From assembly GCA_963724515.1 (NCBI GenBank), contig CAVRUU010000003.1, positions 315,319 to 379,318 on the forward strand: a stretch of DNA of 64,000 nt, written 5' to 3'. This document shows, piece after piece, positions 1-64,000 of the stretch. The DNA comes from Candidatus Eiseniibacteriota bacterium. Lineage in GTDB: Bacteria > Eisenbacteria > RBG-16-71-46 > SZUA-252. The stretch's first letter is position 1, and each line of letters starts with the position of its first letter. The notes under the pieces were generated by a model. That model worked only from the letters and a program-made list of their open reading frames with translations. It was not told the DNA's origin and ran no database searches. Both the position numbers and the translations under genes were made by a program.

Positions 1-2912
1 CCGGGCGTGACACTGAAGCTGGGCGCCGCCGTCGCCGTGCCGGTCACCGGGACCGTCATCACGGGAGTGTCCGGGTCGTTGCTCGTGATCGAGAGGGTCG
101 CATTGGCCGTCGACGGAGTCGTCGGATGATAGGTTACCGTCACCGCCATCGCCGAGAGCGGCGTGAGCGTGAAGGAGACCGGGCTCACGGTCACGGTGGG
201 ATCATCGCTCGAGATCCCCGAGACGACGAGGTTGTCGGTGCCCGGGTTCACGACCGCCAGCGCGCGGGTCGGAGCCGCGCCCGCGAAGATCGAGCCGAAG
301 TCGATCGCGGCCGGGTCCGCGGAGATGTCGGGAGCCCCGATCACCTGGAGGTGTGCCGGCAGGGCGACGTCGCTCTCGTCCGGATCGTTGCTCGCCACGT
401 GGAGCGTTCCTTCGAACGCCCCGGCCGCGAGACCGAGCGCATTGAATCGCACGTCGACGTTCCGGCTCTGTCCCGCGGGAACGCGACCGCTCGAGGGGGA
501 CACGGTCAACCACTGCGCGAGCGGCACGATCCGGACCGCGAGGTTGTCGCGCAGGTAGGTCGTGTTGAAGGCGACCGTCAGCCCGACCGACTTCGATCCG
601 TTCTGGGTGCCGACCGTGGCGCTGTTCGTGATCGAGCCGAGCACCCGGTACTGGAACCGGATCTCTCCGGTCGGATAGAGGATCGCCTGGAACGTGTAGG
701 GCCCGCCGCTCTGGAAGTGCGACACCCCCACCCACGAGACGATGAAGCGGGCGCCGTCGTTCATGGCGAACACCCGCTGCGACGGCCCGAGATCCATGTC
801 GTCCCACATCGGCGCGACGAGGTTCGCGGGCGCGCCCGCGTTGGGCAGCGCCTGGTTGTCGAACGCGGCGCTCGCATCGGTGAACGAGAGGAACCCGTTC
901 GTGCAGATCCGGACGGAGGAGAACAGCGTCCCGTAGAACGGGAAGGTCATCCCCATCGGCACCGGCTCCGAGATGGCGTCGTCTCCGGCGAGCGGAATCG
1001 GGCTCGTGAGCCCCGTGATGTCCACCCACGAGAATGCCGGTCCTCCCGGCTCGTCGCTGTCCACCCACCGGTATCCGAGGGCGTCCGGACCGCCCCTCGA
1101 CTCGGTCACCGGAGGACCGGCGCGCGTATCCGCCTGGAGCTTGTCGTAGGGCTGGTACGGGTTGCTCGGAGCCGAGAAGAGGAGATTGGGAGTCGGAATC
1201 GTGAAGTCGAGCGTGCCCGCGCCGTCGTTCCGTAGCGTGAGCGTCTGGATCCGGCTCGCGCCCGTCAAGAGGTCCGCCGAGAAGCTCCCCGGCGAGGCCG
1301 TGATATCGGGCGCGCCTAGCGTCGTGCCGGAGGCCACGTTCGAGAGCGGCCCGGCATTGTTGAACTCGTCGAACGCCTTGATCGCGAAGTAATAGCCCGT
1401 CGAGAAGGAAAGCCCGGCCACGTCGAAGGACTCCGCGGCCCCTGTAGGAAGCGGGTCGGGGCCCGGGGCAACCGTCGCCGCGCCCCAGTTCGAGTCGTTG
1501 ATCGGCGCGGACGAATACCGGATCTCGTAGCGGGAGGCGCGCCCGGTCGACCCGTCGTCTCCCGTCGCGGTCCAGCGGAGTCCCATCGTGGTCGATCCCG
1601 GATCGGTCGTGGCCAGGTCGCCGATCGCTCCGGGCGGAGTGTCGTCCGGCTCGGCGATCGCCAGGAACGCGTTCAGCCTTCCCCCCGTGACGCATTTCCC
1701 CGCGAGCGCCGCCTTCACGTCGGCCGCGGCCAGGAGGAGGTTCTTTACTTGGAGGTTCGTGATCGCCGGAAGGCGGCCCCACGTGAGCGCCGCGACGCCC
1801 GAGACCTGCGGCGTCGCCATCGAGGTCCCCGAAAGCGTCCCGTAGCCGTTCCCCGGCAACGTCGAGAGAATGTTGACCCCCGGAGCCGCGATGTCCACGG
1901 TCGTGGCTCCGAAGTTCGAGAAGGAAGCCAGGTTGTCGTTATGGTCGGTGGCCGCGACCGAGATGATGTAGGGGGAGTCGTAGGCCGCCGGATACTGCGG
2001 GGTCACGTCGGTGTCGGTGGAGGCGTTTCCAGCCGCCGCGATGAAGAGCTGCCCGGCGGCGCCGGCGGCGTTGATCGCGTCGAGCAGCGCCTGTGAGAAG
2101 TCCCCACCGCCCCAGGAGTTGCTCGTGAGACGCACGCCCACCGCGATCCCGTACTGGAGGGCGGCGATGGCACCGGCCGTGGTTCCGCTTCCACCCCCGT
2201 TCAGAAACTTGATGCCTACAACCTTGGCTCGCCAGTCCACGCCCACGATGCCGGTGTTGTTGTCCCCCACCGCGGCGATCGTGCCCGAGACGTGGGTGCC
2301 GTGGCCGTTGTCGTCGAACGGATCGCCGTCGTTGTTCGCGAAGTCGTAGCCGTGGACGTCGTCCACGTATCCGTTGTCGTCATCGTCGATGTCGTTGCCG
2401 GGAATCTCTCCCGGGTTCGTCCAGACGTTGGCCGCAAGGTCCGGGTGGTTGTAGTCCACCCCGGTATCGATCACGCCGATCATCAGGGTTGGATCGCCGG
2501 TGAAGAGGTCCCAGGCCTCCGTCGCCTTGATGTCCGCTCCGGCGGTTCCACCCGTCTGGCCGGTGTTGTGCAGTCCGTACAGCTCCGGGAACCGAGGATC
2601 GTTCGGGGCGACATCGATCCGGATTTCGTAGTTGGGTTCGGCGTAGAGCACGTTCGGGTCCTTGCGCAGCCGCTCGATCGCCTGCTCGGTCGTCATGCCG
2701 CTGACCACCTGGTGCTCCGCGTTGATGAAGCCGAACTGGCGCTTGAGCTGCGCCCTCGCGGTGGCGCGCGCAGCCGCCTTCTGGGCACGCGAGGCCGTCT
2801 TCCTGTATTTCACGATGATCTCGCCGGGGATCGACCTTATCTGCGGCGCGGCGATTGCGGATGAGGGGAGGAGAACGACGAAGAGAACGGCGAGCGTTGC
2901 TACGGTTCGCAT
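1..2912 (-). CDS. Secreted S8 (subtilisin-like) serine peptidase with FN3-like and Ig-like C-terminal domains; 3' end outside window
   Basis: Not in the ORF track because it is open-ended. Hand translation from ATG 2912 gives MRTVATLAVLFVVLLPSSAIA (signal peptide), a propeptide (YAEPNY), the catalytic motifs VIDTGVD, NGHGTHVSGTI and SGTSMATP, and the oxyanion AAAGN. These are followed by an FN3-like 'LRWTATGDDG...YYFAIKAFDE' segment and 'ITSNDPD' Ig-like repeats. Confidence 0.92.
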   Translation of the reverse strand, partial: MRTVATLAVLFVVLLPSSAIAAPQIRSIPGEIIVKYRKTASRAQKAAARATARAQLKRQFGFINAEHQVVSGMTTEQAIERLRKDPNVLYAEPNYEIRIDVAPNDPRFPELYGLHNTGQTGGTAGADIKATEAWDLFTGDPTLMIGVIDTGVDYNHPDLAANVWTNPGEIPGNDIDDDDNGYVDDVHGYDFANNDGDPFDDNGHGTHVSGTIAAVGDNNTGIVGVDWRAKVVGIKFLNGGGSGTTAGAIAALQYGIAVGVRLTSNSWGGGDFSQALLDAINAAGAAGQLFIAAAGNASTDTDVTPQYPAAYDSPYIISVAATDHNDNLASFSNFGATTVDIAAPGVNILSTLPGNGYGTLSGTSMATPQVSGVAALTWGRLPAITNLQVKNLLLAAADVKAALAGKCVTGGRLNAFLAIAEPDDTPPGAIGDLATTDPGSTTMGLRWTATGDDGSTGRASRYEIRYSSAPINDSNWGAATVAPGPDPLPTGAAESFDVAGLSFSTGYYFAIKAFDEFNNAGPLSNVASGTTLGAPDITASPGSFSADLLTGASRIQTLTLRNDGAGTLDFTIPTPNLLFSAPSNPYQPYDKLQADTRAGPPVTESRGGPDALGYRWVDSDEPGGPAFSWVDITGLTSPIPLAGDDAISEPVPMGMTFPFYGTLFSSVRICTNGFLSFTDASAAFDNQALPNAGAPANLVAPMWDDMDLGPSQRVFAMNDGARFIVSWVGVSHFQSGGPYTFQAILYPTGEIRFQYRVLGSITNSATVGTQNGSKSVGLTVAFNTTYLRDNLAVRIVPLAQWLTVSPSSGRVPAGQSRNVDVRFNALGLAAGAFEGTLHVASNDPDESDVALPAHLQVIGAPDISADPAAIDFGSIFAGAAPTRALAVVNPGTDNLVVSGISSDDPTVTVSPVSFTLTPLSAMAVTVTYHPTTPSTANATLSITSNDPDTPVMTVPVTGTATAAPSFSVTP

Positions 2913-2939
2913 GTGAGCGGCGTGCACTCGAACCTCCCG

Positions 2940-3173
2940 TCAGCTCCGGACCGCGTCCCTCGCGCGCTTGAGGACGTTCCATGGATTCGGGTACCAGAAC
3001 CGGCTGGAGCGCACGACCTCACGCCCATCGACCCACACGGAGAGCTCACCCAAGTCGCCGCGCTCCACGGTCACCTCGACGCCGGGCTCCTTCCGCATGG
3101 CGGCGGCCACACGGGCCGCGATGGCGGACTTGACCAGTCAGACGGCGCAGTGCCGGACGAGCACCCGTTTCAT
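2940..3173 (-). CDS. Rdx (SelW/SelT/SelH-like) family selenoprotein, CxxU motif, 77 aa
   Basis: ATG 3173 overlaps the upstream stop (ATGA) and has GGAGGAAGG upstream. It reads MKRVLVRHCAV-[TGA 3138-3140]-LVKSAIAARVAAAMRKEPGVEVTVERGDLGELSVWVDGREVVRSSRFWYPNPWNVLKRARDAVRS*, matching the Rdx pattern (CxxU ... G-x-F/L-x-V-x-V-D-G ... P). A hairpin follows the UGA. Confidence 0.85.
3092..3128 (-). promoter_or_regulatory. Putative bacterial SECIS element of the Rdx gene
   Basis: mRNA after the UGA: CUGGUCAAG-UCCGC-CAUC-GCGGCC-CGUGU-GGCCGC-CGCCAU-GCGGA. It forms a 6-bp upper stem, a G/U-containing loop starting 24 nt after the UGA, and a lower stem UCCGC/GCGGA. Confidence 0.7.
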
Positions 3174-4060
3174 GGGCGTCCTTCCTCCGCTCGGCCACGC
3201 ATCTCCTCGATCGCGACCCGGAATCGCATCGACTCGACCCCCGCCTTCCCCCCGCGCGCGCCAGGATCCGGGGTCAGATCCTCCACGGTGAGCGTGCCCC
3301 AGCCGCCTTTCGGTTCGCTCTCGACCCCGTGGCCGTGGTCGTCCGGCGCTTCCTCCTTCGCGGGGAGATCCTTCCCGACCTCGCGCGAGAAGACGAAATC
3401 GCGGTTCTTCCGCGGCGCGTCCGGGTCCGGCACGAGCAGGGAGGGTGTGAGACGGGCGAGATTCTCCCCGGGCCGGGTCGTATCGCCGACCACGACTTCC
3501 CAACCGTGAGCGAGAGGTCGGAGCTCGAATCGCAGCCCGTCCCAGAGGTCGCGGCGGAAGGGCTCGCCCCGCTTCACGGCCGCGCCGAACGAGGCGGACC
3601 GGCCACGGACGAACAAGTGCTCGGGACACGCGTTGCACGGCTCGCCTACCAGATGCAGCGAGTCCGGCCCTTCGAAACCGGCGAACATCCGGTGCTCGTA
3701 GGACTCGAACCAGTTCTCGAAATCGAGGAAGCTCACCGCCACGCCGCCGGTCACGGTCTGCTCGGAGTACGAGAATCGCCCCTCGCAGAGCACGCTGTCG
3801 CGCGTACCGCGGCGCTGGTGGTACTCGTAGGTCAGGTCGGGATTCAGGATGAGGGTTCTCGAAGCCCCCTTCGTCTGGGGAGTGGAAACGACCACCATAC
3901 CCTCGCTGGAGCGCCACAGCCACGTGCCCAGGAACAGGCCCATGTCCGGCACCTGGAACTCGCTCTCGGGTTCGGAGCCTGGAGCGGAGCCCGGCCCAAA
4001 CGCCAGGAGGGCGAGGAAGCACACGCGCATCGCTGGAAGGTTCAGAGGGAAGAGACGCAT
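3170..4060 (-). CDS. Hypothetical exported protein with a CxxC motif (possible lipocalin-like N-domain)
   Basis: 296-aa ORF with a hydrophobic N-terminus (MRVCFLALLAF; start may be 4030), 'LGTWLW...NPDLTY' and PCNACP. It fills the gap between neighbours and its stop overlaps the Rdx start. Confidence 0.6.
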   Translation of the reverse strand: MRLFPLNLPAMRVCFLALLAFGPGSAPGSEPESEFQVPDMGLFLGTWLWRSSEGMVVVSTPQTKGASRTLILNPDLTYEYHQRRGTRDSVLCEGRFSYSEQTVTGGVAVSFLDFENWFESYEHRMFAGFEGPDSLHLVGEPCNACPEHLFVRGRSASFGAAVKRGEPFRRDLWDGLRFELRPLAHGWEVVVGDTTRPGENLARLTPSLLVPDPDAPRKNRDFVFSREVGKDLPAKEEAPDDHGHGVESEPKGGWGTLTVEDLTPDPGARGGKAGVESMRFRVAIEEMRGRAEEGRP

Positions 4061-4110
4061 GGGATGGGCTTTAGCCTACCTGTATTTTACTCCACCGGCG
4101 TGCTCCGCGA

Positions 4111-5217
4111 CTAGGCGCTTGCGATGAGAGAGCGGTCGATGGCTCCGAGGTCGGGGCAGCCGCAGAGGGCCATCGCGAGGGTCAGCTCCTGCCGGAACAT
4201 CGCGAGCACGCGGCCGACGCCTTCTTCTCCCGCGGCGGCGAGTCCCCAGAGGCAGGGGCGGCCGACCAGCACGGCGCGGGCTCCCAGCGCGAGTGCCTTG
4301 AGCACGTCGATGCCGCGCCGTACCCCGCCGTCCATGAACACCTCGGCGCGGCCCGCCACCGCGTCCACCACCCGCGGAAGGGCCCTGAGCGTGGCCTCCG
4401 TCCCGTCGAGCTGCCTCCCGCCGTGGTTCGACACGATGATGCCGTCCACGCCGCGTTCCGCGGCGAGCACCGCGTCCTCCGCCGCGATGATTCCCTTGAG
4501 GAGAATCGGGAGCTTGGTCTCGCCGCGAAGCCACTCGACCGCGTCCCAAGTGAGCGAACAGTCGAGCTGGCTGCGCACGTAGGAGTGGAAGCTCTCCCCG
4601 AGCGTCGCCACGCCGAGGCCCGCCTCATCGAAATTCGGCATGCGGATGCCCGGCGGCAGCGTGAACTTGTTCCGGAGATCCCGCTCGCGGCTTCCGAGGA
4701 ACGGCGTATCCACGGTGAGGCAGAGCGCGCGGTAGCCCGCCTTCTCCGCCCGCTGGATCAGATTCCTCGCGAGGGAGCGGTCCTTGTACACGTAGAGCTG
4801 GTACCAGAGCGCCCCCGTGGCGGCTCGCGAGATCTCCTCGAGCGTGTACGTCGCGATGGTGCTCGCCACCATGACCGTCCGCGCGGCGCCGGCTGCCCGC
4901 GCGGTAGCCAGCTCTCCGTCCGGATGGGCGAGTCGGTGAAACGCGGTCGGCGCGATCAGGACGGGCATCGACACGGGCGATCCGAGGACGGACCCGGACG
5001 TCTCGATGCGGGTCACGTCCACGAGCACGCGGGGCCTCAGAAACACCTCGGCGAATGCCCCTCGATTGGCCGCGAGCGTGATCTCGTCCTCCGCTCCGCC
5101 CGCGTAATAGTCGTAGAAGGCCCGCTCCATTCGATCCCGGGCCACGCCCTCGACATCCAGGACATTGACGCAAGAGTCGATGGGGGAGGCGGCGCGCTTC
5201 TTTCGGGGGCGACTCAT
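4111..5217 (-). CDS. FMN-dependent alpha-hydroxy acid oxidase/dehydrogenase (glycolate oxidase/LldD family)
   Basis: Motifs [38 protein letters not shown] and VGRP. Confidence 0.95.
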
Positions 5218-6326
5218 TCTCCCATCGCTTCCTCGATCACCCCGCCGGCCACGACGCGATCCCCCTCGTAGAGGACGAGGGACTGTCCGGGCGTCATGGC
5301 GCGCTGGGGGTCGACGAAGGCGACTTCCGCCTTGCCGCCGTCACCCGGCGTGAGGAGCGCCGGGGCCGGAGCATGGAGGTATCGGATCTTGCCGTGAAGC
5401 GCGCGGGGCCCGTCGGGGCGCTCGCCGGCCGTGTAGTTCACCCTCGCGATCCTGGCCCGGCGCTTGAGCAGCGCCTCTTCCCGGTCCACCGTCACGGTGC
5501 CGGTCGCCGCGTCGATCGCGCTCACGTAGACTCTCGAGCCGGTGGCGATGTTGAGGCCGCGGCGCTGCCCGATCGTGAAGGAGTGGACCCCCTCGTGCCT
5601 CCCGAGCGCCTTGCCGGCGGCGTCCTTCACTTCCCCGCGCTTCGACTCCTCCAGCCGCTCCGGAAATCGCTGCTTCAAGAATTCGAGGTAGGTCTTCCCC
5701 TCCACGAAGCAGATGTCCTGGCTCTCCCGCTTGTCCGCCACCGGAAGACCAAGGGAACGTGCCTTCTCGCGCACCTCCGTCTTGGTGAGGTGCCCCAGCG
5801 GAAAGAGGGAGCGGCGAATCGTGGCCTGCGTGAGCCCCCACAGCACGTAGGACTGGTCCTTCGCTTGATCCTGGGCGCGTTCGAGGGTCGCCCGACCCGC
5901 CTCGTCGAAGCCGCGCCGCGCGTAGTGCCCCGTCGCGACGTAGTCGCAGCCGAAGCTCTCCGCGCGCCGCATCAGCTCGCCGAACTTGAGCCAGTTGTTG
6001 CACTGGACGCAGGGATTCGGCGTGCGGCCCGAGAGGTACTCGCCCACGAAATCCTCGATCACGTGCTCCCGGAAATCCTCTTCGAGGTTCAAGACGTAGT
6101 GTGCGAATTGCATGCGGCGCGCTACCGCGCGCGCGTCGTCGATCGCCTCGAGCGTGCAGCACCCGCGGCTCGGGCTATCGCCCTCGGCGTAGCACCAGAG
6201 CTTCATGGTCACGCCGATCACGGTGTGCCCGCGCTCCACGAGCAGTGCCGCCGCCACGGCGGAATCGACGCCGCCGCTCATGGCGACCAGGATGGTCGAG
6301 GGTTGTTCCGGAATGAAGTTGGTCAC
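5214..6326 (-). CDS. mnmA: tRNA 2-thiouridine(34) synthase MnmA
   Basis: SGGVDS PP-loop, [33 protein letters not shown] and TPGQ. Confidence 0.97.
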
Positions 6327-6334
6327 GGGAGTTC

Positions 6335-7495
6335 CTAGGAAGCGGCTGCTGGCGAGGCTGCGCGAAGCTTGGACACGATGGCGGGGAGGATTTCCAGCAC
6401 TCGATCGACCTCCTGCTCGCTGCTACATCGGCCGAGGCTGAAGCGGACCGCGGACTGTGCGATCTCCCTCGGCACTCCCATCGCCAGGAGCACGTGCGAC
6501 GGATGCGACGAGCCCGCCTTGCAGGCGGCGCCGCTGGAGACGGCGATGCCCTTCATGTCGAGCGACAGGATCAGATGCTCCCCCTCCGCGCCGGTGAACG
6601 AGAGATGCGCGGTGTTCGGCACGCGCTGCGCCCCGTCGCCGTGCCGGACCACGTTGGGGATGCGCTCCATGAGGACCGCCTCGAGGCGGTCTCTGAGGCG
6701 CGCGATTCTCGGAGCACTATCCTCGAGCTCCCGTGCGGCAAGCTCTGAAGCCTTCCCGAGGCCCACGATCGCGGGCACGTTCTCCGTGCCGGGCCGCCTT
6801 CCCTTCTCGTGCTCTCCACCGAACTGGAGCGGCACGGGCTTGAAGCCGCGCTTCACGTAGAGCGCGCCGACTCCCTTCGGGGCGTAGAACTTGTGCCCGG
6901 CGATGGTCGCCAGGGTTGCGTTCCAGGCCCGGACGTCGATCGGGACCTTGCCCGCGGCCTGCACCGCGTCCACGTGGAAGGCGACGCCGCGCGCGGCGCA
7001 GACCGCTCCGATCTCGGCGACAGGCTGAACGACGCCGGTCTCGTTGTTGGCGGCCATGACCGACACCAGCGCCGTGTCGGTCCGGATCGCGTCCGCGATC
7101 GAATCCGGGTGCACCACGCCGCGGGCGTCGGGCGCGACGCGGGTCACCGCGTAGCCCTCGCGCTCCAGGGCGTCGGCCGCGTGGCGCACCGCGTCGTGCT
7201 CGATCGAGCTCACGATCACGTGGCGCCCCTTGAACGGCAGCGCGCGCGCGCCGCCCACGACGCCCAGATTGTCCGACTCGGTGCCCCCGCTCGTGAACAC
7301 GATCTCGCCGGGCGTCGCGTTCAGGAGCGCCGCGACCTGGGCCCTCGCGTCCTCCACCGCCCCCTTCGCCTCCTGGCCGAACGCGTGAACGCTCGAGGCG
7401 TTCCCGAAGTGCTCGGCGAAATAGGGGAGCATCGCCTCCAGGACTTCGGGGCGGACGGGCGTGCTGGCGTTGTGGTCGAAGTAGATGCGGGACAC
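6335..7495 (-). CDS. iscS: Cysteine desulfurase (IscS/NifS family)
   Basis: [39 protein letters not shown] (PLP Lys) and SSGAAC (catalytic Cys); adjacent to mnmA. Confidence 0.95.
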
Positions 7496-7584
7496 GGGTG
7501 GAAACCCTCCGTACCCCCAAGGCTAGCAAAGCAGAGGGGCCGAGCGCAACCTGCGCCCGGCCCCGGATCCAATTTATCTGACTG

Positions 7585-8550
7585 CTACTTGCCGCTCGGC
7601 GTCTCGGTTCCACCCTGGTTCTCGCCGCCGCTCGGGGTCTCCGGCGCGGGCTGGGTGCTCTCTTTCGCCTTCTCGACGGTATCGTGCCCCGGGTGTCCCG
7701 AGGACTCGGCCGCGGGCGCGCTCTCGGCGGGCTTCGATTCCGTCGCCTTCATGTCCATCCCCGCGCCTCCGCCCATGCTCGCCTTGGTCTCGGCCGGCTT
7801 GGATTCCGCCGGCTTCGCCGCCTCGGCCTTCTTCGCGGACTGGCCCATCGCCGCGTACGCGGACCGCGACATGATCTTCACGCCCTTGAGCGTCGTCCAC
7901 TCCATCGGCTTGCTGTTCTCGCCCGGCATCGACGGATTCGGCCCGGTCGGTGAGTTGGCGATCTTGTCCAGCACGTCCATGCCCGCGATCAGGTGACCGA
8001 ACGCCGTGTAGTGGCCATCGAGGTTCGGCGACGTCCCGTGCATGACGAAGAACTGCGAGCCCGCGGAGTTCGCCGTGCCGGTGTTCGCCATCGACAGAAC
8101 GCCCTTCATGTGAGGATGCGAGTTGAATTCGTCCTTGATCGTGTAGCCCGGCCCGCCGGTGCCGAGGTCAGGCGCGTTCGCGTTCTTGGACTTGGGGTCG
8201 CCTCCCTGGATCATGAACCCCTTGATGATCCGGTGAAACCCGGTGCCGTCGAAGTAGCCCTGGCGCGCGAGCTTCTTGAAGTTCTCGACCGTCATCGGCG
8301 CGTCCTTCTCCCAGAACTCGACGACCATGCGTCCCTTCGAGGTCTCCATGATCGCCAGCTCGTCCGCGGATTTCGACATGGGCTTCTTCATCGCGGGCTT
8401 CGCGGCTGTCTTTCCGGCGGCCGCCTTTGCGGCCGGGGCCTTGGTGGCGTCCGGGGCCTTCGCCGCGGGGTCATCCGCGTAGGCCATGCCGGCCACGAGC
8501 AGGCTCAGGGCCGCTCCCAACATCGCACTGCGCACTTTCTTCGAGAACAT
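7585..8550 (-). CDS. Periplasmic cyclophilin-type peptidyl-prolyl cis-trans isomerase
   Basis: Signal peptide from MFSKK at 8550; FHRIIKGFMIQGGDP, GVLSMAN and SAGSQFF; low-complexity flanks. Confidence 0.93.
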   Translation of the reverse strand: MFSKKVRSAMLGAALSLLVAGMAYADDPAAKAPDATKAPAAKAAAGKTAAKPAMKKPMSKSADELAIMETSKGRMVVEFWEKDAPMTVENFKKLARQGYFDGTGFHRIIKGFMIQGGDPKSKNANAPDLGTGGPGYTIKDEFNSHPHMKGVLSMANTGTANSAGSQFFVMHGTSPNLDGHYTAFGHLIAGMDVLDKIANSPTGPNPSMPGENSKPMEWTTLKGVKIMSRSAYAAMGQSAKKAEAAKPAESKPAETKASMGGGAGMDMKATESKPAESAPAAESSGHPGHDTVEKAKESTQPAPETPSGGENQGGTETPSGK

Positions 8551-8592
8551 TCGAATCCTCCCAGGTAGTGGGTTCAGCCCGTGATCGGGCAA

Positions 8593-9873
8593 CTACTTCG
8601 ATTGGAGCAGCCGGACGATGCGACGCTGCCGCTCGAGCTCCCGCTTGGCGGCATCGGTGTACGCGGGGTCTTCCAGAGCCGCCTCGAAGACCGGGATCGC
8701 GTCCTTGTGGCGGCCCAGCTTGTCGAGAGCCTGCGCCCAGCAGAAGTGCAGGCAGGCGCTCGTGCTGTCCGCCGCGAGCCCCTCGCGGGCCATGTTGATC
8801 GCGCTCTCGTAGCGGTTCGCTTCGTAGTAGACATAGGCCATGTTGCAGTAAACCCCCTTGTAGTTCTCCTTGTCCAGTCGAACCACCTCGCGGAATTGCT
8901 CGACGGCCCGGTCCACGCGGTTGGATCTCGCGTAGGCCTGGGCAAGGTAATAGCGATCCACGGTTCCGAGCGAATCGCGGATCGCCTCGTAGTGCCCGAT
9001 CGCGAGCGGGTAACGCTCCAGCTTGAAGTTTACCCACGCGAGCTGCCTTTTCGCCGACAAATCGAGCGGGGCCAGCTGGAGCACCTTGGTATAGGCTGCC
9101 GCCGCCTCCGCATAGAGCCCCGCGCGGATCGCGCAGTTCGCCAGCCCGCGGGTCGCATCCACGTCGCGGGGATTCAGCTCGACCGCCTTGTAGTGGGCGG
9201 ACATGGCCGCGGGACTGTTCCCCTGCCTCGAGTAGAGCTCCCCCAGCCCCTGGTACACACGCGAGAGCCCGGCAGGATCATCCCGCGCGATTCGCATGGA
9301 GCGCAAGCAGATGTCCTCCGCCTCGGAATACTCCCCGATCTCGGTCAGGGATCGCGCAAGCGACAGCCTCGAGTCGAGGTCCCCGGGCGCGAGCGCCATG
9401 GCCTGCCGATAGGCCGCCGCGGCGCGTTCCTCGTCCCCGGTCGCGGCATAGGCGTCTCCCAATGCCTGGAACGCCGAGACGATCTGGCTCGAGACGCGGG
9501 TCGCCCGCTCGAGGAGCGGAACGGCCTCGGAGTACTGGCCGCGCTGGACCGCGACACGACCGAGGCCCGCGACGGCCTCGAGGGATCCTGCGTCCGCCTC
9601 CAGCGCGAGCCGGAACAGACGTTCGGCCTCGTCGAGCTGGCCGCGCTTCATGAGGTCGTTTCCCGCCTCGACGTTGCGCCGCGCCTCCTGCTGCCGTGAG
9701 AGAGCCTTCGGGGCCGTTGGGGACGCATCGGCCGCTGGGGCGCCTGCCGCGGGGACGGCGGACTCCGGCGCCGCGCGCGGGCGTTCGTGCGATGCGCAGC
9801 CCGCCGAGACGAGGAATAGGATGGTCGCGAACGCTTGGGTGCCGCGAGAGGGGTGCGTCAGGTGCGTCAGCAT
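8593..9873 (-). CDS. TPR-repeat lipoprotein
   Basis: AAGGAGG before ATG 9873; hydrophobic stretch ending in the lipobox VSAGC; about 10 TPR-like helical repeats (e.g. LGDAYAATGDEERAAAAYRQA). Confidence 0.85.
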   Translation of the reverse strand: MLTHLTHPSRGTQAFATILFLVSAGCASHERPRAAPESAVPAAGAPAADASPTAPKALSRQQEARRNVEAGNDLMKRGQLDEAERLFRLALEADAGSLEAVAGLGRVAVQRGQYSEAVPLLERATRVSSQIVSAFQALGDAYAATGDEERAAAAYRQAMALAPGDLDSRLSLARSLTEIGEYSEAEDICLRSMRIARDDPAGLSRVYQGLGELYSRQGNSPAAMSAHYKAVELNPRDVDATRGLANCAIRAGLYAEAAAAYTKVLQLAPLDLSAKRQLAWVNFKLERYPLAIGHYEAIRDSLGTVDRYYLAQAYARSNRVDRAVEQFREVVRLDKENYKGVYCNMAYVYYEANRYESAINMAREGLAADSTSACLHFCWAQALDKLGRHKDAIPVFEAALEDPAYTDAAKRELERQRRIVRLLQSK

Positions 9874-9928
9874 GAGTCCGTGCCTCCTTGGGACATGGCG
9901 CGAGCCAGGTTCTCGGGAGCCTCGGGAA

Positions 9929-10858
9929 CTAATGCTTCTCGGTCGAAACTCCAGTCGGCGATTGCCTGATGATCTTCGATTGGGAGCTGAGAAAATCCTC
10001 CAGGATCTGGATGCTGCTCTTCGCGCTCTCCGCGACAACCGTGGTGGAATCGATCTCCACGACCCGCTTCCAGTACGAGAGAGCCTGCTTGAAGATCTGC
10101 GCGTCCGCGAACGCGACGCCCATGTTGTAGTTCGCTTCCTGGTTTCTGGGATCGTACCGGAGCGCCTTCCGGTACAGCGCCGTCGCTTCGGGAATCCTTT
10201 GCTGAGAGTATTCGGCGTTCGCGAGATTCGTCAGCGCTCGCACGCTCGTCGAGTCGATGGAGAGCGCCTTCCGGTACGCCTGCATCGCCTCTGGGGCCTT
10301 CCCCAGCTCGCCCTGGATGAGTCCCAGGCTCACCCATGCGTCGGCGAGTGGCGGCGAGAGCTCGGTCGCCCTCCGGAACTCGCTGAGGGCGTCGTCGCTG
10401 TGCCCCTTGGCGAGGTGCAAATTCCCCATGTTGAAATGCGCCGAGGAATCGTTTGGGTTGAGCTTGACCGCTTTCCGGAATTCGCGTTCTGCGTCCTCGG
10501 GGCGTTTGAGGTCCATGTATGCCGCCCCGAGGCTCACGTGGGCGGTCGAGCTGTTGGGAGCCAGCACTACCGTTTTCTTGAACGCTTCCAGGGCATCCTG
10601 ATAGCGGCCCGCCCGGCGGTAGGCGCCGCCGAGCGCCAGGTAGGCATCTGCATCTTTCGGCGATTTTTTCGTTAGCTGTAGCGCTTCTTCCACGGAAACG
10701 GCGCTGGATGCCGGGGCACCGGCCGGCACCTGGGTGGGTGACAGCGTGGCACTCCCATTCGCAACGGATTCCGCGCCGCTGGAGCCGGGAACGAGGGAAA
10801 TTGCAATGATGCCGAAGAGGGCGAGAATCTTCCGAAGCGCGCGGTTGGACGAGGTCAT
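9929..10858 (-). CDS. Exported TPR-repeat protein
   Basis: Signal peptide, then canonical TPRs (AYLALGGAY, AHFNMGNL, ANYNMGVAF). Start is ATG 10858 or TTG 10882. Confidence 0.88.
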   Translation of the reverse strand: MTSSNRALRKILALFGIIAISLVPGSSGAESVANGSATLSPTQVPAGAPASSAVSVEEALQLTKKSPKDADAYLALGGAYRRAGRYQDALEAFKKTVVLAPNSSTAHVSLGAAYMDLKRPEDAEREFRKAVKLNPNDSSAHFNMGNLHLAKGHSDDALSEFRRATELSPPLADAWVSLGLIQGELGKAPEAMQAYRKALSIDSTSVRALTNLANAEYSQQRIPEATALYRKALRYDPRNQEANYNMGVAFADAQIFKQALSYWKRVVEIDSTTVVAESAKSSIQILEDFLSSQSKIIRQSPTGVSTEKH

Positions 10859-10891
10859 GAGTATTTGTGAGATCGGGGCCAACGTGGGCCA

Positions 10892-10920
10892 AGGCTAACG
10901 ACTCTATACCCCGAAGTCAA
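10892..10920 (-). promoter_or_regulatory. Putative sigma70 promoter
   Basis: TTGACT-N17-TAGCCT directly upstream of the TPR gene. Confidence 0.55.
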
Positions 10921-10975
10921 CCCGGTTCTCCCCGGGGCGGCGCCTCTCCCCGGACAGGTGGCCGTATCGAGCCGC

Positions 10976-11257
10976 TCAGCCCGATGCCGGCCGACCGAAC
11001 CGCTCCGCGGCGCGCGCCTTCGCCTTTGCGGCCTCCACGGCTCGATCGCGGGCGGGTGTCGTGGTCACAAGGGAATCGACCAGCCGCCGGGCCACACCGA
11101 ACACCTCTTCGACAGAGCGGTTGAACGAGGCCTCGTTCGCCTTCGACGGCGCGTTGAATCCGCTGATCTTTCGCACGAACTGCAGCGAGGCGGCGCGGAT
11201 CTCCTCGTCCGTCGCCGGTGGATCGAAATTGAAGAGCGTTCGGATATTCCTGCACAT
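10976..11257 (-). CDS. DUF2277 family protein
   Basis: MCRNIRTLFNFDPPATDEEIRAASLQFVRKISG is the characteristic DUF2277 N-terminus. The true start is ATG 11257 (GGGGAGG upstream). Confidence 0.88.
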   Translation of the reverse strand: MCRNIRTLFNFDPPATDEEIRAASLQFVRKISGFNAPSKANEASFNRSVEEVFGVARRLVDSLVTTTPARDRAVEAAKAKARAAERFGRPASG

Positions 11258-11471
11258 GATGTGTCGCTGCCTCCCCTGCGAGCCCTTCTGAATTCGGAAT
11301 CCAGGACGGGTGATGCCCGAGAACTCTACCACCCTGGCCCGTTTCTGCTCAATGCCGCGGCGCGCTCGAGGGGCAGCGTGCTGGGTATTCGGATATGCTG
11401 GGCTGGCTACTTTGAGTTGGACGGCACGGCTGTGACCGACCGCTTTCGAACCGAACGGAGGTCGAGGAACA

Positions 11472-12137
11472 ATGACTGATACGCCAAAATCGATTGTCGT
11501 GTTGGCGCGTATAGCGATGCTGGGAACGCTATTCTTTGCGTTCGTCATGTATGTTGCATTTGTCTTCATACAGCCCGAGTTGAATCCTATCTATCGATTT
11601 GGCAGCGAATACTCGGTTGGTCGAATGGGCTGGCTCATGAAGGTGGCGTTCTTCGTGTGGGGCGGCGGACTGCTGGCATTGGCCTTCGCAATGGCAAAAG
11701 GTCTAGACACGGTCTCTCGCTCGAAAACTGCGATCATCCTCTTTGCAGTTGGCGGAGTTGGTATCTTCTTCGCCGGGGTTTTCGATTCGGATCTACAGGT
11801 TCTCAATGAGAATCCGCCGCCGATCTGGGTTGAGGCGCCGGCGTCCGATGAGCAGTCGTTGCACGATGCGGCCGGTATGGTCGGTCTTCTTAGTCTGATG
11901 GCTGCCGCGGGCTTCGCAACACGTCGCCTACGGCGTGCCGGGCGGCTTGGGTCCAAGTACCGCACACTGCGGTTGCTATCCTGGCTCACGCCGGCTGCGT
12001 TTGTTGCCTTCGCGTTCTTCTTTGTCTCGTATGGACTGGCGGGACTCGGACAGCGCGTTTTTCTGGCGCTGATGTTCGCATGGCAAATCATCGCTGCCCG
12101 CGGGCTTGCGACTGGTGTGTTCTCGTTGCGGCAGTAA
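11472..12137 (+). CDS. DUF998-like multi-pass membrane protein
   Basis: 221 aa with about six TM segments; '[10 protein letters not shown]', 'AGVF', 'LHDAAG' and 'GLGQRVFL' fit DUF998. RBS GAGGAAC; visibly lower GC than the flanks. Confidence 0.75.
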
Positions 12138-12139
12138 CA

Positions 12140-13652
12140 TCACCGGCCTCCCGCGGGCATGCGATATTGCAACGCCTCCGCGAGGTGCTCGGAGTGCACG
12201 GTCTCCGAGCCGGCAAGGTCGGCGATCGTCCTGGCCACGCGGCGCACGCGAATCACGCCACGGGCGGTGATCCGAAAGGTCTCCGCCGCGCGCCGGAGCA
12301 GCGCGCGAGAATCGGCGTCGAGGGGCGCGACTCGTCCCAGTTCCTTGGCCGTGAGTGCCGCGTTCCTCCCCTCTGATGGAGTTCGAGCCGAGGCAATGCC
12401 GCGGGCTCGAACCACGCGCTCGCGCACGGCGGACGAGCACTCTCCGGCACGCTCCCGCGAACAGGTCGTCCATGGTCACGGCCGGAATCTCGAGCACCAG
12501 GTCGATGCGGTCGAGGATCGGGCCCGACACCTTGGACCAGTAGCGGGCAACCGCATCGGGCGCGCACCGGCATGCACGGCGCGGATCGCCTCGAAATCCG
12601 CACGGGCAGGGGTTCATCGCGGCCACGAGGGAGAACGCGGCGGGAAACACGGTGGCGCCGCCCGCGCGGGCGATCGAGACGTACCCTTCCTCGAGCGGCT
12701 GCCTCAGAGCCTCGAGCGCGTTCCGGTGGAATTCCGGCAGCTCGTCGAGGAAGAGAACCCCCCGGTGCGCGAGGCTCACCTCTCCCGGAAACGGCCCGCG
12801 TCCTCCTCCGACGAGGCCGGCGTCCGAGATCGTGTGGTGCGGCGCCCGGAAGGGAGGATCGAGGATCAGGCCGGCTCCGGGTGGGAGCCTCCCCGCCACC
12901 GAATGGATGGTGCTCACCTCGACCGCCTCCTCCCTCGTGAGCGGAGGGAGAATACCCGGGAGGCGCCTCGCGAGCATGGTCTTGCCCGAGCCCGGAGGTC
13001 CCACGAAGAGGAGGTTGTGGCCGCCCGCCGCCGCCACCTCGAGCGCCCTCCTGGCCACGGCCTGGCCGCGCACATCCGTGAGGTCCGGCGGCTCGGGTCC
13101 GGATGCGCCGTCGCCGACTCCTTCGCGCGGTTCCGCTGCCTCGGGCGCCTCGTCTCCCCGCAGCTCGCGGAGCGATCCCAGGGTGCGGACCTGAATTCCG
13201 CCGATCGCGCGCGCCTCCCGCCCGTTCTCGCGCGGAATCCAGACGGGCCCCCGTCCCTCGCGCTTCGCGGCGGCCATCACCGCGAGGATCCCGCGAACGC
13301 CGCGCAGCGTTCCGTCGAGGGCCAGCTCCCCCACGAACACGCCCTCCTCGAGTGCCGGGCCGCGCGGGATCTGGCCCGAGGCGAGAAGGAGCGCCACCGC
13401 GATCGGCAGATCGAAGCGCGCCCCCTCCTTCCGGACGTGCGCGGGCGCCAGATTCACGGTGATCTTCCGCGCCGGGAACTCGAAGCCACAATTTCGGAGC
13501 GCCGCCAGCACGCGCTCCCGGCTTTCGCGCACCGCGGCGTCGGGCAACCCGACGATCGAAAACGTGGGGAGGCCGGCGCCGAGGTCGGCCTCGACCTCGA
13601 CGAACAGCCCCTGGATCCCCTGGGTGGCGCAGCTCGAGACACGAGCGAGCAT
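12140..13652 (-). pseudogene. comM: ComM/YifB Mg-chelatase-like AAA+ ATPase with a single-base frameshift near 12455
   Basis: [43 protein letters not shown] and AMNPCPCG are in one frame; the conserved C-terminus (VRERVVRAR...RVARTIADL...EALQYR) is in another. Removing one G at 12454-12456 joins them. Could be a sequencing error. Confidence 0.85.
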
Positions 13653-13700
13653 GGGACTCAATCCGGGGGAGATCAGGTTTACAGCGTGGGTGCGGCTACC

Positions 13701-14471
13701 TCAGACCCCTTCGGGCAGGAGCAACCGCTGGAGCTCCTGGTGGGTCGAGACGGTGAGCGTGGGCCTGGTGTCGCGGGCCGCCGCGTCGAAGGCGTTCGGG
13801 ATCGCCGAGAAGTGGACCGTTTCGAGCCCGAGCGCCTGCGCCCCGCCGACGTCGTGGTAGAGCGAATCGCCGACCATCGCGATCTCGCCGGGCTCCAGGC
13901 TCCAGCGGTCCAGCACCGCCCGAAACGCCGCCGCATGCGGCTTCCGGACGCCGATGTCGGCCGATACGATCAGGGGGGCGAAGAATCCGGACCATCCCAT
14001 GAGGCCCACGACGCGCTCGATGTAGCGGCCGTCCGTCGCGTTCGAGAGCAGGGCGAGCCGGATTCCCCGCCCGCGGAGCGCTTCGAGCAGGTCGCCGGCG
14101 CCCGGCATCGGGCGCATCCACGCCACCTCCGCGCGGAAGAACTCCTCGAGCGCGCGCTCTGGATCGAGTCCCGCGCCCGGCGCGAGACCGAGATCGGAGA
14201 GCGTCTCACGCAGCGAGCGGAGCGCCGGGATCTCCCGCCCTTCCTCCTCCGCGAGCAGCCGATTTCGCTCGCGCACGTCGAGAAATCGCTCCACGAAGGC
14301 GGCCCCCTGGGCCTCGGCCAGCGCTCCCACGCCCACCAGATACGCCGTGAGGCGCTCCGCGCCGGGGCGCGCGACCACGTCCGCGTAGTCCGTGCGGGTG
14401 GAACGGACGCTCGGATCGAGGCGCACGAGCGTGTTGCCGTAGTCGAAGATCACGCCGCGGAGCTGCTTCAT
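13701..14471 (-). CDS. HAD-superfamily hydrolase
   Basis: IFDYGNTL (motif I), LLSN, RKP and VGDSLYHDVGGA. Confidence 0.9.
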   Translation of the reverse strand: MKQLRGVIFDYGNTLVRLDPSVRSTRTDYADVVARPGAERLTAYLVGVGALAEAQGAAFVERFLDVRERNRLLAEEEGREIPALRSLRETLSDLGLAPGAGLDPERALEEFFRAEVAWMRPMPGAGDLLEALRGRGIRLALLSNATDGRYIERVVGLMGWSGFFAPLIVSADIGVRKPHAAAFRAVLDRWSLEPGEIAMVGDSLYHDVGGAQALGLETVHFSAIPNAFDAAARDTRPTLTVSTHQELQRLLLPEGV

Positions 14472-14586
14472 TCGCTTTTCGAGTCGGGGTTCAACCGAGA
14501 GGGTTCATTGAGGATCGAGACGCCGCGAGTGTAGACTGCCGGTCCGGAAGGTGTCAACAGCGAGTGAAGCTCGGGGAGGATTCGGG

Positions 14587-15498
14587 ATGGCGGATTCGAT
14601 CGGCGTCGTCGGAGGCGGAGCGCTGGGAACGCTCCTCGCCTCGCGCTTTCTCGCGTCCGGCGCCGACGTGCACGTCGTGACCCGCTCGGGGGGATCCCGC
14701 CACGAGGCGCTGAAGCGCGACCACCCGTCGCTCGAGGTGGGCGCGGACTTCGGGATCCTCGAGGACAGCGACCTCCTGTTTCTCTGCGTGAAGTCGTACC
14801 ACACGAAGGACGTCGCCCGGTCGCTCAAGGGACTGGGTCTCCGGAAGGCGTCGATCTGCTCGCTCCAGAACGGCTGGGGCCACATGGAGATTCTCGACAC
14901 CGCGCTGCCCCGCCTCCCGATCCTGGCGGGCGCGACCTCGCTCGGAGCCTACCTGGACGACCGTGGCATGCTCCACGCGGTGGAGCGAGGAACGACTGTC
15001 GTCGCGCCCTGGCGCTCCCCCGATCTCAAGGCGGCGCAGCGAGCCGCCGAGATCCTGCGCTCGACGGGCCTGCTCTCGGAGGTGCGGCCCGACGCGCGCG
15101 CCGTGCTGTGGCGAAAGCTCGTGCTGAACTCCGCGGTGAATCCCGTCACCGCGCTGGCGCACTGCACGAACGGCACGCTCATGGCGGAGCCGGGTCTCTT
15201 CGAGATAGCGCGTCTGGCGGCGCGGGAGGCGGCGAGCATCGGAAGAAAGCTCGGCCTGACCGAGCCCGACTTCGACCCCGAGGGGGCCCTGCGGGCCATC
15301 CTCAAGGAGACCGCCGGGAATCTCTCCTCGATGAGGGAAGATCTTTCCCGTGGCAGGAGAACCGAGATCGAGGAGATCACGGGGGCGATCGTCCAGCTCG
15401 CCGACTCGGTCGGAGAGGAAGCCCCCGTCCAGCGCGCGCTCTTGACGCTCGTGCGCGCCGCCGAGCGCCGCCTTGAAACGAAACGGGGCGACCCGTGA
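14587..15498 (+). CDS. panE: 2-dehydropantoate 2-reductase (ketopantoate reductase)
   Basis: GGGALG Rossmann motif, CVKSY, LQNG, WRKLVLN, NP, SSMRED and RRTEIE. Confidence 0.9.
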   Translation: MADSIGVVGGGALGTLLASRFLASGADVHVVTRSGGSRHEALKRDHPSLEVGADFGILEDSDLLFLCVKSYHTKDVARSLKGLGLRKASICSLQNGWGHMEILDTALPRLPILAGATSLGAYLDDRGMLHAVERGTTVVAPWRSPDLKAAQRAAEILRSTGLLSEVRPDARAVLWRKLVLNSAVNPVTALAHCTNGTLMAEPGLFEIARLAAREAASIGRKLGLTEPDFDPEGALRAILKETAGNLSSMREDLSRGRRTEIEEITGAIVQLADSVGEEAPVQRALLTLVRAAERRLETKRGDP

Positions 15499-15510
15499 GG
15501 GCCGCCCCGC
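15476..15510 (-). terminator. Intrinsic terminator after the giant surface-protein gene
   Basis: Minus strand CGGGGCGGCCC-TCAC-GGGTCGCCCCG followed by TTTCGTTT, at the junction of convergent genes. Confidence 0.7.
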
Positions 15511-15531
15511 TCTTCAGCTGATCCTGCCCGG

Positions 15532-18500
15532 CTACTTCGCCACGACGAGCTGGCTCTTCACCGTGCGCCCCGGGGTCTCGAGGACGTAGAAGTACACGCC
15601 CGAGGCTACCCGCGAGCCGCTTCTCGACGTTCCGTCCCAGGCCACGTGGTGAGCGCCGCTTCCCATGAACTCGTCGGCCAGCGTCTTCACGAGGCGCCCG
15701 GCGACGTCGTAGATGTGGAGCCTCACGCTGCCCGGTGCGCTCAACTCGAAGTGGATGGTCGTGCTCGGATTGAGCGGGTTCGGGCTCGCGTACGAGGACC
15801 GCCCGTCCGCGTACTGCGCGTCGGCATCGTCATCGTATTCGTCATGACTGACGAAGCCGCCGAAGCCCTTCACCACGAAGACCTTGACGTCGGCGTGGAT
15901 CGAGCCGCCATCCTCCAGATCTCCGGTGATGTCCACTTCCACCCACCGGTGCCCTTTGGGAAGACTCGCGAACAGCCTCTGGAGGTGGCTCTTCTTGAAG
16001 CAGATCTCCAGACGCGCCCTTCCATGGTCTCCGCAATCCCTGCCGGTCAGCCTCCTGATGGAGACCGGGTGGATCGACACGCCGTTGAACGTGGCGAGGA
16101 TCGACGAGCGAACGATGTCGGATACCTGCCAGTCCGAAGTCTTGGGCTCCAGCAGGACACACCACCTGACGTGCTGCGAGCCGAGACGAATGACCCGGTC
16201 ACCGCCCCTGAGCGTGGCCTTCGCCTCGAACACCTCACCGCCCCCAGAGATCGTGGCCGTCGCGGTATCCGTGTCGCTGAGCGCCGGCGTTCCATCGTCG
16301 GTCACGGTGAGAGTCGCCGTGAAAGCGCCCGCGGCCGCATACGTGTGGGACGGCGTCGCTCCGGTTGCCTCCGCGGTGATCCCGTCGGACGCGTCGAAAT
16401 CCCACGAGTAGCTGAGCGCGTTGCCGTCCGGATCGGACGATCCGGTTCCGTTGAAGGCGACCGGCGAGCCGGCGGTTCCCGTGTACGGGCCACCCGCATC
16501 GGCGACCGGCGGCTGGTTCGCCTGGTTCGTCTGCGTGACCGTGATCGTGAAGGACCTCTCGTCATTCAGGGATCCGTCGCTGGCGCGAACCGTCGCCGAG
16601 GCTGTTCCGGCATCCGAGAATCCGGGCGCCAGATGCAGGTTACCCGTCGCGGTGCCCGTCCCTGGCGAAGTCGTCGTGACCGACGCGTAGGCCGGGCCCG
16701 AAACCAGCGAGAACGTGAGCGGGTTCAAGTCGGGATCCGTGGCGTTCAGCGTCTGATCCGCTGTGGCGCCTTCGTTCACCGTCATGTCCAACGGCTGCGT
16801 CAAAGTCGGAGCCCCGTTCGCTGGGCCCGAGACAATGCTGAACTGGGCGTTGTTCCCGGAGGGCAGATGGGAAAGGTCGGCCGTGAGCGTGATTGCCTGG
16901 ACCGCGCGGGCCACGGCGGAAACGAGTCTCAGCCGAATCGGGCTTGAAACGGTCGTGGTGGTTGTCGGGTCCGATGTCGCATACACGCTGACGGTCACTT
17001 CGCTCCCTGGCTGGACCGAGACCGTACTTGTGCCACTAATGATCGGACCGGTCTGGGTAGCCTGTGGCGCAAGGCGGGCTGAGGGAGGTGTCGGAGCCGA
17101 GCCGCCCCCGACCGTAATCGTGCTCGTGAATGTGCTCGTTCCACCAGCATCGGTCGCGGTGAACACGACGTCGTAGACGCCTTGGTCCCCGGCCTGCGGA
17201 GTCCACGTGAGCAGACCGTTCGCTCCTGTGTTGGCGGGATCCACTCCGAGGGCCGTGGTCGCGGAGCCCGAGAGCCCGTTCGAAGCCGTGAATACGACGG
17301 AGTACGTTCCTCCTGCGTCCCCGGGCTGCGGGTGCCACTGGAAGCTACCCGTCGTCTTCGAGACGTCGGTGGTGAAGGAAGCGTCGTTTCCCCCAGGCAG
17401 TGAGGGGAAGTCAGCCGTGAAGGAGTCGATCGCATCTCCGTCTGGATCGCTCGAGCTGACGTTGAAGGCGATCACACCTCCCTCTTCCCCGTTGATGCTC
17501 GAAGGCGCGGCCACCTCAGGCGCGCGGTCAACGTCATTCACCGTGATCGAGAACGTCTTCTCATCATTCAGGGTTCCGTCGCTCGCGCGGACCGTTGCCG
17601 CGTGGGTCCCCGCGTCCGAGGAGCCGGGCGCGAGGTGGATGTTGCCGGTCGCCGTCCCGGTACCGGGATCCGTCGTCGAGACCGTGACGAACGCCGGCCC
17701 GGCCGCCTTCGTGAAGGTGATCGGGTCCCCGTCTGAATCCGTCGCGTTCAGCGTCTGATCCGCCGTCGCGTTCTCGTCCACCGTCATGTCGGACGGCTGC
17801 GCGAGCACCGGAGCCTCGTCCTCCCCAGCCGCTTCGACCGTGATCGAGAACGGCTTCGAGTCCGTGAGGGTGCCGTCGCTGACCTGGGCGCTTGCGGCGT
17901 ACGGCGAATCGGCCGCGTCGCCGGTCGTCGGCGCCAGGTGGACATTCCCCTCCGTCGCGTTCGTCGTCGTGATCGTCAGGAACGTCGGGCCGGAAGCCTT
18001 GGAGAAGGTGAGCGCGTCTCCATCCGGATCGGCGCCGGTGATCACTTGATCGGCCGTCGCGTTCTCCGCCACCGTCATGTCGGAAACCGCCTGGAGCGTC
18101 GGCGCGCGATTGACGTCGTTCACCGTGATCGTGAGCGACTTGTCATCGGTGAGCGTCCCGTCGCTCGCGCGGACCGTTGCCGCGTGCGTGCCGGCGTCCG
18201 AGGAGCCGGGCGCCACGTGAATGTTCCCGGTCGCCGTCCCGGTGCCGGGGCTCGTCGTCGAGACCGTGGCGAACGTCGGCCCGGACACCCTCGTGAAGGT
18301 GATCGCATCCCCGTCTGAATCCGTCGCGTCCAGCGTCTGGTCCGCCGTCGTGTTCTCGTCGACGGTCATGTCGGACGGCTGGGCGAGCGCCGGAGCGTTG
18401 TTCTCCGGAGTCGGCGGGTTGACGGTGATCGAAAGGCTCTTCGTATCGGCGAGCGAGCCGTCGCTCGCGGTAACCGACGCGGAATAGGGCGACCCCAATG

Positions 18501-21500
18501 TGTCTCCGGCGACCGGTGCGAAATGCAGGTTGCCGGTCGAGGGCGTGAGCGTCGTGACCGTCGCGAACGCGGGTCCCGTCGCCTTGGTGAACGTCAGCGC
18601 GTCGCCGTCCGGATCGGAGGCGGTGAGCGGTTGATCCACCGTGGCGCCCTCGGTAACCGTCACGTCCGGGATGGCTGTGAGCACCGGCGGGCGGTTCACA
18701 TCGTTCACCGTGATGGAGAGCGACCGGTCGCTGTTCAAACCCCCGTCCGTGGCGCGAACCGTTGCCGCATGGGTGCCGGCATCTTCAAAACCGGGCGCGA
18801 GATGAATATTCCCGAGCGTGGGGCTCAGGGTCGCGACCGTCATGAACGCCGGCCCCGCGGTCTTGCTGAACGTGAGTGGATTCGCGTCCGGATCCTGGGC
18901 GAGGAGGGACTGGTCCGCCGTGTCTCCCTCGTTCACCGTCATGTCGGAGGGCTGGTCCATGATCGGCGCCTGGTTGGTCGCATTGACCGTGATCGTGAAG
19001 CCGCGCGTGGTTTCCGTCCCGTTCGCCGTGGCGGTCACCGATGCCGAGAAGGTCCCGGTGGTTCCGAGAGGAGGCGCAAGATGGATGCTCCCCGTGCGCG
19101 AATTGAGGAACTGAGCATTCGGGGTGAACGTCATGAATGCCGGCCCCGCTGCCGTCAACCCGATCGCGTCGCCGTCGGGGTCGGTGGCGTTTGCCGTCTG
19201 ATCGGCCGTGGAACCCGCCGCGACGACCATGTCCGCGACGGCGTCGAGCGATACCGGACGATCCACGTTGTTCACCGTGACCGTCAGGGTCTTGTCGTCC
19301 GTCAGAGCACCCGTGTCGGCCGCGCGCACCACCAGCGACGCCGTCCCCGCGTCCGAGAATCCCGGCGCCAGGGCGATGTTCCCCGTGGTGGCGTTCGTCG
19401 TCGTCACGGTCGCGTACGTCGGCCCCGATACTTTCGAGAACGTGAGCGCGTCGCTGTCCGGATCGATGCCCGTGATCGCCTGATTCGCGGTTGCCCCTTC
19501 GTCCACCGTCATGTTGGCGGGCTGGTTCAACGTCGGCGCGCGATTCAGGTTGTCCACGGTGATGGTCAACGACCGGTCGAAGCTCGCCGTCCCGTCACTC
19601 GCTCGTACCGTCGCCGCATATGAGCCGGCATCAGCGAAGCCCGGCGCCAGGTGGATGTTCCCCGAAGCGGTTCCAGTGCCGGGATCGACCGTCGTCACCG
19701 TCATGAAGGTCGGCCCCGTCACCTTCGTGAACGTCAGCGGTTCATCGTCCGTGTCGAAGCCGTTGATGGCCTGGTCCGCGGTCGCATTCTCGTCGACCGT
19801 CATGTCCGCCGGCTGCGACAACGTCGGAGCACGGTTCGTGTTCGTCACCGTGATCGTCAGCGTCTTGTCGTTCGTCAACGCGCCCGTGTCGGTCGCGCGA
19901 ACCACCGCCGCCGCCGTCCCCGCATCCGCAAATCCCGGTGCCAGGGCGATGTTGCCGGTCGTCGCGTTCGTCGTCGTCACCGTCGCGTACGTCGGGCCCG
20001 ACACCAGCGAGAACGTCAACGCGTCCGCGTCCGGATCGGTTCCCGTAATCACCTGATTCGCCGTCGCACCCTCAGCCACCGTCATGTTCGCGGGCTGCGT
20101 CAGGGTCGGCGCCTGATTCGCCGCCCCGGTGACGTCGATCACGAAGGCGTCGGAAGCGCTCTGGCCGTTCGCCGTGGCCGTCACGGAGGCCGAGAACGTT
20201 CCGGACGTGCCGCCGGGCGGAGCGAGATGGATGCTCCCGGTGCGGGTATTGCCCACCTGGACGTTGTCGGTGCGGGTCAAGAAGGCAGGCCCCGAGGAGG
20301 TGAACGTGATCGCGTCTCCGTCCAGATCCGTCGCGCTGATTCCCTGGTCCGCTGTCGATCCAGCGCCCACGGTCATGTCCGCGACGGGCGCCAGTGTGGG
20401 CGCGCGATCGACGTTGGTCACCGTGACCGTGAGGGATTTTTCGTTGAAGAGGGCCCCCGTGTCGGTGGCGCGAACCGTCGCCGACGCCGTCCCGGAATCC
20501 GTGAACCCTGGCGCCAGGTGAATGCTGCCGGTCGTGGGGTCGGTCGTGGTCACCGTCAGGTACGTCGGTCCCGAGACCTTCGAGAACGTGAGCGCGTTGC
20601 CGTCGGGATCCGTGCCCGTGATCACCTGGTTCGCCGTGGCGCCCTCGCTCACCGTCATGTTGGCGGGCTGATCCAGCGTCGGCGCGCCGTTCGCCGCCCC
20701 GTTCACCGTGATGTTGAGATTCTTGACGTCGGTCAGGGAGCCGTCCGAAGCGGTGACCGACGCGGAGTACGTTCCGGCGGTGCCGGCTCCCGGGGCGAGA
20801 TGGACGTTGCCCGTGGTCGCGTTGGTGGTCGTGACCGTCATGAAGGCCGGCCCGGTGGTCTTGGTGAAGGTCAGCGCGTCGGCGTCGGGATCGGTGCCGC
20901 TCACGACCTGGTCGGCGGTGGCATTCTCATTCACCGTCATGTTCGACGGCTGATTGAGAAACGGAGGGCGATTGGCGGCGTTCACGGTGATCGTGAAGGA
21001 CTTGTCATTCGACAGGTCGCCGTCGGTCGCGCGGACCGTGGCCGAAGACGTTCCCGCGTCGGAGAATCCGGTCACCAGCCGGACCGTCGCGGACGTGCCT
21101 CCGATCGGGATCACGGTCATGAAGGCCGGGCCCGAGATCTTGGAGAACGTCAGGGGTTCGGAGTCCGGATCCGTTCCGGTGATCACCTGCTCCGCCGTGG
21201 AATTCTCGTTGACGGTCATGTTGGCGGGCTGAACGAGCGTCGGGCCCCGATTCGTGTTCGCTATTTCCAGTACCGTCGAGGTGTTCGCGGTGCCGCCCGC
21301 GCCGTCGTTCACCAGCCAGTTGACGCTGAAGGTGCCGGCATCGGCGAAGCCGGGGGTGCCCGAGACCGTGGCGGAGACCGGCGAGGTGCCCGGTGTCGAG
21401 CTGAAGGTCAGGTCCGCCGGCATGCCGGTCTGCGTGACCGTCAGGGTGTTCGCCGCGTCCGCGTCCGTCGCGGTCGCGGTGATCGTCGTCATCGGGACAT

Positions 21501-22200
21501 TCTCGGTGGCCGTGGCGTTGAGAGGAGCCGAAATGCCGGGAGGGGTATTGCCGCTGGGCGAGAGGGCCCCGTCGGCGTCGAACCAGTCGCCGGCTACGCC
21601 CGTGACGTCGCCGCATGGATCTGCCGGATCACCCAGGACGTATGTATTGGGGAAGAAAAATCCATCGCAGGGCGTGCCGAAGCCTGTCCCGAATCCGAAA
21701 GGGTTGAGCACCGATGCGCCGATCTGGGGGAAGATTCCAGGTTCCCCGGTAAGAACCGTGACCGGAATCGAACCCAGCGTCGCAAGCCCGGCCGGGGTGA
21801 CCGTACCCGTCGGGCGGGCCCGATTGATCTCGATCTCAGTATCACTGGAAATCAGGGGGCTGGATTCCGTGTAGGCGGCATCGGCGGGGGTGTACGTGCC
21901 CCACGTGACCGTCCCGCCGATGGCGTGCAGCGCCAGCGTGTAGCTGAACATGTCCAGCGTCTGCGGGGTCCCGGCCGCTCCGCAATTGGCCTCGCTGTGC
22001 GAGTTGCAAGTTTGCGTGGCCCCGTTTCTGTCGTGATTGGTGTCGAGAGTGATGGTCAGGAGGGTGGTTCCAGTCGCCCTCATCTTCGTGTTGTCGGTCG
22101 GATTGTCTGTGGTGATCTTCATGTACTGCGCCGAAGCGGACCCAGCGGAACACATGAAGACCAGGAGCCCGAGGATGAGATGTCGTACCGAGAACCTCAT
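15532..22200 (-). CDS. Giant (2222 aa) secreted surface protein with tandem ~95-aa Ig/cadherin-like repeats, a PKD domain and a FlgD-Ig/T9SS-like C-terminal domain
   Basis: RBS AAGGAGG and a signal peptide. Repeats of NxAPxLxQPxxMTVxExxTAxQ...DPDxDxLTF...VRAxDG; PKD motif PVADAGGPY...SWDF...HTY; C-terminus PNPLNPSTTIHF...IYDVAGRLVKTL...WDG...ASGVYFY. Confidence 0.92.
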   Translation of the reverse strand: MRFSVRHLILGLLVFMCSAGSASAQYMKITTDNPTDNTKMRATGTTLLTITLDTNHDRNGATQTCNSHSEANCGAAGTPQTLDMFSYTLALHAIGGTVTWGTYTPADAAYTESSPLISSDTEIEINRARPTGTVTPAGLATLGSIPVTVLTGEPGIFPQIGASVLNPFGFGTGFGTPCDGFFFPNTYVLGDPADPCGDVTGVAGDWFDADGALSPSGNTPPGISAPLNATATENVPMTTITATATDADAANTLTVTQTGMPADLTFSSTPGTSPVSATVSGTPGFADAGTFSVNWLVNDGAGGTANTSTVLEIANTNRGPTLVQPANMTVNENSTAEQVITGTDPDSEPLTFSKISGPAFMTVIPIGGTSATVRLVTGFSDAGTSSATVRATDGDLSNDKSFTITVNAANRPPFLNQPSNMTVNENATADQVVSGTDPDADALTFTKTTGPAFMTVTTTNATTGNVHLAPGAGTAGTYSASVTASDGSLTDVKNLNITVNGAANGAPTLDQPANMTVSEGATANQVITGTDPDGNALTFSKVSGPTYLTVTTTDPTTGSIHLAPGFTDSGTASATVRATDTGALFNEKSLTVTVTNVDRAPTLAPVADMTVGAGSTADQGISATDLDGDAITFTSSGPAFLTRTDNVQVGNTRTGSIHLAPPGGTSGTFSASVTATANGQSASDAFVIDVTGAANQAPTLTQPANMTVAEGATANQVITGTDPDADALTFSLVSGPTYATVTTTNATTGNIALAPGFADAGTAAAVVRATDTGALTNDKTLTITVTNTNRAPTLSQPADMTVDENATADQAINGFDTDDEPLTFTKVTGPTFMTVTTVDPGTGTASGNIHLAPGFADAGSYAATVRASDGTASFDRSLTITVDNLNRAPTLNQPANMTVDEGATANQAITGIDPDSDALTFSKVSGPTYATVTTTNATTGNIALAPGFSDAGTASLVVRAADTGALTDDKTLTVTVNNVDRPVSLDAVADMVVAAGSTADQTANATDPDGDAIGLTAAGPAFMTFTPNAQFLNSRTGSIHLAPPLGTTGTFSASVTATANGTETTRGFTITVNATNQAPIMDQPSDMTVNEGDTADQSLLAQDPDANPLTFSKTAGPAFMTVATLSPTLGNIHLAPGFEDAGTHAATVRATDGGLNSDRSLSITVNDVNRPPVLTAIPDVTVTEGATVDQPLTASDPDGDALTFTKATGPAFATVTTLTPSTGNLHFAPVAGDTLGSPYSASVTASDGSLADTKSLSITVNPPTPENNAPALAQPSDMTVDENTTADQTLDATDSDGDAITFTRVSGPTFATVSTTSPGTGTATGNIHVAPGSSDAGTHAATVRASDGTLTDDKSLTITVNDVNRAPTLQAVSDMTVAENATADQVITGADPDGDALTFSKASGPTFLTITTTNATEGNVHLAPTTGDAADSPYAASAQVSDGTLTDSKPFSITVEAAGEDEAPVLAQPSDMTVDENATADQTLNATDSDGDPITFTKAAGPAFVTVSTTDPGTGTATGNIHLAPGSSDAGTHAATVRASDGTLNDEKTFSITVNDVDRAPEVAAPSSINGEEGGVIAFNVSSSDPDGDAIDSFTADFPSLPGGNDASFTTDVSKTTGSFQWHPQPGDAGGTYSVVFTASNGLSGSATTALGVDPANTGANGLLTWTPQAGDQGVYDVVFTATDAGGTSTFTSTITVGGGSAPTPPSARLAPQATQTGPIISGTSTVSVQPGSEVTVSVYATSDPTTTTTVSSPIRLRLVSAVARAVQAITLTADLSHLPSGNNAQFSIVSGPANGAPTLTQPLDMTVNEGATADQTLNATDPDLNPLTFSLVSGPAYASVTTTSPGTGTATGNLHLAPGFSDAGTASATVRASDGSLNDERSFTITVTQTNQANQPPVADAGGPYTGTAGSPVAFNGTGSSDPDGNALSYSWDFDASDGITAEATGATPSHTYAAAGAFTATLTVTDDGTPALSDTDTATATISGGGEVFEAKATLRGGDRVIRLGSQHVRWCVLLEPKTSDWQVSDIVRSSILATFNGVSIHPVSIRRLTGRDCGDHGRARLEICFKKSHLQRLFASLPKGHRWVEVDITGDLEDGGSIHADVKVFVVKGFGGFVSHDEYDDDADAQYADGRSSYASPNPLNPSTTIHFELSAPGSVRLHIYDVAGRLVKTLADEFMGSGAHHVAWDGTSRSGSRVASGVYFYVLETPGRTVKSQLVVAK
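16500..21550 (-). repeat. Intragenic tandem array of ~285-300 bp Ig/cadherin-like repeats
   Basis: Recurrent protein repeat units with near-identical DNA blocks, e.g. about 17540-17810 vs 18120-18390 and about 19270-19530 vs 19845-20110. Confidence 0.85.
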
Positions 22201-22425
22201 GAATTCCTCCTTTTGCGTGGCAAGACGCGAGCAATACGGTCCAAATTCATCAAGGGAACAATCAGGGGATCACTCAGGCTGGATCTTCCAACAGGAGGCG
22301 CCCTCCCTGGTGGGGATGTATGCCCAACCGACGAGGGCTAATCGGCTACCTGCATGAGTGGCGGGGGGGAGACTCACTCATACCCGTCGGCTGTGCGTTG
22401 TCTAGCTAGGTTGTCGAACCGCGGG

Positions 22426-22454
22426 ATGATACCACAATCGTGGCCGCAGGTCAA
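22426..22454 (-). promoter_or_regulatory. Putative sigma70 promoter (extended -10) of the giant protein gene
   Basis: TTGACC-N17-TATCAT with TGn before the -10; implies a leader of about 220 nt. Confidence 0.65.
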
Positions 22455-22478
22455 GTGACCAAAAGCAGATAGAGCGAT

Positions 22479-23558
22479 CTAGGTAGAACTACTGGCTCGC
22501 TGCCGGACCGACTTTCGGACCCATTCTCCCTGCTCGCGGGTCCCCACGCCCGAGTCGGTCCCCGCCGATTTCAACTTCCCGGTCGCGAACAGCTCGGCCA
22601 CCGACTCTTCGATCAGCTCCGCCCCGTCGCTCTCGCCCAGATACTCCAAGAGCATTTGCGCGGCGAGGATGGACCCGATCGGGGAGGCCACGTTCTTCCC
22701 CGCGTGCTTGGGAGCCGAGCCATGGATTGGCTCGAACATCGAGACGCGGCCGGGGTGGATGTTGCCCGACGCGGCGATCCCCATGCCGCCCTGTATCGCG
22801 GCCCCCAGGTCGGTCAGGATGTCGCCGAACATGTTCGAGACCACGATCGTATCGAAGCTCTCGGGGTTCTTGACCATCCACATGCAGGCGGCGTCGATGT
22901 AGGCGTGATCCCGTGTGATCTCCGGATACTCACTCCCGATCTCCTCGAAAACGCGTGTCCAGATGTCCATCGCGCCCACGGCGTTGGCCTTGTCCACCAG
23001 CGTGAGCTTTCGCGCCTTCGCGCGTCTCCGCGCGAGGTCGAAGGCGTAGCGGATCACGCGCTCCACCCCCTTGCGGGTGAAGATCATCTCCTGGACCGCC
23101 ACCTCGTCCGGCGTGCCCTTCTTCAGAAAGCCCCCGATGCCCGCGTAGACGTCCTCGGTGTTCTCACGCACCACGACCATGTCGATGTGCTCGGGGGTCT
23201 TGCCCTTGATGGGGCAAAGATCCGCGGCGAAGAGCTTGATGGGGCGGAGATTCACGTAGAGGTCGAGTCCGAATCGGATGCCGGAAATGATGGCCCGCTC
23301 GAGCATCCCGACCGGGAGCCTGGGATCCCCGATCGCGCCCAGTAGGATCGCGTCCTGGCCGCGCAGATCCTCGAGCGCGGAAGGCGGAAAGGTCTCCTTC
23401 GTTTTCATGTAGTGGTCCGCGCCGAAGGGGTAGGTCGTGAACGCGGGCGTGAATCCGCGGATCTCTCCGATGAGCCGCAGGGTCTCCACGGCCTCGCGGG
23501 TTACCTCGGGACCGATGCCGTCGCCTGGGAGGACCGCGATCCGAAATGTCTTAGCCAA
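22479..23558 (-). CDS. Isocitrate/isopropylmalate (beta-decarboxylating) dehydrogenase, LeuB-like
   Basis: [34 protein letters not shown] and FEPIHGSAP. Likely TTG start at 23558 overlapping the upstream stop. Confidence 0.92.
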
Positions 23559-24816
23559 CGCGGGTCGCCGCCGATCGGGCCTTCTTGAATGCGCCGACCA
23601 ACTCCACGAGCTCGGCATCCTCGAACACGGTCTCGCGCTGCTTGGCCGCCTTGAAGATGTGCTCGACCAGTTTTGGGTCCGGCTCCTCTCCGTGCTCGGC
23701 CAGCCAGAAGATCACGTTCGACTCGCCGCACATGGGACCCACGTCGATCCTCTGCTTGAGCCCGAGCCAATCCGCGGGAACGCTCGAGTACACCCGGTCC
23801 GCGAGCCAATCGTCCCCCTTCTTCCTGGCCTTGATCACGGCGGCGGCATGTACCCCGGTCGCCGTGCGGAAGGCGTCCCTGCCGAGGGCGGGATAGTTGT
23901 AGGGAATGGGCACCCGGCAGGAGCGCGAAACCAGCTCGCAGTACTCCGGGAGCGCCTCGAGATCGCTGTCGAGCCAGCCCAGCAGCTTCAGATTGATCAG
24001 GATCAGATCGAGAGGCGCGTTTCCCACCCTCTCCCCGATGCCCAGGATCGTGCCGTGGACGCGGTCCGCCCCGGCCATGAGCGCGGCGAGCGCGTTGGCG
24101 ACCCCGAGGTCGCGGTCACGGTGCCCGTGCCAGTCGACCCCGACCTTCTCGCCGGTCGCGTCCACGACCTCGCGGATGAATCGGATCACCCGCGCGGCGC
24201 CCTCGGGGGTGGCGTGCCCCACCGTGTCGGAGACGCAGACGCGCCGCGCGCCGCAGCGGATGGCGGTCGTGTAGAGCTGCTTCAAGATCTCGGGGCGCGC
24301 CCGCGTCGTGTCCTCGGTCACGTACATCACCGGAACGCCGTTCTTCGTGGAGTAGGTGACCGCCTCCTCGGTGTGCCGGAGCATCCGGCCGAGGTCCCAA
24401 TCCTCCGCGTACTGCCGGATCGGGCTCGATCCGATGAAGGTCGCCGCCTCGATCCGAAGGCCCGCCTTCTGCGAGATGTCGATGATGGGATCGATGTCGG
24501 CCTTCAGGGTCCGGGCCGCGCAGTACGGCTCGATCGAGAGCTTGGCGCTCACGATCTCCTTCGCCAACGCGAGGGTCGCTTCCTTCGCGCGCGGGCCCGC
24601 GCCGGGCAGGCCGATGTCGTTTCCGTGGACGCCGATCCTGGCCTGGTAATGGAGCGCGCGGATCTTGTCGGCGATCGGGGGGTCCGCGACGGATGGTGAC
24701 TGGAGCCCGTCGCGAAGCGTCTCGTCCACGACCTGGACCTTCCGCGGCGGGCGCACGGGTGCGGCATCGCCCACGTTCCAGTCGTAGATGAGATCCCGCT
24801 CGCTCGGGTGGATCAC
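23551..24816 (-). CDS. LeuA/homocitrate-synthase family (DRE-TIM) acyl-CoA condensing enzyme lacking the C-terminal regulatory domain
   Basis: DETLRDGLQ, DTVG, HGHRD and GIGERVGN. GTG start at 24816 overlaps the thiolase stop; about 420 aa. Confidence 0.88.
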   Translation of the reverse strand: MIHPSERDLIYDWNVGDAAPVRPPRKVQVVDETLRDGLQSPSVADPPIADKIRALHYQARIGVHGNDIGLPGAGPRAKEATLALAKEIVSAKLSIEPYCAARTLKADIDPIIDISQKAGLRIEAATFIGSSPIRQYAEDWDLGRMLRHTEEAVTYSTKNGVPVMYVTEDTTRARPEILKQLYTTAIRCGARRVCVSDTVGHATPEGAARVIRFIREVVDATGEKVGVDWHGHRDRDLGVANALAALMAGADRVHGTILGIGERVGNAPLDLILINLKLLGWLDSDLEALPEYCELVSRSCRVPIPYNYPALGRDAFRTATGVHAAAVIKARKKGDDWLADRVYSSVPADWLGLKQRIDVGPMCGESNVIFWLAEHGEEPDPKLVEHIFKAAKQRETVFEDAELVELVGAFKKARSAATRVG

Positions 24817-26027
24817 GGGATCGCTTCCACGACCGCGGCGATTCCCTGTCCCCCGCCGATGCAGGCGGTCGCGACTCCCCAGCGCTTCTTCCGCCGCCTC
24901 AGCTCGTAAAGGACGGTCAGGATGAGGCGCGTACCGGTCGCGGCCAGCGGATGGCCGAGTGCGATGGCGCCCCCGTTCACGTTCGTCTTCTCGCGTGGGT
25001 TGCCCAGCTCCTTTTCCACCGCGAGATACTGCCCGGCGAAGGCCTCGTTGATCTCGAAGAGATCCACGTCCTCCACGCTGAGTCCCACCTGCTTCAACGC
25101 AGCGCGCGTCGCGGGAACCGGCCCGATCCCCATCTGGTCGGGGTCGACGCCCACGGTGGCCCAGGATGCGACGCGCCCGATCGGCTTCAGGTCGCGCTTC
25201 TCGGCGTGGCGGGCGCTCGTGATCACGACCGCCGCGGCCCCGTCCACGATGCCGCTCGCGTTCCCGGCCGTGACGAAGCTCTCCTTCCCGAATGCGGGCG
25301 GAAGCTTCGCGAGACCCTCGAGCGTGGCTCCCTCGAAGCAGTGGTCGTCCTTCTCGACAGGCTTCGCGTCGCGTCCGGGCGGCGTCACGGAAACGATCTC
25401 CTCGCTCAGGAGGCAGGAGTCGATCGCCCGGCGCCCCTCGGTGATGCTCCGGAGCGCATAGGCATCCTGCTCCTCGCGCGAGATCTTGTAGCGCCGGGCG
25501 AGGTTGTCCGAGGTCTGCGCCATGTAGCAGCCACAAAAGGAATCCCGCAGGGCGACCATGAGCGAATCCTCGAGCGCTCCCTGCCCGAGCCTGATCCCGG
25601 TCCGGGCGCCCCGGATCACGAAGGGGGCCTGGCTCAGGTTCTCCATTCCGCCGGCCAGGACGAAATTGGCTTCACCGAGGAGGATCATCTGCGCCGCGCT
25701 CACGACCGACTGGATCCCGCTCCCGCACAGACGATTCACGGTCAGCGCCGGCACCGGCACGGGGACTCCGGCCTTGAGCCCGACGTGGCGCGCGCCGTAG
25801 AGCGCGTCGCCGCTCGTCTGGAGCGCGTTCCCCATCACGACGTGGTCGATGATGTCGGGCGGCACCTTCGAGCGCTCGAGCGCCGCCTTCGAGACGGCGG
25901 CGGCGAGGTCGATCGCCGACAGATCTTTCAACGCGCCGCCCGGTTTGCCGTTCCCGGCGCGGCCGCCCACCCACTCGGTCATCGGGGTCCTGGCCCCGTT
26001 CAAGATCACGATCTCTTCGCGCGCCAT
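24813..26027 (-). CDS. Acetyl-CoA C-acyltransferase (thiolase)
   Basis: NRLCGSG, NEAF, GHPLAATG and CIGGGQG. Confidence 0.95.
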   Translation of the reverse strand: MAREEIVILNGARTPMTEWVGGRAGNGKPGGALKDLSAIDLAAAVSKAALERSKVPPDIIDHVVMGNALQTSGDALYGARHVGLKAGVPVPVPALTVNRLCGSGIQSVVSAAQMILLGEANFVLAGGMENLSQAPFVIRGARTGIRLGQGALEDSLMVALRDSFCGCYMAQTSDNLARRYKISREEQDAYALRSITEGRRAIDSCLLSEEIVSVTPPGRDAKPVEKDDHCFEGATLEGLAKLPPAFGKESFVTAGNASGIVDGAAAVVITSARHAEKRDLKPIGRVASWATVGVDPDQMGIGPVPATRAALKQVGLSVEDVDLFEINEAFAGQYLAVEKELGNPREKTNVNGGAIALGHPLAATGTRLILTVLYELRRRKKRWGVATACIGGGQGIAAVVEAIP

Positions 26028-26049
26028 CTCGGATACCCGCTTTCTTCGG

Positions 26050-26910
26050 TTAACTCTTTCCGTACTCGTAGAATCCGCGGCCCGACTTCCGCCCCAGGTA
26101 ACCCGCCAGCACCATCCTCTTTAGAAGCGGTGGAGGGGCGAAATGGGGCTGACGAAATTCCTCGAACATGATGTTGGCGATGTAGTAGGTCGTGTCAAGG
26201 CCGACGAAATCCAGCAAGGTCAAGGGACCCATCGGGTAGCCGCACCCGAGCTTCATCCCGTTGTCGATATCTTCCCGCGAGGCGACCCCGGATTCAAGCA
26301 GGCGAACGGCGTCCAGGAGATAGGGCACCAGGAGCCGGTTCACGACGAATCCCGGCGTGTCCTTGCAGACCACCGCCGTCTTCCCGATCTGCTCCACGAA
26401 TCCACGGGCCCGCTCGAACGCCGCGTCCGAGGTCGGGAGGGCCCGGATGATCTCGACCAGCTTCATGAGCGGCACCGGGTTGAAGAAATGGAGCCCCAGC
26501 ACCCTCTCGGGACGGGTCGTGGTCGCGGCGATCTCGGTGATGGAAAGCGACGAGGTGTTGCTCGCGAGCACCGCGTCCGGCGTCACCACCTTGTCGAGCA
26601 CCGAGAACACCTCGCGCTTCGCGCCGATATTCTCGACGACCGCCTCCACGACGAGCTCGCAGGGCGCAAGGTCCTCGAGCTTCGTCGTCCCCTTGATGTT
26701 CGCGAGGATCTTGTCCTTGTCCGCGGCGGCCACCTTTCCCTTGGCGACCCCGTCCTCGAGAAACTTGCGGATCCTGCCCAGGCCCTTCTCGAGCGCGGGC
26801 TGGTCGATCTCGCGAACGATGGTCTCGATCCCAGCCTGCGCCGAAACCTGCGCGATCCCCGATCCCATGAGACCGCAGCCCACCACTCCCACTCGCTTCA
26901 ACGCGGTCAT
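26050..26910 (-). CDS. hbd: 3-hydroxybutyryl-CoA dehydrogenase
   Basis: ATG 26910 (AGGAGG upstream, ATGA overlap); [31 protein letters not shown] and PMGPL...GLD. Confidence 0.95.
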
Positions 26911-28101
26911 GCGCTGCTTCCTCCTTGGGTCAATTCGAGCGCCACTCCCAGTCCGCCGCTCACGCACAAGGTCGCGAGCCCGAGACCCGCGCGGCGGCGC
27001 TTCATCTCGTGTACGAGCGTGGTCACGATGCGCGCCCCGGTGCACCCGATGGGATGCCCCAGCGCGATCGCGCCGCCCGACACGTTGAGCTTGCTTCGAT
27101 CCATGTGAAGCTCGCGGTCGCAGGCCAGGACCTGCGCCGCGAACGCCTCGTTCAGCTCGATCAGGTCGAAATCCGCGAGCGACCGCTTCGTCCTCTCCAG
27201 CAGGCGGCGCGTCGCGGGCACGGGCCCGATGCCCATGATCGCGGGATCGACGCCCACGACCTCGCTCTCGCCGACCCACGCTAGCGACGGGGAGCCCACG
27301 CTCCCGCGCGATCGACTCCGCCCCGAGCACGAGCGAGGCGGCCCCGTCCGTGATCCCGGAGGAGTTCCCGGCGTGCACCGTGCCCTCCTCGCGAAACACC
27401 GGGGGAAGCTTCGCCAGGTCCTCGAGCGTCGTGTCTCCGCGCGGATGCTCGTCGGCGGAGACGGTTCGCTCCTCCCCCTTCCGTCCCGCGACCTTTACCG
27501 GGGTGATCTCATCGGTGAAGCGCCCCTCGCGCGCGGCGCCGGCGGCGCGGCGCTGGCTCTCGAGCGCGTACTGGTCCTGCTCCTCACGGCCGATATGGTA
27601 GAGATCCGCCAGCTTCTCGGCGGTCTCTCCCATGAGCATGCCGCAGATCGGGTCCAGGAATCCGTCGCGGTACATCCCGTCGATGACGGCGGCATTTCCG
27701 AGCCGGTATCCGGTCCGCGCGCGATCGAGGAGATAGGGAACGCGGCTCATGCTCTCGGTTCCACCCGCGAGCACGAGGCGCGACTTGCCCGCGCGGATAT
27801 GCTCGGCCGCGAGGATGATCGCCTGGAGCCCCGAACCGCACGCTTGATTCACCGTGAACGCGGGGCGCTCTTGCGGTATCCCCGAGCGGATCAACACCTG
27901 GCGCGCGACGTTCGGTCCCCCTCCCGCCTGGCGCGCGCAGCCGTAGATCAGCTCGTCGATATCCCCGCCCGGCACGCGCGCGCGCGCGAGCGCGGCCGTG
28001 GTTGCCGCGACCCCGAGATCGGCGGCGCTCAGGTCGGCGAGCGATCCCAGATAGCGTCCGATGGGGGTGCGGACGGCGGAAACGATCGCGACGCGTTCCA
28101 T
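26907..28101 (-). pseudogene. Second thiolase with a single-base frameshift near 27285
   Basis: MERVAIVSAVRTPIG...NQACGSG is in one frame; [23 protein letters not shown] and CVSGG are in the next. One extra G (GTC-G-CTA) separates them. Possibly a sequencing error. Confidence 0.85.
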
Positions 28102-28129
28102 GGGGACGGTGGTCGTTCGGCGCGAGCGC

Positions 28130-28912
28130 CTAGGCGCCGGTGAAGGTGGGCTTCCGCTTCTCGAGGAAGGCCTTGAGCCCTTCGTGCATGTCGGCAGTGG
28201 CCGCGAGCAGCCCGAAGTGCCCCGCTTCGCGCTCGAGCCCCTGGGTGAGGTCGGTCTCCATGCCGCGGATCGCGGCGTCCATGGCATAGCGAACCGCGAG
28301 CGCGCCGCGGCCCAGAATCTCCCCGGCGACCTTCTCGCAGTGCGGAATCAGCTCCGCGGCGGGAAGGACGCGGTTCACGAGCCCGATCCGGAGCGCTTCC
28401 TGAGCGTCGATCATGCGCGCGGTCGTGATCAGCTCGAGGGCCAACCCCAGCCCGACGATCCGGGGAAGCCGCTGCGTGCCTCCGTATCCGGGGATGATGC
28501 CGAGTCCCACTTCGGGGAGTCCGATCCTGGCATTTTCCGAGGCGAAGCGGATGTGGCAGGCGAGCGCCAGCTCGCATCCGCCGCCGAGCGCGAAGCCGTT
28601 GATCGCGGCGATGACCGGCTTTCCGAGGGTTTCGATCTCGCGAAGCGCCGCCTGACCGAGCCTCGAGGAGGCTTCCCCCTGGAGGGGGGTCATCACGGCG
28701 AGCTCGTTGATGTCGGCGCCGGCCACGAACGCTTTCTCGCCGGCGCCGGTCAGGATCACGACGCCCACATCCGTGTTCTCTCGCAGCGACGCGAACGCAG
28801 CGTGGATCTCGCGCACGGTCTTCTCGTTCAAGGCGTTCAAGACCTTGGGACGGTTGACCGTAACGCGCGCGATCCGGTCCGTGACGTCGACGATCAGGTT
28901 TTCGAAAGTCAT
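28130..28912 (-). CDS. crt: Enoyl-CoA hydratase (crotonase)
   Basis: NRPKVLNAL, AFVAGADI, GFALGGGCE and PEVGLGIIPGYGGTQRL (both catalytic Glu present). Start 28912 or 28930. Confidence 0.93.
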   Translation of the reverse strand: MTFENLIVDVTDRIARVTVNRPKVLNALNEKTVREIHAAFASLRENTDVGVVILTGAGEKAFVAGADINELAVMTPLQGEASSRLGQAALREIETLGKPVIAAINGFALGGGCELALACHIRFASENARIGLPEVGLGIIPGYGGTQRLPRIVGLGLALELITTARMIDAQEALRIGLVNRVLPAAELIPHCEKVAGEILGRGALAVRYAMDAAIRGMETDLTQGLEREAGHFGLLAATADMHEGLKAFLEKRKPTFTGA

Positions 28913-28945
28913 GGACGTGGCCGTGACCATAGACGGCGGAGTGTA

Positions 28946-30952
28946 CTACGGATTCAAGGTTAGCCCAAACCGGACCTCACGGCCCGGCGCCGGGAACCCC
29001 TTCACGTCGGCATAGCCCCGGTCGAGCGCATTCTGGACCCTGAGGCGCAGATCCGCGGGAACCCACCGCGCGAGCGAGGCGTTGATTCCCAGGTCGAGCG
29101 AGGAGCGCTCGGGCGTGTCGCCGCTCAGCACGCGACCGTCCGCGTCCACGAACACGAAGGGGTCGAGCATGGAGGCGCTCCACCAGAAGTCCGCGATCAC
29201 GACCAGCCCGCGGGCCGCCTCCGCCTCGACCGAGGCCCCCGCGCGCCACTCGGGCCGCTTGGCAAGCCGCGCTCCAGTCACGAGGTTCTTCCCGAGGAGG
29301 TGCGCCGCGCGTGCCTCGATCGAGAGCTTCGGGGTCGCGGCGAAGCGCGCCGCGTATTCCTCCCCCTCGATCCGCGCGCTCCCCACGTTGTCGGCGACGA
29401 AGAAGGAGTTCGACTGGATGAGATCCCGGAACCGCGTCGTGTACCAGGTCGCCTTCGCGGTGATCCGGCCCTCGAGCCATGCGCCGTCCGCGCCCGCTTC
29501 CCAAGTGCGCGAGTGCTCGGGCTTGAGGGTCGGCGAGCCGTACCCCGGATAGAAGAGGTCGGTCAGCGTGGGCGCCGTGAACGCGCGGCCGTAGCCTCCG
29601 CGCAGCTTCAGGCCGGTTTCCCGAACGTGAATCCCGAGCGAAACGCGCGGCACGCCGTAGGCGCCGTACCGGGAGTGGTCCTCGAGCCTGATCCCGGTGT
29701 CGAGCAGCACGCGATCGCGCCATTCCAGGTGCGATTGGGCGTAGAGCGAGCGGCTCTGGGTGCCTTCCGCGACCTCGGTCACGCCGCCGAACCCGCCCGA
29801 GTTCGAATCGTCGAGCCGGTCCACGCTCTCGGCGCGGTACTCCGCGCCGAGCACGCCCTGCGCCCAGGGCGCGATGTCCAATTTTCCGCGCATGGACGCG
29901 ATCGCCCGCGAGTTGTCGAGGTGCGTGCGCTGGTAGTCGGTCGTCGAGGGAGGGTTCGGGGGATTCTGGTTCTCGATCTGCCCCGCGAATCCCGAGACCT
30001 CGCCCTCGAGCGCCACCCGGGCGCCGAACGCGCGCTCGTAGGCGGCGCTTCCGGCCAGGATCCGGTCCTTCTCGTGGTTGTTGGGATCGCGCACCTGCCG
30101 GAGCGAGCCGAAGGGAGAGAGCGTGGTGTCGGCGGGGTCGAAGAGGAAATCGAACGGAAGCTCCTTGTCGCCCTGCGTCGCGAGCGCGCTCACGCGCAGG
30201 CGCTCCTCCCCGATCGGGGCCTCCAGGTGGAGCTGCCCGTTCACGCCGGAGTAGGCGTCCCGCGGACCCAGCCCCTCTGACGTGAGCCGGCTGAGCGAGA
30301 TTCCCGCGCGCGTCGCGCCCACGGGCGTCCGCCACGTGAGCCCCTGCCGCAGCGTGGCATGCTCGCCGTATTCCGCGAAGATGGTGCGTTTCGGGGCGTC
30401 GGGGCCCGGCGGGGTCAGGATCTGGATCACGCCGCCGACGGCGGCGGAGCCGTAGAGCGAGGAGGCGGGGCCGCCGAAGATCTCGACCTGGTTTACGCCC
30501 GCGCCCATGAAATCGGCGAAGTCGAAGTTTCCGATCCAGGGCCCATTGAGGGGAATCCCGTCGTAGAGGACGAGCGTGTGCCGCGGATCGGCGCCGCGAA
30601 GCCTCACGTCCGTGAGCTTTCCGGGCGCCCCGGAGCGCTGGACGTCCACGCCGGGTGCTAAGCGGAGCGCGTCCGCCAGCAGAAGCGGACGCCGCATCTC
30701 GAGGCGATCCGGCGTGATCACGGTGACGTCGGCGGGGACGCGGTCGAGCCGGATCGGAAACCGGTCGGGCGTGACGACGACCGGATCGAGCCGGTAGCGC
30801 GGATGTTCGGGAGCCACGTCGATGGGGGCGACGCCCACCCCCTCTTCCGCGACGGCGGGCGCCATGAACCCGGCGAACGGCGTAAGGAGCGAAACGAAAG
30901 TCAGAAAGGCGACGGCGGTGAAACGACGGAGAAACGCGGCGAGCGGTCCCAT
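28946..30952 (-). CDS. btuB: TonB-dependent receptor, probable cobalamin transporter BtuB
   Basis: Signal peptide, 'DPVVVT' TonB box, plug motifs (LRGA...LVLYDG, GPASSLYGS), APTLTDL and LKPE. Lies directly downstream of a cobalamin riboswitch; RBS GGGGAGG before ATG 30952. Confidence 0.85.
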   Translation of the reverse strand: MGPLAAFLRRFTAVAFLTFVSLLTPFAGFMAPAVAEEGVGVAPIDVAPEHPRYRLDPVVVTPDRFPIRLDRVPADVTVITPDRLEMRRPLLLADALRLAPGVDVQRSGAPGKLTDVRLRGADPRHTLVLYDGIPLNGPWIGNFDFADFMGAGVNQVEIFGGPASSLYGSAAVGGVIQILTPPGPDAPKRTIFAEYGEHATLRQGLTWRTPVGATRAGISLSRLTSEGLGPRDAYSGVNGQLHLEAPIGEERLRVSALATQGDKELPFDFLFDPADTTLSPFGSLRQVRDPNNHEKDRILAGSAAYERAFGARVALEGEVSGFAGQIENQNPPNPPSTTDYQRTHLDNSRAIASMRGKLDIAPWAQGVLGAEYRAESVDRLDDSNSGGFGGVTEVAEGTQSRSLYAQSHLEWRDRVLLDTGIRLEDHSRYGAYGVPRVSLGIHVRETGLKLRGGYGRAFTAPTLTDLFYPGYGSPTLKPEHSRTWEAGADGAWLEGRITAKATWYTTRFRDLIQSNSFFVADNVGSARIEGEEYAARFAATPKLSIEARAAHLLGKNLVTGARLAKRPEWRAGASVEAEAARGLVVIADFWWSASMLDPFVFVDADGRVLSGDTPERSSLDLGINASLARWVPADLRLRVQNALDRGYADVKGFPAPGREVRFGLTLNP

Positions 30953-30984
30953 GGTCCTCCCTCTCGAAGGACGAGGTGATACGA

Positions 30985-31146
30985 GAGAGCGGGCCGGTCT
31001 CCTGACTCGCGGATCGTTCTCAAGCGGCGCCTTCCCGGGATTGACCCAGTGGCATGATGCCGCTCTCGTCACCGCTCACAGTGGCGGGGCCGTGTCGGAT
31101 TCGCACCGACTTCCCGGGCCTCCAGAGGGAGGCCCTTCCCACTCTC
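30985..31146 (-). ncRNA. Cobalamin (B12) riboswitch
   Basis: Minus strand GGGAAGTCGGTGCGAATCCGACACGGCCCCGCCACTGT...GCCACTGGG...GGGAAGGC...AGTCAGGAGACCGGCC (B12 box), with closing stem GAGAGTGGG/CCCGCTCTC, upstream of a TonB receptor. Confidence 0.93.
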
Positions 31147-31178
31147 GCCACGGTCACGGTCACGACCGTGGCGGACGG

Positions 31179-31207
31179 AGCATAGCGCAGGCGCGCCGAG
31201 TTGTGAA
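31179..31207 (-). promoter_or_regulatory. Putative sigma70 promoter of the riboswitch-btuB transcript
   Basis: TTCACA-N17-TATGCT, followed by a perfect 10-bp hairpin (31146-31173) and then the riboswitch. Confidence 0.6.
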
Positions 31208-31210
31208 TCG

Positions 31211-31795
31211 CTAGAACTTCACGCTCGGCGCGGTCTTGGCCACCGCGGCGGCCTCGAACAAGGGGTGCTGCTCGAAATTGAAGGCTGACGCGACCAGATT
31301 CGAGGGGAATTGCCGCACCTTGATGTTGTAGGCGCGGACGACCTCGTTGTACCGCATGCGCTCCACCGCCAGGCGGTTCTCCGTCCCGGCCAGCTCGTCC
31401 TGCAATCGCATGAAGTTCTCGTTCGACTTGAGCACCGGATAATTCTCGACGACCACCAGCAGCCGCGCCAACGCGCCCTCGAGCTCCTGGTTCGCCGCGA
31501 TCTTCTGTCCGACCGTCTGCGCGCTTCCGATCCGGGCGCGGGCGTCGGCGATCGCCGTGAAAATAGTGGTCTCCTGCTTCGCGTAACCCTTCACGGTCTC
31601 GACCAGGTTCGGGATCAGGTCGTACCGTCGCTGGAGCTGATTCTCGACCTGCGCCCAAGCCGTCTTGATCTGCTCCTGTTGCGACACCAGGTCGTTGTAC
31701 GTGGTCCTCACGTACCCGGCGATGAAGAGCACGACCAGAAGCAAGCCCCCGAGCACGAGCAGGGCGGCCATCCACGGACTGCGTCCTGATGCCAT
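31211..31795 (-). CDS. lemA: LemA family protein
   Basis: N-terminal TM, AWAQVENQLQRRYDLIPNLVETVKGY, ENYPVLKSNENF and ELAGTENRLAVERMRYN. Confidence 0.96.
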   Translation of the reverse strand: MASGRSPWMAALLVLGGLLLVVLFIAGYVRTTYNDLVSQQEQIKTAWAQVENQLQRRYDLIPNLVETVKGYAKQETTIFTAIADARARIGSAQTVGQKIAANQELEGALARLLVVVENYPVLKSNENFMRLQDELAGTENRLAVERMRYNEVVRAYNIKVRQFPSNLVASAFNFEQHPLFEAAAVAKTAPSVKF

Positions 31796-31808
31796 CGGTC
31801 CCTCCTTC

Positions 31809-32549
31809 TTAGAGGTTGCCGGCCGGGGCGGTGATCCGCTCCGCCGAGTCGAGCAGCTGATGCAGGATCTTCAAGGCGGACTCGAGAAGCTGGACCGCTT
31901 CCACGCGCTCCCGCTTCCGGTCCCGGATCGTGAGAAGCCGCATGAACGAGGCCCCGTCGATCCCGAACAACGCCGCGCACCGGTCGGCCACCACGCGCTT
32001 CGCGCGCGGGACGGGCTCGCCGGCGAGGTACAGGAGTCCCGAGGCGGAGGCCGTGATCGCGTTGGACGCCTGAAGCGCCCAGAGCTTGGCGCCGCCTCGC
32101 GTTCCGGCCATCGCGACGTAGCTCAGGCCGAGCCCCAGCTCCTGGGCTCGGAGGACGCGCTCCACCTCGAGTCTCAGCGCCTCGCGCTCGAACGTGAGCG
32201 GGCCGAAGTAGTCCGTTCCGTGGAGCGTCTCCCGGCACTCGCGGATGAGAAGGTACTCCAGGGGATACGCGTCGAGGGAACGGCGCAGCGTCTCCTCGGA
32301 AAGAAGCAGCGGCCGCACCACGCGGCAGCGCTGCCATGTCCGATACACGCCGCGGAGCGCGGCCAGCTCCGCGGCGCCGAGGGACGAGAATACGAGCGCC
32401 AAGTTCACGTCGGAATACATGGGATGGAACTCGCCGCCCGTAGCACTCCCGTAGAGCGAAGCGCCTCGGAGCTTCTCTCCGGTCGCCCGCCGGGCCGCCT
32501 CCACCGCCCGTCGGGCCGCCCCGCGAGGATCGAACTTGCCCGGCCACAT
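31809..32549 (-). CDS. Nucleotidyltransferase-fold (Pol-beta-like) protein
   Basis: SLYGSA...SDVNLALV resembles the hGS-x-DxD motif (here DxN). Sits between the TPM gene and lemA; start 32549 or 32591. Confidence 0.65.
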   Translation of the reverse strand: MWPGKFDPRGAARRAVEAARRATGEKLRGASLYGSATGGEFHPMYSDVNLALVFSSLGAAELAALRGVYRTWQRCRVVRPLLLSEETLRRSLDAYPLEYLLIRECRETLHGTDYFGPLTFEREALRLEVERVLRAQELGLGLSYVAMAGTRGGAKLWALQASNAITASASGLLYLAGEPVPRAKRVVADRCAALFGIDGASFMRLLTIRDRKRERVEAVQLLESALKILHQLLDSAERITAPAGNL

Positions 32550-32580
32550 GCCTCTCGACCTTCCCTTCGCTTCGTCCCGC

Positions 32581-33411
32581 TCAGAATCCACCGCTCGCTC
32601 CTCCGCCGCCGCTCCTGCCGCCGCCGAATCCGCCGAACCCGCCGCCGCCGAACCCGCCGCCGCCGCCGAACCCGCCACCCATCCCACCCATTCCGCCGAA
32701 CATCCCGCCGAATCCGCCCGGTCCGCCTCCCCACCAGGGACCGCGACCGGACCTCCAGCGCCCTCCCGACGATCCTCGACGCAGGATCCCGCTCAGGACC
32801 AGCGCCAGGAAGAACGCCACCAGGAAGAGCCCGGGATTTCCCCTCTCGTCATCCGCGTCCTCGGCCGGAAGCGCCGAAGCTCCCGTGATCGAGACGCCGC
32901 GGTCTCTCGCGATGACCCCCGCGACCGCCCGCGCTCCCCCCAGGAGACCGCTCCCGATGCGGCCCTGCGCGAGCTCGGGCGCCATGACGCGCCGGATGAT
33001 CGAGCCGCAGAGCCCGTCGGGAAGGATTCCCTCGAGGCCGTAGCCGACCTCGATCCGGACCCGCCGCTCCCCGGCGGCGAGGAGGATCAAGACCCCCTCA
33101 TCGCGCCCTTTCTTGCCGATGCCCCATTTTTCGAAGAGATCCACCGCGACCGGCTCGATTTCGTCGCCGCCGAGATCCGGTAGCGTCGCGACGGCAAGCT
33201 CCGCGCCGGTCTTCTCGCGAAGCTCATGGGCGAGCGCCTCGATCGAGTCGCGCGACGCCGGGTCCACGATCCCGGCGAAGTCGCTGACAAAGCCTTGCGG
33301 CTCGGGCCACGTCCGCGCGAGAGCGTCCGGAGCCCACGCGGGCGCTCCCACGATCAGGACCGCGAATAGTGCGAGCCTAGCTCGAGCGATAGTTCGTGAA
33401 CTGGAGGTCAA
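32581..33411 (-). CDS. TPM domain-containing membrane protein (YgcG-like)
   Basis: VSDFAGIV, WGIGKKGRDEGVLIL, RIEVGYGLEGILPD, a TM helix and a Gly-rich tail ending SGGGGASGGF. Start uncertain. Confidence 0.92.
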   Translation of the reverse strand: MTSSSRTIARARLALFAVLIVGAPAWAPDALARTWPEPQGFVSDFAGIVDPASRDSIEALAHELREKTGAELAVATLPDLGGDEIEPVAVDLFEKWGIGKKGRDEGVLILLAAGERRVRIEVGYGLEGILPDGLCGSIIRRVMAPELAQGRIGSGLLGGARAVAGVIARDRGVSITGASALPAEDADDERGNPGLFLVAFFLALVLSGILRRGSSGGRWRSGRGPWWGGGPGGFGGMFGGMGGMGGGFGGGGGFGGGGFGGFGGGRSGGGGASGGF

Positions 33412-33874
33412 GGCCGAAGTCCTGAGCCTTGAGCGACCCGATCACGGCTTGAAGATCGTCGCGATTCTTGCCGCTCACGCGCACCTGGTTCTCCTGGATC
33501 GCAGCCTGGACCCGGATGCCGGTCCCTTTGATGAATTTCACGATCTCCTTCGCCTTCTCGGTCGGAATGCCACGCTGAACCGTCACGACCTGGCGCACCG
33601 TTCCCTTGGCGGCGGGCTCGATCTTCCCGTATTGGAGCGCTTTCAGGGAGACGCCGCGCTTCACCAGCTTCGTGGTGAGCACGTCGATCACGGCCTTGAG
33701 GCGCGATTCGTCGTCCGAGAGGAGCGTGATCGTGTCCGCTTCGAGCGTGATGTCGCTCACGCTGCCCTTGAAATCGAAGCGCTGCCGGATCTCCTTCATC
33801 GCCTGCTGTACCGAGTTCGACGCCTCCATCATATTGACCTCGGAGACCACGTCGAACGAATTCGAAGCCGCCAT
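33377..33874 (-). CDS. yajQ: YajQ family nucleotide/c-di-GMP-binding protein
   Basis: SFDVVSEV, RFDFKG, KLVKRG and VQAAIQ...RVSGKNRDDLQ; RBS AGGAGG before ATG 33874. Confidence 0.95.
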   Translation of the reverse strand: MAASNSFDVVSEVNMMEASNSVQQAMKEIRQRFDFKGSVSDITLEADTITLLSDDESRLKAVIDVLTTKLVKRGVSLKALQYGKIEPAAKGTVRQVVTVQRGIPTEKAKEIVKFIKGTGIRVQAAIQENQVRVSGKNRDDLQAVIGSLKAQDFGLDLQFTNYRSS

Positions 33875-33898
33875 CCGCCCCTCCTGGGCGCCGCCCAC

Positions 33899-33938
33899 AA
33901 GAAGACGGGGAAGCGCAGCTCGAAAGCGCGCTTCCCCG
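33899..33938 (-). terminator. Hairpin/terminator between the small lipoprotein gene and yajQ
   Basis: CGGGGAAGCGC...GCGCTTCCCCG (11-bp arms) followed by TCTTCTT on the minus strand. Confidence 0.6.
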
Positions 33939-34029
33939 AATTGAAACAACGCTACTCTATGCGAATTGCCTGAGATCCGATCGAGCCCAAGTAGCGCCGG
34001 CCCCGCGGGACCGTGCCGAACGAGCAGAA

Positions 34030-34212
34030 CTAGTGCACGTGGGTCGTATCGGACATCATGGTGGTATCCGTCGCAGCCGGCGGCGTCGTGGTTTGCTCCA
34101 TTCCCTGCTCGCCCTCAGTCGAGGACTGCTCCGCCTTCTTGCTGCAGCCGAGCGCGAAGAGAAGCGCGCACGTGAATACGAGAACCAGAGTGACCGCTAA
34201 CATCTTCTTCAT
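34030..34212 (-). CDS. Small (60 aa) lipoprotein
   Basis: AAGGAGGTGA RBS; MKKMLAVTLVLVFTCALLFALG-C lipobox; Ser/Thr/Glu-rich disordered mature part. Confidence 0.8.
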   Translation of the reverse strand: MKKMLAVTLVLVFTCALLFALGCSKKAEQSSTEGEQGMEQTTTPPAATDTTMMSDTTHVH

Positions 34213-34396
34213 TTCTCTATCACCTCCTTCCACTGTTCCCTATTGGCGTCTCCCGAATAATCGAGACGGGTGTGGCGAATAAAGCAAAACACCACTGCTG
34301 GCAGCGGTGCCTCGGGGAATTGCCTGTGTTTACACGTCGTCACCGGTTCTGTCGGTCCACCGCCCAGAGAATTCGGGAGCGGCAAAAGACGGGCGG

Positions 34397-34425
34397 ACCA
34401 TACGCGGCAGGTCCGAGGGTGTCAA
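34397..34425 (-). promoter_or_regulatory. Putative sigma70 promoter
   Basis: TTGACA-N17-TATGGT about 185 nt upstream of the lipoprotein start. Confidence 0.65.
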
Positions 34426-34451
34426 GGGGGCAATTGATCGGGGGAATCTAC

Positions 34452-35591
34452 CTAGAGCACGGAGAGCATGGACTCGAGGTCCAAAAGGAGATCCTCGAGA
34501 TCCTCGATGCCCACCGAAATTCTTACGAGACCGTCGGTTAGGCCGACGCTCTCCCGGTCCTTGCGCGGGACCGAGGCGTGGGTCATGGAGGCCGGGTGGG
34601 AGATCAGGCTCTCGACCCCCCCGAGGCTCTCGGCGAGCGCGAAAAGGCGCGCTCGCTTGAGCACCTGAGCCCCCTTTTCGATCGACCCCGTGTCGAAAGC
34701 GATCATGCCGCCGAATCCGGACGCCTGGCGCTTGTGAAGCTCGTGACCGGGATGGCTCTTGAGGCCCGGATAGAAGATGCGCGTCAATTCGGGTTGCTTG
34801 GCGAGCCATTCGGCGATCGCCCCGGCGTTCTGCTCGTGGCGCTCCATGCGCAGGGCGAGCGTCTTGATCCCGCGCAGGCAGAGCCAGCAGTCGAAGGGCC
34901 CGGGCACGGCGCCCGCCGCGTTCTGTACGAACTGGAGCCGCTCGGAGGCGGCCGCGTCGTTCGAGATCACGATGCCCCCGACCATGTCGCTGTGCCCGTT
35001 CAGGTACTTCGTGGTGCTGTGCACGACCAGGTGCGCGCCCAGCTCGATCGGCCTCTGGAAGTACGGGGTCATGAACGTGTTGTCGACGACGAGCAGCGCC
35101 CCCCTCGAGCGCGCGAGATTCGCGAGCGCGCGAAGATCGGAGATGATCATGGAGGGGTTCGTGGGCGTTTCCATGAAGAGCATCCGCGTCTCTGGAAGGA
35201 ACGCCCTCTCGGTGGCCGCGAGGTCGCCCGTGTTCACGTACGTGAACGTGAGCCCATACGTGGTCAGGATCTTCTCGAACAGCCGGTACGTGCCTCCGTA
35301 CATGTTGTTCGAGGCGACGACGTGGTCCCCGGCTTTCAGGAGGTAGGTGACCGCCGTGATCGCCGCCATGCCGGATGCGAAGGCGAATCCGCGCTCGCCT
35401 CGCTCGAGGACCGCGAGGTTCTTCTCGAGGGCGAACCGGGTCGGATTCTGCGTCCGGGCGTACTCGAATCCCTTGTGCTTCCCCAGCTCCTCCTGGACGT
35501 AGGTCGAGGTCTGGTAGATGGGGATGGTGACGGCCCCGGTGACCGGATCGGGCTGCTGCCCGGCGTGGACGGCGTCGGTGGAGAATCCCAT
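34452..35591 (-). CDS. Cystathionine gamma-lyase/synthase (Cys/Met metabolism PLP enzyme)
   Basis: PIYQTSTY, YARTQNPT, FASGMAA, ETPTNP, DNTF, HSTTKYLNGHSD and AESLGGVESL; paired with cbs. Confidence 0.95.
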   Translation of the reverse strand: MGFSTDAVHAGQQPDPVTGAVTIPIYQTSTYVQEELGKHKGFEYARTQNPTRFALEKNLAVLERGERGFAFASGMAAITAVTYLLKAGDHVVASNNMYGGTYRLFEKILTTYGLTFTYVNTGDLAATERAFLPETRMLFMETPTNPSMIISDLRALANLARSRGALLVVDNTFMTPYFQRPIELGAHLVVHSTTKYLNGHSDMVGGIVISNDAAASERLQFVQNAAGAVPGPFDCWLCLRGIKTLALRMERHEQNAGAIAEWLAKQPELTRIFYPGLKSHPGHELHKRQASGFGGMIAFDTGSIEKGAQVLKRARLFALAESLGGVESLISHPASMTHASVPRKDRESVGLTDGLVRISVGIEDLEDLLLDLESMLSVL

Positions 35592-35595
35592 GGCC

Positions 35596-37029
35596 CTAGG
35601 GATTGATGTACTCGAGAAGGTCGAAGCGCGTGAGGATGCCTGCGGGCTTCCCGTGCTCGTCCACCGCGACCGCGGCGTTGCTTCCCGCGAGCACCTTCAT
35701 CGCGCGCGGCAGGTGCGCATCGAGGGGAACGACCGGGAGCGGCTTCTCGAGCAGGTACTCGACACGGGTGTCCCCGTGGGCCGAGCCATCCAGGGCTTTC
35801 TGGAGCAGGACTCCTTCGCTCACCGAGCCGACCACGTTTCCATCCTTGAGCACCGGGAGCTGGGAGATGTTGAACTCGCGGATCAGGGCAAGAGCGCGAT
35901 CGAGTGTGTCGTCGTAGTTGATCGAGACGAACGACGGGATGTGATTTCCCTTCCCGGCCATGACGTCCGCGACCGTGACCATGCTCGAATCGAGCAGGCG
36001 GTTGTCGCGCATCCATTCGTCCGAGTGCACCTTCGAGAGATATCGCTCCCCGGTGTCGGGGATGATCACGACCACCACCTGCCCCTGCTTGGCGGAACGC
36101 GCCACTTGCAGCGCCGCGTACAGGGCGGTGCCGGCCGAGCCTCCCGCGAGAATTCCTTCCTCGCGCGCGAGCCGGCGGGCGAGGTTCAAGGACTGCGCAT
36201 CGTTCACCGAGATGACCTCGTCGATCATCGAGAAATCGAGCGTGCCGGGCAGGAAATCCTCGCCGATCCCCTCCACCTTGTAGGTCTTCGCCGGGACCAT
36301 CTTCTTCGTGTAGAAGTAATCCTTGAGGATCGAGCCGACCGGATCCGCGCCGACGACCTTGATCTTGGGATTCTGCTGCTTCAGATAGCGCGCCGTTCCG
36401 CTGATCGTCCCGCCCGTGCCCAGGGCCGCGACGAAGTAGTCGATCTTGCCGCCGGTCTGCTTCCAGATCTCGGGACCCGTCGTGCGGAAGTGAGCCTCGG
36501 GATTCGTCGGGTTGTAATACTGGTTCGCCAGGAAGGCGCCCGGGATCTCGCGTCCGAGGCGTTTCGCGACCTCGTAATAGGATTCGGGGGAGTCCGGGGG
36601 CAGCGCGGTCGGGGTGATCACGACCTGGGCGCCGAAGGACTTCAGAAGATTGATCTTCTCCTTGCTCACTTTGTCGGGCATCACGAAGATCGCCCGGTAG
36701 CCCTTGATCGCGGCCACGAGCGCGAGACCCATCCCCGTGTTCCCCGAAGTCGCCTCGACGATCGCCCCGCCGGGCTTCAGCAGCCCCTTTGCCTCCGCCT
36801 CCTGGACGATCGCGACCGCGATGCGATCCTTCACGGAGCCGCCCGGGTTGAACGACTCGACCTTGGCGAGCACCGTGGCCGGCATTTCGGCAGCAAGGTG
36901 CCGCAGCCGCACCATCGGCGTGTTCCCAATGGTATCGAGGATCGAGTCGACGATCGTGGGCGGCGCCGGAGCGATGGGTGCTTCGCGTGCGGCTTCCGTT
37001 GCGGTTTCGGTCGTGTTTTTCGGAGTCAT
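35596..37029 (-). CDS. cbs: Cystathionine beta-synthase with C-terminal CBS domains
   Basis: NPGGSVKDR, EATSGNTG, GTGGT, YKVEGIGEDF and PDTGERYLSK, then a tandem CBS pair. Confidence 0.93.
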   Translation of the reverse strand: MTPKNTTETATEAAREAPIAPAPPTIVDSILDTIGNTPMVRLRHLAAEMPATVLAKVESFNPGGSVKDRIAVAIVQEAEAKGLLKPGGAIVEATSGNTGMGLALVAAIKGYRAIFVMPDKVSKEKINLLKSFGAQVVITPTALPPDSPESYYEVAKRLGREIPGAFLANQYYNPTNPEAHFRTTGPEIWKQTGGKIDYFVAALGTGGTISGTARYLKQQNPKIKVVGADPVGSILKDYFYTKKMVPAKTYKVEGIGEDFLPGTLDFSMIDEVISVNDAQSLNLARRLAREEGILAGGSAGTALYAALQVARSAKQGQVVVVIIPDTGERYLSKVHSDEWMRDNRLLDSSMVTVADVMAGKGNHIPSFVSINYDDTLDRALALIREFNISQLPVLKDGNVVGSVSEGVLLQKALDGSAHGDTRVEYLLEKPLPVVPLDAHLPRAMKVLAGSNAAVAVDEHGKPAGILTRFDLLEYINP

Positions 37030-37065
37030 CTCAGGGGCTGGGGGAGCATGTGCAAAGGTCCCATG

Positions 37066-37094
37066 ACGCTACGGTCCCCGGGCCCCCCGGTCAA
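37066..37094 (-). promoter_or_regulatory. Putative sigma70 promoter of cbs-cgl
   Basis: TTGACC-N17-TAGCGT. Confidence 0.5.
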
Positions 37095-37111
37095 GAGCGG
37101 AATTGCGGGGA

Positions 37112-37510
37112 TCAGGGGCTCGTGGGCACCGATTTCAGGAGGGCTTCGATGTGACCCAGCACCTCGGAGAAGTCGTAGGGCTTGGTGATGAAGCGGTTCG
37201 CGCCCATCTCCATCGCGAGCAGCTGGTCCCCTTCCTGCGTCCTCGCGGAGAGAATGATGATCGGGATGTTCTTGTACCGCTCGTCGAATTTGAGAAGCCG
37301 GCAGACCTTGTACCCGTCGAGCTTCGGGAGCATGAGGTCGAGCAGGATGATGTCGGGCTTGGTCTCGCGCGCCCTCTTCAGCGCCTCCTGGCCGTCGGAG
37401 GCCGTCTCGACCTGATACCCGGCCGCTTCGAGGCCGAACTGCAGAATGCGGATGAGATCCGCCTCGTCGTCGACCACCAGCACCCGCGCTCGCGGCTGGC
37501 TAGAATTCAT
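37112..37510 (-). CDS. Single-domain response regulator (receiver)
   Basis: VLVVDDE, ILLDLMLP (phospho-Asp), LSA and FITKP; last gene of the pilus cluster. Confidence 0.93.
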   Translation of the reverse strand: MNSSQPRARVLVVDDEADLIRILQFGLEAAGYQVETASDGQEALKRARETKPDIILLDLMLPKLDGYKVCRLLKFDERYKNIPIIILSARTQEGDQLLAMEMGANRFITKPYDFSEVLGHIEALLKSVPTSP

Positions 37511-37524
37511 GTCCGGTCCCCTCC

Positions 37525-38838
37525 CTACGACTCGATCAGATGCGGCGTGATGAAGATCATGAGATCCACCTTCTGCTTCGAGATGGTCTTGTGGCGGAAC
37601 AGGAACTTGAGAAGGGGGATGTCCCCGAGGATCGGCACCTTTCGCTCGGTCATCATGTCGACCGAGCGGATGAGCCCGCCGATCATCACCGTCTCGCCGC
37701 TCCTCACCTGCACCTGGGTCATGGCGGAGCGGGTCGACGTGACCGGGCGCTCGTTGAATTGCCCCCGGTACTCGACGATCTCGCTGATCTCGGGATTGAC
37801 GGCGAGGATCATCGTGCTGTCGGGGCCCACGTGAGGCGTCACCAGAAGGCGCACGCCGACCTTCTTCTCATCGTAACCGGAGAGCTGGAGCGCTCCCGTC
37901 TGCTCGGCATGCTCGTAAAGCGCGATCGGAACGACGGTGCCCACGATGATCTCCGCCTCCTGATTGTCGAGCGTCGTGATCTTCGGCGCGGACACCAGGT
38001 TCGTGCTCGAGGATTGACGCAATATGTCCAGCGCGACGCGGAACTCCTCGAAGGAGAGCTTCCCGAAGACGTAGTCCTCGGGAATCGAGTACGGGAACGT
38101 CTGGCCGGGAGGGAACGCGGGGCCGCCGCCGCCCACCTGGGTGTTCGGATTCGGGGTCGCGGTGAAATCACCCGATCCCTGCGACTTCGGAAACGGAAAC
38201 GTGGTCGGCAGCGTTGCGCCGGTCGCGCTGGCGCGGAGCTGCCAGTCCACGCCGAGCTTCTCCTCCTGCCCGAGCGTCGTCTCCACGAGCTTGGCCTCGA
38301 TCGCGATCAGCCTGGGCTTCAGGTCCATCTCGGAGATCACACGCGCGACCTGCGCCAGGCGGGCGGACGTGTCGGTGACGATGAGCGCGTTCGCGAGCGC
38401 GTTCGAGCGCGGCGAAGGGCTCTCCTTCGAGCGGCCGTAGTAGGGCTGCGCCTGGCCCTGGGGCCCCAGCATCTTGCTCACGGCCTGGGCCGCCGACGCG
38501 GAGTCGAGGTACCGCAGCGGGAACACCCGGGTCTGAAGGCCCACCGGATTCACGACGAGCACGCCGTCTTGAAGGGTGTACTCGCAGCCGGTCGCCTCGG
38601 ACACGGTCTGCATCGCCTGCTCCACCGTCACGTCGGTGAGATTCGCCGTGAGGGTCCCCGTCGCGTTCTTGCCGATCACGACGTTCAGCCCGAACTGGCT
38701 CGCGATGAGCCGGATCGCGTCCTGCACGCGCGCGTCCTTGAAATTGAACGATGCGCGGGCGCCCTGCACCGGTGCGGCGGGCGCCGGAACCGCGCTCAAG
38801 CTCCACACCAGTCCCAGCATGACGACAATCCGTTTCAT
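37525..38838 (-). CDS. Secretin (PilQ/GspD/MshL-like)
   Basis: Signal peptide, STN-like N-domain, N3 domain (NALIVTD), SAPKITTLDNQEAEI, GETVMIGGL, KVPILGDIP and LMIFITP. Confidence 0.93.
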   Translation of the reverse strand: MKRIVVMLGLVWSLSAVPAPAAPVQGARASFNFKDARVQDAIRLIASQFGLNVVIGKNATGTLTANLTDVTVEQAMQTVSEATGCEYTLQDGVLVVNPVGLQTRVFPLRYLDSASAAQAVSKMLGPQGQAQPYYGRSKESPSPRSNALANALIVTDTSARLAQVARVISEMDLKPRLIAIEAKLVETTLGQEEKLGVDWQLRASATGATLPTTFPFPKSQGSGDFTATPNPNTQVGGGGPAFPPGQTFPYSIPEDYVFGKLSFEEFRVALDILRQSSSTNLVSAPKITTLDNQEAEIIVGTVVPIALYEHAEQTGALQLSGYDEKKVGVRLLVTPHVGPDSTMILAVNPEISEIVEYRGQFNERPVTSTRSAMTQVQVRSGETVMIGGLIRSVDMMTERKVPILGDIPLLKFLFRHKTISKQKVDLMIFITPHLIES

Positions 38839-39341
38839 CCCCCGTCTCCTTTGAGCGTGAGCGTCGTGACCGTTCCATGGTCGAGAAGCATCACGGCCTT
38901 CCGTCCGATCTGGATCACCTCGCGAGCCCCGATTCGCTGCCCTTCACGATAGATGTCTCCGTTGATGAGCGCCGTCCGGCCCATCGGACCTTCCATGATC
39001 CCCTGAAGGTAGAGGCCGGTCGTCGCTGCCGCCGCGGCCGTCCGCGCGATCGGTCTCACCGAGCCCATGGACTCCTTGCCGTCCAGGACTCTCCGTTCGA
39101 ACGGATCGCTGCCCCAGCCCGCCGGAGTCGCCACGGCCCGCGTCCCGCTCCGCTCCGCGAGCCGCGCGGATGAAGGGGCCGCGATCGCCGGCGCGATCGT
39201 GACCGCGGGCATTTTCGCCCGGAGCTCGCGGCGCTTCACGTCGAGCGAATGGATCCAGAAGAGCATTGCCGCGAGAAAGCCGAGCAGCACGTAGGTCCGG
39301 ACATTCAGCCCCTTCTTCACCTGATCGCGGAACCAATCCAT
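38835..39341 (-). CDS. PilP/MshK/GspB-like membrane-anchored accessory protein
   Basis: N-terminal TM, 'SDPF' motif and LQGIM...ALING...REG...I; located between pilO and the secretin. Confidence 0.65.
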   Translation of the reverse strand: MDWFRDQVKKGLNVRTYVLLGFLAAMLFWIHSLDVKRRELRAKMPAVTIAPAIAAPSSARLAERSGTRAVATPAGWGSDPFERRVLDGKESMGSVRPIARTAAAAATTGLYLQGIMEGPMGRTALINGDIYREGQRIGAREVIQIGRKAVMLLDHGTVTTLTLKGDGG

Positions 39342-39348
39342 CAGCTCC

Positions 39349-39915
39349 TCAAGGCGTCCCGTACAGCCAGATGGACACGTCGGCTCCCAGCTCGGGGTAT
39401 TCCCCGCTGGTGAGGGACACGGATCGGACCACCACGAGCTGATCCATGGCCTCGACCTCGCTCAGGTACTCCCCCAGATCGCGGTATTTCGCCTCGAGGT
39501 GGAATCGAAGCTCCGACCGCATGTAGGTCATCGGATTCCCGGCTGCGTCGGAAACCGTCTCCTGCATGAGCGCCCCCGCGGGCTGGATCAACTCGGTCCT
39601 CACCTTGTGCCGGTCCGCCAGCGGAACGATCGAGCGCAGAAAGCCGGCCACCATGTCCTGGGCCGGGAGGGCCTTCCGCGTGTGAAAGGTCCAGACGTCC
39701 TGGCCCGGATGGGCAGAGGCCCATCCGTCCATCTCACGAACGCCGGACTCGAGATCCTTGAGCTCCATGTGGAGCCGCTCCTCGCTCACGCGCAGCGCCT
39801 TGACCTCGCGAGCGCGCGGCTCGACGTAGACCGTTCTGACGATGCCGACCGAGACCACGAACGTGGCGACGATCACCGCGTGGCCCATCATCGGATGCCG
39901 GAGCGATAAGTTCAT
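39349..39915 (-). CDS. pilO: PilO/MshJ-like protein
   Basis: TM plus coiled coil, then 'YRDLGEYLSEVE...LVVV'; position after pilMN. Confidence 0.75.
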   Translation of the reverse strand: MNLSLRHPMMGHAVIVATFVVSVGIVRTVYVEPRAREVKALRVSEERLHMELKDLESGVREMDGWASAHPGQDVWTFHTRKALPAQDMVAGFLRSIVPLADRHKVRTELIQPAGALMQETVSDAAGNPMTYMRSELRFHLEAKYRDLGEYLSEVEAMDQLVVVRSVSLTSGEYPELGADVSIWLYGTP

Positions 39916-39925
39916 CGTCCGCCCC

Positions 39926-41671
39926 CTACTCCGCGATCCCAGCCGTCATGACGAAGCTGCTCACCGACGCGGTCACCGCCTGGCATCCCTCGAGATGGAC
40001 CTGCCCGAGCACGGGCGAGCGCTCGAGCGATTGCATCAGCTCCCCCACCACGTCCTCCGGCCTTCGGTCCCGCGTGCGAAGGAGCCCGGTGAGGCGGATC
40101 TGCCTCATGGGCCGCTCCACCGCCGCCCCCGGCGAGGATGCCGCCGCCTGCGGCTCGATCACCTCCAGCGTCGTGAGCCTCACGTCCGGACCGATCCGGT
40201 GACTCAGGTCGCGTAACGCGTACGACCAGAGCACCTGGCCGCCCGTCAGGTGCGCGAGCAGGTCGTGGAGCCGCGTCTCCTCTTCCCTCACGGCCCGGAA
40301 CCTCCGCACCGCTTCCGCCTTCGGCGCCAGGTCCGCCAGGTTCGCCTTCAGGCCGTCGATGCGGCGCCGCTCGGTCAAGACGCCCATGTGGGACGGAAGC
40401 GCCACCGAGATCAGGAGCACCGCGGCAGCGGCCGCCGCGACCCGCTGGGGGACCGCCTCCGCCAGCCGGTACGGAACCCCCGCGCCCGCCGGGATCACGA
40501 AATTCAGCGCGGCGCGCTCGGTCAACGCGAGCGCAAGACCCAGCTCCGACGGCGGAGCCGTGCCCGCCGGCGCCCCGGACTGTGAATGCCGCAATGCCTC
40601 CGTGATGCTTTCTGCAAGATCGGCCCGAACGACCGGTATCTTGAGAACGCCGGTCAGATACTCCGCCAGGTTCCGGACGCGCGATCCCGAGCCCAGGAGG
40701 ACCAGCCGGCTCACCGCCTCCCCCTGGAACTGCTCGTTGCAGTAGTCGAACGAGTTCCAGAGCTCGCGCGCGAGCCGTTCGAGGATGGGGCGAAGCATGA
40801 TCGAGACGGCGGAGAGTGGGATGCGCCCCGCAAGGGCTGCTTCCTCGGTGCCCAGGGGGATTCCGTGCGCTTTCTTCAGCGCCTCCGCCTCGTCGAACGA
40901 GAGCTCGACCGTTCCCTGTCCCGGGACGACGATGGCGCGCAGGGCGTCGGTGAGGGTCGCGCCCCCTACGCCGAACTCGCGGGAGAAGCGGACGTCGTTC
41001 CCCTTGAGCACGGTGATGTAGGTATTCGTCCCCCCGATGTCCAGGTAGCCGACGACCTCGTCCGAGGGCACGGCCTCGCTGGCCCGGACCAGCGCCCGCA
41101 GGGCGACCGGCCTGGTGGTGAGGAGCGCCGGGCGGAGCCCCGACTCTTGTAGCACTTCCAGAACCTCGTCGAGTCTGCGCCGGTGCGCGACGCAGACGCT
41201 GAGCAAGAGCTCCGGGTTTCCCGTCCGGTCCGACCGGCCCACGACCTCGTAGCGGATCTCCGAATCCTCGATCGGGAAATTCACGCTCTTCCGGCATTCG
41301 AGCGCGAGCGCGGCCATGATGTCCGACCGGCTCATCTCGGGGAGCGCCATCCTCCGGACGATCACCTCGTTCCCCGAAACGACCGCCGCCGCGGGCTTCC
41401 CATTCAGAGAAAGCTCGTGGACCAGGTCGCGGAGCGCGCCGCGAAGGGCCGTCCGCCGGTCCGCCGGCTTGAACTCGGTGTTGGGAAGGAGGCGCTCGGC
41501 GCTCCGGACGCGCGCGATCCGGCCCCCGCGCTTCACCACGTGGACCACGCGGACCGCGCGATCGCTCAGGTCCACGCCCACGAGCTCCGGCCAAGAGGAG
41601 GCGGACGGGCGGGAGCCCGGAAGGAGGGCTTTGAGGCCCGAATACCAGGATCTCTTCACGACTTGGTCCAT
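39926..41671 (-). CDS. PilM-PilN fusion protein
   Basis: Actin-like PilM motifs (GVDLS, LDIGG...T, GGATLT, LLGSGS), then 'LNF' + TM + coiled coil + PilN-like 'LTG...LERSP'. Confidence 0.8.
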   Translation of the reverse strand: MDQVVKRSWYSGLKALLPGSRPSASSWPELVGVDLSDRAVRVVHVVKRGGRIARVRSAERLLPNTEFKPADRRTALRGALRDLVHELSLNGKPAAAVVSGNEVIVRRMALPEMSRSDIMAALALECRKSVNFPIEDSEIRYEVVGRSDRTGNPELLLSVCVAHRRRLDEVLEVLQESGLRPALLTTRPVALRALVRASEAVPSDEVVGYLDIGGTNTYITVLKGNDVRFSREFGVGGATLTDALRAIVVPGQGTVELSFDEAEALKKAHGIPLGTEEAALAGRIPLSAVSIMLRPILERLARELWNSFDYCNEQFQGEAVSRLVLLGSGSRVRNLAEYLTGVLKIPVVRADLAESITEALRHSQSGAPAGTAPPSELGLALALTERAALNFVIPAGAGVPYRLAEAVPQRVAAAAAAVLLISVALPSHMGVLTERRRIDGLKANLADLAPKAEAVRRFRAVREEETRLHDLLAHLTGGQVLWSYALRDLSHRIGPDVRLTTLEVIEPQAAASSPGAAVERPMRQIRLTGLLRTRDRRPEDVVGELMQSLERSPVLGQVHLEGCQAVTASVSSFVMTAGIAE

Positions 41672-41674
41672 TTC

Positions 41675-43120
41675 CTATGTCCTCGTCTCGACCCACGCGA
41701 CGACGGCGAACTTTCCCGTGACCTTGCGGATCTTGTCGTTGGTCCGATCCCCGATGTAATACGGGCCGGTCGTGGTGACGGCGATTCCGCGGGGCGAATT
41801 GAGCTGGGCCGCGGTCCCCAGCCCGCCGTCCCCGGTGGTGCCGGCAGTGCCGATCCCGACGATCGTGGTGATCGTCCCGGACGCCGCCACGAGACGGATC
41901 CGGTGGTTCGCCGTGTCCGCGATGTAGAGATCCCCTGCCAAGTCCATGTCGACCGCCTCGGGGGCGTTGAGCCGGGCCGAGGTGGCCGGGCCGCCGTCTC
42001 CCAGGTATCCGCCCGTGCCGTTTCCCGCATAGGTCGTGATGATCCCCGTCGCCGCCGCCACCTTGCGGATCACGTCGTTTCCGGTGTCCGCGATGTAGAC
42101 GTCGCCGTTCGAGGCGACGTGGACCCCCTCCGGGGTCCTGAGCCTCGCGGAGGTGGCGGCGCCCCCGTCCCCCAGGTAGCCCGCCGTGCCGGTGCCCGCG
42201 TAGGTCGAGATGATCCCCGTCGAGACCGTCACCATGCGGATCTTGTCGCTGGGGCGGTCGGCGATGTAGAAGTCCCCGTTCGAGGCGATCGCGATGCCTC
42301 GTGGGGAGGCGAGCCGCGCCGCGGTCGCGGCACCGCCGTCACCGGTCGAGCCCGAGGTGCCGGTCCCGGCGACGGTCGTGATGATGCCCGTCGCCGCCGT
42401 GACCTTCCGGATCACGCTGTTGCCGCTGTCGGCGATGTAGAGGTCTCCGTTGGACGCCACGGCGACATCCTCGGGAGCGTTGAGCCGGGCCAAGGTGGCT
42501 GCACCCCCGTCTCCCAGGTATCCACCCGTGCCGTTTCCCGCATAGGTCGTGATGATCCCCGTCGCCGCCGCCACCTTGCGGATCACGTCGTTTCCGGTGT
42601 CCGCGATGTAGATGTCGCCGTTCGAGGTGACATGGACCCCCTGCGGGGTCCTGAGTCTTGCGGAGGTGGCAGCACCCCCGTCCCCCAGGTAGCCCGCCGT
42701 GCCGGTGCCCGCGTAGGTCGAGATGAGCCCCCCGGAGACATGCACCTGGATCGACCGCGTCGTGGTTCCAGCGACTCCGGTGGAGATGACCCGCTTTCTG
42801 CCTGCCGGAAGCGCGGCCCCGGTCTCGTCGACCGCGTCGGGAGGAGCGATCCAGAAGGACCCCGCGCCGACATTCTTTCCGGGCGACGCGAGCCCGCCCC
42901 AGGACCAGTTGGCCGAGAGCTTGACGATGGCGTACTCGATCCCGCCGTGCGCGGCGTAGAACGCCTGGTTTTCCTTCACCTGCATGACCGAGAGGTCGGA
43001 GTCCTCGACCACCATCGACACCATCGCGATCCCGAGCGTGAGAAGGATCAGGATCGAGAACACCACGAGCACGACCGAGAAACCGGCCTCGGACCGCACC
43101 CGCGCCGGCCGGAGGCTCAC
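41675..43120 (-). CDS. PilX-like minor pilin fused to an NHL-repeat beta-propeller
   Basis: GTG 43120 overlaps the upstream stop; AG|FSVVLVVF (no Glu5) and QAFYAAHGGIEYA (PilX N-terminus); six ~57-aa repeats 'GDGGAATxARL..P.GV....GD.YIADT.N..IRKV'. Confidence 0.85.
   Translation of the reverse strand: MSLRPARVRSEAGFSVVLVVFSILILLTLGIAMVSMVVEDSDLSVMQVKENQAFYAAHGGIEYAIVKLSANWSWGGLASPGKNVGAGSFWIAPPDAVDETGAALPAGRKRVISTGVAGTTTRSIQVHVSGGLISTYAGTGTAGYLGDGGAATSARLRTPQGVHVTSNGDIYIADTGNDVIRKVAAATGIITTYAGNGTGGYLGDGGAATLARLNAPEDVAVASNGDLYIADSGNSVIRKVTAATGIITTVAGTGTSGSTGDGGAATAARLASPRGIAIASNGDFYIADRPSDKIRMVTVSTGIISTYAGTGTAGYLGDGGAATSARLRTPEGVHVASNGDVYIADTGNDVIRKVAAATGIITTYAGNGTGGYLGDGGPATSARLNAPEAVDMDLAGDLYIADTANHRIRLVAASGTITTIVGIGTAGTTGDGGLGTAAQLNSPRGIAVTTTGPYYIGDRTNDKIRKVTGKFAVVAWVETRT
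41965..42726 (-). repeat. Internal duplication within the NHL array (two ~250-bp copies, offset 513 bp)
   Basis: About 41965-42213 and 42478-42726 are near identical at DNA level. Confidence 0.85.
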
Positions 43121-43656
43121 AGCGACCTCACGAACACGGAGCCGAACGAGGCCACCGTCTGGGAACCCTTGATCAGCCTCATGTAGAGGGTGACCCGCCA
43201 GATGTCGGTCGCGGACGGCGAAAGGACGGGCGCCGCCGGCGTGCCGTCCTGCTTCCAGTATCGGAACGAGAGGGAGTCCACGCCCTTCGCGAGGGTCTGG
43301 GAGGATCCGCCCTTCGTGTAGAGGAGATCCGCGCCGGAGACCCCACTCCACGAGAAGCTCACGGTCGCATTCCCCCGGTCGACGAAGGTGAGGGTGGTCC
43401 CGCTCGCCGCGCTGATGCTCGTCGAGTCCTTCACCCGCTTGAGCTCCCGCCCGACGCGCTCCTCTGCGTAGCGAACGTCTCCCAGCATGTCCTTCTCCGC
43501 GTCCATGAACTGGTAGGTCTTGACCGCCTCGATGAACATCGAGGAGAACGTGATCGCCACGATCGAGGCGACCACGATCACGATCAGGAGCTCGGGCAGC
43601 GTGAAGCCCTTCTCCCTCCCGGGCCGCGGGCGAGGCGTCAGTAGCTCGTGAACCAT
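43117..43656 (-). CDS. Minor pilin (PilW/GspJ/MshO-like)
   Basis: Class III signal KG|FTLPELLIVIVV. Confidence 0.88.
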   Translation of the reverse strand: MVHELLTPRPRPGREKGFTLPELLIVIVVASIVAITFSSMFIEAVKTYQFMDAEKDMLGDVRYAEERVGRELKRVKDSTSISAASGTTLTFVDRGNATVSFSWSGVSGADLLYTKGGSSQTLAKGVDSLSFRYWKQDGTPAAPVLSPSATDIWRVTLYMRLIKGSQTVASFGSVFVRSL

Positions 43657-44045
43657 GTCGTCAGCGTCACGGCTGGAATGTTGGGACAGGACACCGTCAC
43701 CCCCACGGTTCGGAACGTGACCCCGTCGTAGGTCGAGTCGGGACCGAACGTGACCGACCGGTTGTATGCGGAGAATGCGGGCACCGGATTCTCGGCCGGG
43801 TAGTTCCCGGTAACGAGGTACGCGAATCCACGCGCGGGCGAATTCTTGTCCGCGGTCAGCTCCTCCATCTTCGCCTGCGCGAGCTGAGCGGCGATCGTCG
43901 CGTTCCGCGCGTCCCCGGAACGGATCGACGTGTTCGCGAAGAGCATGCTGAGCGGGAGGACCGCGATCGCGGCGATCACGATGAGCAGGATCATCTCGAT
44001 CAGGGTGAAGCCGGACTGCTCGCGGCCCCCGGTGCGCGCGATCAT
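43638..44045 (-). CDS. Minor pilin (PilV/GspI/MshD-like)
   Basis: ATG 44045 (ATGA overlap); SG|FTLIEMILLIVI and AAQLAQAKMEE. Confidence 0.88.
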   Translation of the reverse strand: MIARTGGREQSGFTLIEMILLIVIAAIAVLPLSMLFANTSIRSGDARNATIAAQLAQAKMEELTADKNSPARGFAYLVTGNYPAENPVPAFSAYNRSVTFGPDSTYDGVTFRTVGVTVSCPNIPAVTLTTWFTSY

Positions 44046-44542
44046 CGGGTCGTCACCATTCCGGTCTGTGGCGCGACGATCACGGTATCGGTCGCGCCCT
44101 GGTAGCTCAGCACGATCTGTCCCGCCGTCGTGAGGTCCAAGCCAGCCGTGTCGCGCGGCACGCCGAAGTAATCGAAGGTCACGCCCGGGGTCGTCCCGAA
44201 CGTGGCCGACTGGATCAGGACTCCCTGGAACTCGGTGCGAGACGTGTAGTTCACGATCATCGTTCTCGCCCGATCGGCCGGATCGGTGATGGGGCTGGCC
44301 GCGTTGGGCGCGAAGACCGTGTACTTCTCCAGCGCCGGGTCGAAGAGGATCCCGTGGATGATCCGCCGGCTCATCGCCAGGCTCTGCGCATAGCGCAGGT
44401 CGGCCGCCAGGCGGCGGGCGGCGGCGTCGAGCTTGATCTCGTCCATCGCGGCCACCTTGGGATACGCGAGCCAGCTCACGATCCCGAGGATGGACATGAT
44501 CACGAGCAGCTCGGTGAGCGTGAATCCGCGCGCGCCCATCAT
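44042..44542 (-). CDS. Minor pilin (FimT/GspH/MshC-like)
   Basis: ATG 44542 (ATGA overlap); RG|FTLTELLVIM, LAADLRYAQSLA, TFDYFGVP and C-terminal TG.V. Confidence 0.88.
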   Translation of the reverse strand: MMGARGFTLTELLVIMSILGIVSWLAYPKVAAMDEIKLDAAARRLAADLRYAQSLAMSRRIIHGILFDPALEKYTVFAPNAASPITDPADRARTMIVNYTSRTEFQGVLIQSATFGTTPGVTFDYFGVPRDTAGLDLTTAGQIVLSYQGATDTVIVAPQTGMVTTR

Positions 44543-46515
44543 CCTCTCGCCTCCCAGTACCTGGCACGGGACCGATCGCCGGCGAGCGACCATGCGCGGG
44601 CGGCGTTCGCCGCAAATGGCGCCGAAGGCTTGATGCGGTACGCGCGCTCGAAGTAGAAGGCGGCGTCCCGGTAGCGACCGGCCACGGCAAAGAGCACCGC
44701 GAGCCTCGCCGAGGGCTCGGGGTCATAGGGCGCGAGCTTCAGCGCCGCGAGCAGCTCGGCGAGCGTGACCTCGGGTTTTCCCGCGGCCGCGGCGGCCACC
44801 GCGAGGTTCATCCGCGCGCTGGGGAAATCGAACCCGACCCGCGCTGCGTCGTCGAACCACGCGAACGCGGCCTGGCGCCGGTCCGCTTCCCACAGGGCCT
44901 GCGCGCGTACCGCGGAGTAGGTGATCGCGAGCTTCCGCGTCACGTAGTCGTAGCGCTCCGGTCCGCCGGGAAGGAGCTCGGTGCTGCGTGGCCATCCGCC
45001 GGCAGCCGCGTTCGAAGCCGCATGCGCGACATCGGCGCCCGCGAGGAGCGCCCGGTACACGAGCCCCTCGTTCACGAATTTCACTCCCGCCTCGGCCATG
45101 TCGGCGGGCGGCGAGGTGTAGTAGACCGGGGCGCTCGAATTCCGGAGCCGCTCCATGTCGACCTTGTGCTGGATCTCGGACCACTTCGAGCGCGGCACGC
45201 CCCGCAGCCCGTAGCGGTCTCCGAAGACGTGCCCGCGGCGGTTCACGAGGTCGAGATCCGCGCGGAAGGCCTCGACACGCGAGAGGTAGGCGGTCACGAA
45301 GGTCTCATTGTCCCCGTCCACGACGAGCGTGGCGCCGCGAGGGAGCGCGGACATGAGATCGCGGCCGTAGCGTTCCGGAAGCCGGAACCCGCGCCGGTCG
45401 CAAAGTCCATAGTGGAGCGAGCAGGTGACGAGAAGCGCCAGGGCGCAAACCGCGGCGAGCGGCGCGCGAGCGATCCTGGGCAGACGCCTCAGTCCGTCGC
45501 CGACCCCGGCCCCAGCCCAGAACGCCAGGACCGCGGCCACCGGAATCAGGAACGGCCCGACCTGCGCCAGATGCTCGGCGTCGGGCGTGAACGCGACGAG
45601 ACCGATGAGTGCCGCGGGGATCGTGAGTGCCGCGAACGTGAGCGGGAGGAGCGCCACGCGCGCGCGGCGGGACACGAAGACCCCGATGCCCGCAAGAGCG
45701 GTGCCGATCCCGCCGCACGAGGCGGCGATCAAGCCGGTCATGGCCACGACTTCGTCGGCGATGAGGTCCAGGCGGAAGCCGTTCTGGCGCAGGCCGCCGT
45801 AGTTCCGCCGGAGGAGGTTCTCCCACAGCCAAGCGGGATTCCGGTCGTGTCCCCAATCGAGCCACGGTCCGGCCCCGCTCCGGAGCGGCAATAGGAGCAC
45901 GAGAGAGAATCCAGCCATCGCCCACCCGAGCGCCTGGAGCGTCCTGACCCCGGTGGGCCGGCGGAGCAGCACCCAGACGCCGAGGACGAGCGCCGGAAAG
46001 AGGAGCGTTTGGTGCGTGAGAAGCGCCATCCCCGCGAGAAAGAAGAAGATCGCGTCGGCCCGGCCGCCCTCACTCCGCTTGGACCTCGCGCGCACGGCCG
46101 CGAGGGAGATCGCGAGGAACATGGTGGTCGCGAGCGAATAGACCTCGGCTTGCACCGCCGAGCTCCAGACGAGCGTCGACCCCCCGAAGATCAGGGTGGC
46201 GGCGATCCGGCCGGGGCGATTCAGGCCGCACCGCGCGGCAAGGCGGTAGAACAGCGCGACCGCGAGGGCGGAGAGGATTGCCGAGAGGGCGTTCACCTTG
46301 AGGGCGACGGAGCCCCACGGGAAGAGGTCCACGCCGCGCGCGAGGAGGAGCCACAGGGGATACCCCGGAGGGTGCGGAATTCCGAGCGTGTGCGCGGCGA
46401 GGATCAGCTCGCCGCTGTCACCCGCGCCGACCGAGGGCGAGAGCGTCAGGGCGTAGACCAACGCCGCGACCGAGGCTGCGACGAGGCTTCCTGCCCCGGC
46501 GCGGGTCCAACCCAT
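44539..46515 (-). CDS. DUF2723/TMEM260-like GT-C fold membrane glycosyltransferase with C-terminal TPRs
   Basis: PSVGAGDSGELILAAHTLGIPHPPGYPLW, AEVYSL, many TM helices, GDNETF and a TPR-like tail. Confidence 0.85.
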   Translation of the reverse strand: MGWTRAGAGSLVAASVAALVYALTLSPSVGAGDSGELILAAHTLGIPHPPGYPLWLLLARGVDLFPWGSVALKVNALSAILSALAVALFYRLAARCGLNRPGRIAATLIFGGSTLVWSSAVQAEVYSLATTMFLAISLAAVRARSKRSEGGRADAIFFFLAGMALLTHQTLLFPALVLGVWVLLRRPTGVRTLQALGWAMAGFSLVLLLPLRSGAGPWLDWGHDRNPAWLWENLLRRNYGGLRQNGFRLDLIADEVVAMTGLIAASCGGIGTALAGIGVFVSRRARVALLPLTFAALTIPAALIGLVAFTPDAEHLAQVGPFLIPVAAVLAFWAGAGVGDGLRRLPRIARAPLAAVCALALLVTCSLHYGLCDRRGFRLPERYGRDLMSALPRGATLVVDGDNETFVTAYLSRVEAFRADLDLVNRRGHVFGDRYGLRGVPRSKWSEIQHKVDMERLRNSSAPVYYTSPPADMAEAGVKFVNEGLVYRALLAGADVAHAASNAAAGGWPRSTELLPGGPERYDYVTRKLAITYSAVRAQALWEADRRQAAFAWFDDAARVGFDFPSARMNLAVAAAAAGKPEVTLAELLAALKLAPYDPEPSARLAVLFAVAGRYRDAAFYFERAYRIKPSAPFAANAARAWSLAGDRSRARYWEARG

Positions 46516-46549
46516 CGAGTCCCCCGATCTTCGGGTACTACCCCCGAAT

Positions 46550-46590
46550 GGCGGCCGAGGTGGGAGCGAATCGCCCCCACCTCGGCCGCC
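46550..46590. terminator. Strong GC-rich hairpin downstream of the major pilin gene
   Basis: GGCGGCCGAGGTGGG...CCCACCTCGGCCGCC (perfect 15-bp arms) with no U-tract. Confidence 0.6.
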
Positions 46591-46615
46591 TGCTTCCGTG
46601 TCCGTGAAACGTGGT

Positions 46616-46996
46616 CTAGTAGGACGAATACGCGTTCAGGTTGACCTTCACGATTCCGGTCGCCGCGATGTACTGCCAGCCTCCGGCGTTGTCGACGCCG
46701 GCCGTCGTCTTCACCGCGTTCGAGTTGTTGACCGGCTCCTTCGGGACGTTTCCGTCCGCGAAGATGGTCCCGTTCAGGGTTGGGAACGTGGCCGTACCGT
46801 TCAGGGCGTTGCGCGCGTACTGGATCGCGATCGCCGAGCGGATCGAGCCGAGCTGTCCCTTCATCGTGGCCACACGGGCCTGCTCACGCATGTCCTCGTA
46901 CTTCGGAATCGCGACCGCGGCCAGGATGCCGAGGATCACGATCACGATGACGAGTTCGATCAGCGTGAAACCGCTCTCCGAGCTTCTCCGATACAT
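46616..46996 (-). CDS. pilA: Major type IV pilin (MshA/PilA-like)
   Basis: SG|FTLIELVIVIVILGILAAVAIPKY; short, Cys-free globular domain; GGAGG RBS, own promoter motif and 3' hairpin. Confidence 0.88.
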   Translation of the reverse strand: MYRRSSESGFTLIELVIVIVILGILAAVAIPKYEDMREQARVATMKGQLGSIRSAIAIQYARNALNGTATFPTLNGTIFADGNVPKEPVNNSNAVKTTAGVDNAGGWQYIAATGIVKVNLNAYSSY

Positions 46997-47071
46997 ACGC
47001 CCAACCTCCGTGAATTGACCGCTTCGTGGCCCCCGGATCCCCAGGGGTTGGTGCTACCGCATCCGACATTG

Positions 47072-47102
47072 CAATCGGCAACATGGCGGGAGTTCTTGAG
47101 GG
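47072..47102 (-). promoter_or_regulatory. Putative sigma28 (FliA/WhiG/SigD)-type promoter of pilA
   Basis: CCCTCAAG-N15-GCCGATTG; a twin motif lies before pilB. Confidence 0.6.
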
Positions 47103-47134
47103 TTGTTCTGACCCGGCCCGGACGCCCGCGAGGG

Positions 47135-48352
47135 TCAGTGGCGGAAGACGTTCATGAGGTTCCAGAGAGGGAGAAATACGGCCAGAGCCGTGAAAAGGAC
47201 CGCGGCGCCGAGGATGACGAGGAGCACCGGCTCGATGGCGGTGGACAGGTTCTTGACCGCGTAATCGACGTCCTGGTCATAGTATCGCGAGACCCGGAGC
47301 AGCATCTTGTCGATCGCGCCGGTCTCCTCGCCGACCGCCAGCATCTTGACCACCAGGGGCGGAACGACCTTGCCGCCCCGCAGCGGCTCGGACAGCCCCA
47401 TGCCGGCCACCACGCCGTCCCGCATCTTGTCGATTTCGATCTCCACGATCCGGTTTCCCACCACGCCGCGCACGATGTCGAGCGCCTGGACGATCGGGAT
47501 ACCGCTCGCCAGGAGCGCGGAGAGCACGCGCGAGAAGCGGGACATGATCGTCATGAGGAAGATCGGACCGAAGATCGGGACGGTGATGATGAACCGGTCG
47601 ATCTTCTCGCGACCCTTCTCGGTCCGGCTCCAGACGACCCCGGCCGCCACGGCGCACCCCGCGACGAGGAGGAACGGGATCCAGTATCGCTCGAAGAAGT
47701 CGCTCAACCCGATCAGGACGCGGGTCGGAAGCGGAAGCTGGGCGTCGAATTTCCGGAACAAGGACGCGAACCGGGGCAGCACGAACTTGATCAGGACGAG
47801 GAAAGCGAGCACGAGCTCGCTCACGATCAGCGTCGGGTAGAACGTCGCGGAACGGATCCGCTGCTCCGTCTCGGCCTCGTACTCGAGCAGGCTCGCGACC
47901 CTGTCCAGCATCTGGGCCAGGAGTCCCCCCTCTTCCCCAGCGAAGACCAGGTTCACGTAGATCCGCGGGAAGCACTCCGGCTGCCGCCTCAGCGCTTCCG
48001 TCAGGGTCGAGCCCTGCTCCACGTCGGATCGCACGCGGTCGATGGCCAGCTTCAGCTTGGGATGCGAGGTCTGGGCGTGGAGGATCTCGAGCGAGGAGAG
48101 AATCGGCAGGCCCGAGTCGAGCATGGTCTCGAGCTGGCGCGTGAAGAGAATCAGGTCGCGCGGCGTGACCTTCCTCGTGAGGAAGGGAATCCGATCGGTG
48201 GTGACCTTGGGGGCGCCCTGAGCCTCGAGCCGCACGGGGACGAGCCCCATGTTCCGGACGCGGTCGAGGGCCTGGTCCAGATCGGGCGCGTCGAGGAGCC
48301 CCTGCTGCGCCTCCCCTGCCACGGTTCTCGCGCGGTACCGAAACGCGGGCAC
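47135..48352 (-). CDS. pilC: Type IV pilus/T2SS inner-membrane platform protein (PilC/GspF/MshG)
   Basis: FTRQLETMLDSGLP, AGEEGG, LPLPTR, VGEETG and IEP. Confidence 0.95.
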   Translation of the reverse strand: MPAFRYRARTVAGEAQQGLLDAPDLDQALDRVRNMGLVPVRLEAQGAPKVTTDRIPFLTRKVTPRDLILFTRQLETMLDSGLPILSSLEILHAQTSHPKLKLAIDRVRSDVEQGSTLTEALRRQPECFPRIYVNLVFAGEEGGLLAQMLDRVASLLEYEAETEQRIRSATFYPTLIVSELVLAFLVLIKFVLPRFASLFRKFDAQLPLPTRVLIGLSDFFERYWIPFLLVAGCAVAAGVVWSRTEKGREKIDRFIITVPIFGPIFLMTIMSRFSRVLSALLASGIPIVQALDIVRGVVGNRIVEIEIDKMRDGVVAGMGLSEPLRGGKVVPPLVVKMLAVGEETGAIDKMLLRVSRYYDQDVDYAVKNLSTAIEPVLLVILGAAVLFTALAVFLPLWNLMNVFRH

Positions 48353-48355
48353 GCG

Positions 48356-50074
48356 CTAGCTCCGGACCGGGAAGACGGCCTGGTCTTGGTCCTGGACGTG
48401 GATGTTCTTGCGCGTGACCCGGATGACCTCGGAGAGCGTCGTGACCCCCTGCGCGGCCTTCCGCAGCGCGTCATCGCGCAGGGTCTCCATGCCGCCGCGT
48501 CTCGCGGCTCGCGCGATGTCCTCGGTCGAGGCGCGCGAGACGATCAGGTCTCGGATCTCGTCGGTGACGACCAGCACCTCGAAGATGCCGAGCCGACCCC
48601 GATATCCCGTCTGTCCGCACGCCATGCAGCCCGCACCCTCGACGAAGTCCCCCTTCACGGCCTTGACGCCCAATTCCAGGAGCGCCTCCTCGGGCGGCTC
48701 GCTCGGCCGGCGGCACTTCTCGCACACACGGCGGACCAGCCGCTGCGCCACCACGCCCAGCATCGCGGAGGAGAGGAGGAAGGGCTCGATCTTCATGTCG
48801 AGGAGGCGCGGCATGGCGCCCGCGGCATCGTTCGTATGGAGCGTGGAGAGCACGAGATGCCCGGTGAGCGCGGAGCGGACCGCGATCTCCGCGGTCTCGG
48901 CGTCCCGGATCTCCCCCACCATGATCACGTCGGGGTCCTGGCGGAGGAGCGCGCGCAGGCCGCGCGCGAACGTGAGCCCGACGTCCGGATCGACCTGCGT
49001 CTGTCTGATGGACGGGAGGTGGTACTCCACTGGGTCCTCCAGCGTCACGATGTTCCGCGCGACGGTGTTGATCTGCCCGACGCAGGAATAGAGGGTCGTG
49101 GTCTTTCCGCTCCCGGTGGGGCCGGTGACGAGCACGATTCCGTTCGGCCGCTCGACCATCCGTGAAAGCTCGGCGAGCGGCGCCGGGGCGAGTCCCAGCT
49201 CCGACGTGCTCAGAAGAGCGCTGGACTTGTCCAGGATACGGATGACGACGTTCTCGCCGTGGATGGTTGGAAACGTCGAGACGCGAAGGTCGTATTCCTT
49301 CCCCGAGATCGTGAGCCGCGCGCGGCCGTCCTGGGGAAGCCGCCGCTCCGCGATATCGAGCAGAGCCATGATCTTCACCCGCGATACGACGGAGGGATGA
49401 ATGGATTTCGACTGGATCGATGCTTCGCGCAGAATCCCGTCCACGCGGTAGCGGATCCTCAGATTCGAGTCATCCGGCTCGAAGTGGAGATCGGAGGCGC
49501 CCTCGCGGACCGCCTGGGCCACGACGGCGTTCACGAACCGGATTACAGGGCCGTCCTCTTCCGCGCGGACGACCATGTCCTCGCCGATGATGCCCTGCCT
49601 CTGCCCCTGCTCGCGAACCAGGAGCTCGAGACCGCCCCCAAGCGGGTGATAGCGGTCCACGGCTTCCCGAATGTGGGGCTCCGGGGAGACGACCACCTCG
49701 ACCTCGAGCCCCGTCGCCTGCTTCACCTCGTCGATGGCCACGATGTCGAGCGGGTCGGTCATCGCGATCGTGAGGGTGTTCCCGATCTTGAAGAGCGGGA
49801 CGAGCTTGAACTGGCGCTCGATGCGCTCCGGCACCAGCCGCACGATCTCCGGCTCGAGCACATAGGTAGTGAGGTCCATGCGCGGGATGCCGAGCTGCTC
49901 CTCGTAGTAGTCGAGGATGGCCTCCTCGGAGACCAGATCGAGCCGGAGCAAGACCTCGCGGAGCGCCTGCCCCGTGCGCCGCTGCTCCTCGAGCGCGCGG
50001 GCGAGGCCCTCGCGGGACAGATGTCCCTGCTCTACGAGGCTCTGCCCAAGCGGTTTCCGCCCACCTGCCGACAT
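48356..50074 (-). CDS. pilB: Assembly ATPase PilB/GspE/MshE with an N-terminal MshEN-like domain
   Basis: ASDLHFEP, AERRLPQDG, GPTGSGKTTT, EDPVE, LRQDPD, TGHLVLSTLH and a tetracysteine Zn motif (CEKC, CMAC). Likely ATG 50074. Confidence 0.95.
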   Translation of the reverse strand: MSAGGRKPLGQSLVEQGHLSREGLARALEEQRRTGQALREVLLRLDLVSEEAILDYYEEQLGIPRMDLTTYVLEPEIVRLVPERIERQFKLVPLFKIGNTLTIAMTDPLDIVAIDEVKQATGLEVEVVVSPEPHIREAVDRYHPLGGGLELLVREQGQRQGIIGEDMVVRAEEDGPVIRFVNAVVAQAVREGASDLHFEPDDSNLRIRYRVDGILREASIQSKSIHPSVVSRVKIMALLDIAERRLPQDGRARLTISGKEYDLRVSTFPTIHGENVVIRILDKSSALLSTSELGLAPAPLAELSRMVERPNGIVLVTGPTGSGKTTTLYSCVGQINTVARNIVTLEDPVEYHLPSIRQTQVDPDVGLTFARGLRALLRQDPDVIMVGEIRDAETAEIAVRSALTGHLVLSTLHTNDAAGAMPRLLDMKIEPFLLSSAMLGVVAQRLVRRVCEKCRRPSEPPEEALLELGVKAVKGDFVEGAGCMACGQTGYRGRLGIFEVLVVTDEIRDLIVSRASTEDIARAARRGGMETLRDDALRKAAQGVTTLSEVIRVTRKNIHVQDQDQAVFPVRS

Positions 50075-50145
50075 CGATGCTCCCCGCGTTGTTGAATGGA
50101 AAGAGGATACGGATGCCATCTGGAGACCGGCTTTTCCTTCACCGG

Positions 50146-50176
50146 CTATCGGCTCCTGGAGGAAACATCTGGAGGG
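50146..50176 (-). promoter_or_regulatory. Putative sigma28-type promoter of pilB
   Basis: CCCTCCAG-N15-GCCGATAG. Confidence 0.6.
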
Positions 50177-50195
50177 CAATTGGGCGACGCGGTTG

Positions 50196-51209
50196 TCAGC
50201 GGATCGGGAGCCTCGGCTTCTGACCCGCTTCATCCGGAGCGGGCTCCGGAACCTGGGTGATCTCCGGCACGGCATCCGAGCCCTGAGCGAGGAGCGTGAC
50301 CTCGGCGCGGAAGAAGAACATCGAGCCCCCGGCCGCCGCGATCGGAGGTTCCTCGACCAGGCGCGGGGTCGCGCGGACCGGGGCTGCGGTCGAGTCGAAG
50401 GCCGCGCCGGTCGCCGACGAATCCCCCGGGATCACCGTTGCCTCCGCCTCGGTGGTGTCGGCCGGCGCGGGCGGGCGGACCGCTACCCGCTCCGTGGAAA
50501 CCTCGATGACCGAGCGCGCGTATCCGGTGACCGGGACCGCGGCACTGCGCCACAACGTGTTGGTCATCACGGCACGGTTCACGTAGGTCGTATCGTCCCC
50601 CTGCCAGTCCTGCTTCCCGTACCGGCGCGTCCGCTCGACCGTGCACGGGACGGGGGCCCGGCCGATGCGGAGGGTGTCGGGCGCCAGCGTGTCGGTGGTC
50701 GCGGTGCCTCCGAATTCGATCAAGTCCATCGCGGAGATGTCGTCATCGGCCATCGGGGCTCCTTCCTCCCCGACCGGGTATTCCAACAGCCTCCCGTCGA
50801 TCATGAGCCGCTGGTAGCGGGCGAGCGCGAGGCGCTGTGGCGCGCGTCCCCCCGAATTGCGAGGCGCCGGCCCGCGGGCCGCCGGAGCGAAGAAGCCGCG
50901 CTCGACTCGTGTCTTGGCGCTCTCCGCCGTCCGGAGCTCCAGCCAGACACCGGACTCCGACCCCGAGCCATCGCGCGAGACGACCGCCAGACGCTGCGTG
51001 ACGCGGCGCGGTTGCCGGTTCTTGAACGCGACGTTCACCTGATAGGAGACCCAGCTGCCCGGCTTGACGTCCGCGGGCACCGATAGCGATACCAGCTTCA
51101 GGCTCTGCGCCCGAGCGCTGCCGCTGAAGACCAGGAGGAAGGACAGGATGGAAAGAGCTGCGGTGGCCGAGGCCGGCGCCCGCCCGCGGCTACTGATGCC
51201 AGTGCACAA
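50196..51209 (-). CDS. Hypothetical exported protein
   Basis: 337-aa ORF with a signal-like LSILSFLLVFSGSARA; overlaps the end of the cytochrome gene; start uncertain. Confidence 0.65.
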   Translation of the reverse strand: MCTGISSRGRAPASATAALSILSFLLVFSGSARAQSLKLVSLSVPADVKPGSWVSYQVNVAFKNRQPRRVTQRLAVVSRDGSGSESGVWLELRTAESAKTRVERGFFAPAARGPAPRNSGGRAPQRLALARYQRLMIDGRLLEYPVGEEGAPMADDDISAMDLIEFGGTATTDTLAPDTLRIGRAPVPCTVERTRRYGKQDWQGDDTTYVNRAVMTNTLWRSAAVPVTGYARSVIEVSTERVAVRPPAPADTTEAEATVIPGDSSATGAAFDSTAAPVRATPRLVEEPPIAAAGGSMFFFRAEVTLLAQGSDAVPEITQVPEPAPDEAGQKPRLPIR

Positions 51210-52539
51210 TATGCTTCAGAGCCTCTTCATAGTCGAAGTTCGGGTTCTGCTCGTTCGTGTGACAGGTCAGGCACACGTCAGGACCCACAACGGCCTTGGT
51301 ATCTTCGGCCTCCGGATGCTTCGTACCCATGCCGTGGCAGTTCTCGCACTGGACATTTACCAGATCCGGGGATGCCTGCTTGGTCGCGAACCCGCCGGGC
51401 TGCCCGTAGCCGACGACGTGGCAGGGCAGGCACTCGGGGCTCGAGTCGCGCTGGTTCTTCGTCAGGGTCGCGAACGCGCGCGCGTGCTGCTGGCTGGAGT
51501 ACATCTGGTACTCGGCCTCGTGGCAGCGGCGGCAGTTCTTCTCGCCGAGGAAGTGGTCCCCGGTGAGGGGCGTGGCGGTCGCCTGCGCGGCGGCCGGGTC
51601 CTCGCTCGGAGCTTGGGCGAAGCGCCGGTTCATCTCGTCGTTGAAGTCGTCGACCGTGCGGTTCATCTCATCGTCCGCCGGTACCTTGTCGTCCAGCGTC
51701 ACGACTTCCCCGTCGTAGGAGACGATCTTGCCGTCCTCGTAGACCAGGTGGATGCCGGGGATGTACTGCCCGCGCTCGCCGGGACGCGCGTTGATCACGC
51801 CGTTGGTCTTCGTGATCTCCCGGAAGAGACCGGGCTGGTGCCCGAACACCATGACATCGATTCCGGGCGCATCGAGCGTCAGCCGCTGCCCCTCCGTCAG
51901 GCCGAGGTGCGACAGGAGCACGACGATGTCGGCCTTCTTGCGCAGCTCGGGCAGGAGCGCCTTCGCGGTGGCGACAGGATCCTTGATCTCGAGCGCGCGC
52001 TCGCTCGAGAGGGTGCGGACCTTCATATCCTTCCCGATGAGCCCGAAGAATGCCACGCGCGCGCCGCACAGCCTCCTGATGACGTAGGACTTGACGAAGG
52101 GCTTCTTGGTATCCGCGTACACGAGATTCGCCGAGACCACGTCGATCTTCGACTTCTTGAAGGTGTCGAGGAGGAATTGCTGGCCGAAGTTGAATTCGCG
52201 CTCGCCCAGCGTCACGACGTCGTAGCCGAGCTTGTCCATGGCCTGGACCATGAACGCGCTCTTCAGGGAGTCCTGCGTCCCGGCCATGCCGAAGAAGTCA
52301 CCCGCATCCACCCGGAAGTGGTTGGGGAACTTGAGGGCGCCTACCTTGAACTGACTCGCCCTCCGGGCGAGTCCGCCTAGCGGGTGAGCGTGTCAGCCAC
52401 AGGGAGCGAGCTCGCCGTACACATCCGTCGTGGCCTGGAACAGGATGTCGCAGGGCGTGCCCTTTCCCAGAAGCTGCGGGCTCAGGGCTGTAAGCCCCGT
52501 CGCGACAAGAAGAAAGAGCAGGGCGCGAAACCGGGTCAG
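51190..52539 (-). CDS. UshA-like (5'-nucleotidase/metallophosphoesterase-fold) selenoprotein with a CGU motif, fused to a tetraheme c554-like domain
   Basis: ORFs 52393-52596 and 51190-52311 are in frame and separated only by TGA 52393-52395: ...TTDVYGELAPCG-U-HAHPLGGLARRAS...VDAGD. Four CxxCH motifs (CRRCH, CLPCH, CENCH, CLTCH) and a signal peptide. Probable CTG start at 52539 after GGAGGT. Confidence 0.88.
52353..52373 (-). promoter_or_regulatory. Putative bacterial SECIS element
   Basis: Perfect hairpin GACUCGCCC-GGA-GGGCGAGUC beginning 19 nt after the UGA, with a G-rich apical loop. Confidence 0.75.
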
Positions 52540-52582
52540 TTTGTATTCACCTCCGTTCTGGTTCAGATGGGAGCACTCGAAA

Positions 52583-52612
52583 ACTATACCCCGCAAAAGC
52601 CGGCCGGTTCAA
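52583..52612 (-). promoter_or_regulatory. Putative sigma70 promoter of the selenoprotein-cytochrome gene
   Basis: TTGAAC-N18-TATAGT. Confidence 0.5.
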
Positions 52613-52645
52613 GCCTCTGGCGGCGCGCCCGCCCGAAACGCGGAA

Positions 52646-52673
52646 GGAGCGGGTAGGCGATCCTACCCGCTCC
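52646..52673 (-). terminator. Hairpin terminator after HU
   Basis: GGAGCGGGTAGG-ATCG-CCTACCCGCTCC (12-bp stem) with a weak U tail. Confidence 0.65.
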
Positions 52674-52701
52674 CTCGCAAAGCCGATGGTGGAGAATGCC
52701 G

Positions 52702-52992
52702 CTACTTCTTGATGCGATCCTTGAGTGCCTTTCCCGCATGGAACGCCGGGAAGCGGGATGCCGCGATCTTGATGCGTTCTCCGGTCTGGGGATTGCGACC
52801 CTCGCGCGCCTTGCGCTTGCGGGTCTCGAAGGTTCCGAATCCCGTGATCTGAACCTTCTTCCCGGACATGAGAGCTGCCGCGATCAATCCTTCCTTGCCT
52901 GGGGAGAAAAGCGTTTCGACGGCGGCGCGCGCTTCACGTGCCGAAAGACCGGTCTTCCTTGCTACGGTGGCGATGAGTTCGGTCTTGTTCAT
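52702..52992 (-). CDS. hup: DNA-binding protein HU
   Basis: MNKTELI, GFGTF, RKAREGRNPQTGE and PAFHAGKALKD. Confidence 0.97.
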   Translation of the reverse strand: MNKTELIATVARKTGLSAREARAAVETLFSPGKEGLIAAALMSGKKVQITGFGTFETRKRKAREGRNPQTGERIKIAASRFPAFHAGKALKDRIKK

Positions 52993-53030
52993 CTTCGTCT
53001 CACCTCCTCTCGGCTGAACGACGCGCGTGA

Positions 53031-53059
53031 AACGTACGCCGCACCCTGAGGGGTGTCAA
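53031..53059 (-). promoter_or_regulatory. Putative sigma70 promoter of hup
   Basis: TTGACA-N17-TACGTT. Confidence 0.6.
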
Positions 53060-53103
53060 ATGGATTCAAAGGGGATTCGTGATGCCAACGCGGTTTTTCT
53101 TGA

Positions 53104-56100
53104 CTAGAACCTGTTCTCGATTCCGCCGAAGCCGCGCAACCCGCGCGACCCTTGTTCGTAATAGACCTCCGGGAGATTCTTCACGTTGATCTTGAAGTAG
53201 TACTCGGTGATCCCGCCGGAAATCGCCCGTGTGAACTGCGCCTCCCAGCAGTGGAGATCGCGCTTCACTGAGTAGTTCCACGAGACCAGCTTTCGGTCGT
53301 TGAAGTCGTATTGCGCCGCGTAGTCCACGCGCCAGTTCCTCGTCGGATTGATTCCGAACGACCCGTTCCCCGTCGTGCTCGACCGCCACGTCGAGTAACC
53401 GCCCCCCGGAAGCCTCGTGCTGGAGCCGGTGTGACCCACCGAGATGCTCAGAGACCACGGAAGGTCGGAAGGGACCAGCCCGGGCGGCACCCAGCCGGTC
53501 GGCGCGGCCACGGCCGGCGCGAAGGGATCGCCCTCGACGCTCCCTTCCTGGCTCGGTACCCGCCGCACGCCCTGGAAATAGAGCCCGCTCGAGGCGCTGA
53601 AGTTGAGGAGCTTTCCGTCGTAGGGGTTGTGGGCGAAGTGCATGTCGATCGACTTCCTGCCGGCGTTGAGCCGGAGCGTGCTGAACAGATCGGAGAGCGG
53701 CTTCTGCCCGGTCCTCGAGGCGAGGAAGTCGTAGCTCCCCGAGGTCTGGAGAAAAATCAGACTGTTGAGCACCTTGGGCTGCGCCGGGTCTCCCCATTTC
53801 ACGTGCACGTCGTTCTGGAGAGAGAAATTCATGGTGCGCGCCTCCGACGCGCCGAGAGGCGAGACCCCGGACACCCCCGTGAACCGCTGCCTCAGCACGC
53901 CGTTTTGGTCCCGGTAGCTCAGCCCCGGGTACGCCGGCTGATAGGAGAATCCGACGCTCGGCGTGATGACGTGGCGCACGGCGCGCAGCGGGCCCAGCGA
54001 CGGCCGGAACGTCCCGAAGATCGAGGTATTCGCGCTCACGCCGCCGCGCCAGACCCCCGCGCGCTGGTTCCGGTTCCCCGCGGCGTCCTCGCTGTAGAAG
54101 ACCTCCGAGTAGCTCATGCTCGGTGTGATCCGGAGAAACCCCATCAAGGTCCGCACGTCGGCGAGCGTGATGTCGTGGCGCGCGGCGGTCCGCGACGTCT
54201 CGACGTCCGCCAGGCTCACGGTCGTGTCCGTGGGGACTCCGAGGCTGTCGAGCACCACCGTTGTCTCCGGCCGCGACTGGAAGAAGGAGTTGCGCTCGCT
54301 CGACAGCGTCGACGTGAAACTGTATACCGTCGAGGAAAGCCAGGGAAGCCGCGCGCTTTCCTTGCCGCGCGCGAGATGCCCCAGCGGCCGCTGGAACAAC
54401 GAGAACTTCACGGCGGGGAGCTGCTGTCCGATCTCCAGTGTCCCTGGATCCGGATCGAGGTCCTGATTGCGCGTGAGCCCGACGTTGAGCGAGGCGCCGC
54501 TCCATCGCTTGTCGAATGAGAGGTTGGAGCTGAGGTTCCGCTGCACGCGGACGAGGACGGAACGCCCGATCGATTGATCCTTCCGATACTGGCTCGAATT
54601 GGTGAGATTCGCCTGCCCACGAAGGGTCAGATTCGTTCCGAGGGTCTGGATGTGGCGCCCCAGGAGATCCCACCGATTGCTTCCCAGAAGCGAGTGTTCG
54701 AAGGAAGAGTTGATCTCGCCGCTCAGGAGGTAGCGCTTCTGGTAGCGCGTCTGCGAGTGCGCGATCCACCGGTCGTCCTGGTAGTAGTCCCCCCACAGGG
54801 TCGCGTCCAGGTAGTCGCTGATCGCCCAGTAGTAGCCCACGTTTCGGATGAACTTCCCGCCCTGGCTCGAGGAGCCGAACTCGACTTGCGGAAGCTGGAA
54901 GCCGGAATGGCGGCCCGGTCGGATCGGGAAGACATAGAACGGGAGCGCCAGGAGGGGGATGTGCTTGAAGTAGAAGACCACCGGGCGCACGATCACCTTG
55001 TCGCGCAGGAGAATCTTCATGTTGTGGCTTCCGAAATGGTAGTGCGGCTCGTCCAGCTCGCACGTTGTGTAGCTGCCGTTCCTCACGAGGAGCACGTCGT
55101 CCGAGACTTTCCGGATCTGCTCTCCGTAGTAGTAGCCCTTCTCGTAGGTCGTCTTGCCGGAGAAGATCGTGCCGCGCCGGATCGAGAGGTCGTAGGTCAT
55201 GGTCTGGCCCACGATCCGGTCCTTGCCGTCCTGGAGGACGGGGTCTCCCTCCGCCCGCATGCGCTCGGTCTTGGTGTTGAACGCCACCTTCTCCGCGTTC
55301 AGGCGAAGCTCCTTGTACGTCACCTCCGCGACCCCCACCACATCCACTTCGTCCCCATCCACGTCGTAGACGATTTTCCGGCCGCGGTACCGCACCCGCT
55401 CCTCCTGATTCGCGCGGCTCGTGTCCCCCTCCGCCACCATGTAGTACGTGCCTTCGGCCTCGCCCACCACCGTCGCGCGCCGAGCGCGGCCTCCCGCGAA
55501 CTCCACGATGATGCTGTCGCCGCTCGAGAGGTTCCTCCCTCCCTGGGCGCTGTCGGCGCTGCTGGGCCAGTAGACGCTTCGGGCATGGCCCACGACCACG
55601 GCGCGCCGCGTCTCCTCGCCGGGATTCACCAGGGTGACCGTGTCCCCGTACGCCTCGGTCCGTTCGCCGCGGCCGCGCTCCCCCTTCGCCTCGTACCGGA
55701 CCACCGCGTTGGGACGCACCTGGACCGACTGGACCCGGTGCTGCGCGAAGCGGAGGTCCAGGGTGTCCCCGCGGACCTCACCCTCGTCGTCCCACGCGCG
55801 CGGTTTTCCGACGAGGAGCGCCCGATTCTCTCCTTCGTAGAATTCCCCGCGATCCCCGGTCGCGCGCAGCTTGTCGCGCTCCACGAGGACGTTCCCCAGC
55901 GCGAAGACCGCGCGCTTCGCGTTGTCGAACTCCATCGTGACGCCCCGGACGCGGGTGGACTTCCCGCCCGATTCCTCGATCGTCAGCACCGGATCCTGGG
56001 TCGCCCACGCGTAGTTCCTCACCCGGTCGTACCGGATGCGCCCGGCGCGCACCGTCGTGCTCTCCGCGCGGTCCACGGCGACGACGTTCCCCGTGGCCAG

Positions 56101-56646
56101 GACCACGTCCTTGCCGCGGTCGTACTCGATCTGGTTCGCCGTGAGCGTCCGCGTGGAGTCCTCCATCCGCGGATTGCCGACGATCACCGAGCGGTCCTCT
56201 CTCCGGTAGAAGCGCGCCTCCTTCCCTGAAATTCGCGCCGCGCCTTCCTCGATTCGGACGTTCCCGCGCAGGATCGCGAGGCGTGACTTCCGGTCATAGG
56301 AGGCTTCGTCGCCCCACATCCTCGTCTTCCCGTCCAGGATCTTCACGTTCCCCATCAGCTCGATGAGCTCGCGCTTGCGGTAGACGCGCGCGGAATCCCC
56401 GATCACGGTCGTCGGGCCGTGAACCACCGTGACCTTGATCGCGGTGTAGACGTCCTCGTCGGAGGTCGCGGAGCCGGACAGGCGGTCCGCCTTCAGATGG
56501 TAGGTCTCGTCGCCCAGGGCGGGCTTGGACCCGGGCTGGGCGGCGGCGGTTCGCACGGCTCCCGCGGGGATGGAGGCCGCGAGCAGGACGATCAGGAAGG
56601 CGACCGGGCCGGCGTGACCGCCGGCGCGCCGGCCTTCAAAGCTCAT
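53104..56646 (-). CDS. lptD: LPS-assembly protein LptD with an extended N-terminal OstA/LptA-like repeat region
   Basis: YTTC...PHY, LALPFYVFP, RHSGFQLP, GYYWAISDY and RDLHCWE; about 500 aa of 'GNV/GNP' jellyroll repeats upstream of the barrel; ATG 56646. Confidence 0.85.
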   Translation of the reverse strand: MSFEGRRAGGHAGPVAFLIVLLAASIPAGAVRTAAAQPGSKPALGDETYHLKADRLSGSATSDEDVYTAIKVTVVHGPTTVIGDSARVYRKRELIELMGNVKILDGKTRMWGDEASYDRKSRLAILRGNVRIEEGAARISGKEARFYRREDRSVIVGNPRMEDSTRTLTANQIEYDRGKDVVLATGNVVAVDRAESTTVRAGRIRYDRVRNYAWATQDPVLTIEESGGKSTRVRGVTMEFDNAKRAVFALGNVLVERDKLRATGDRGEFYEGENRALLVGKPRAWDDEGEVRGDTLDLRFAQHRVQSVQVRPNAVVRYEAKGERGRGERTEAYGDTVTLVNPGEETRRAVVVGHARSVYWPSSADSAQGGRNLSSGDSIIVEFAGGRARRATVVGEAEGTYYMVAEGDTSRANQEERVRYRGRKIVYDVDGDEVDVVGVAEVTYKELRLNAEKVAFNTKTERMRAEGDPVLQDGKDRIVGQTMTYDLSIRRGTIFSGKTTYEKGYYYGEQIRKVSDDVLLVRNGSYTTCELDEPHYHFGSHNMKILLRDKVIVRPVVFYFKHIPLLALPFYVFPIRPGRHSGFQLPQVEFGSSSQGGKFIRNVGYYWAISDYLDATLWGDYYQDDRWIAHSQTRYQKRYLLSGEINSSFEHSLLGSNRWDLLGRHIQTLGTNLTLRGQANLTNSSQYRKDQSIGRSVLVRVQRNLSSNLSFDKRWSGASLNVGLTRNQDLDPDPGTLEIGQQLPAVKFSLFQRPLGHLARGKESARLPWLSSTVYSFTSTLSSERNSFFQSRPETTVVLDSLGVPTDTTVSLADVETSRTAARHDITLADVRTLMGFLRITPSMSYSEVFYSEDAAGNRNQRAGVWRGGVSANTSIFGTFRPSLGPLRAVRHVITPSVGFSYQPAYPGLSYRDQNGVLRQRFTGVSGVSPLGASEARTMNFSLQNDVHVKWGDPAQPKVLNSLIFLQTSGSYDFLASRTGQKPLSDLFSTLRLNAGRKSIDMHFAHNPYDGKLLNFSASSGLYFQGVRRVPSQEGSVEGDPFAPAVAAPTGWVPPGLVPSDLPWSLSISVGHTGSSTRLPGGGYSTWRSSTTGNGSFGINPTRNWRVDYAAQYDFNDRKLVSWNYSVKRDLHCWEAQFTRAISGGITEYYFKINVKNLPEVYYEQGSRGLRGFGGIENRF

Positions 56647-57949
56647 GACGGACGCTGACCCCGAGGTGCGGAAGGGCGGAGGCGAGAAGGAAGAACGATC
56701 CGGCGACCACGAGGACGCCGCCCGATCCACGCGCCCAGGCGAGGGCGCGGTCGAGCGCTTCCGGGATCGACGCGATCGCCTCGCACGTGAGATGGCGGGA
56801 AGGGGCCGACTCCAAGAGCGTGGAGGCCGGAGTCGCGCGCTCCCCCGGAAACTCGGTCAGGTAGAAGCGATCCGCCACCGATCCCAGCTTACGCAGGAAG
56901 TCCGCGTGGGCTTTGTCGCGCGACAGCGCCACGAGGAACGCCACGCGCCGCCCCGGAAAGAGAGCGCGCACGGTCTCCGCGAGCGCGGCGGCGCCTTCCA
57001 CGTTGTGGGCGACGTCCACGAGCACCGGCGGGTCCTCGAGCACCAACTCCGCGCGCGCGGGCCAGCGCGCGCCGGCGACGCCGCGCTCGATGGCGGACGC
57101 GATCTCATCCGGCGGCCTGCCCGCAAGCCACGTCTCGGCCGCGAGCGCCGCGAGCGCCGCGTTCCGCGCCTGGTGCTTCCCCAAGAGATTCGTGTGGAGC
57201 CTCCCTCGGTACGAGGATGTTTCGAGCGCGAACTCGGTTCCATGTTCGAGGCTCACCCGGCGTGTCGTGTAGCGGGCGTCGACGCCGAGCAGGCTCAGCG
57301 AGGCCCCCCGCTCCTCGGCGGCGGCCGCGATGGCCGATCGCGCTTCCCGACCCCGGACGCCGGAGACGACGGCGCCATGCGGCTTCACGATCCCCGCCTT
57401 CTCGACGGCGATCCTCCGGAGCGTCGAGCCCAGGATCTCGCCGTGGTCGCTGCTGATGGTGGTGATCACGGAGACCCGCGGCGTCAGGATGTTCGTCGCG
57501 TCGAGGCGCCCGCCCAGCCCCACTTCCACGACCGCGACGTCGAGATTGGAAGCCGCGAAATGGTCGAACCCGATCGCGGTTGCCGCCTCGAAGAACGAGG
57601 GACGAAGCTCCTCGAAGCGGGGCCACCACCGCTCGAGCAGTCCCTCGAGCGCCGCGTCCTCGATCTCGCGACCCTGGACGCGGATCCTCTCGTGGAAGCG
57701 AAGCAGGTGCGGGGAGGTGTAGAGGCCGGTTCGGAGTCCGGCCGCGCGGAGAATCGAATCGAGGTGGGCCGCGGTCGAGCCCTTGCCGTTCGTCCCACCG
57801 ACCAGAATCGAGGGGAACGCCCGATCCGGCCGGCCCGCGGTCTCGAGCAGGCGCGTGATGCCGTCGAGTCCCGGGCGCATGCCGCTCCGCTCGAAGAGAT
57901 ACATCTCATCGAGCCGCCGGGTGAGGGTGGCGCTCGCGGGCGCCTTCAT
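56636..57949 (-). CDS. folC: Folylpolyglutamate synthase/dihydrofolate synthase
   Basis: GTNGKGS, YTSPHL, EVGLGGRLDATN, EKAGI and DVAHN. Confidence 0.96.
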   Translation of the reverse strand: MKAPASATLTRRLDEMYLFERSGMRPGLDGITRLLETAGRPDRAFPSILVGGTNGKGSTAAHLDSILRAAGLRTGLYTSPHLLRFHERIRVQGREIEDAALEGLLERWWPRFEELRPSFFEAATAIGFDHFAASNLDVAVVEVGLGGRLDATNILTPRVSVITTISSDHGEILGSTLRRIAVEKAGIVKPHGAVVSGVRGREARSAIAAAAEERGASLSLLGVDARYTTRRVSLEHGTEFALETSSYRGRLHTNLLGKHQARNAALAALAAETWLAGRPPDEIASAIERGVAGARWPARAELVLEDPPVLVDVAHNVEGAAALAETVRALFPGRRVAFLVALSRDKAHADFLRKLGSVADRFYLTEFPGERATPASTLLESAPSRHLTCEAIASIPEALDRALAWARGSGGVLVVAGSFFLLASALPHLGVSVRHEL

Positions 57950-59106
57950 TCGCGGATGGGGATCTCTTGGTCGGCGGGAAATGCCGCGGAGCCGCCGGGC
58001 GAAGGCTCCTTGCTCTCGGCCGGCGCCGCGGACGGCTGAGCGTCCGGCTTGGTTCCCGGCGGCGGCCCGCCCGGCAGGCCGTTTCCGCTCGGATCCACCG
58101 CGGGCTCGAACGGCTGGAGCGTCGCGTCGGCGACGGGCGCCTCCACCGGAGTCGGGACCGGCGCCGGGGGAGGCGGCGGGGCCTGAGCGATCGGGCCCCC
58201 CACGGCGCGGAAGCGGGCCAGGGTTTCGCCCGCGCGCCGGCGCGGCTTCTGCGGCAGCTGTGCGGCCGCCGCGAAGAAATGGAGGAACCAGGCGAGCGTC
58301 TTGCGGAGCTCGTTTCGGTGCACGATACGGTCGATCATCCCCTTCGCGAGGAGGAACTCGGACCGCTGGAACCCTTCCGGAAGCTCCTGGTTGATCGTCT
58401 GCTTGATGACCCGCGGTCCCGCGAACCCGATCAGCGCGCGCGGTTCCGCCAGGATCACGTCGCCGACCGAGGCGAAGCTCGCGGTCACGCCGCCGGTCGT
58501 CGGGTGCGTCATGATCGAAATGTAGGGAACGCCCGCGTCCGAGAGTCTCGCGAGGAGCGCGTTCGTCTTGGCCATCTGCATCAGGGAGAGGATGCCCTCG
58601 AACATGCGGGCTCCGCCCGAGGACGAGATCAGCACGAGTGGATGCCGCTTTTCGAGAGCGAGCAGGATCCCCCGGGCGATCCGCTCGCCCGACGCCGACG
58701 CCAGGCTCCCGCCGAGGAACGAGAAGTCCATGACCCCGATGACGAGCGGGTGGCCTTCGATGGCACCGTCTCCCACGAGGATGGCCTCGCTCAGCCCCGT
58801 TTCCTCGCGCGCTCTCCTCAGACGATCGCTGTAGCGTTTCGTATCGCGGAATTTCAGCGGATCGGTGGAGACGACCTCGGAGAACCGCTCGGTGAAGGAG
58901 CCTTCATCGAGAAGGATCTTCAGATAGGTGCGCGCGGGGATCCGGAAATGGTAGGAGCACTTGGTGCAGGTCCAGAGGTTGCGCTCGAGCTCCTTCTGAT
59001 AGAGGATCTCGCCGCACTCCTCGCACTTCGTCCAGAGACCGTCCGGCAGCTCCCGTTTCCGCTGCGGCGTCTTGAGCCCTTCTTTTGACTTCTTGAGCCA
59101 GCTCAT
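57946..59106 (-). CDS. accD: Acetyl-CoA carboxylase carboxyltransferase beta subunit
   Basis: Zn ribbon (CEEC, CTKC), SGGARM, SLMQMAK, PTTGGVTASFA, GFAGPRVI and FQRSEFL; Pro-rich extension. Confidence 0.96.
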   Translation of the reverse strand: MSWLKKSKEGLKTPQRKRELPDGLWTKCEECGEILYQKELERNLWTCTKCSYHFRIPARTYLKILLDEGSFTERFSEVVSTDPLKFRDTKRYSDRLRRAREETGLSEAILVGDGAIEGHPLVIGVMDFSFLGGSLASASGERIARGILLALEKRHPLVLISSSGGARMFEGILSLMQMAKTNALLARLSDAGVPYISIMTHPTTGGVTASFASVGDVILAEPRALIGFAGPRVIKQTINQELPEGFQRSEFLLAKGMIDRIVHRNELRKTLAWFLHFFAAAAQLPQKPRRRAGETLARFRAVGGPIAQAPPPPPAPVPTPVEAPVADATLQPFEPAVDPSGNGLPGGPPPGTKPDAQPSAAPAESKEPSPGGSAAFPADQEIPIRE

Positions 59107-59576
59107 ACGGTCGGATCCTCCGGGAGGACACGATACATGACGATAGCATCCTCGACGGGGCTCCGGTAGTAGTTCTTTCGGATCGCGATGTCGATGAAGT
59201 GATTCTTGTAATAGAACTTACGGGCCGCGTTATTGGACGCGCGGACCTCGAGAGTGACCCGCTTCACCCCCGCCTTCGCGCCGTCGGTCAGGAGCGCATC
59301 CAGGAGCTTCTGGGCGATGCCGTGCCGGCGCTCGGCCGGCAGAACCGCGAGATTCCCGACGTGGGCCTCGTCCGGAATGACCACCGCGAAGAGGTACCCG
59401 ATGAGATTCCGCCGCCGGACGGCGCCACGGGCGTAGCCGCGCGCCTCGACGTCGAGTTCCGATTCGAACATCCCGCGCGTCCAGGGATCGGTGAAGGACG
59501 CGCGCTCGATCGAGACGATCTGGTCCAGGTGCTCGCGCGCGAGCGGCTCGATGCGGACCGGATCGTCCTGGGTCAT
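59103..59576 (-). CDS. rimI: Ribosomal protein S18 N-acetyltransferase RimI
   Basis: IERASF..PW, NLAV, RRHGIA, LEVRASN and RKNYY...EDA; follows tsaB. Confidence 0.93.
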   Translation of the reverse strand: MTQDDPVRIEPLAREHLDQIVSIERASFTDPWTRGMFESELDVEARGYARGAVRRRNLIGYLFAVVIPDEAHVGNLAVLPAERRHGIAQKLLDALLTDGAKAGVKRVTLEVRASNNAARKFYYKNHFIDIAIRKNYYRSPVEDAIVMYRVLPEDPTV

Positions 59577-60277
59577 GGCGACGGCTTGCGCGCGTTCGGG
59601 GCGCGGCCATAGGCGGGCGCGGCCTGGGCGAGATTCTCCTCGCGCCCCTCGCGAAGATACCGGTCACCGAGCTCCGCGACCCCAGCCGCGGCCGGCGGGA
59701 GCGCCTCCGCCCCGGCGGGAACATATCCCGCCGCCTCGAGCGAACGGAGCAGCTCGGGCTTCAAGTCCGGTCCGGCGATCGCGATCGACTCCTCGCCGCG
59801 CCTCGCCTTGGCCCGGAGCGTCGTAGCGAGATCCTTCTCGGCGACGCGCTCGGGGCCCCAGATTGGCGTGATCCCCGCTCCGCCCGACCAGAGCGCCGCC
59901 TGCACCTCGCCGCGCTCACCCTGCAGCACGGTGGCGATCAGGCCGGCCCGAAGTCTGTGGCGGTACGCGTTCACTTCGTGCGCGGACACGAGCACCAGCT
60001 TCGCCGACGAGCCGAAACACACTCCCTTCGCCCAGGCCAGCCCGATCCGGAGCCCGGTGAACGATCCGGGGCCGCTCGAGACGGCCACGCCTTCGAGGTC
60101 GCGCCATTCCCGATTCCGCTCGCCGAGGATCCGTTCGGCGGCGCGCGAGATGCCGCTCGAGTGCTCCCCGGGCGGAAACGTCTCCCACGCCGACACGGCG
60201 CCGTCTTCCGCGAGCGCGATCGAGCCGAAGCGGGCGGCGGTGTCGATGCCGAGCACGAGGCGCACGCCGGAAATCAC
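59573..60277 (-). CDS. tsaB: tRNA threonylcarbamoyladenosine biosynthesis protein TsaB
   Basis: LGIDTA and GPGSFTGLRIG; GTG 60277 overlaps the tsaE stop. Confidence 0.92.
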   Translation of the reverse strand: MISGVRLVLGIDTAARFGSIALAEDGAVSAWETFPPGEHSSGISRAAERILGERNREWRDLEGVAVSSGPGSFTGLRIGLAWAKGVCFGSSAKLVLVSAHEVNAYRHRLRAGLIATVLQGERGEVQAALWSGGAGITPIWGPERVAEKDLATTLRAKARRGEESIAIAGPDLKPELLRSLEAAGYVPAGAEALPPAAAGVAELGDRYLREGREENLAQAAPAYGRAPNARKPSP

Positions 60278-60747
60278 TCGGGATCGAGGGCGCCCTGAAG
60301 CGCCAGACTCCGCCATCGCGCTCCCAGCGCTTCGACCGTTACCTCCCGCGCGTCCGGACCGGAGTACCGGAGCGAAAGCTCGAGCCGTTCGGGTGGGAGC
60401 CGGTCGGACGCGCGGTCGGCCCACTCCACGACGACGATCGCGTCCCGTTCCGCAAGATCCTCGATGCCGAGCGAGTCCCACTCCTCCGGGGAATCCAGTC
60501 GATACAGATCCGCGTGGACGATGGCAGGCGATCCGCCGTACACCTCCACGCGCACGTAGGTGGGGCTCCGGCTTCTCATCCCGGGGTGGATTCCATCGAC
60601 GATCCCGGACACGAGCGTCGTCTTCCCCGCTCCCAGCTCTCCGCGGAGCGCCACCCAGTCCCCGGGAACCAGGTGCCGCCCCAGGCGCACTCCGTAGGAG
60701 TGTGTCGCGCCCGCTCCGTGCAGGAATGCCCGCCGCTCGTACGCCAA
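60274..60747 (-). CDS. tsaE: tRNA threonylcarbamoyladenosine biosynthesis ATPase TsaE
   Basis: GELGAGKTT, SPTY, HADLYRL and VEWA; only the C-terminal part of the 531-aa track ORF. Confidence 0.92.
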   Translation of the reverse strand: MAYERRAFLHGAGATHSYGVRLGRHLVPGDWVALRGELGAGKTTLVSGIVDGIHPGMRSRSPTYVRVEVYGGSPAIVHADLYRLDSPEEWDSLGIEDLAERDAIVVVEWADRASDRLPPERLELSLRYSGPDAREVTVEALGARWRSLALQGALDPE

Positions 60748-60752
60748 GGGAA

Positions 60753-62330
60753 TCAGCCGCGGGGCGTGAGGGTGGCCGTGGGGAGGATCATCTCTTCGAG
60801 CGAGATGCCGCCGTGCTGGAAACTCCCGCGATACTTGTTCTCGTATTCGTGGAAATTGGTCGGGTACACGAAGTAGAAATCTTCCTTCGCGATGATGTAG
60901 CTCTTGTTCATCGAGTTCGCGGGAAGCCGGAACCGGTTCGGGTCCTTCACCTGGACCGCGTATTTCGGATCGCAGGCCAGGTTCGTGCCGAACTTGAAGC
61001 GGAGGTTCGTCGAAGTCTCGCGGTTTCCGTGCACCAGCGCGGAACGCCGGCTCAGGATCGCGCCGTGGTCGGTCGTGAGGATCACCGTGCAATCCTGCTT
61101 CGACATCCACTTCAGCGCGTCGAAGAGCGAAGAGTGCACGAACCAGGAGCGCATCACCGATCGGAACGCCGCCTCGTCGGGCGCCAGCTCTTTCAATAGA
61201 TCCGACTCGGAGCGCCCGTGCGTCAGCATGTCCAGGAAGTTGAACACGAGCGCCACCAGCGGGATATTCTGGAACGTGACGACGTTCCGGCGCACGTTGT
61301 TCGCCTCTTCGGCGTTGTAGATCTTGATGTACTTCGGCGGCGATCCGAGCTCGATCGAGAGGCGCTTGAGCTGGAGGTCGAGAAGCTGGCGCTCGAAGCG
61401 GTTCTTGCTCCGCTCGTCCCCCGGCCCCTCGTGCCAGAACTCCGGATGCCGGCTGTGGATCTCGTCCGGGTAGAGGCCCGCGAAGATTGCGTTCCGCGAG
61501 TAAGGGGTCGCGGTGGGCAGGATCGACACGTGGTAGTCCACGGTCACGTCGAAGAATTCGCGCAGCAAAGGCTCGACGGTGAGCCACTGATCGAGCCGCA
61601 TGCAGTCCACGATGATGAAATAGACCCGGCGCTTCTGGCGGAGGAGCGGGGCCGCCCAGCGTTCCAGAACACCGGTCGAGAGCGGGGGCGCAGCACCTGC
61701 CGCCGTGCCGCCGCTCGATACCCACGAGGCGTAGTTCGCCTCGACGTACTGCCCGAACTCGACGTTCAGCTCCCGTCTCTGGTCCAGGTGCGCCTGCTTC
61801 AACCCCGCGTCCCCGGCCCGGTCCAGCTCGAGGTCCCATTGCGCGCTCCGGGCGTAGAGGTCGATCCATCCTCGCCAGTCGAGCCCTCCGGCCGAATCTT
61901 CGCGAAGCCTCGCGAGCTCCGCGACGTAGTTGCGAGTCCGCTGGTTATCTTGTAGCCGGTCCGATTCCAGCAGGCGCTTCAGCGCGAGGAAGATCTGCGT
62001 CGGGCGCACCGGCTTGATCAGGTAGTCGTCGATCCGCTTCCCGATCGCCTCGTCCATGAGCGATTCCGCCTCGTTCTTCGTGACGAGCACCACCGGCACC
62101 AGAGGATCGTGCTCCTTGATCGCCTCGAGCGTCGCCAGGCCACCGAGCCCAGGCATCGAATCGTCGAGCAGAACCACATCGAACTTCTCGCGCGCGGCGC
62201 ACGCCACGGCGTCGTTCCCGTTCGAGACGGAGGTGACGCGGTAGCCCTTCGATTCGAGGAGCAGGATGTGCGGCTTCAGGAGGTCGATCTCGTCGTCGGC
62301 CCAGAGAATCTTTCGGTCTTGGGCAGCCAT
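60753..62330 (-). CDS. porX: PorX-like response regulator (receiver + PglZ/alkaline-phosphatase-superfamily domain)
   Basis: ILWADDEIDLLKPH, DDSMPG, DCMRLDQW, LPTATPYSRNAIF, TDHG and FQHGGISLEEM; sits directly upstream of tsaE. Confidence 0.88.
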   Translation of the reverse strand: MAAQDRKILWADDEIDLLKPHILLLESKGYRVTSVSNGNDAVACAAREKFDVVLLDDSMPGLGGLATLEAIKEHDPLVPVVLVTKNEAESLMDEAIGKRIDDYLIKPVRPTQIFLALKRLLESDRLQDNQRTRNYVAELARLREDSAGGLDWRGWIDLYARSAQWDLELDRAGDAGLKQAHLDQRRELNVEFGQYVEANYASWVSSGGTAAGAAPPLSTGVLERWAAPLLRQKRRVYFIIVDCMRLDQWLTVEPLLREFFDVTVDYHVSILPTATPYSRNAIFAGLYPDEIHSRHPEFWHEGPGDERSKNRFERQLLDLQLKRLSIELGSPPKYIKIYNAEEANNVRRNVVTFQNIPLVALVFNFLDMLTHGRSESDLLKELAPDEAAFRSVMRSWFVHSSLFDALKWMSKQDCTVILTTDHGAILSRRSALVHGNRETSTNLRFKFGTNLACDPKYAVQVKDPNRFRLPANSMNKSYIIAKEDFYFVYPTNFHEYENKYRGSFQHGGISLEEMILPTATLTPRG

Positions 62331-62348
62331 GGTCGCGGGCTTTCGGGG

Positions 62349-63641
62349 TTACGCGGAACCGGCGTTCGGGGGAGGCGCGACGGGCAGCGCCACGGCGACG
62401 GTGGTTCCACGGCCGGGCGCGGATTCCACGATGGTGATCCTGCCGTGATGATACTCGCGCACCACGCGCCGGGCAAGCGCGAGCCCCAGTCCCCACCCGC
62501 GACGCTTCGTGGTGAATCCCGGCGAGAACGCGCGGCGTCGCTCCGAGGCGTTCATGCCGCGGCCGTCGTCCTTCACGATGATTTCCACCTCACGGCGCTC
62601 GCGGCGCCAGACCAGCGAGACCTCGATCCTTCCCTTCGGCTTGTCCCCCGCGTCGATCGCGTTCCGGATGAGGTTCTCGACGACCCACTCGATCAGGGCC
62701 TCGTGGAACGCCACCCTCGGAATCGGCTCGTAGCGCTCCTCGATCTCCATCGCGGTCCCCAGATGCGGAAGCCGGTGGCGGAAGTACTGCACCACGCCCG
62801 CCACGGTCCCGGTCAGGTCTCCCTCCTTGAGCGCGGGGACCGAGCCGACCTGCCCGAAACGCGAGGCGATCTTGTCGAGTCGATCCAGGTCGAGATCGAT
62901 CTCGGCGGCGATCGCCTCGATCCGCTCCGGCGCCGGGGGTTTCTCCGCGGCCGCTTCGCGCAGGTGCGCGGACCAGCCCAGGAGCGAGGAGAGCGGGGTG
63001 CCGAGCTGGTGGGCGGTCTCCTTTGCGAGCGCGGCCCAGAGCGAGCGCTGCTCCCCGGTCATGATCGTCCGGAACCCCACGAATCCGAAAACGAGGAGGA
63101 GCAGGATCCCCCCGAACTCGACGTAGGGCACCCAGCGAAGCCGGGCCACGAGCGGCGGCTCGCCGTAGTGCACGTATCCCAGCACGCCCGGGTTCCCCAG
63201 CCGCTGCACGGGAATCGGGGGGTTCCGGCGGTCCAGCTTCGCGGCCTCGTCCTGGATCCGTTTCACGATCGGCGGCACGATCCCGCTCTCGGAGGCGCGC
63301 TGGAGCACCGAATCGGGCACCGTGGCCGGCGGGATCCCGATCTGCTTCCACGCGCGTGGGATGCCGCGCGGGTCGGTGAGGATGATCGGAAAATTGATGT
63401 TGCCCACGACCTCGCGGAAGATCGGAATCAGGACGGGATTCTCGGCGGCCTGGAAGGTGGCCACCGCGAAGAAGCCCGCGAGCACGCGGCAGAGGTTCTG
63501 CGTCTCGTTGTTGAGACGTCCGATCAGGTAGTTCGAGTGGAGCACGAGCGCCGCCATGAGCGCGACGATCGCGAGGAAGAGAAATATCTTGTAGGAGAGC
63601 GGCCGGGCTGTCCGCGGCCGTGTGGCGCGCGATTCAGGCAT
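62349..63641 (-). CDS. Membrane sensor histidine kinase
   Basis: Two TM segments, H-box ETAHQLGTP, N-box ENLIRNAIDA, DDGRGM, FSPGFTTK and GWGLGL. Confidence 0.95.
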   Translation of the reverse strand: MPESRATRPRTARPLSYKIFLFLAIVALMAALVLHSNYLIGRLNNETQNLCRVLAGFFAVATFQAAENPVLIPIFREVVGNINFPIILTDPRGIPRAWKQIGIPPATVPDSVLQRASESGIVPPIVKRIQDEAAKLDRRNPPIPVQRLGNPGVLGYVHYGEPPLVARLRWVPYVEFGGILLLLVFGFVGFRTIMTGEQRSLWAALAKETAHQLGTPLSSLLGWSAHLREAAAEKPPAPERIEAIAAEIDLDLDRLDKIASRFGQVGSVPALKEGDLTGTVAGVVQYFRHRLPHLGTAMEIEERYEPIPRVAFHEALIEWVVENLIRNAIDAGDKPKGRIEVSLVWRRERREVEIIVKDDGRGMNASERRRAFSPGFTTKRRGWGLGLALARRVVREYHHGRITIVESAPGRGTTVAVALPVAPPPNAGSA

Positions 63642-63650
63642 TTCGCCGGG

Positions 63651-64000
63651 CTAGTCGGGTCCGATCTCTAGATCGCCGCCCCAGTAGGGGAGGAGCGCTA
63701 CGGGCAGGCGCACCGTTCCGCGTTCGGTCTGATGGTACTCGAGAAGCGTGGCGTACGTCCTCGGCAACGCCAGCCCCGAAGCGTTCAGCGTGTGCACGAA
63801 CTCCGCCTTGCCGTTGGGCTCCGGCCGGTATCGAATCCCCGCGCGGCGCGCCTGGAAGTCCTCGAAATTCGTGCACGAGGAGACCTCGAGCCAGCGACCT
63901 TCTCCGGGCGCCCACGTCTCGAGGTCGTAGCATTTGGCGCCGGCGAAGCTCAGATCTCCCGCCGCGAGGAGGAGCACGCGGCGCGGAAGCTCGAGCAGGT
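63651..64000 (-). CDS. serS: Serine--tRNA ligase, C-terminal part (5' end outside window)
   Basis: [29 protein letters not shown] and HTLNASGLA. Confidence 0.95.

Follow-up and report, generated by a model that had tools for sequence, protein, structure and literature searches.

An exported UshA-like selenoprotein carrying a tetraheme cytochrome domain in Candidatus Eiseniibacteriota, a putative periplasmic redox enzyme

Introduction

UshA works by a domain-closure mechanism, SoxB is the dimanganese thiosulfohydrolase of periplasmic sulfur oxidation, and cytochrome c554 has one five-coordinate heme. The protein described here is compared with all three below.

An UshA-like family ("COG0737 UshA-like, CxU") has been listed among the CxU selenoproteins by Zhang and Gladyshev in 2008 and in later reviews, where it is entered in tables only (PMC2398784, PMC9312934, PMC13188914). 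The passages that name the family give no function for it, and no discussion of a heme fusion or of lost catalytic residues was found in the excerpts of the literature searched. A functional parallel is offered by MccSep (GSU2937/2936, ExtKL), a periplasmic multiheme selenoenzyme that reduces polysulfide (Sci Adv 2026, PMC13510729); according to the sections of that paper describing its architecture, it has five hemes, its Sec is part of a DGUP loop within an Ig-like domain, and a different residue, a Cys, ligates heme.

The gene analyzed here lies on the minus strand of a 64,000-nucleotide stretch of contig CAVRUU010000003.1 from Candidatus Eiseniibacteriota, hereafter the window, to which all positions refer.

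Results and Discussion

One gene divided at a UGA codon

Under translation table 11 the locus yields two open reading frames, 52393..52596 (67 aa) and 51190..52311 (373 aa). A first-pass annotation made from the sequence had taken them for one gene, and the minus-strand frame is indeed open from 52539 to 51190 apart from a single in-frame TGA (52395..52393), which on read-through gives one continuous frame. Both the signal-peptide-like N-terminus and the motif I position lie in the upstream piece, where that annotation had placed them. Read through, the two apparent genes form a single gene that encodes an exported NF041198 protein, with the following coding sequence and 5' elements:

51190..52539, minus strand: whole coding sequence of the UshA-like tetraheme selenoprotein; 449 codons from a CTG start, one of them UGA (Sec), and a TAG stop at 51192..51190
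52583..52612, minus strand: promoter-like site TTGAAC, 18-nt spacer, TATAGT; the sole such site in 50100..52750
52547..52554, minus strand: Shine-Dalgarno-like GGAGGTGA, 7 nt 5' of the CTG start
52537..52539, minus strand: non-canonical CTG start codon, placed by the Shine-Dalgarno-like GGAGGTGA and a like layout in relatives
52468..52539, minus strand: signal-peptide-like segment covering residues 1 to about 24, in which two Arg precede a 14-residue hydrophobic core

At the aligned start position, CTG stands in 10 of the 14 same-family loci listed and GTG in one. A start further upstream is excluded in eight same-family loci because the Shine-Dalgarno sequence there contains an in-frame TGA. 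TTG at 52596 was also considered as a start and ruled out, since it lies 5' of the conserved −10-like TATAGT, a hexamer seen 5' of relatives' genes as well. Shuffled versions of 50100..52750 gave a mean of 0.3 promoter-like sites of this type. The predicted model has a helix at residues 3-17 of the N-terminus, with low confidence.

Membership and spread of the family

Computed with Cys in place of Sec, the score of the protein against NF041198 (UshA_like_PCGU, "UshA-like (seleno)protein") is 286 bits, narrowly above the curated cut-off of 275 (E = 5e-85); in the genome search, two NF041198 stretches sum to 278.5 bits. The match covers model positions 29-262 and 346-519, of which the second corresponds to residues about 271-438 and includes all four CxxCH motifs (133 bits), whereas positions 263-345 have no counterpart. 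The gene therefore represents an established family in which it had gone unannotated, and no novel type. It shares with that family the PCG-U/C motif, the UshA-like N-domain, the multiheme C-terminus and the occurrence of Sec and Cys forms; apart from the narrow score and the unmatched positions, the orthologues studied here differ in their CTG start and in keeping a His after Sec. The first-pass annotation had called the selenoprotein hidden, which holds for ordinary gene callers but not for the field, as NF041198 is curated and the CxU family has been tabulated since 2008; its statement that UshA-like CxU selenoproteins had been predicted earlier agrees with the tables cited above.

Of 201 sampled genomes of the phylum Candidatus Eisenbacteria, 198 have the family, which also occurs in Acidobacteriota, Myxococcota, Nitrospirota, Planctomycetota and Gammaproteobacteria.

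Selenocysteine insertion

The local sequence around the UGA reads ...ELAPCG-U-HAHPLGGLARRA, with the motif APCGUHAH (residues 45-52) following motif I of the UshA-like domain:

52399..52401, minus strand: Cys47 codon TGT of the Cys-Gly-Sec motif, kept in 29/29 full-length rows
52393..52395, minus strand: in-frame UGA, predicted by comparison with homologues to encode selenocysteine 49

Homologues have TGA or a Cys codon exactly at this position, as a check proposed by the first-pass annotation had required. PCG is followed by TGA in 27 of the phylum loci and by TGT or TGC in 3, with protein sequence conserved on both sides. A hand tally of 80 genome-contig loci from many phyla gave 38 TGA, 36 Cys codons, 1 locus without the motif and 5 unreadable; Cys-Gly-Sec/Cys is thus present in 74 of the 75 loci readable at the motif position. 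By a separate hand count of N-terminal rows among the matches listed, outside which 679 further matches lie, a single TGA stands in about 85 and no TGA in about 18 (two of these rows are from G015, an unpublished genome among the 201 of the phylum set, which supplied no locus or sequence). The residue after Sec, His50, is present in 29/29 phylum rows, and outside the phylum it is P, S, K, T, A and others.

A stem-loop follows the codon:

52353..52373, minus strand: SECIS-like hairpin, 9-bp stem and GGA loop, beginning 19 nt after the UGA

The perfect 9-bp hairpin that had been reported 3' of the TGA was recovered at 52373..52353, 19 nt downstream, as GACTCGCCC-GGA-GGGCGAGTC. It spans the codons CGG AGG GCG AGT, and the two that had been called uncommon are so: across the window's 29 long open frames, Arg is encoded by AGG in 6.1% of cases and Ser by AGT in 3.7%. 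The 64-kb window contains 13 perfect 9-bp hairpins, about twice the mean of 6.15 obtained from 20 Markov simulations, and the folding energy (z = −0.88) is unremarkable for GC-rich sequence. Because stability and rarity are unexceptional, the case for a SECIS rests on position, covariation and the contrast between Sec and Cys forms. Base pairing in the 9-bp helix is intact in 94.2% of alignment cells, compared to 22-52% when the partner is shifted by 1-3 columns, and one stem pair is CG in 15 rows and GC in 12, at synonymous third positions of Leu and Ala codons. The three Cys forms of the phylum set are without the hairpin. Over the whole set of loci, stems are longer in Sec forms, the median of the longest stem being 7 bp for 66 Sec forms as against 5 bp for 38 Cys forms (Mann-Whitney p = 3.6e-7), in a comparison of related sequences with GC contents of 0.67 and 0.60, respectively. 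Rfam, searched with 52200..52650 at E values of up to 10, returned no match.

The genome encodes SelA (568 bits), SelB (375 bits) and SelD (368 bits), all over their cut-offs, together with a tRNA-Sec of 68.7 bits, likewise over its cut-off, with anticodon TCA; the full machinery whose presence had been proposed as a check is therefore in place. Within the phylum, selA is above its cut-off in 179 of 201 genomes. An in-frame UGA with protein conservation on both flanks, Cys in aligned homologues and a conserved stem-loop shortly 3' of the codon are the marks of a bacterial selenoprotein, and the reading of the UGA at 52395..52393 as Sec by SelA, SelB, SelD and tRNA-Sec, directed by the hairpin, is strongly supported. 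Global reassignment of TGA was considered separately and ruled out, as TGA terminates 14 of the window's 29 long open frames.

Taken instead as a true stop, the TGA would separate two genes, or mark a decaying one, leaving a peptide of 48 residues and a remnant of 373 aa in the cytoplasm. Gene callers do annotate the locus in this way (public record P0002, 365 aa), and nearly all of the best 120 database matches are 350-386 aa long. Against this, TGA recurs at this codon across dozens of independent assemblies, in which the protein is conserved on either flank, the remaining homologues have Cys codons there, the hairpin shows compensatory changes and the genome has the full Sec machinery. Covalent attachment of c-type heme occurs outside the cytoplasm, and the downstream frame cannot stand alone because it carries four CxxCH heme motifs but no signal peptide for export. 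A genuine stop is already contradicted by these sequence comparisons, and we regard it as extremely improbable.

A phosphoesterase fold without its catalytic residues

Following the signal-peptide-like segment is a domain recognized from PDB profile matches:

51604..52461, minus strand: UshA/CpdB-type metallophosphatase-fold domain, residues 27-312, ending with linker helix 290-309

Its best profile matches are 3jyf (1.3e-35) and 3gve (6.3e-34), Foldseek returned 5'-nucleotidase N-domains (E about 2e-21), and the predicted model has pLDDT mostly above 90 in this region. The metallophosphatase fold of the 5'-nucleotidase/CpdB group is thus present, but its motifs are not: aligned to 3jyf (2',3'-cyclic-nucleotide phosphodiesterase/3'-nucleotidase N-domain) and to YfkN 3gve, DxH reads DVY, GNH(E/D) reads GERE and GHxH reads GHQP, the same erosion that the first-pass annotation had described. 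The motif I His occurs in 0/29 rows; in motif III, the Asn is Glu or Asp in 65/65 rows and the His is missing in 65/65; the second His of motif V occurs in 0/65. To judge from these alignments, the phosphoesterase catalytic residues are missing across the family.

Shared with UshA, CpdB and YfkN are the fold of the N-domain, the succession of motifs I to V, a GGxARR helix after motif I and a long linker helix. Unlike them, the protein has other residues in place of the motif I His, of Asn-His in motif III and of the second motif V His, carries a Cys-Gly-Sec insert in the loop after motif I, and has a tetraheme cytochrome in place of the nucleotide-binding C-terminal domain, for which no Pfam match was obtained at E up to 1. 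Cys47-Gly-Sec49 lies in the loop directly after motif I and should thereby be next to the former active site.

Five residues that we take to be former metal ligands survive in this clade, namely D39, D81 (56/62 rows), E113 (for Asn), H211 (59/65) and H234 (62/65), and their survival allows for a metal site that includes the Cys/Sec pair; a metal-free redox pair of Cys and Sec would fit the sequence as well. The protein could accordingly be a remodeled metal enzyme in which D39, D81, E113, H211 and H234, with Cys47, Sec49 and His50, bind one or two metal ions, acting as a SoxB-like hydrolase or lyase or as a metal-centered oxidoreductase with Sec as metal ligand and the hemes as a wire. The frequencies above, the Glu or Asp that stands for Asn in every row of the clade, the constancy of His50 beside Sec within the phylum and a distant likeness to SoxB (PDB 4uwq, 3.5e-14) would fit such an enzyme. 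However, one phylum clade, which contains Sec and Cys forms, has D81 changed to G, W or A, H211 to Q and H234 to R in 3 rows, no former metal ligand reaches 85% conservation in an 84-row cross-phylum alignment, and His50 is exchanged outside the phylum. SoxB is a periplasmic member of this superfamily whose substrates are sulfur compounds, but the protein described here lacks both the metal ligand set and the C-terminal domain of SoxB, and its score against TIGR04486 (68.1 bits) is far under the cut-off of 550. We consider a metal enzyme of this kind quite unlikely.

The tetraheme domain and its ligands

The remainder of the protein is a multiheme cytochrome:

51193..51567, minus strand: cytochrome c554-like tetraheme domain, residues 325-449 (Pfam PF13435, 61.6 bits, cut-off 20.8)
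51520..51534, minus strand: heme-binding motif 1, CRRCH (336-340), invariant in 84/84 rows
51418..51432, minus strand: heme-binding motif 2, CLPCH (370-374), from the sequence and the 84-row alignment
51334..51348, minus strand: heme-binding motif 3, CENCH (398-402), from the sequence and the 84-row alignment
51259..51273, minus strand: heme-binding motif 4, CLTCH (423-427), from the sequence and the 84-row alignment

The four CxxCH motifs and the c554-like module claimed by the first-pass annotation were both found, the motifs beginning at residues 336, 370, 398 and 423 and the module matching cytochrome c554 (1bvb) at 9.8e-11 as well as exceeding the PF13435 gathering cut-off. Nitrosomonas cytochrome c554 (1bvb, 1ft5) also has four hemes, and homology to the domain found here extends over its first three heme motifs and the intervening His; it is a free electron carrier of 211 residues, in contrast to the fused C-terminal domain of about 125 residues. 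The tetraheme domain follows the linker helix and stands where UshA has its nucleotide-binding cap domain. Predicted confidence is lower than in the N-domain (pLDDT about 60-79 for the cytochrome domain, below 50 for the linker), and only the domain topology of UshA suggests that the Cys/Sec loop may touch a heme. The genome has three cytochrome c assembly genes (PF01578), in line with the heme maturation genes that were to be looked for; ResB (PF05140) was not found in this genome, which is 69% complete.

For four hemes, the cross-phylum alignment, composed of 84 rows from many phyla picked for at least four CxxCH and the CG[U/C] motif, conserves only three histidines outside the motifs (H352, H408, H446), and its cytochrome part has no conserved Met or Lys column. 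Within the N-domain, the motif Cys and the Sec/Cys are the only potential heme ligands conserved in 85% of rows or more, an invariance that is partly by construction because rows were picked for CG[U/C]. These observations raise the possibility of heme-centered selenium-sulfur catalysis, in which Cys47 or Sec49 would be the distal ligand of the one c554-type heme that lacks a conserved His partner, the neighboring Sec would attack polysulfide or another sulfur or selenium substrate at that heme, and the phosphoesterase pocket would serve as scaffold only. The position of the tetraheme domain, in the place of the cap that covers the UshA active site, is compatible with this arrangement. However, c554 itself has a five-coordinate heme, so a missing His needs no outside ligand.

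MccSep provides the precedent, as the relevant sections of its description report a His/Cys-ligated heme and an essential Sec supplied from a non-heme domain (PMC13510729). Both proteins are periplasmic c-type multiheme selenoproteins split at the UGA by gene callers, both draw Sec from a non-heme domain and both have Sec and Cys forms across bacteria, as far as those sections describe MccSep. The two are nevertheless not homologous: there are four heme motifs here rather than the five of MccSep, homology to GSU2937/2936 was not found, the family model NF040886 was not among the NCBIfam matches at E up to 1, and no MccSep chain was among the PDB matches. The function of MccSep is proven, whereas the protein described here is known from sequence, and the resemblance would be functional only. 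On balance, we view catalysis at a heme as unlikely; it would also be a rather doubtful proposition that the family is a second, independently evolved "selenium-sulfur on heme" enzyme with a dead phosphoesterase fold as the lid of the heme site.

Gene neighborhood

Immediately 3' of the gene is a further open reading frame:

50196..51209, minus strand: downstream ORF, a 337-aa secreted protein of no known family, overlapping the stop codon of the selenoprotein gene

This ORF is conserved 3' of the gene in 13 same-family loci and may be co-transcribed with it. Neighbors in the window comprise an HU protein, LptD, a T2SS/T4P ATPase and the secreted protein of no family. When the ORFs of 80 genome-contig loci were clustered and recurrent clusters were searched with Pfam, the recurrent neighbors were those syntenic within Eisenbacteria and the two described next, and no neighbor gene was conserved across phyla among these loci so as to indicate a substrate. 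A sigma-70 factor lies near the gene in seven loci, of which those with a known source are from Planctomycetota. A DsbA-like protein is encoded directly 3' of Cys forms in four loci (L092, L098, L118, L122), a weak hint of thiol redox chemistry.

Proposed function

The best explanation of the locus as a whole, to which we give a probability of about 0.6, is an exported NF041198 selenoprotein that combines a dead phosphoesterase fold with a tetraheme domain and acts as a periplasmic redox enzyme. Such a protein would not be a nucleotidase. Its four hemes would pass electrons between a respiratory partner and the Cys/Sec center, which would be the catalytic group acting on a small substrate, most likely a sulfur or selenium compound. 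Exchange of electrons with the hemes by a Cys/Sec pair at a repurposed metal site, as the first-pass annotation proposed, is plausible. What endures of that interpretation is the exported read-through selenoprotein with a degenerate UshA fold and a c554-like tetraheme module; its word "hidden" was too broad. The present analysis adds the family-wide loss of catalytic residues beside a near-constant Cys-Gly-Sec/Cys, the replacement of the cap domain, the three conserved histidines and the near-universality of the family in the phylum.

Implications for the family

This gene and nearly all of its best 120 database relatives are stored as shortened "multiheme cytochromes" of 350-386 aa, annotations that read-through with the NF041198 model would mend. 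The family is a large and phylogenetically wide group of periplasmic heme selenoproteins. Given that both it and the Sec machinery are near-universal in the phylum, the family may be a main reason for keeping selenocysteine there. Another multiheme selenoprotein has been proven, according to the sections of its description cited above, to be the missing polysulfide reductase of sulfur respiration (PMC13510729), which makes an analogous test of the UshA-like family timely. A Cys-form homologue in Aestuariirhabdus sp. LZHN29 (L086), apparently a cultured isolate, would make genetics feasible. If selenium-sulfur chemistry does take place on the heme, a widespread periplasmic respiratory or detoxifying activity would be defined.

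Selenocysteine very likely encoded by an in-frame TGA

Two open reading frames on the minus strand (translation table 11), 52393..52596 (67 aa) and 51190..52311 (373 aa), become one frame once readthrough of the TGA at 52395..52393 is allowed. Counted from the CTG at 52539 up to the TAG at 51192..51190, this frame has 449 sense codons; codon 49, for selenocysteine (Sec), is flanked as ELAPCG-U-HAHPLGGLARRA, and further on residues 336, 370, 398, and 423 each begin a CxxCH motif. The first-pass annotation had joined both frames into one gene across this single TGA, and its description was accurate in every detail. Elsewhere in the window TGA is an ordinary stop, ending 14 of 29 long frames. Covalent attachment of c-type hemes takes place outside the cytoplasm, yet the downstream ORF, with its four heme motifs, has no signal peptide and therefore makes no sense alone; the upstream piece provides one, and the need for heme attachment outside the cytoplasm indicates that the protein is exported.

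Matches to NF041198 (UshA_like_PCGU), the NCBIfam model of the UshA-like (seleno)protein family, occur at E ≤ 1e-20 in 198 of 201 genomes sampled from the same phylum. Among the N-terminal-domain matches listed, about 85 have exactly one in-frame TGA and about 18 have none, by a hand count that leaves out 679 further matches and gains two rows from an unpublished genome in the sample (G015). Thirty phylum loci were fetched, with PCG-TGA in 27 gene copies and PCG-TGT or PCG-TGC in 3, and the protein sequence is conserved on either side of this codon. A hand tally of 80 loci from many phyla gave 38 with TGA and 36 with Cys codons; one locus lacks the motif, and 5 were unresolved, lying at contig ends or having no heme segment. 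Homologues thus align either TGA or a Cys codon at the proposed Sec position, both within the phylum (27 versus 3) and across phyla (38 versus 36). One Latescibacteria locus (L094) has the family architecture, yet carries ILEAGKPGSLSRR where Cys-Gly-Cys/Sec is expected, the sole such case in 75 readable loci.

A search for the Sec machinery in the source genome found all of it: selA (568 bits), selB (375 bits), selD (368 bits), and, adjoining selD, a tRNA-Sec with anticodon TCA (68.7 bits). The tRNA-Sec lies approximately 100 nt 3' of selD on the same strand (source genome G000, contig C6:104116-105240, loci L012 and L013), while selA and selB are located on other contigs. Across the phylum, selA is above cut-off in 179 of 201 genomes; G015 is again counted here, and no result other than these tallies depends on it. 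On five independent lines the TGA is a selenocysteine codon, and the protein is very likely a selenoprotein (probability roughly 0.95).

A conserved SECIS-like hairpin

A perfect 9-bp hairpin, GACTCGCCC-GGA-GGGCGAGTC, lies at 52373..52353, 19 nt 3' of the TGA. As had been noted from the sequence, it is built on uncommon codons: across the 29 long frames of the window, AGG accounts for 6.1% of the Arg codons and AGT for 3.7% of the Ser codons. Aligned across 28 sequences, the stem is paired in 94.2% of cells, a share that drops to 22-52% if its 3' partner is shifted by 1-3 columns, and the observed covariation score was reached by 0 of 500 shuffles. One stem pair alternates between CG (15 rows) and GC (12 rows); both of its columns are third codon positions, one in a Leu (CTC/CTG) and the other in an Ala (GCG/GCC) codon. 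Because these changes are synonymous, the conserved GGLARRA peptide does not explain them. The hairpin is not formed in the three Cys forms of the phylum set. Across all loci, the median length of the longest stem within 60 nt is 7 bp for 66 distinct Sec sequences, compared with 5 bp for 38 Cys forms (p = 3.6e-7, for sequences that are related and unequal in GC content). The folding energy is unremarkable (z = -0.88), perfect 9-bp hairpins number 13 in the window against approximately 6 simulated and so are not rare in GC-rich DNA, and no Rfam family matches the hairpin region. These three results weaken the hairpin as a stand-alone argument and leave the comparative evidence unaffected.

Family membership and domain architecture

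The protein belongs to a known family as a Sec-containing form; its phosphoesterase site is dead, and it carries four c-type heme motifs. NF041198 scored 286 bits on the protein against a cut-off of 275. In a profile search of the genome, model positions 29-262 matched the N-domain and positions 346-519 matched residues ~271-438, i.e., the linker and all four heme motifs; the heme fusion is therefore already within the curated family model. Among solved structures, a profile of 65 relatives retrieved the N-terminal metallophosphatase domains of 2',3'-cyclic-nucleotide phosphodiesterase/3'-nucleotidase (3jyf and 5eqv, best E 1.3e-35), YfkN (3gve) and 5'-nucleotidases (1.3e-35 and weaker), and SoxB (3.5e-14). 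An AlphaFold2 model (mean pLDDT 82.6; N-domain mostly >90, cytochrome domain ~60-79, linker 313-324 <50) matched 5'-nucleotidase N-domains and their linker helix in Foldseek (E ~2e-21). The C-domain matches PF13435 (61.6 bits) and is genuinely homologous to cytochrome c554 of Nitrosomonas across the first three of its heme motifs (1bvb, 9.8e-11). The earlier assignment of a degenerate UshA-type fold fused to a c554-like tetraheme domain is borne out.

Among the matches listed, the c554-like heme module (model positions ~356-519) recurs in other multiheme proteins of the phylum, some of them much longer, with open frames of 940-1500 aa; source-genome proteins with the module lie at C3:701219-701482 (locus L006, 10 CxxCH), C3:705995-706240, and C9:105188-105883. 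Elsewhere in the phylum, two or three family paralogues occur in tandem (loci L036, L044, and L056; genome:contig G123:C419, G150:C370, G198:C7, and G049:C106), often mixing Sec and Cys forms, and some copies have no heme domain.

A rebuilt active site

When aligned to 3jyf, PCGU falls within the loop that joins motif I (DxH) to a conserved GGxARR helix. In the phylum alignment, P-C-G-U/C-H is invariant in 29 of 29 full-length rows. The reported erosion of the phosphoesterase motifs holds throughout that alignment: the motif I His is present in 0 of 29 rows, replaced by Y, F, K, R, N, Q, or I; in motif III, GNH(E/D), the Asn is Glu or Asp in 65 of 65 rows and the adjoining catalytic His is His in 0 of 65; and the second His of motif V (GHxH) is present in 0 of 65. 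Judged from these alignments, the phosphoesterase site appears to be rebuilt, not merely eroded.

In a competing version, a remodeled metal site would be made up of the surviving ligands together with Cys, Sec, and His50. This fits the source clade, where five former ligands are mostly kept (D39 in 27/29, D81 in 56/62, H211 in 59/65, and H234 in 62/65 rows) together with a Glu at the Asn position. It does not fit the wider family: D81 and H211 are gone from one clade that contains Sec as well as Cys members, three of its rows have lost H234 too, and none of these ligands reaches 85% conservation in a cross-phylum alignment of 84 rows selected for CG[U/C], GG..R, and at least four CxxCH. Columns conserved in at least 85% of those rows are the four CxxCH motifs, P46, C47, G48, U/C49, G55, G56, R59, some structural Gly, Asp, and Asn residues, and, as the only other histidines, H352, H408, and H446. 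Outside that selection, Cys-Gly-Sec/Cys is found in 74 of 75 loci readable at this position.

A putative redox function

That the protein is a redox enzyme, in a general sense, is a reasonable reading that we consider somewhat more likely than not. The Cys-Gly-Sec center would be the catalytic group, with the hemes as its link to the respiratory chain. The dimetal site of UshA is covered when the C-terminal domain closes. In the present protein that domain is replaced by the tetraheme domain, attached behind the same linker helix, and by analogy it is plausible that the hemes lie near the Cys/Sec loop.

A more specific version centers on the hemes, with the Cys (or Sec) as distal ligand of the one heme without a conserved His partner and Sec doing the chemistry. 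Its starting point is that only three non-motif histidines are conserved for four CxxCH hemes. However, c554 itself has a five-coordinate heme, so a missing histidine requires no outside ligand. The arrangement would also parallel that of MccSep, a non-homologous, recently characterized periplasmic pentaheme selenoenzyme that reduces polysulfide and combines a His/Cys-ligated heme with an essential Sec from a non-heme domain (PMC13510729). We consider this heme-centered version unlikely.

Gene start and neighborhood

The start is most likely the non-canonical CTG at 52539, 7 nt after a strong GGAGGTGA (52537..52554, minus strand). The aligned start codon is CTG in 10 and GTG in 1 of the 14 same-family loci compared, and in eight same-family loci an in-frame TGA lies inside the Shine-Dalgarno sequence, so that no upstream canonical start is possible there. 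The flanking features are as follows.

52702..52992, minus strand: HU-type DNA-binding protein gene, upstream of the selenoprotein gene
52647..52672, minus strand: GC-rich hairpin of 11-12 bp ending the HU gene
52612..52583, minus strand: promoter-like TTGAAC-18-TATAGT, of which TATAGT recurs in relatives
50196..51209, minus strand: 337-aa secreted ORF with a signal-peptide-like N-terminus, overlapping the selenoprotein stop codon

Because a promoter-like element is present and the HU gene ends in a hairpin, the selenoprotein gene appears to have its own promoter. HU lies upstream in 17 fetched phylum loci, distant clades included, which looks like synteny by descent, not a functional link. 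The 337-aa ORF, for which no Pfam family was found, follows the gene directly in 13 same-family loci (36-60% identity) and is a possible operon partner. A DsbA-like thioredoxin-fold gene lies directly 3' of a Cys form in 4 of 80 loci (L092, L098, L118, and L122, from Deltaproteobacteria and Nitrospirae MAGs), which hints faintly at thiol chemistry; the 80 loci showed no further conserved neighbor.

Distribution and significance

The Global Ocean Sampling (GOS) selenoproteome table has an entry "COG0737, UshA-like, CxU" that counts 76 Sec sequences from 20 samples alongside 92 Cys homologues, and the same paper remarks that this is one of a small number of major selenoprotein families lacking a Cys-based redox motif (PMC2398784). 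Review tables repeat the entry as "UshA-like protein, COG0737, CxU" in 2022 (PMC9312934) and "UshA-like protein, NF041198, CxU" in 2026 (PMC13188914). Since the family is already catalogued, the gene is an unannotated new member of it. The portions of these three papers that treat the family mention neither its heme domain, nor the loss of catalytic residues, nor a function, and full-text literature searches found nothing further on these points.

The public record of the gene (P0002) is a 365-aa fragment, and almost all of its best 120 database relatives are 350-386 aa long with query coverage of only ~75-82%; gene callers cut these relatives at the Sec codon. Source labels among the best 120 include "multiheme c-type cytochrome," "cytochrome c554/c'-like protein," and "2',3'-cyclic-nucleotide 2'-phosphodiesterase," and the closest relatives, at 81-82% identity, carry the name Candidatus Eisenbacteria, which by these names is also the phylum of the source organism. 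The family occurs in MAGs labeled Acidobacteriota, Myxococcales, Nitrospirota, Latescibacterota, Planctomycetota, Gemmatimonadetes, and Gammaproteobacteria, and one Aestuariirhabdus record is titled without a MAG label. The existence of the protein will be no surprise to a selenoprotein specialist. The question of its function is now readily testable, and it is sharpened by the precedent of MccSep and by a gene that is near-universal in the phylum.
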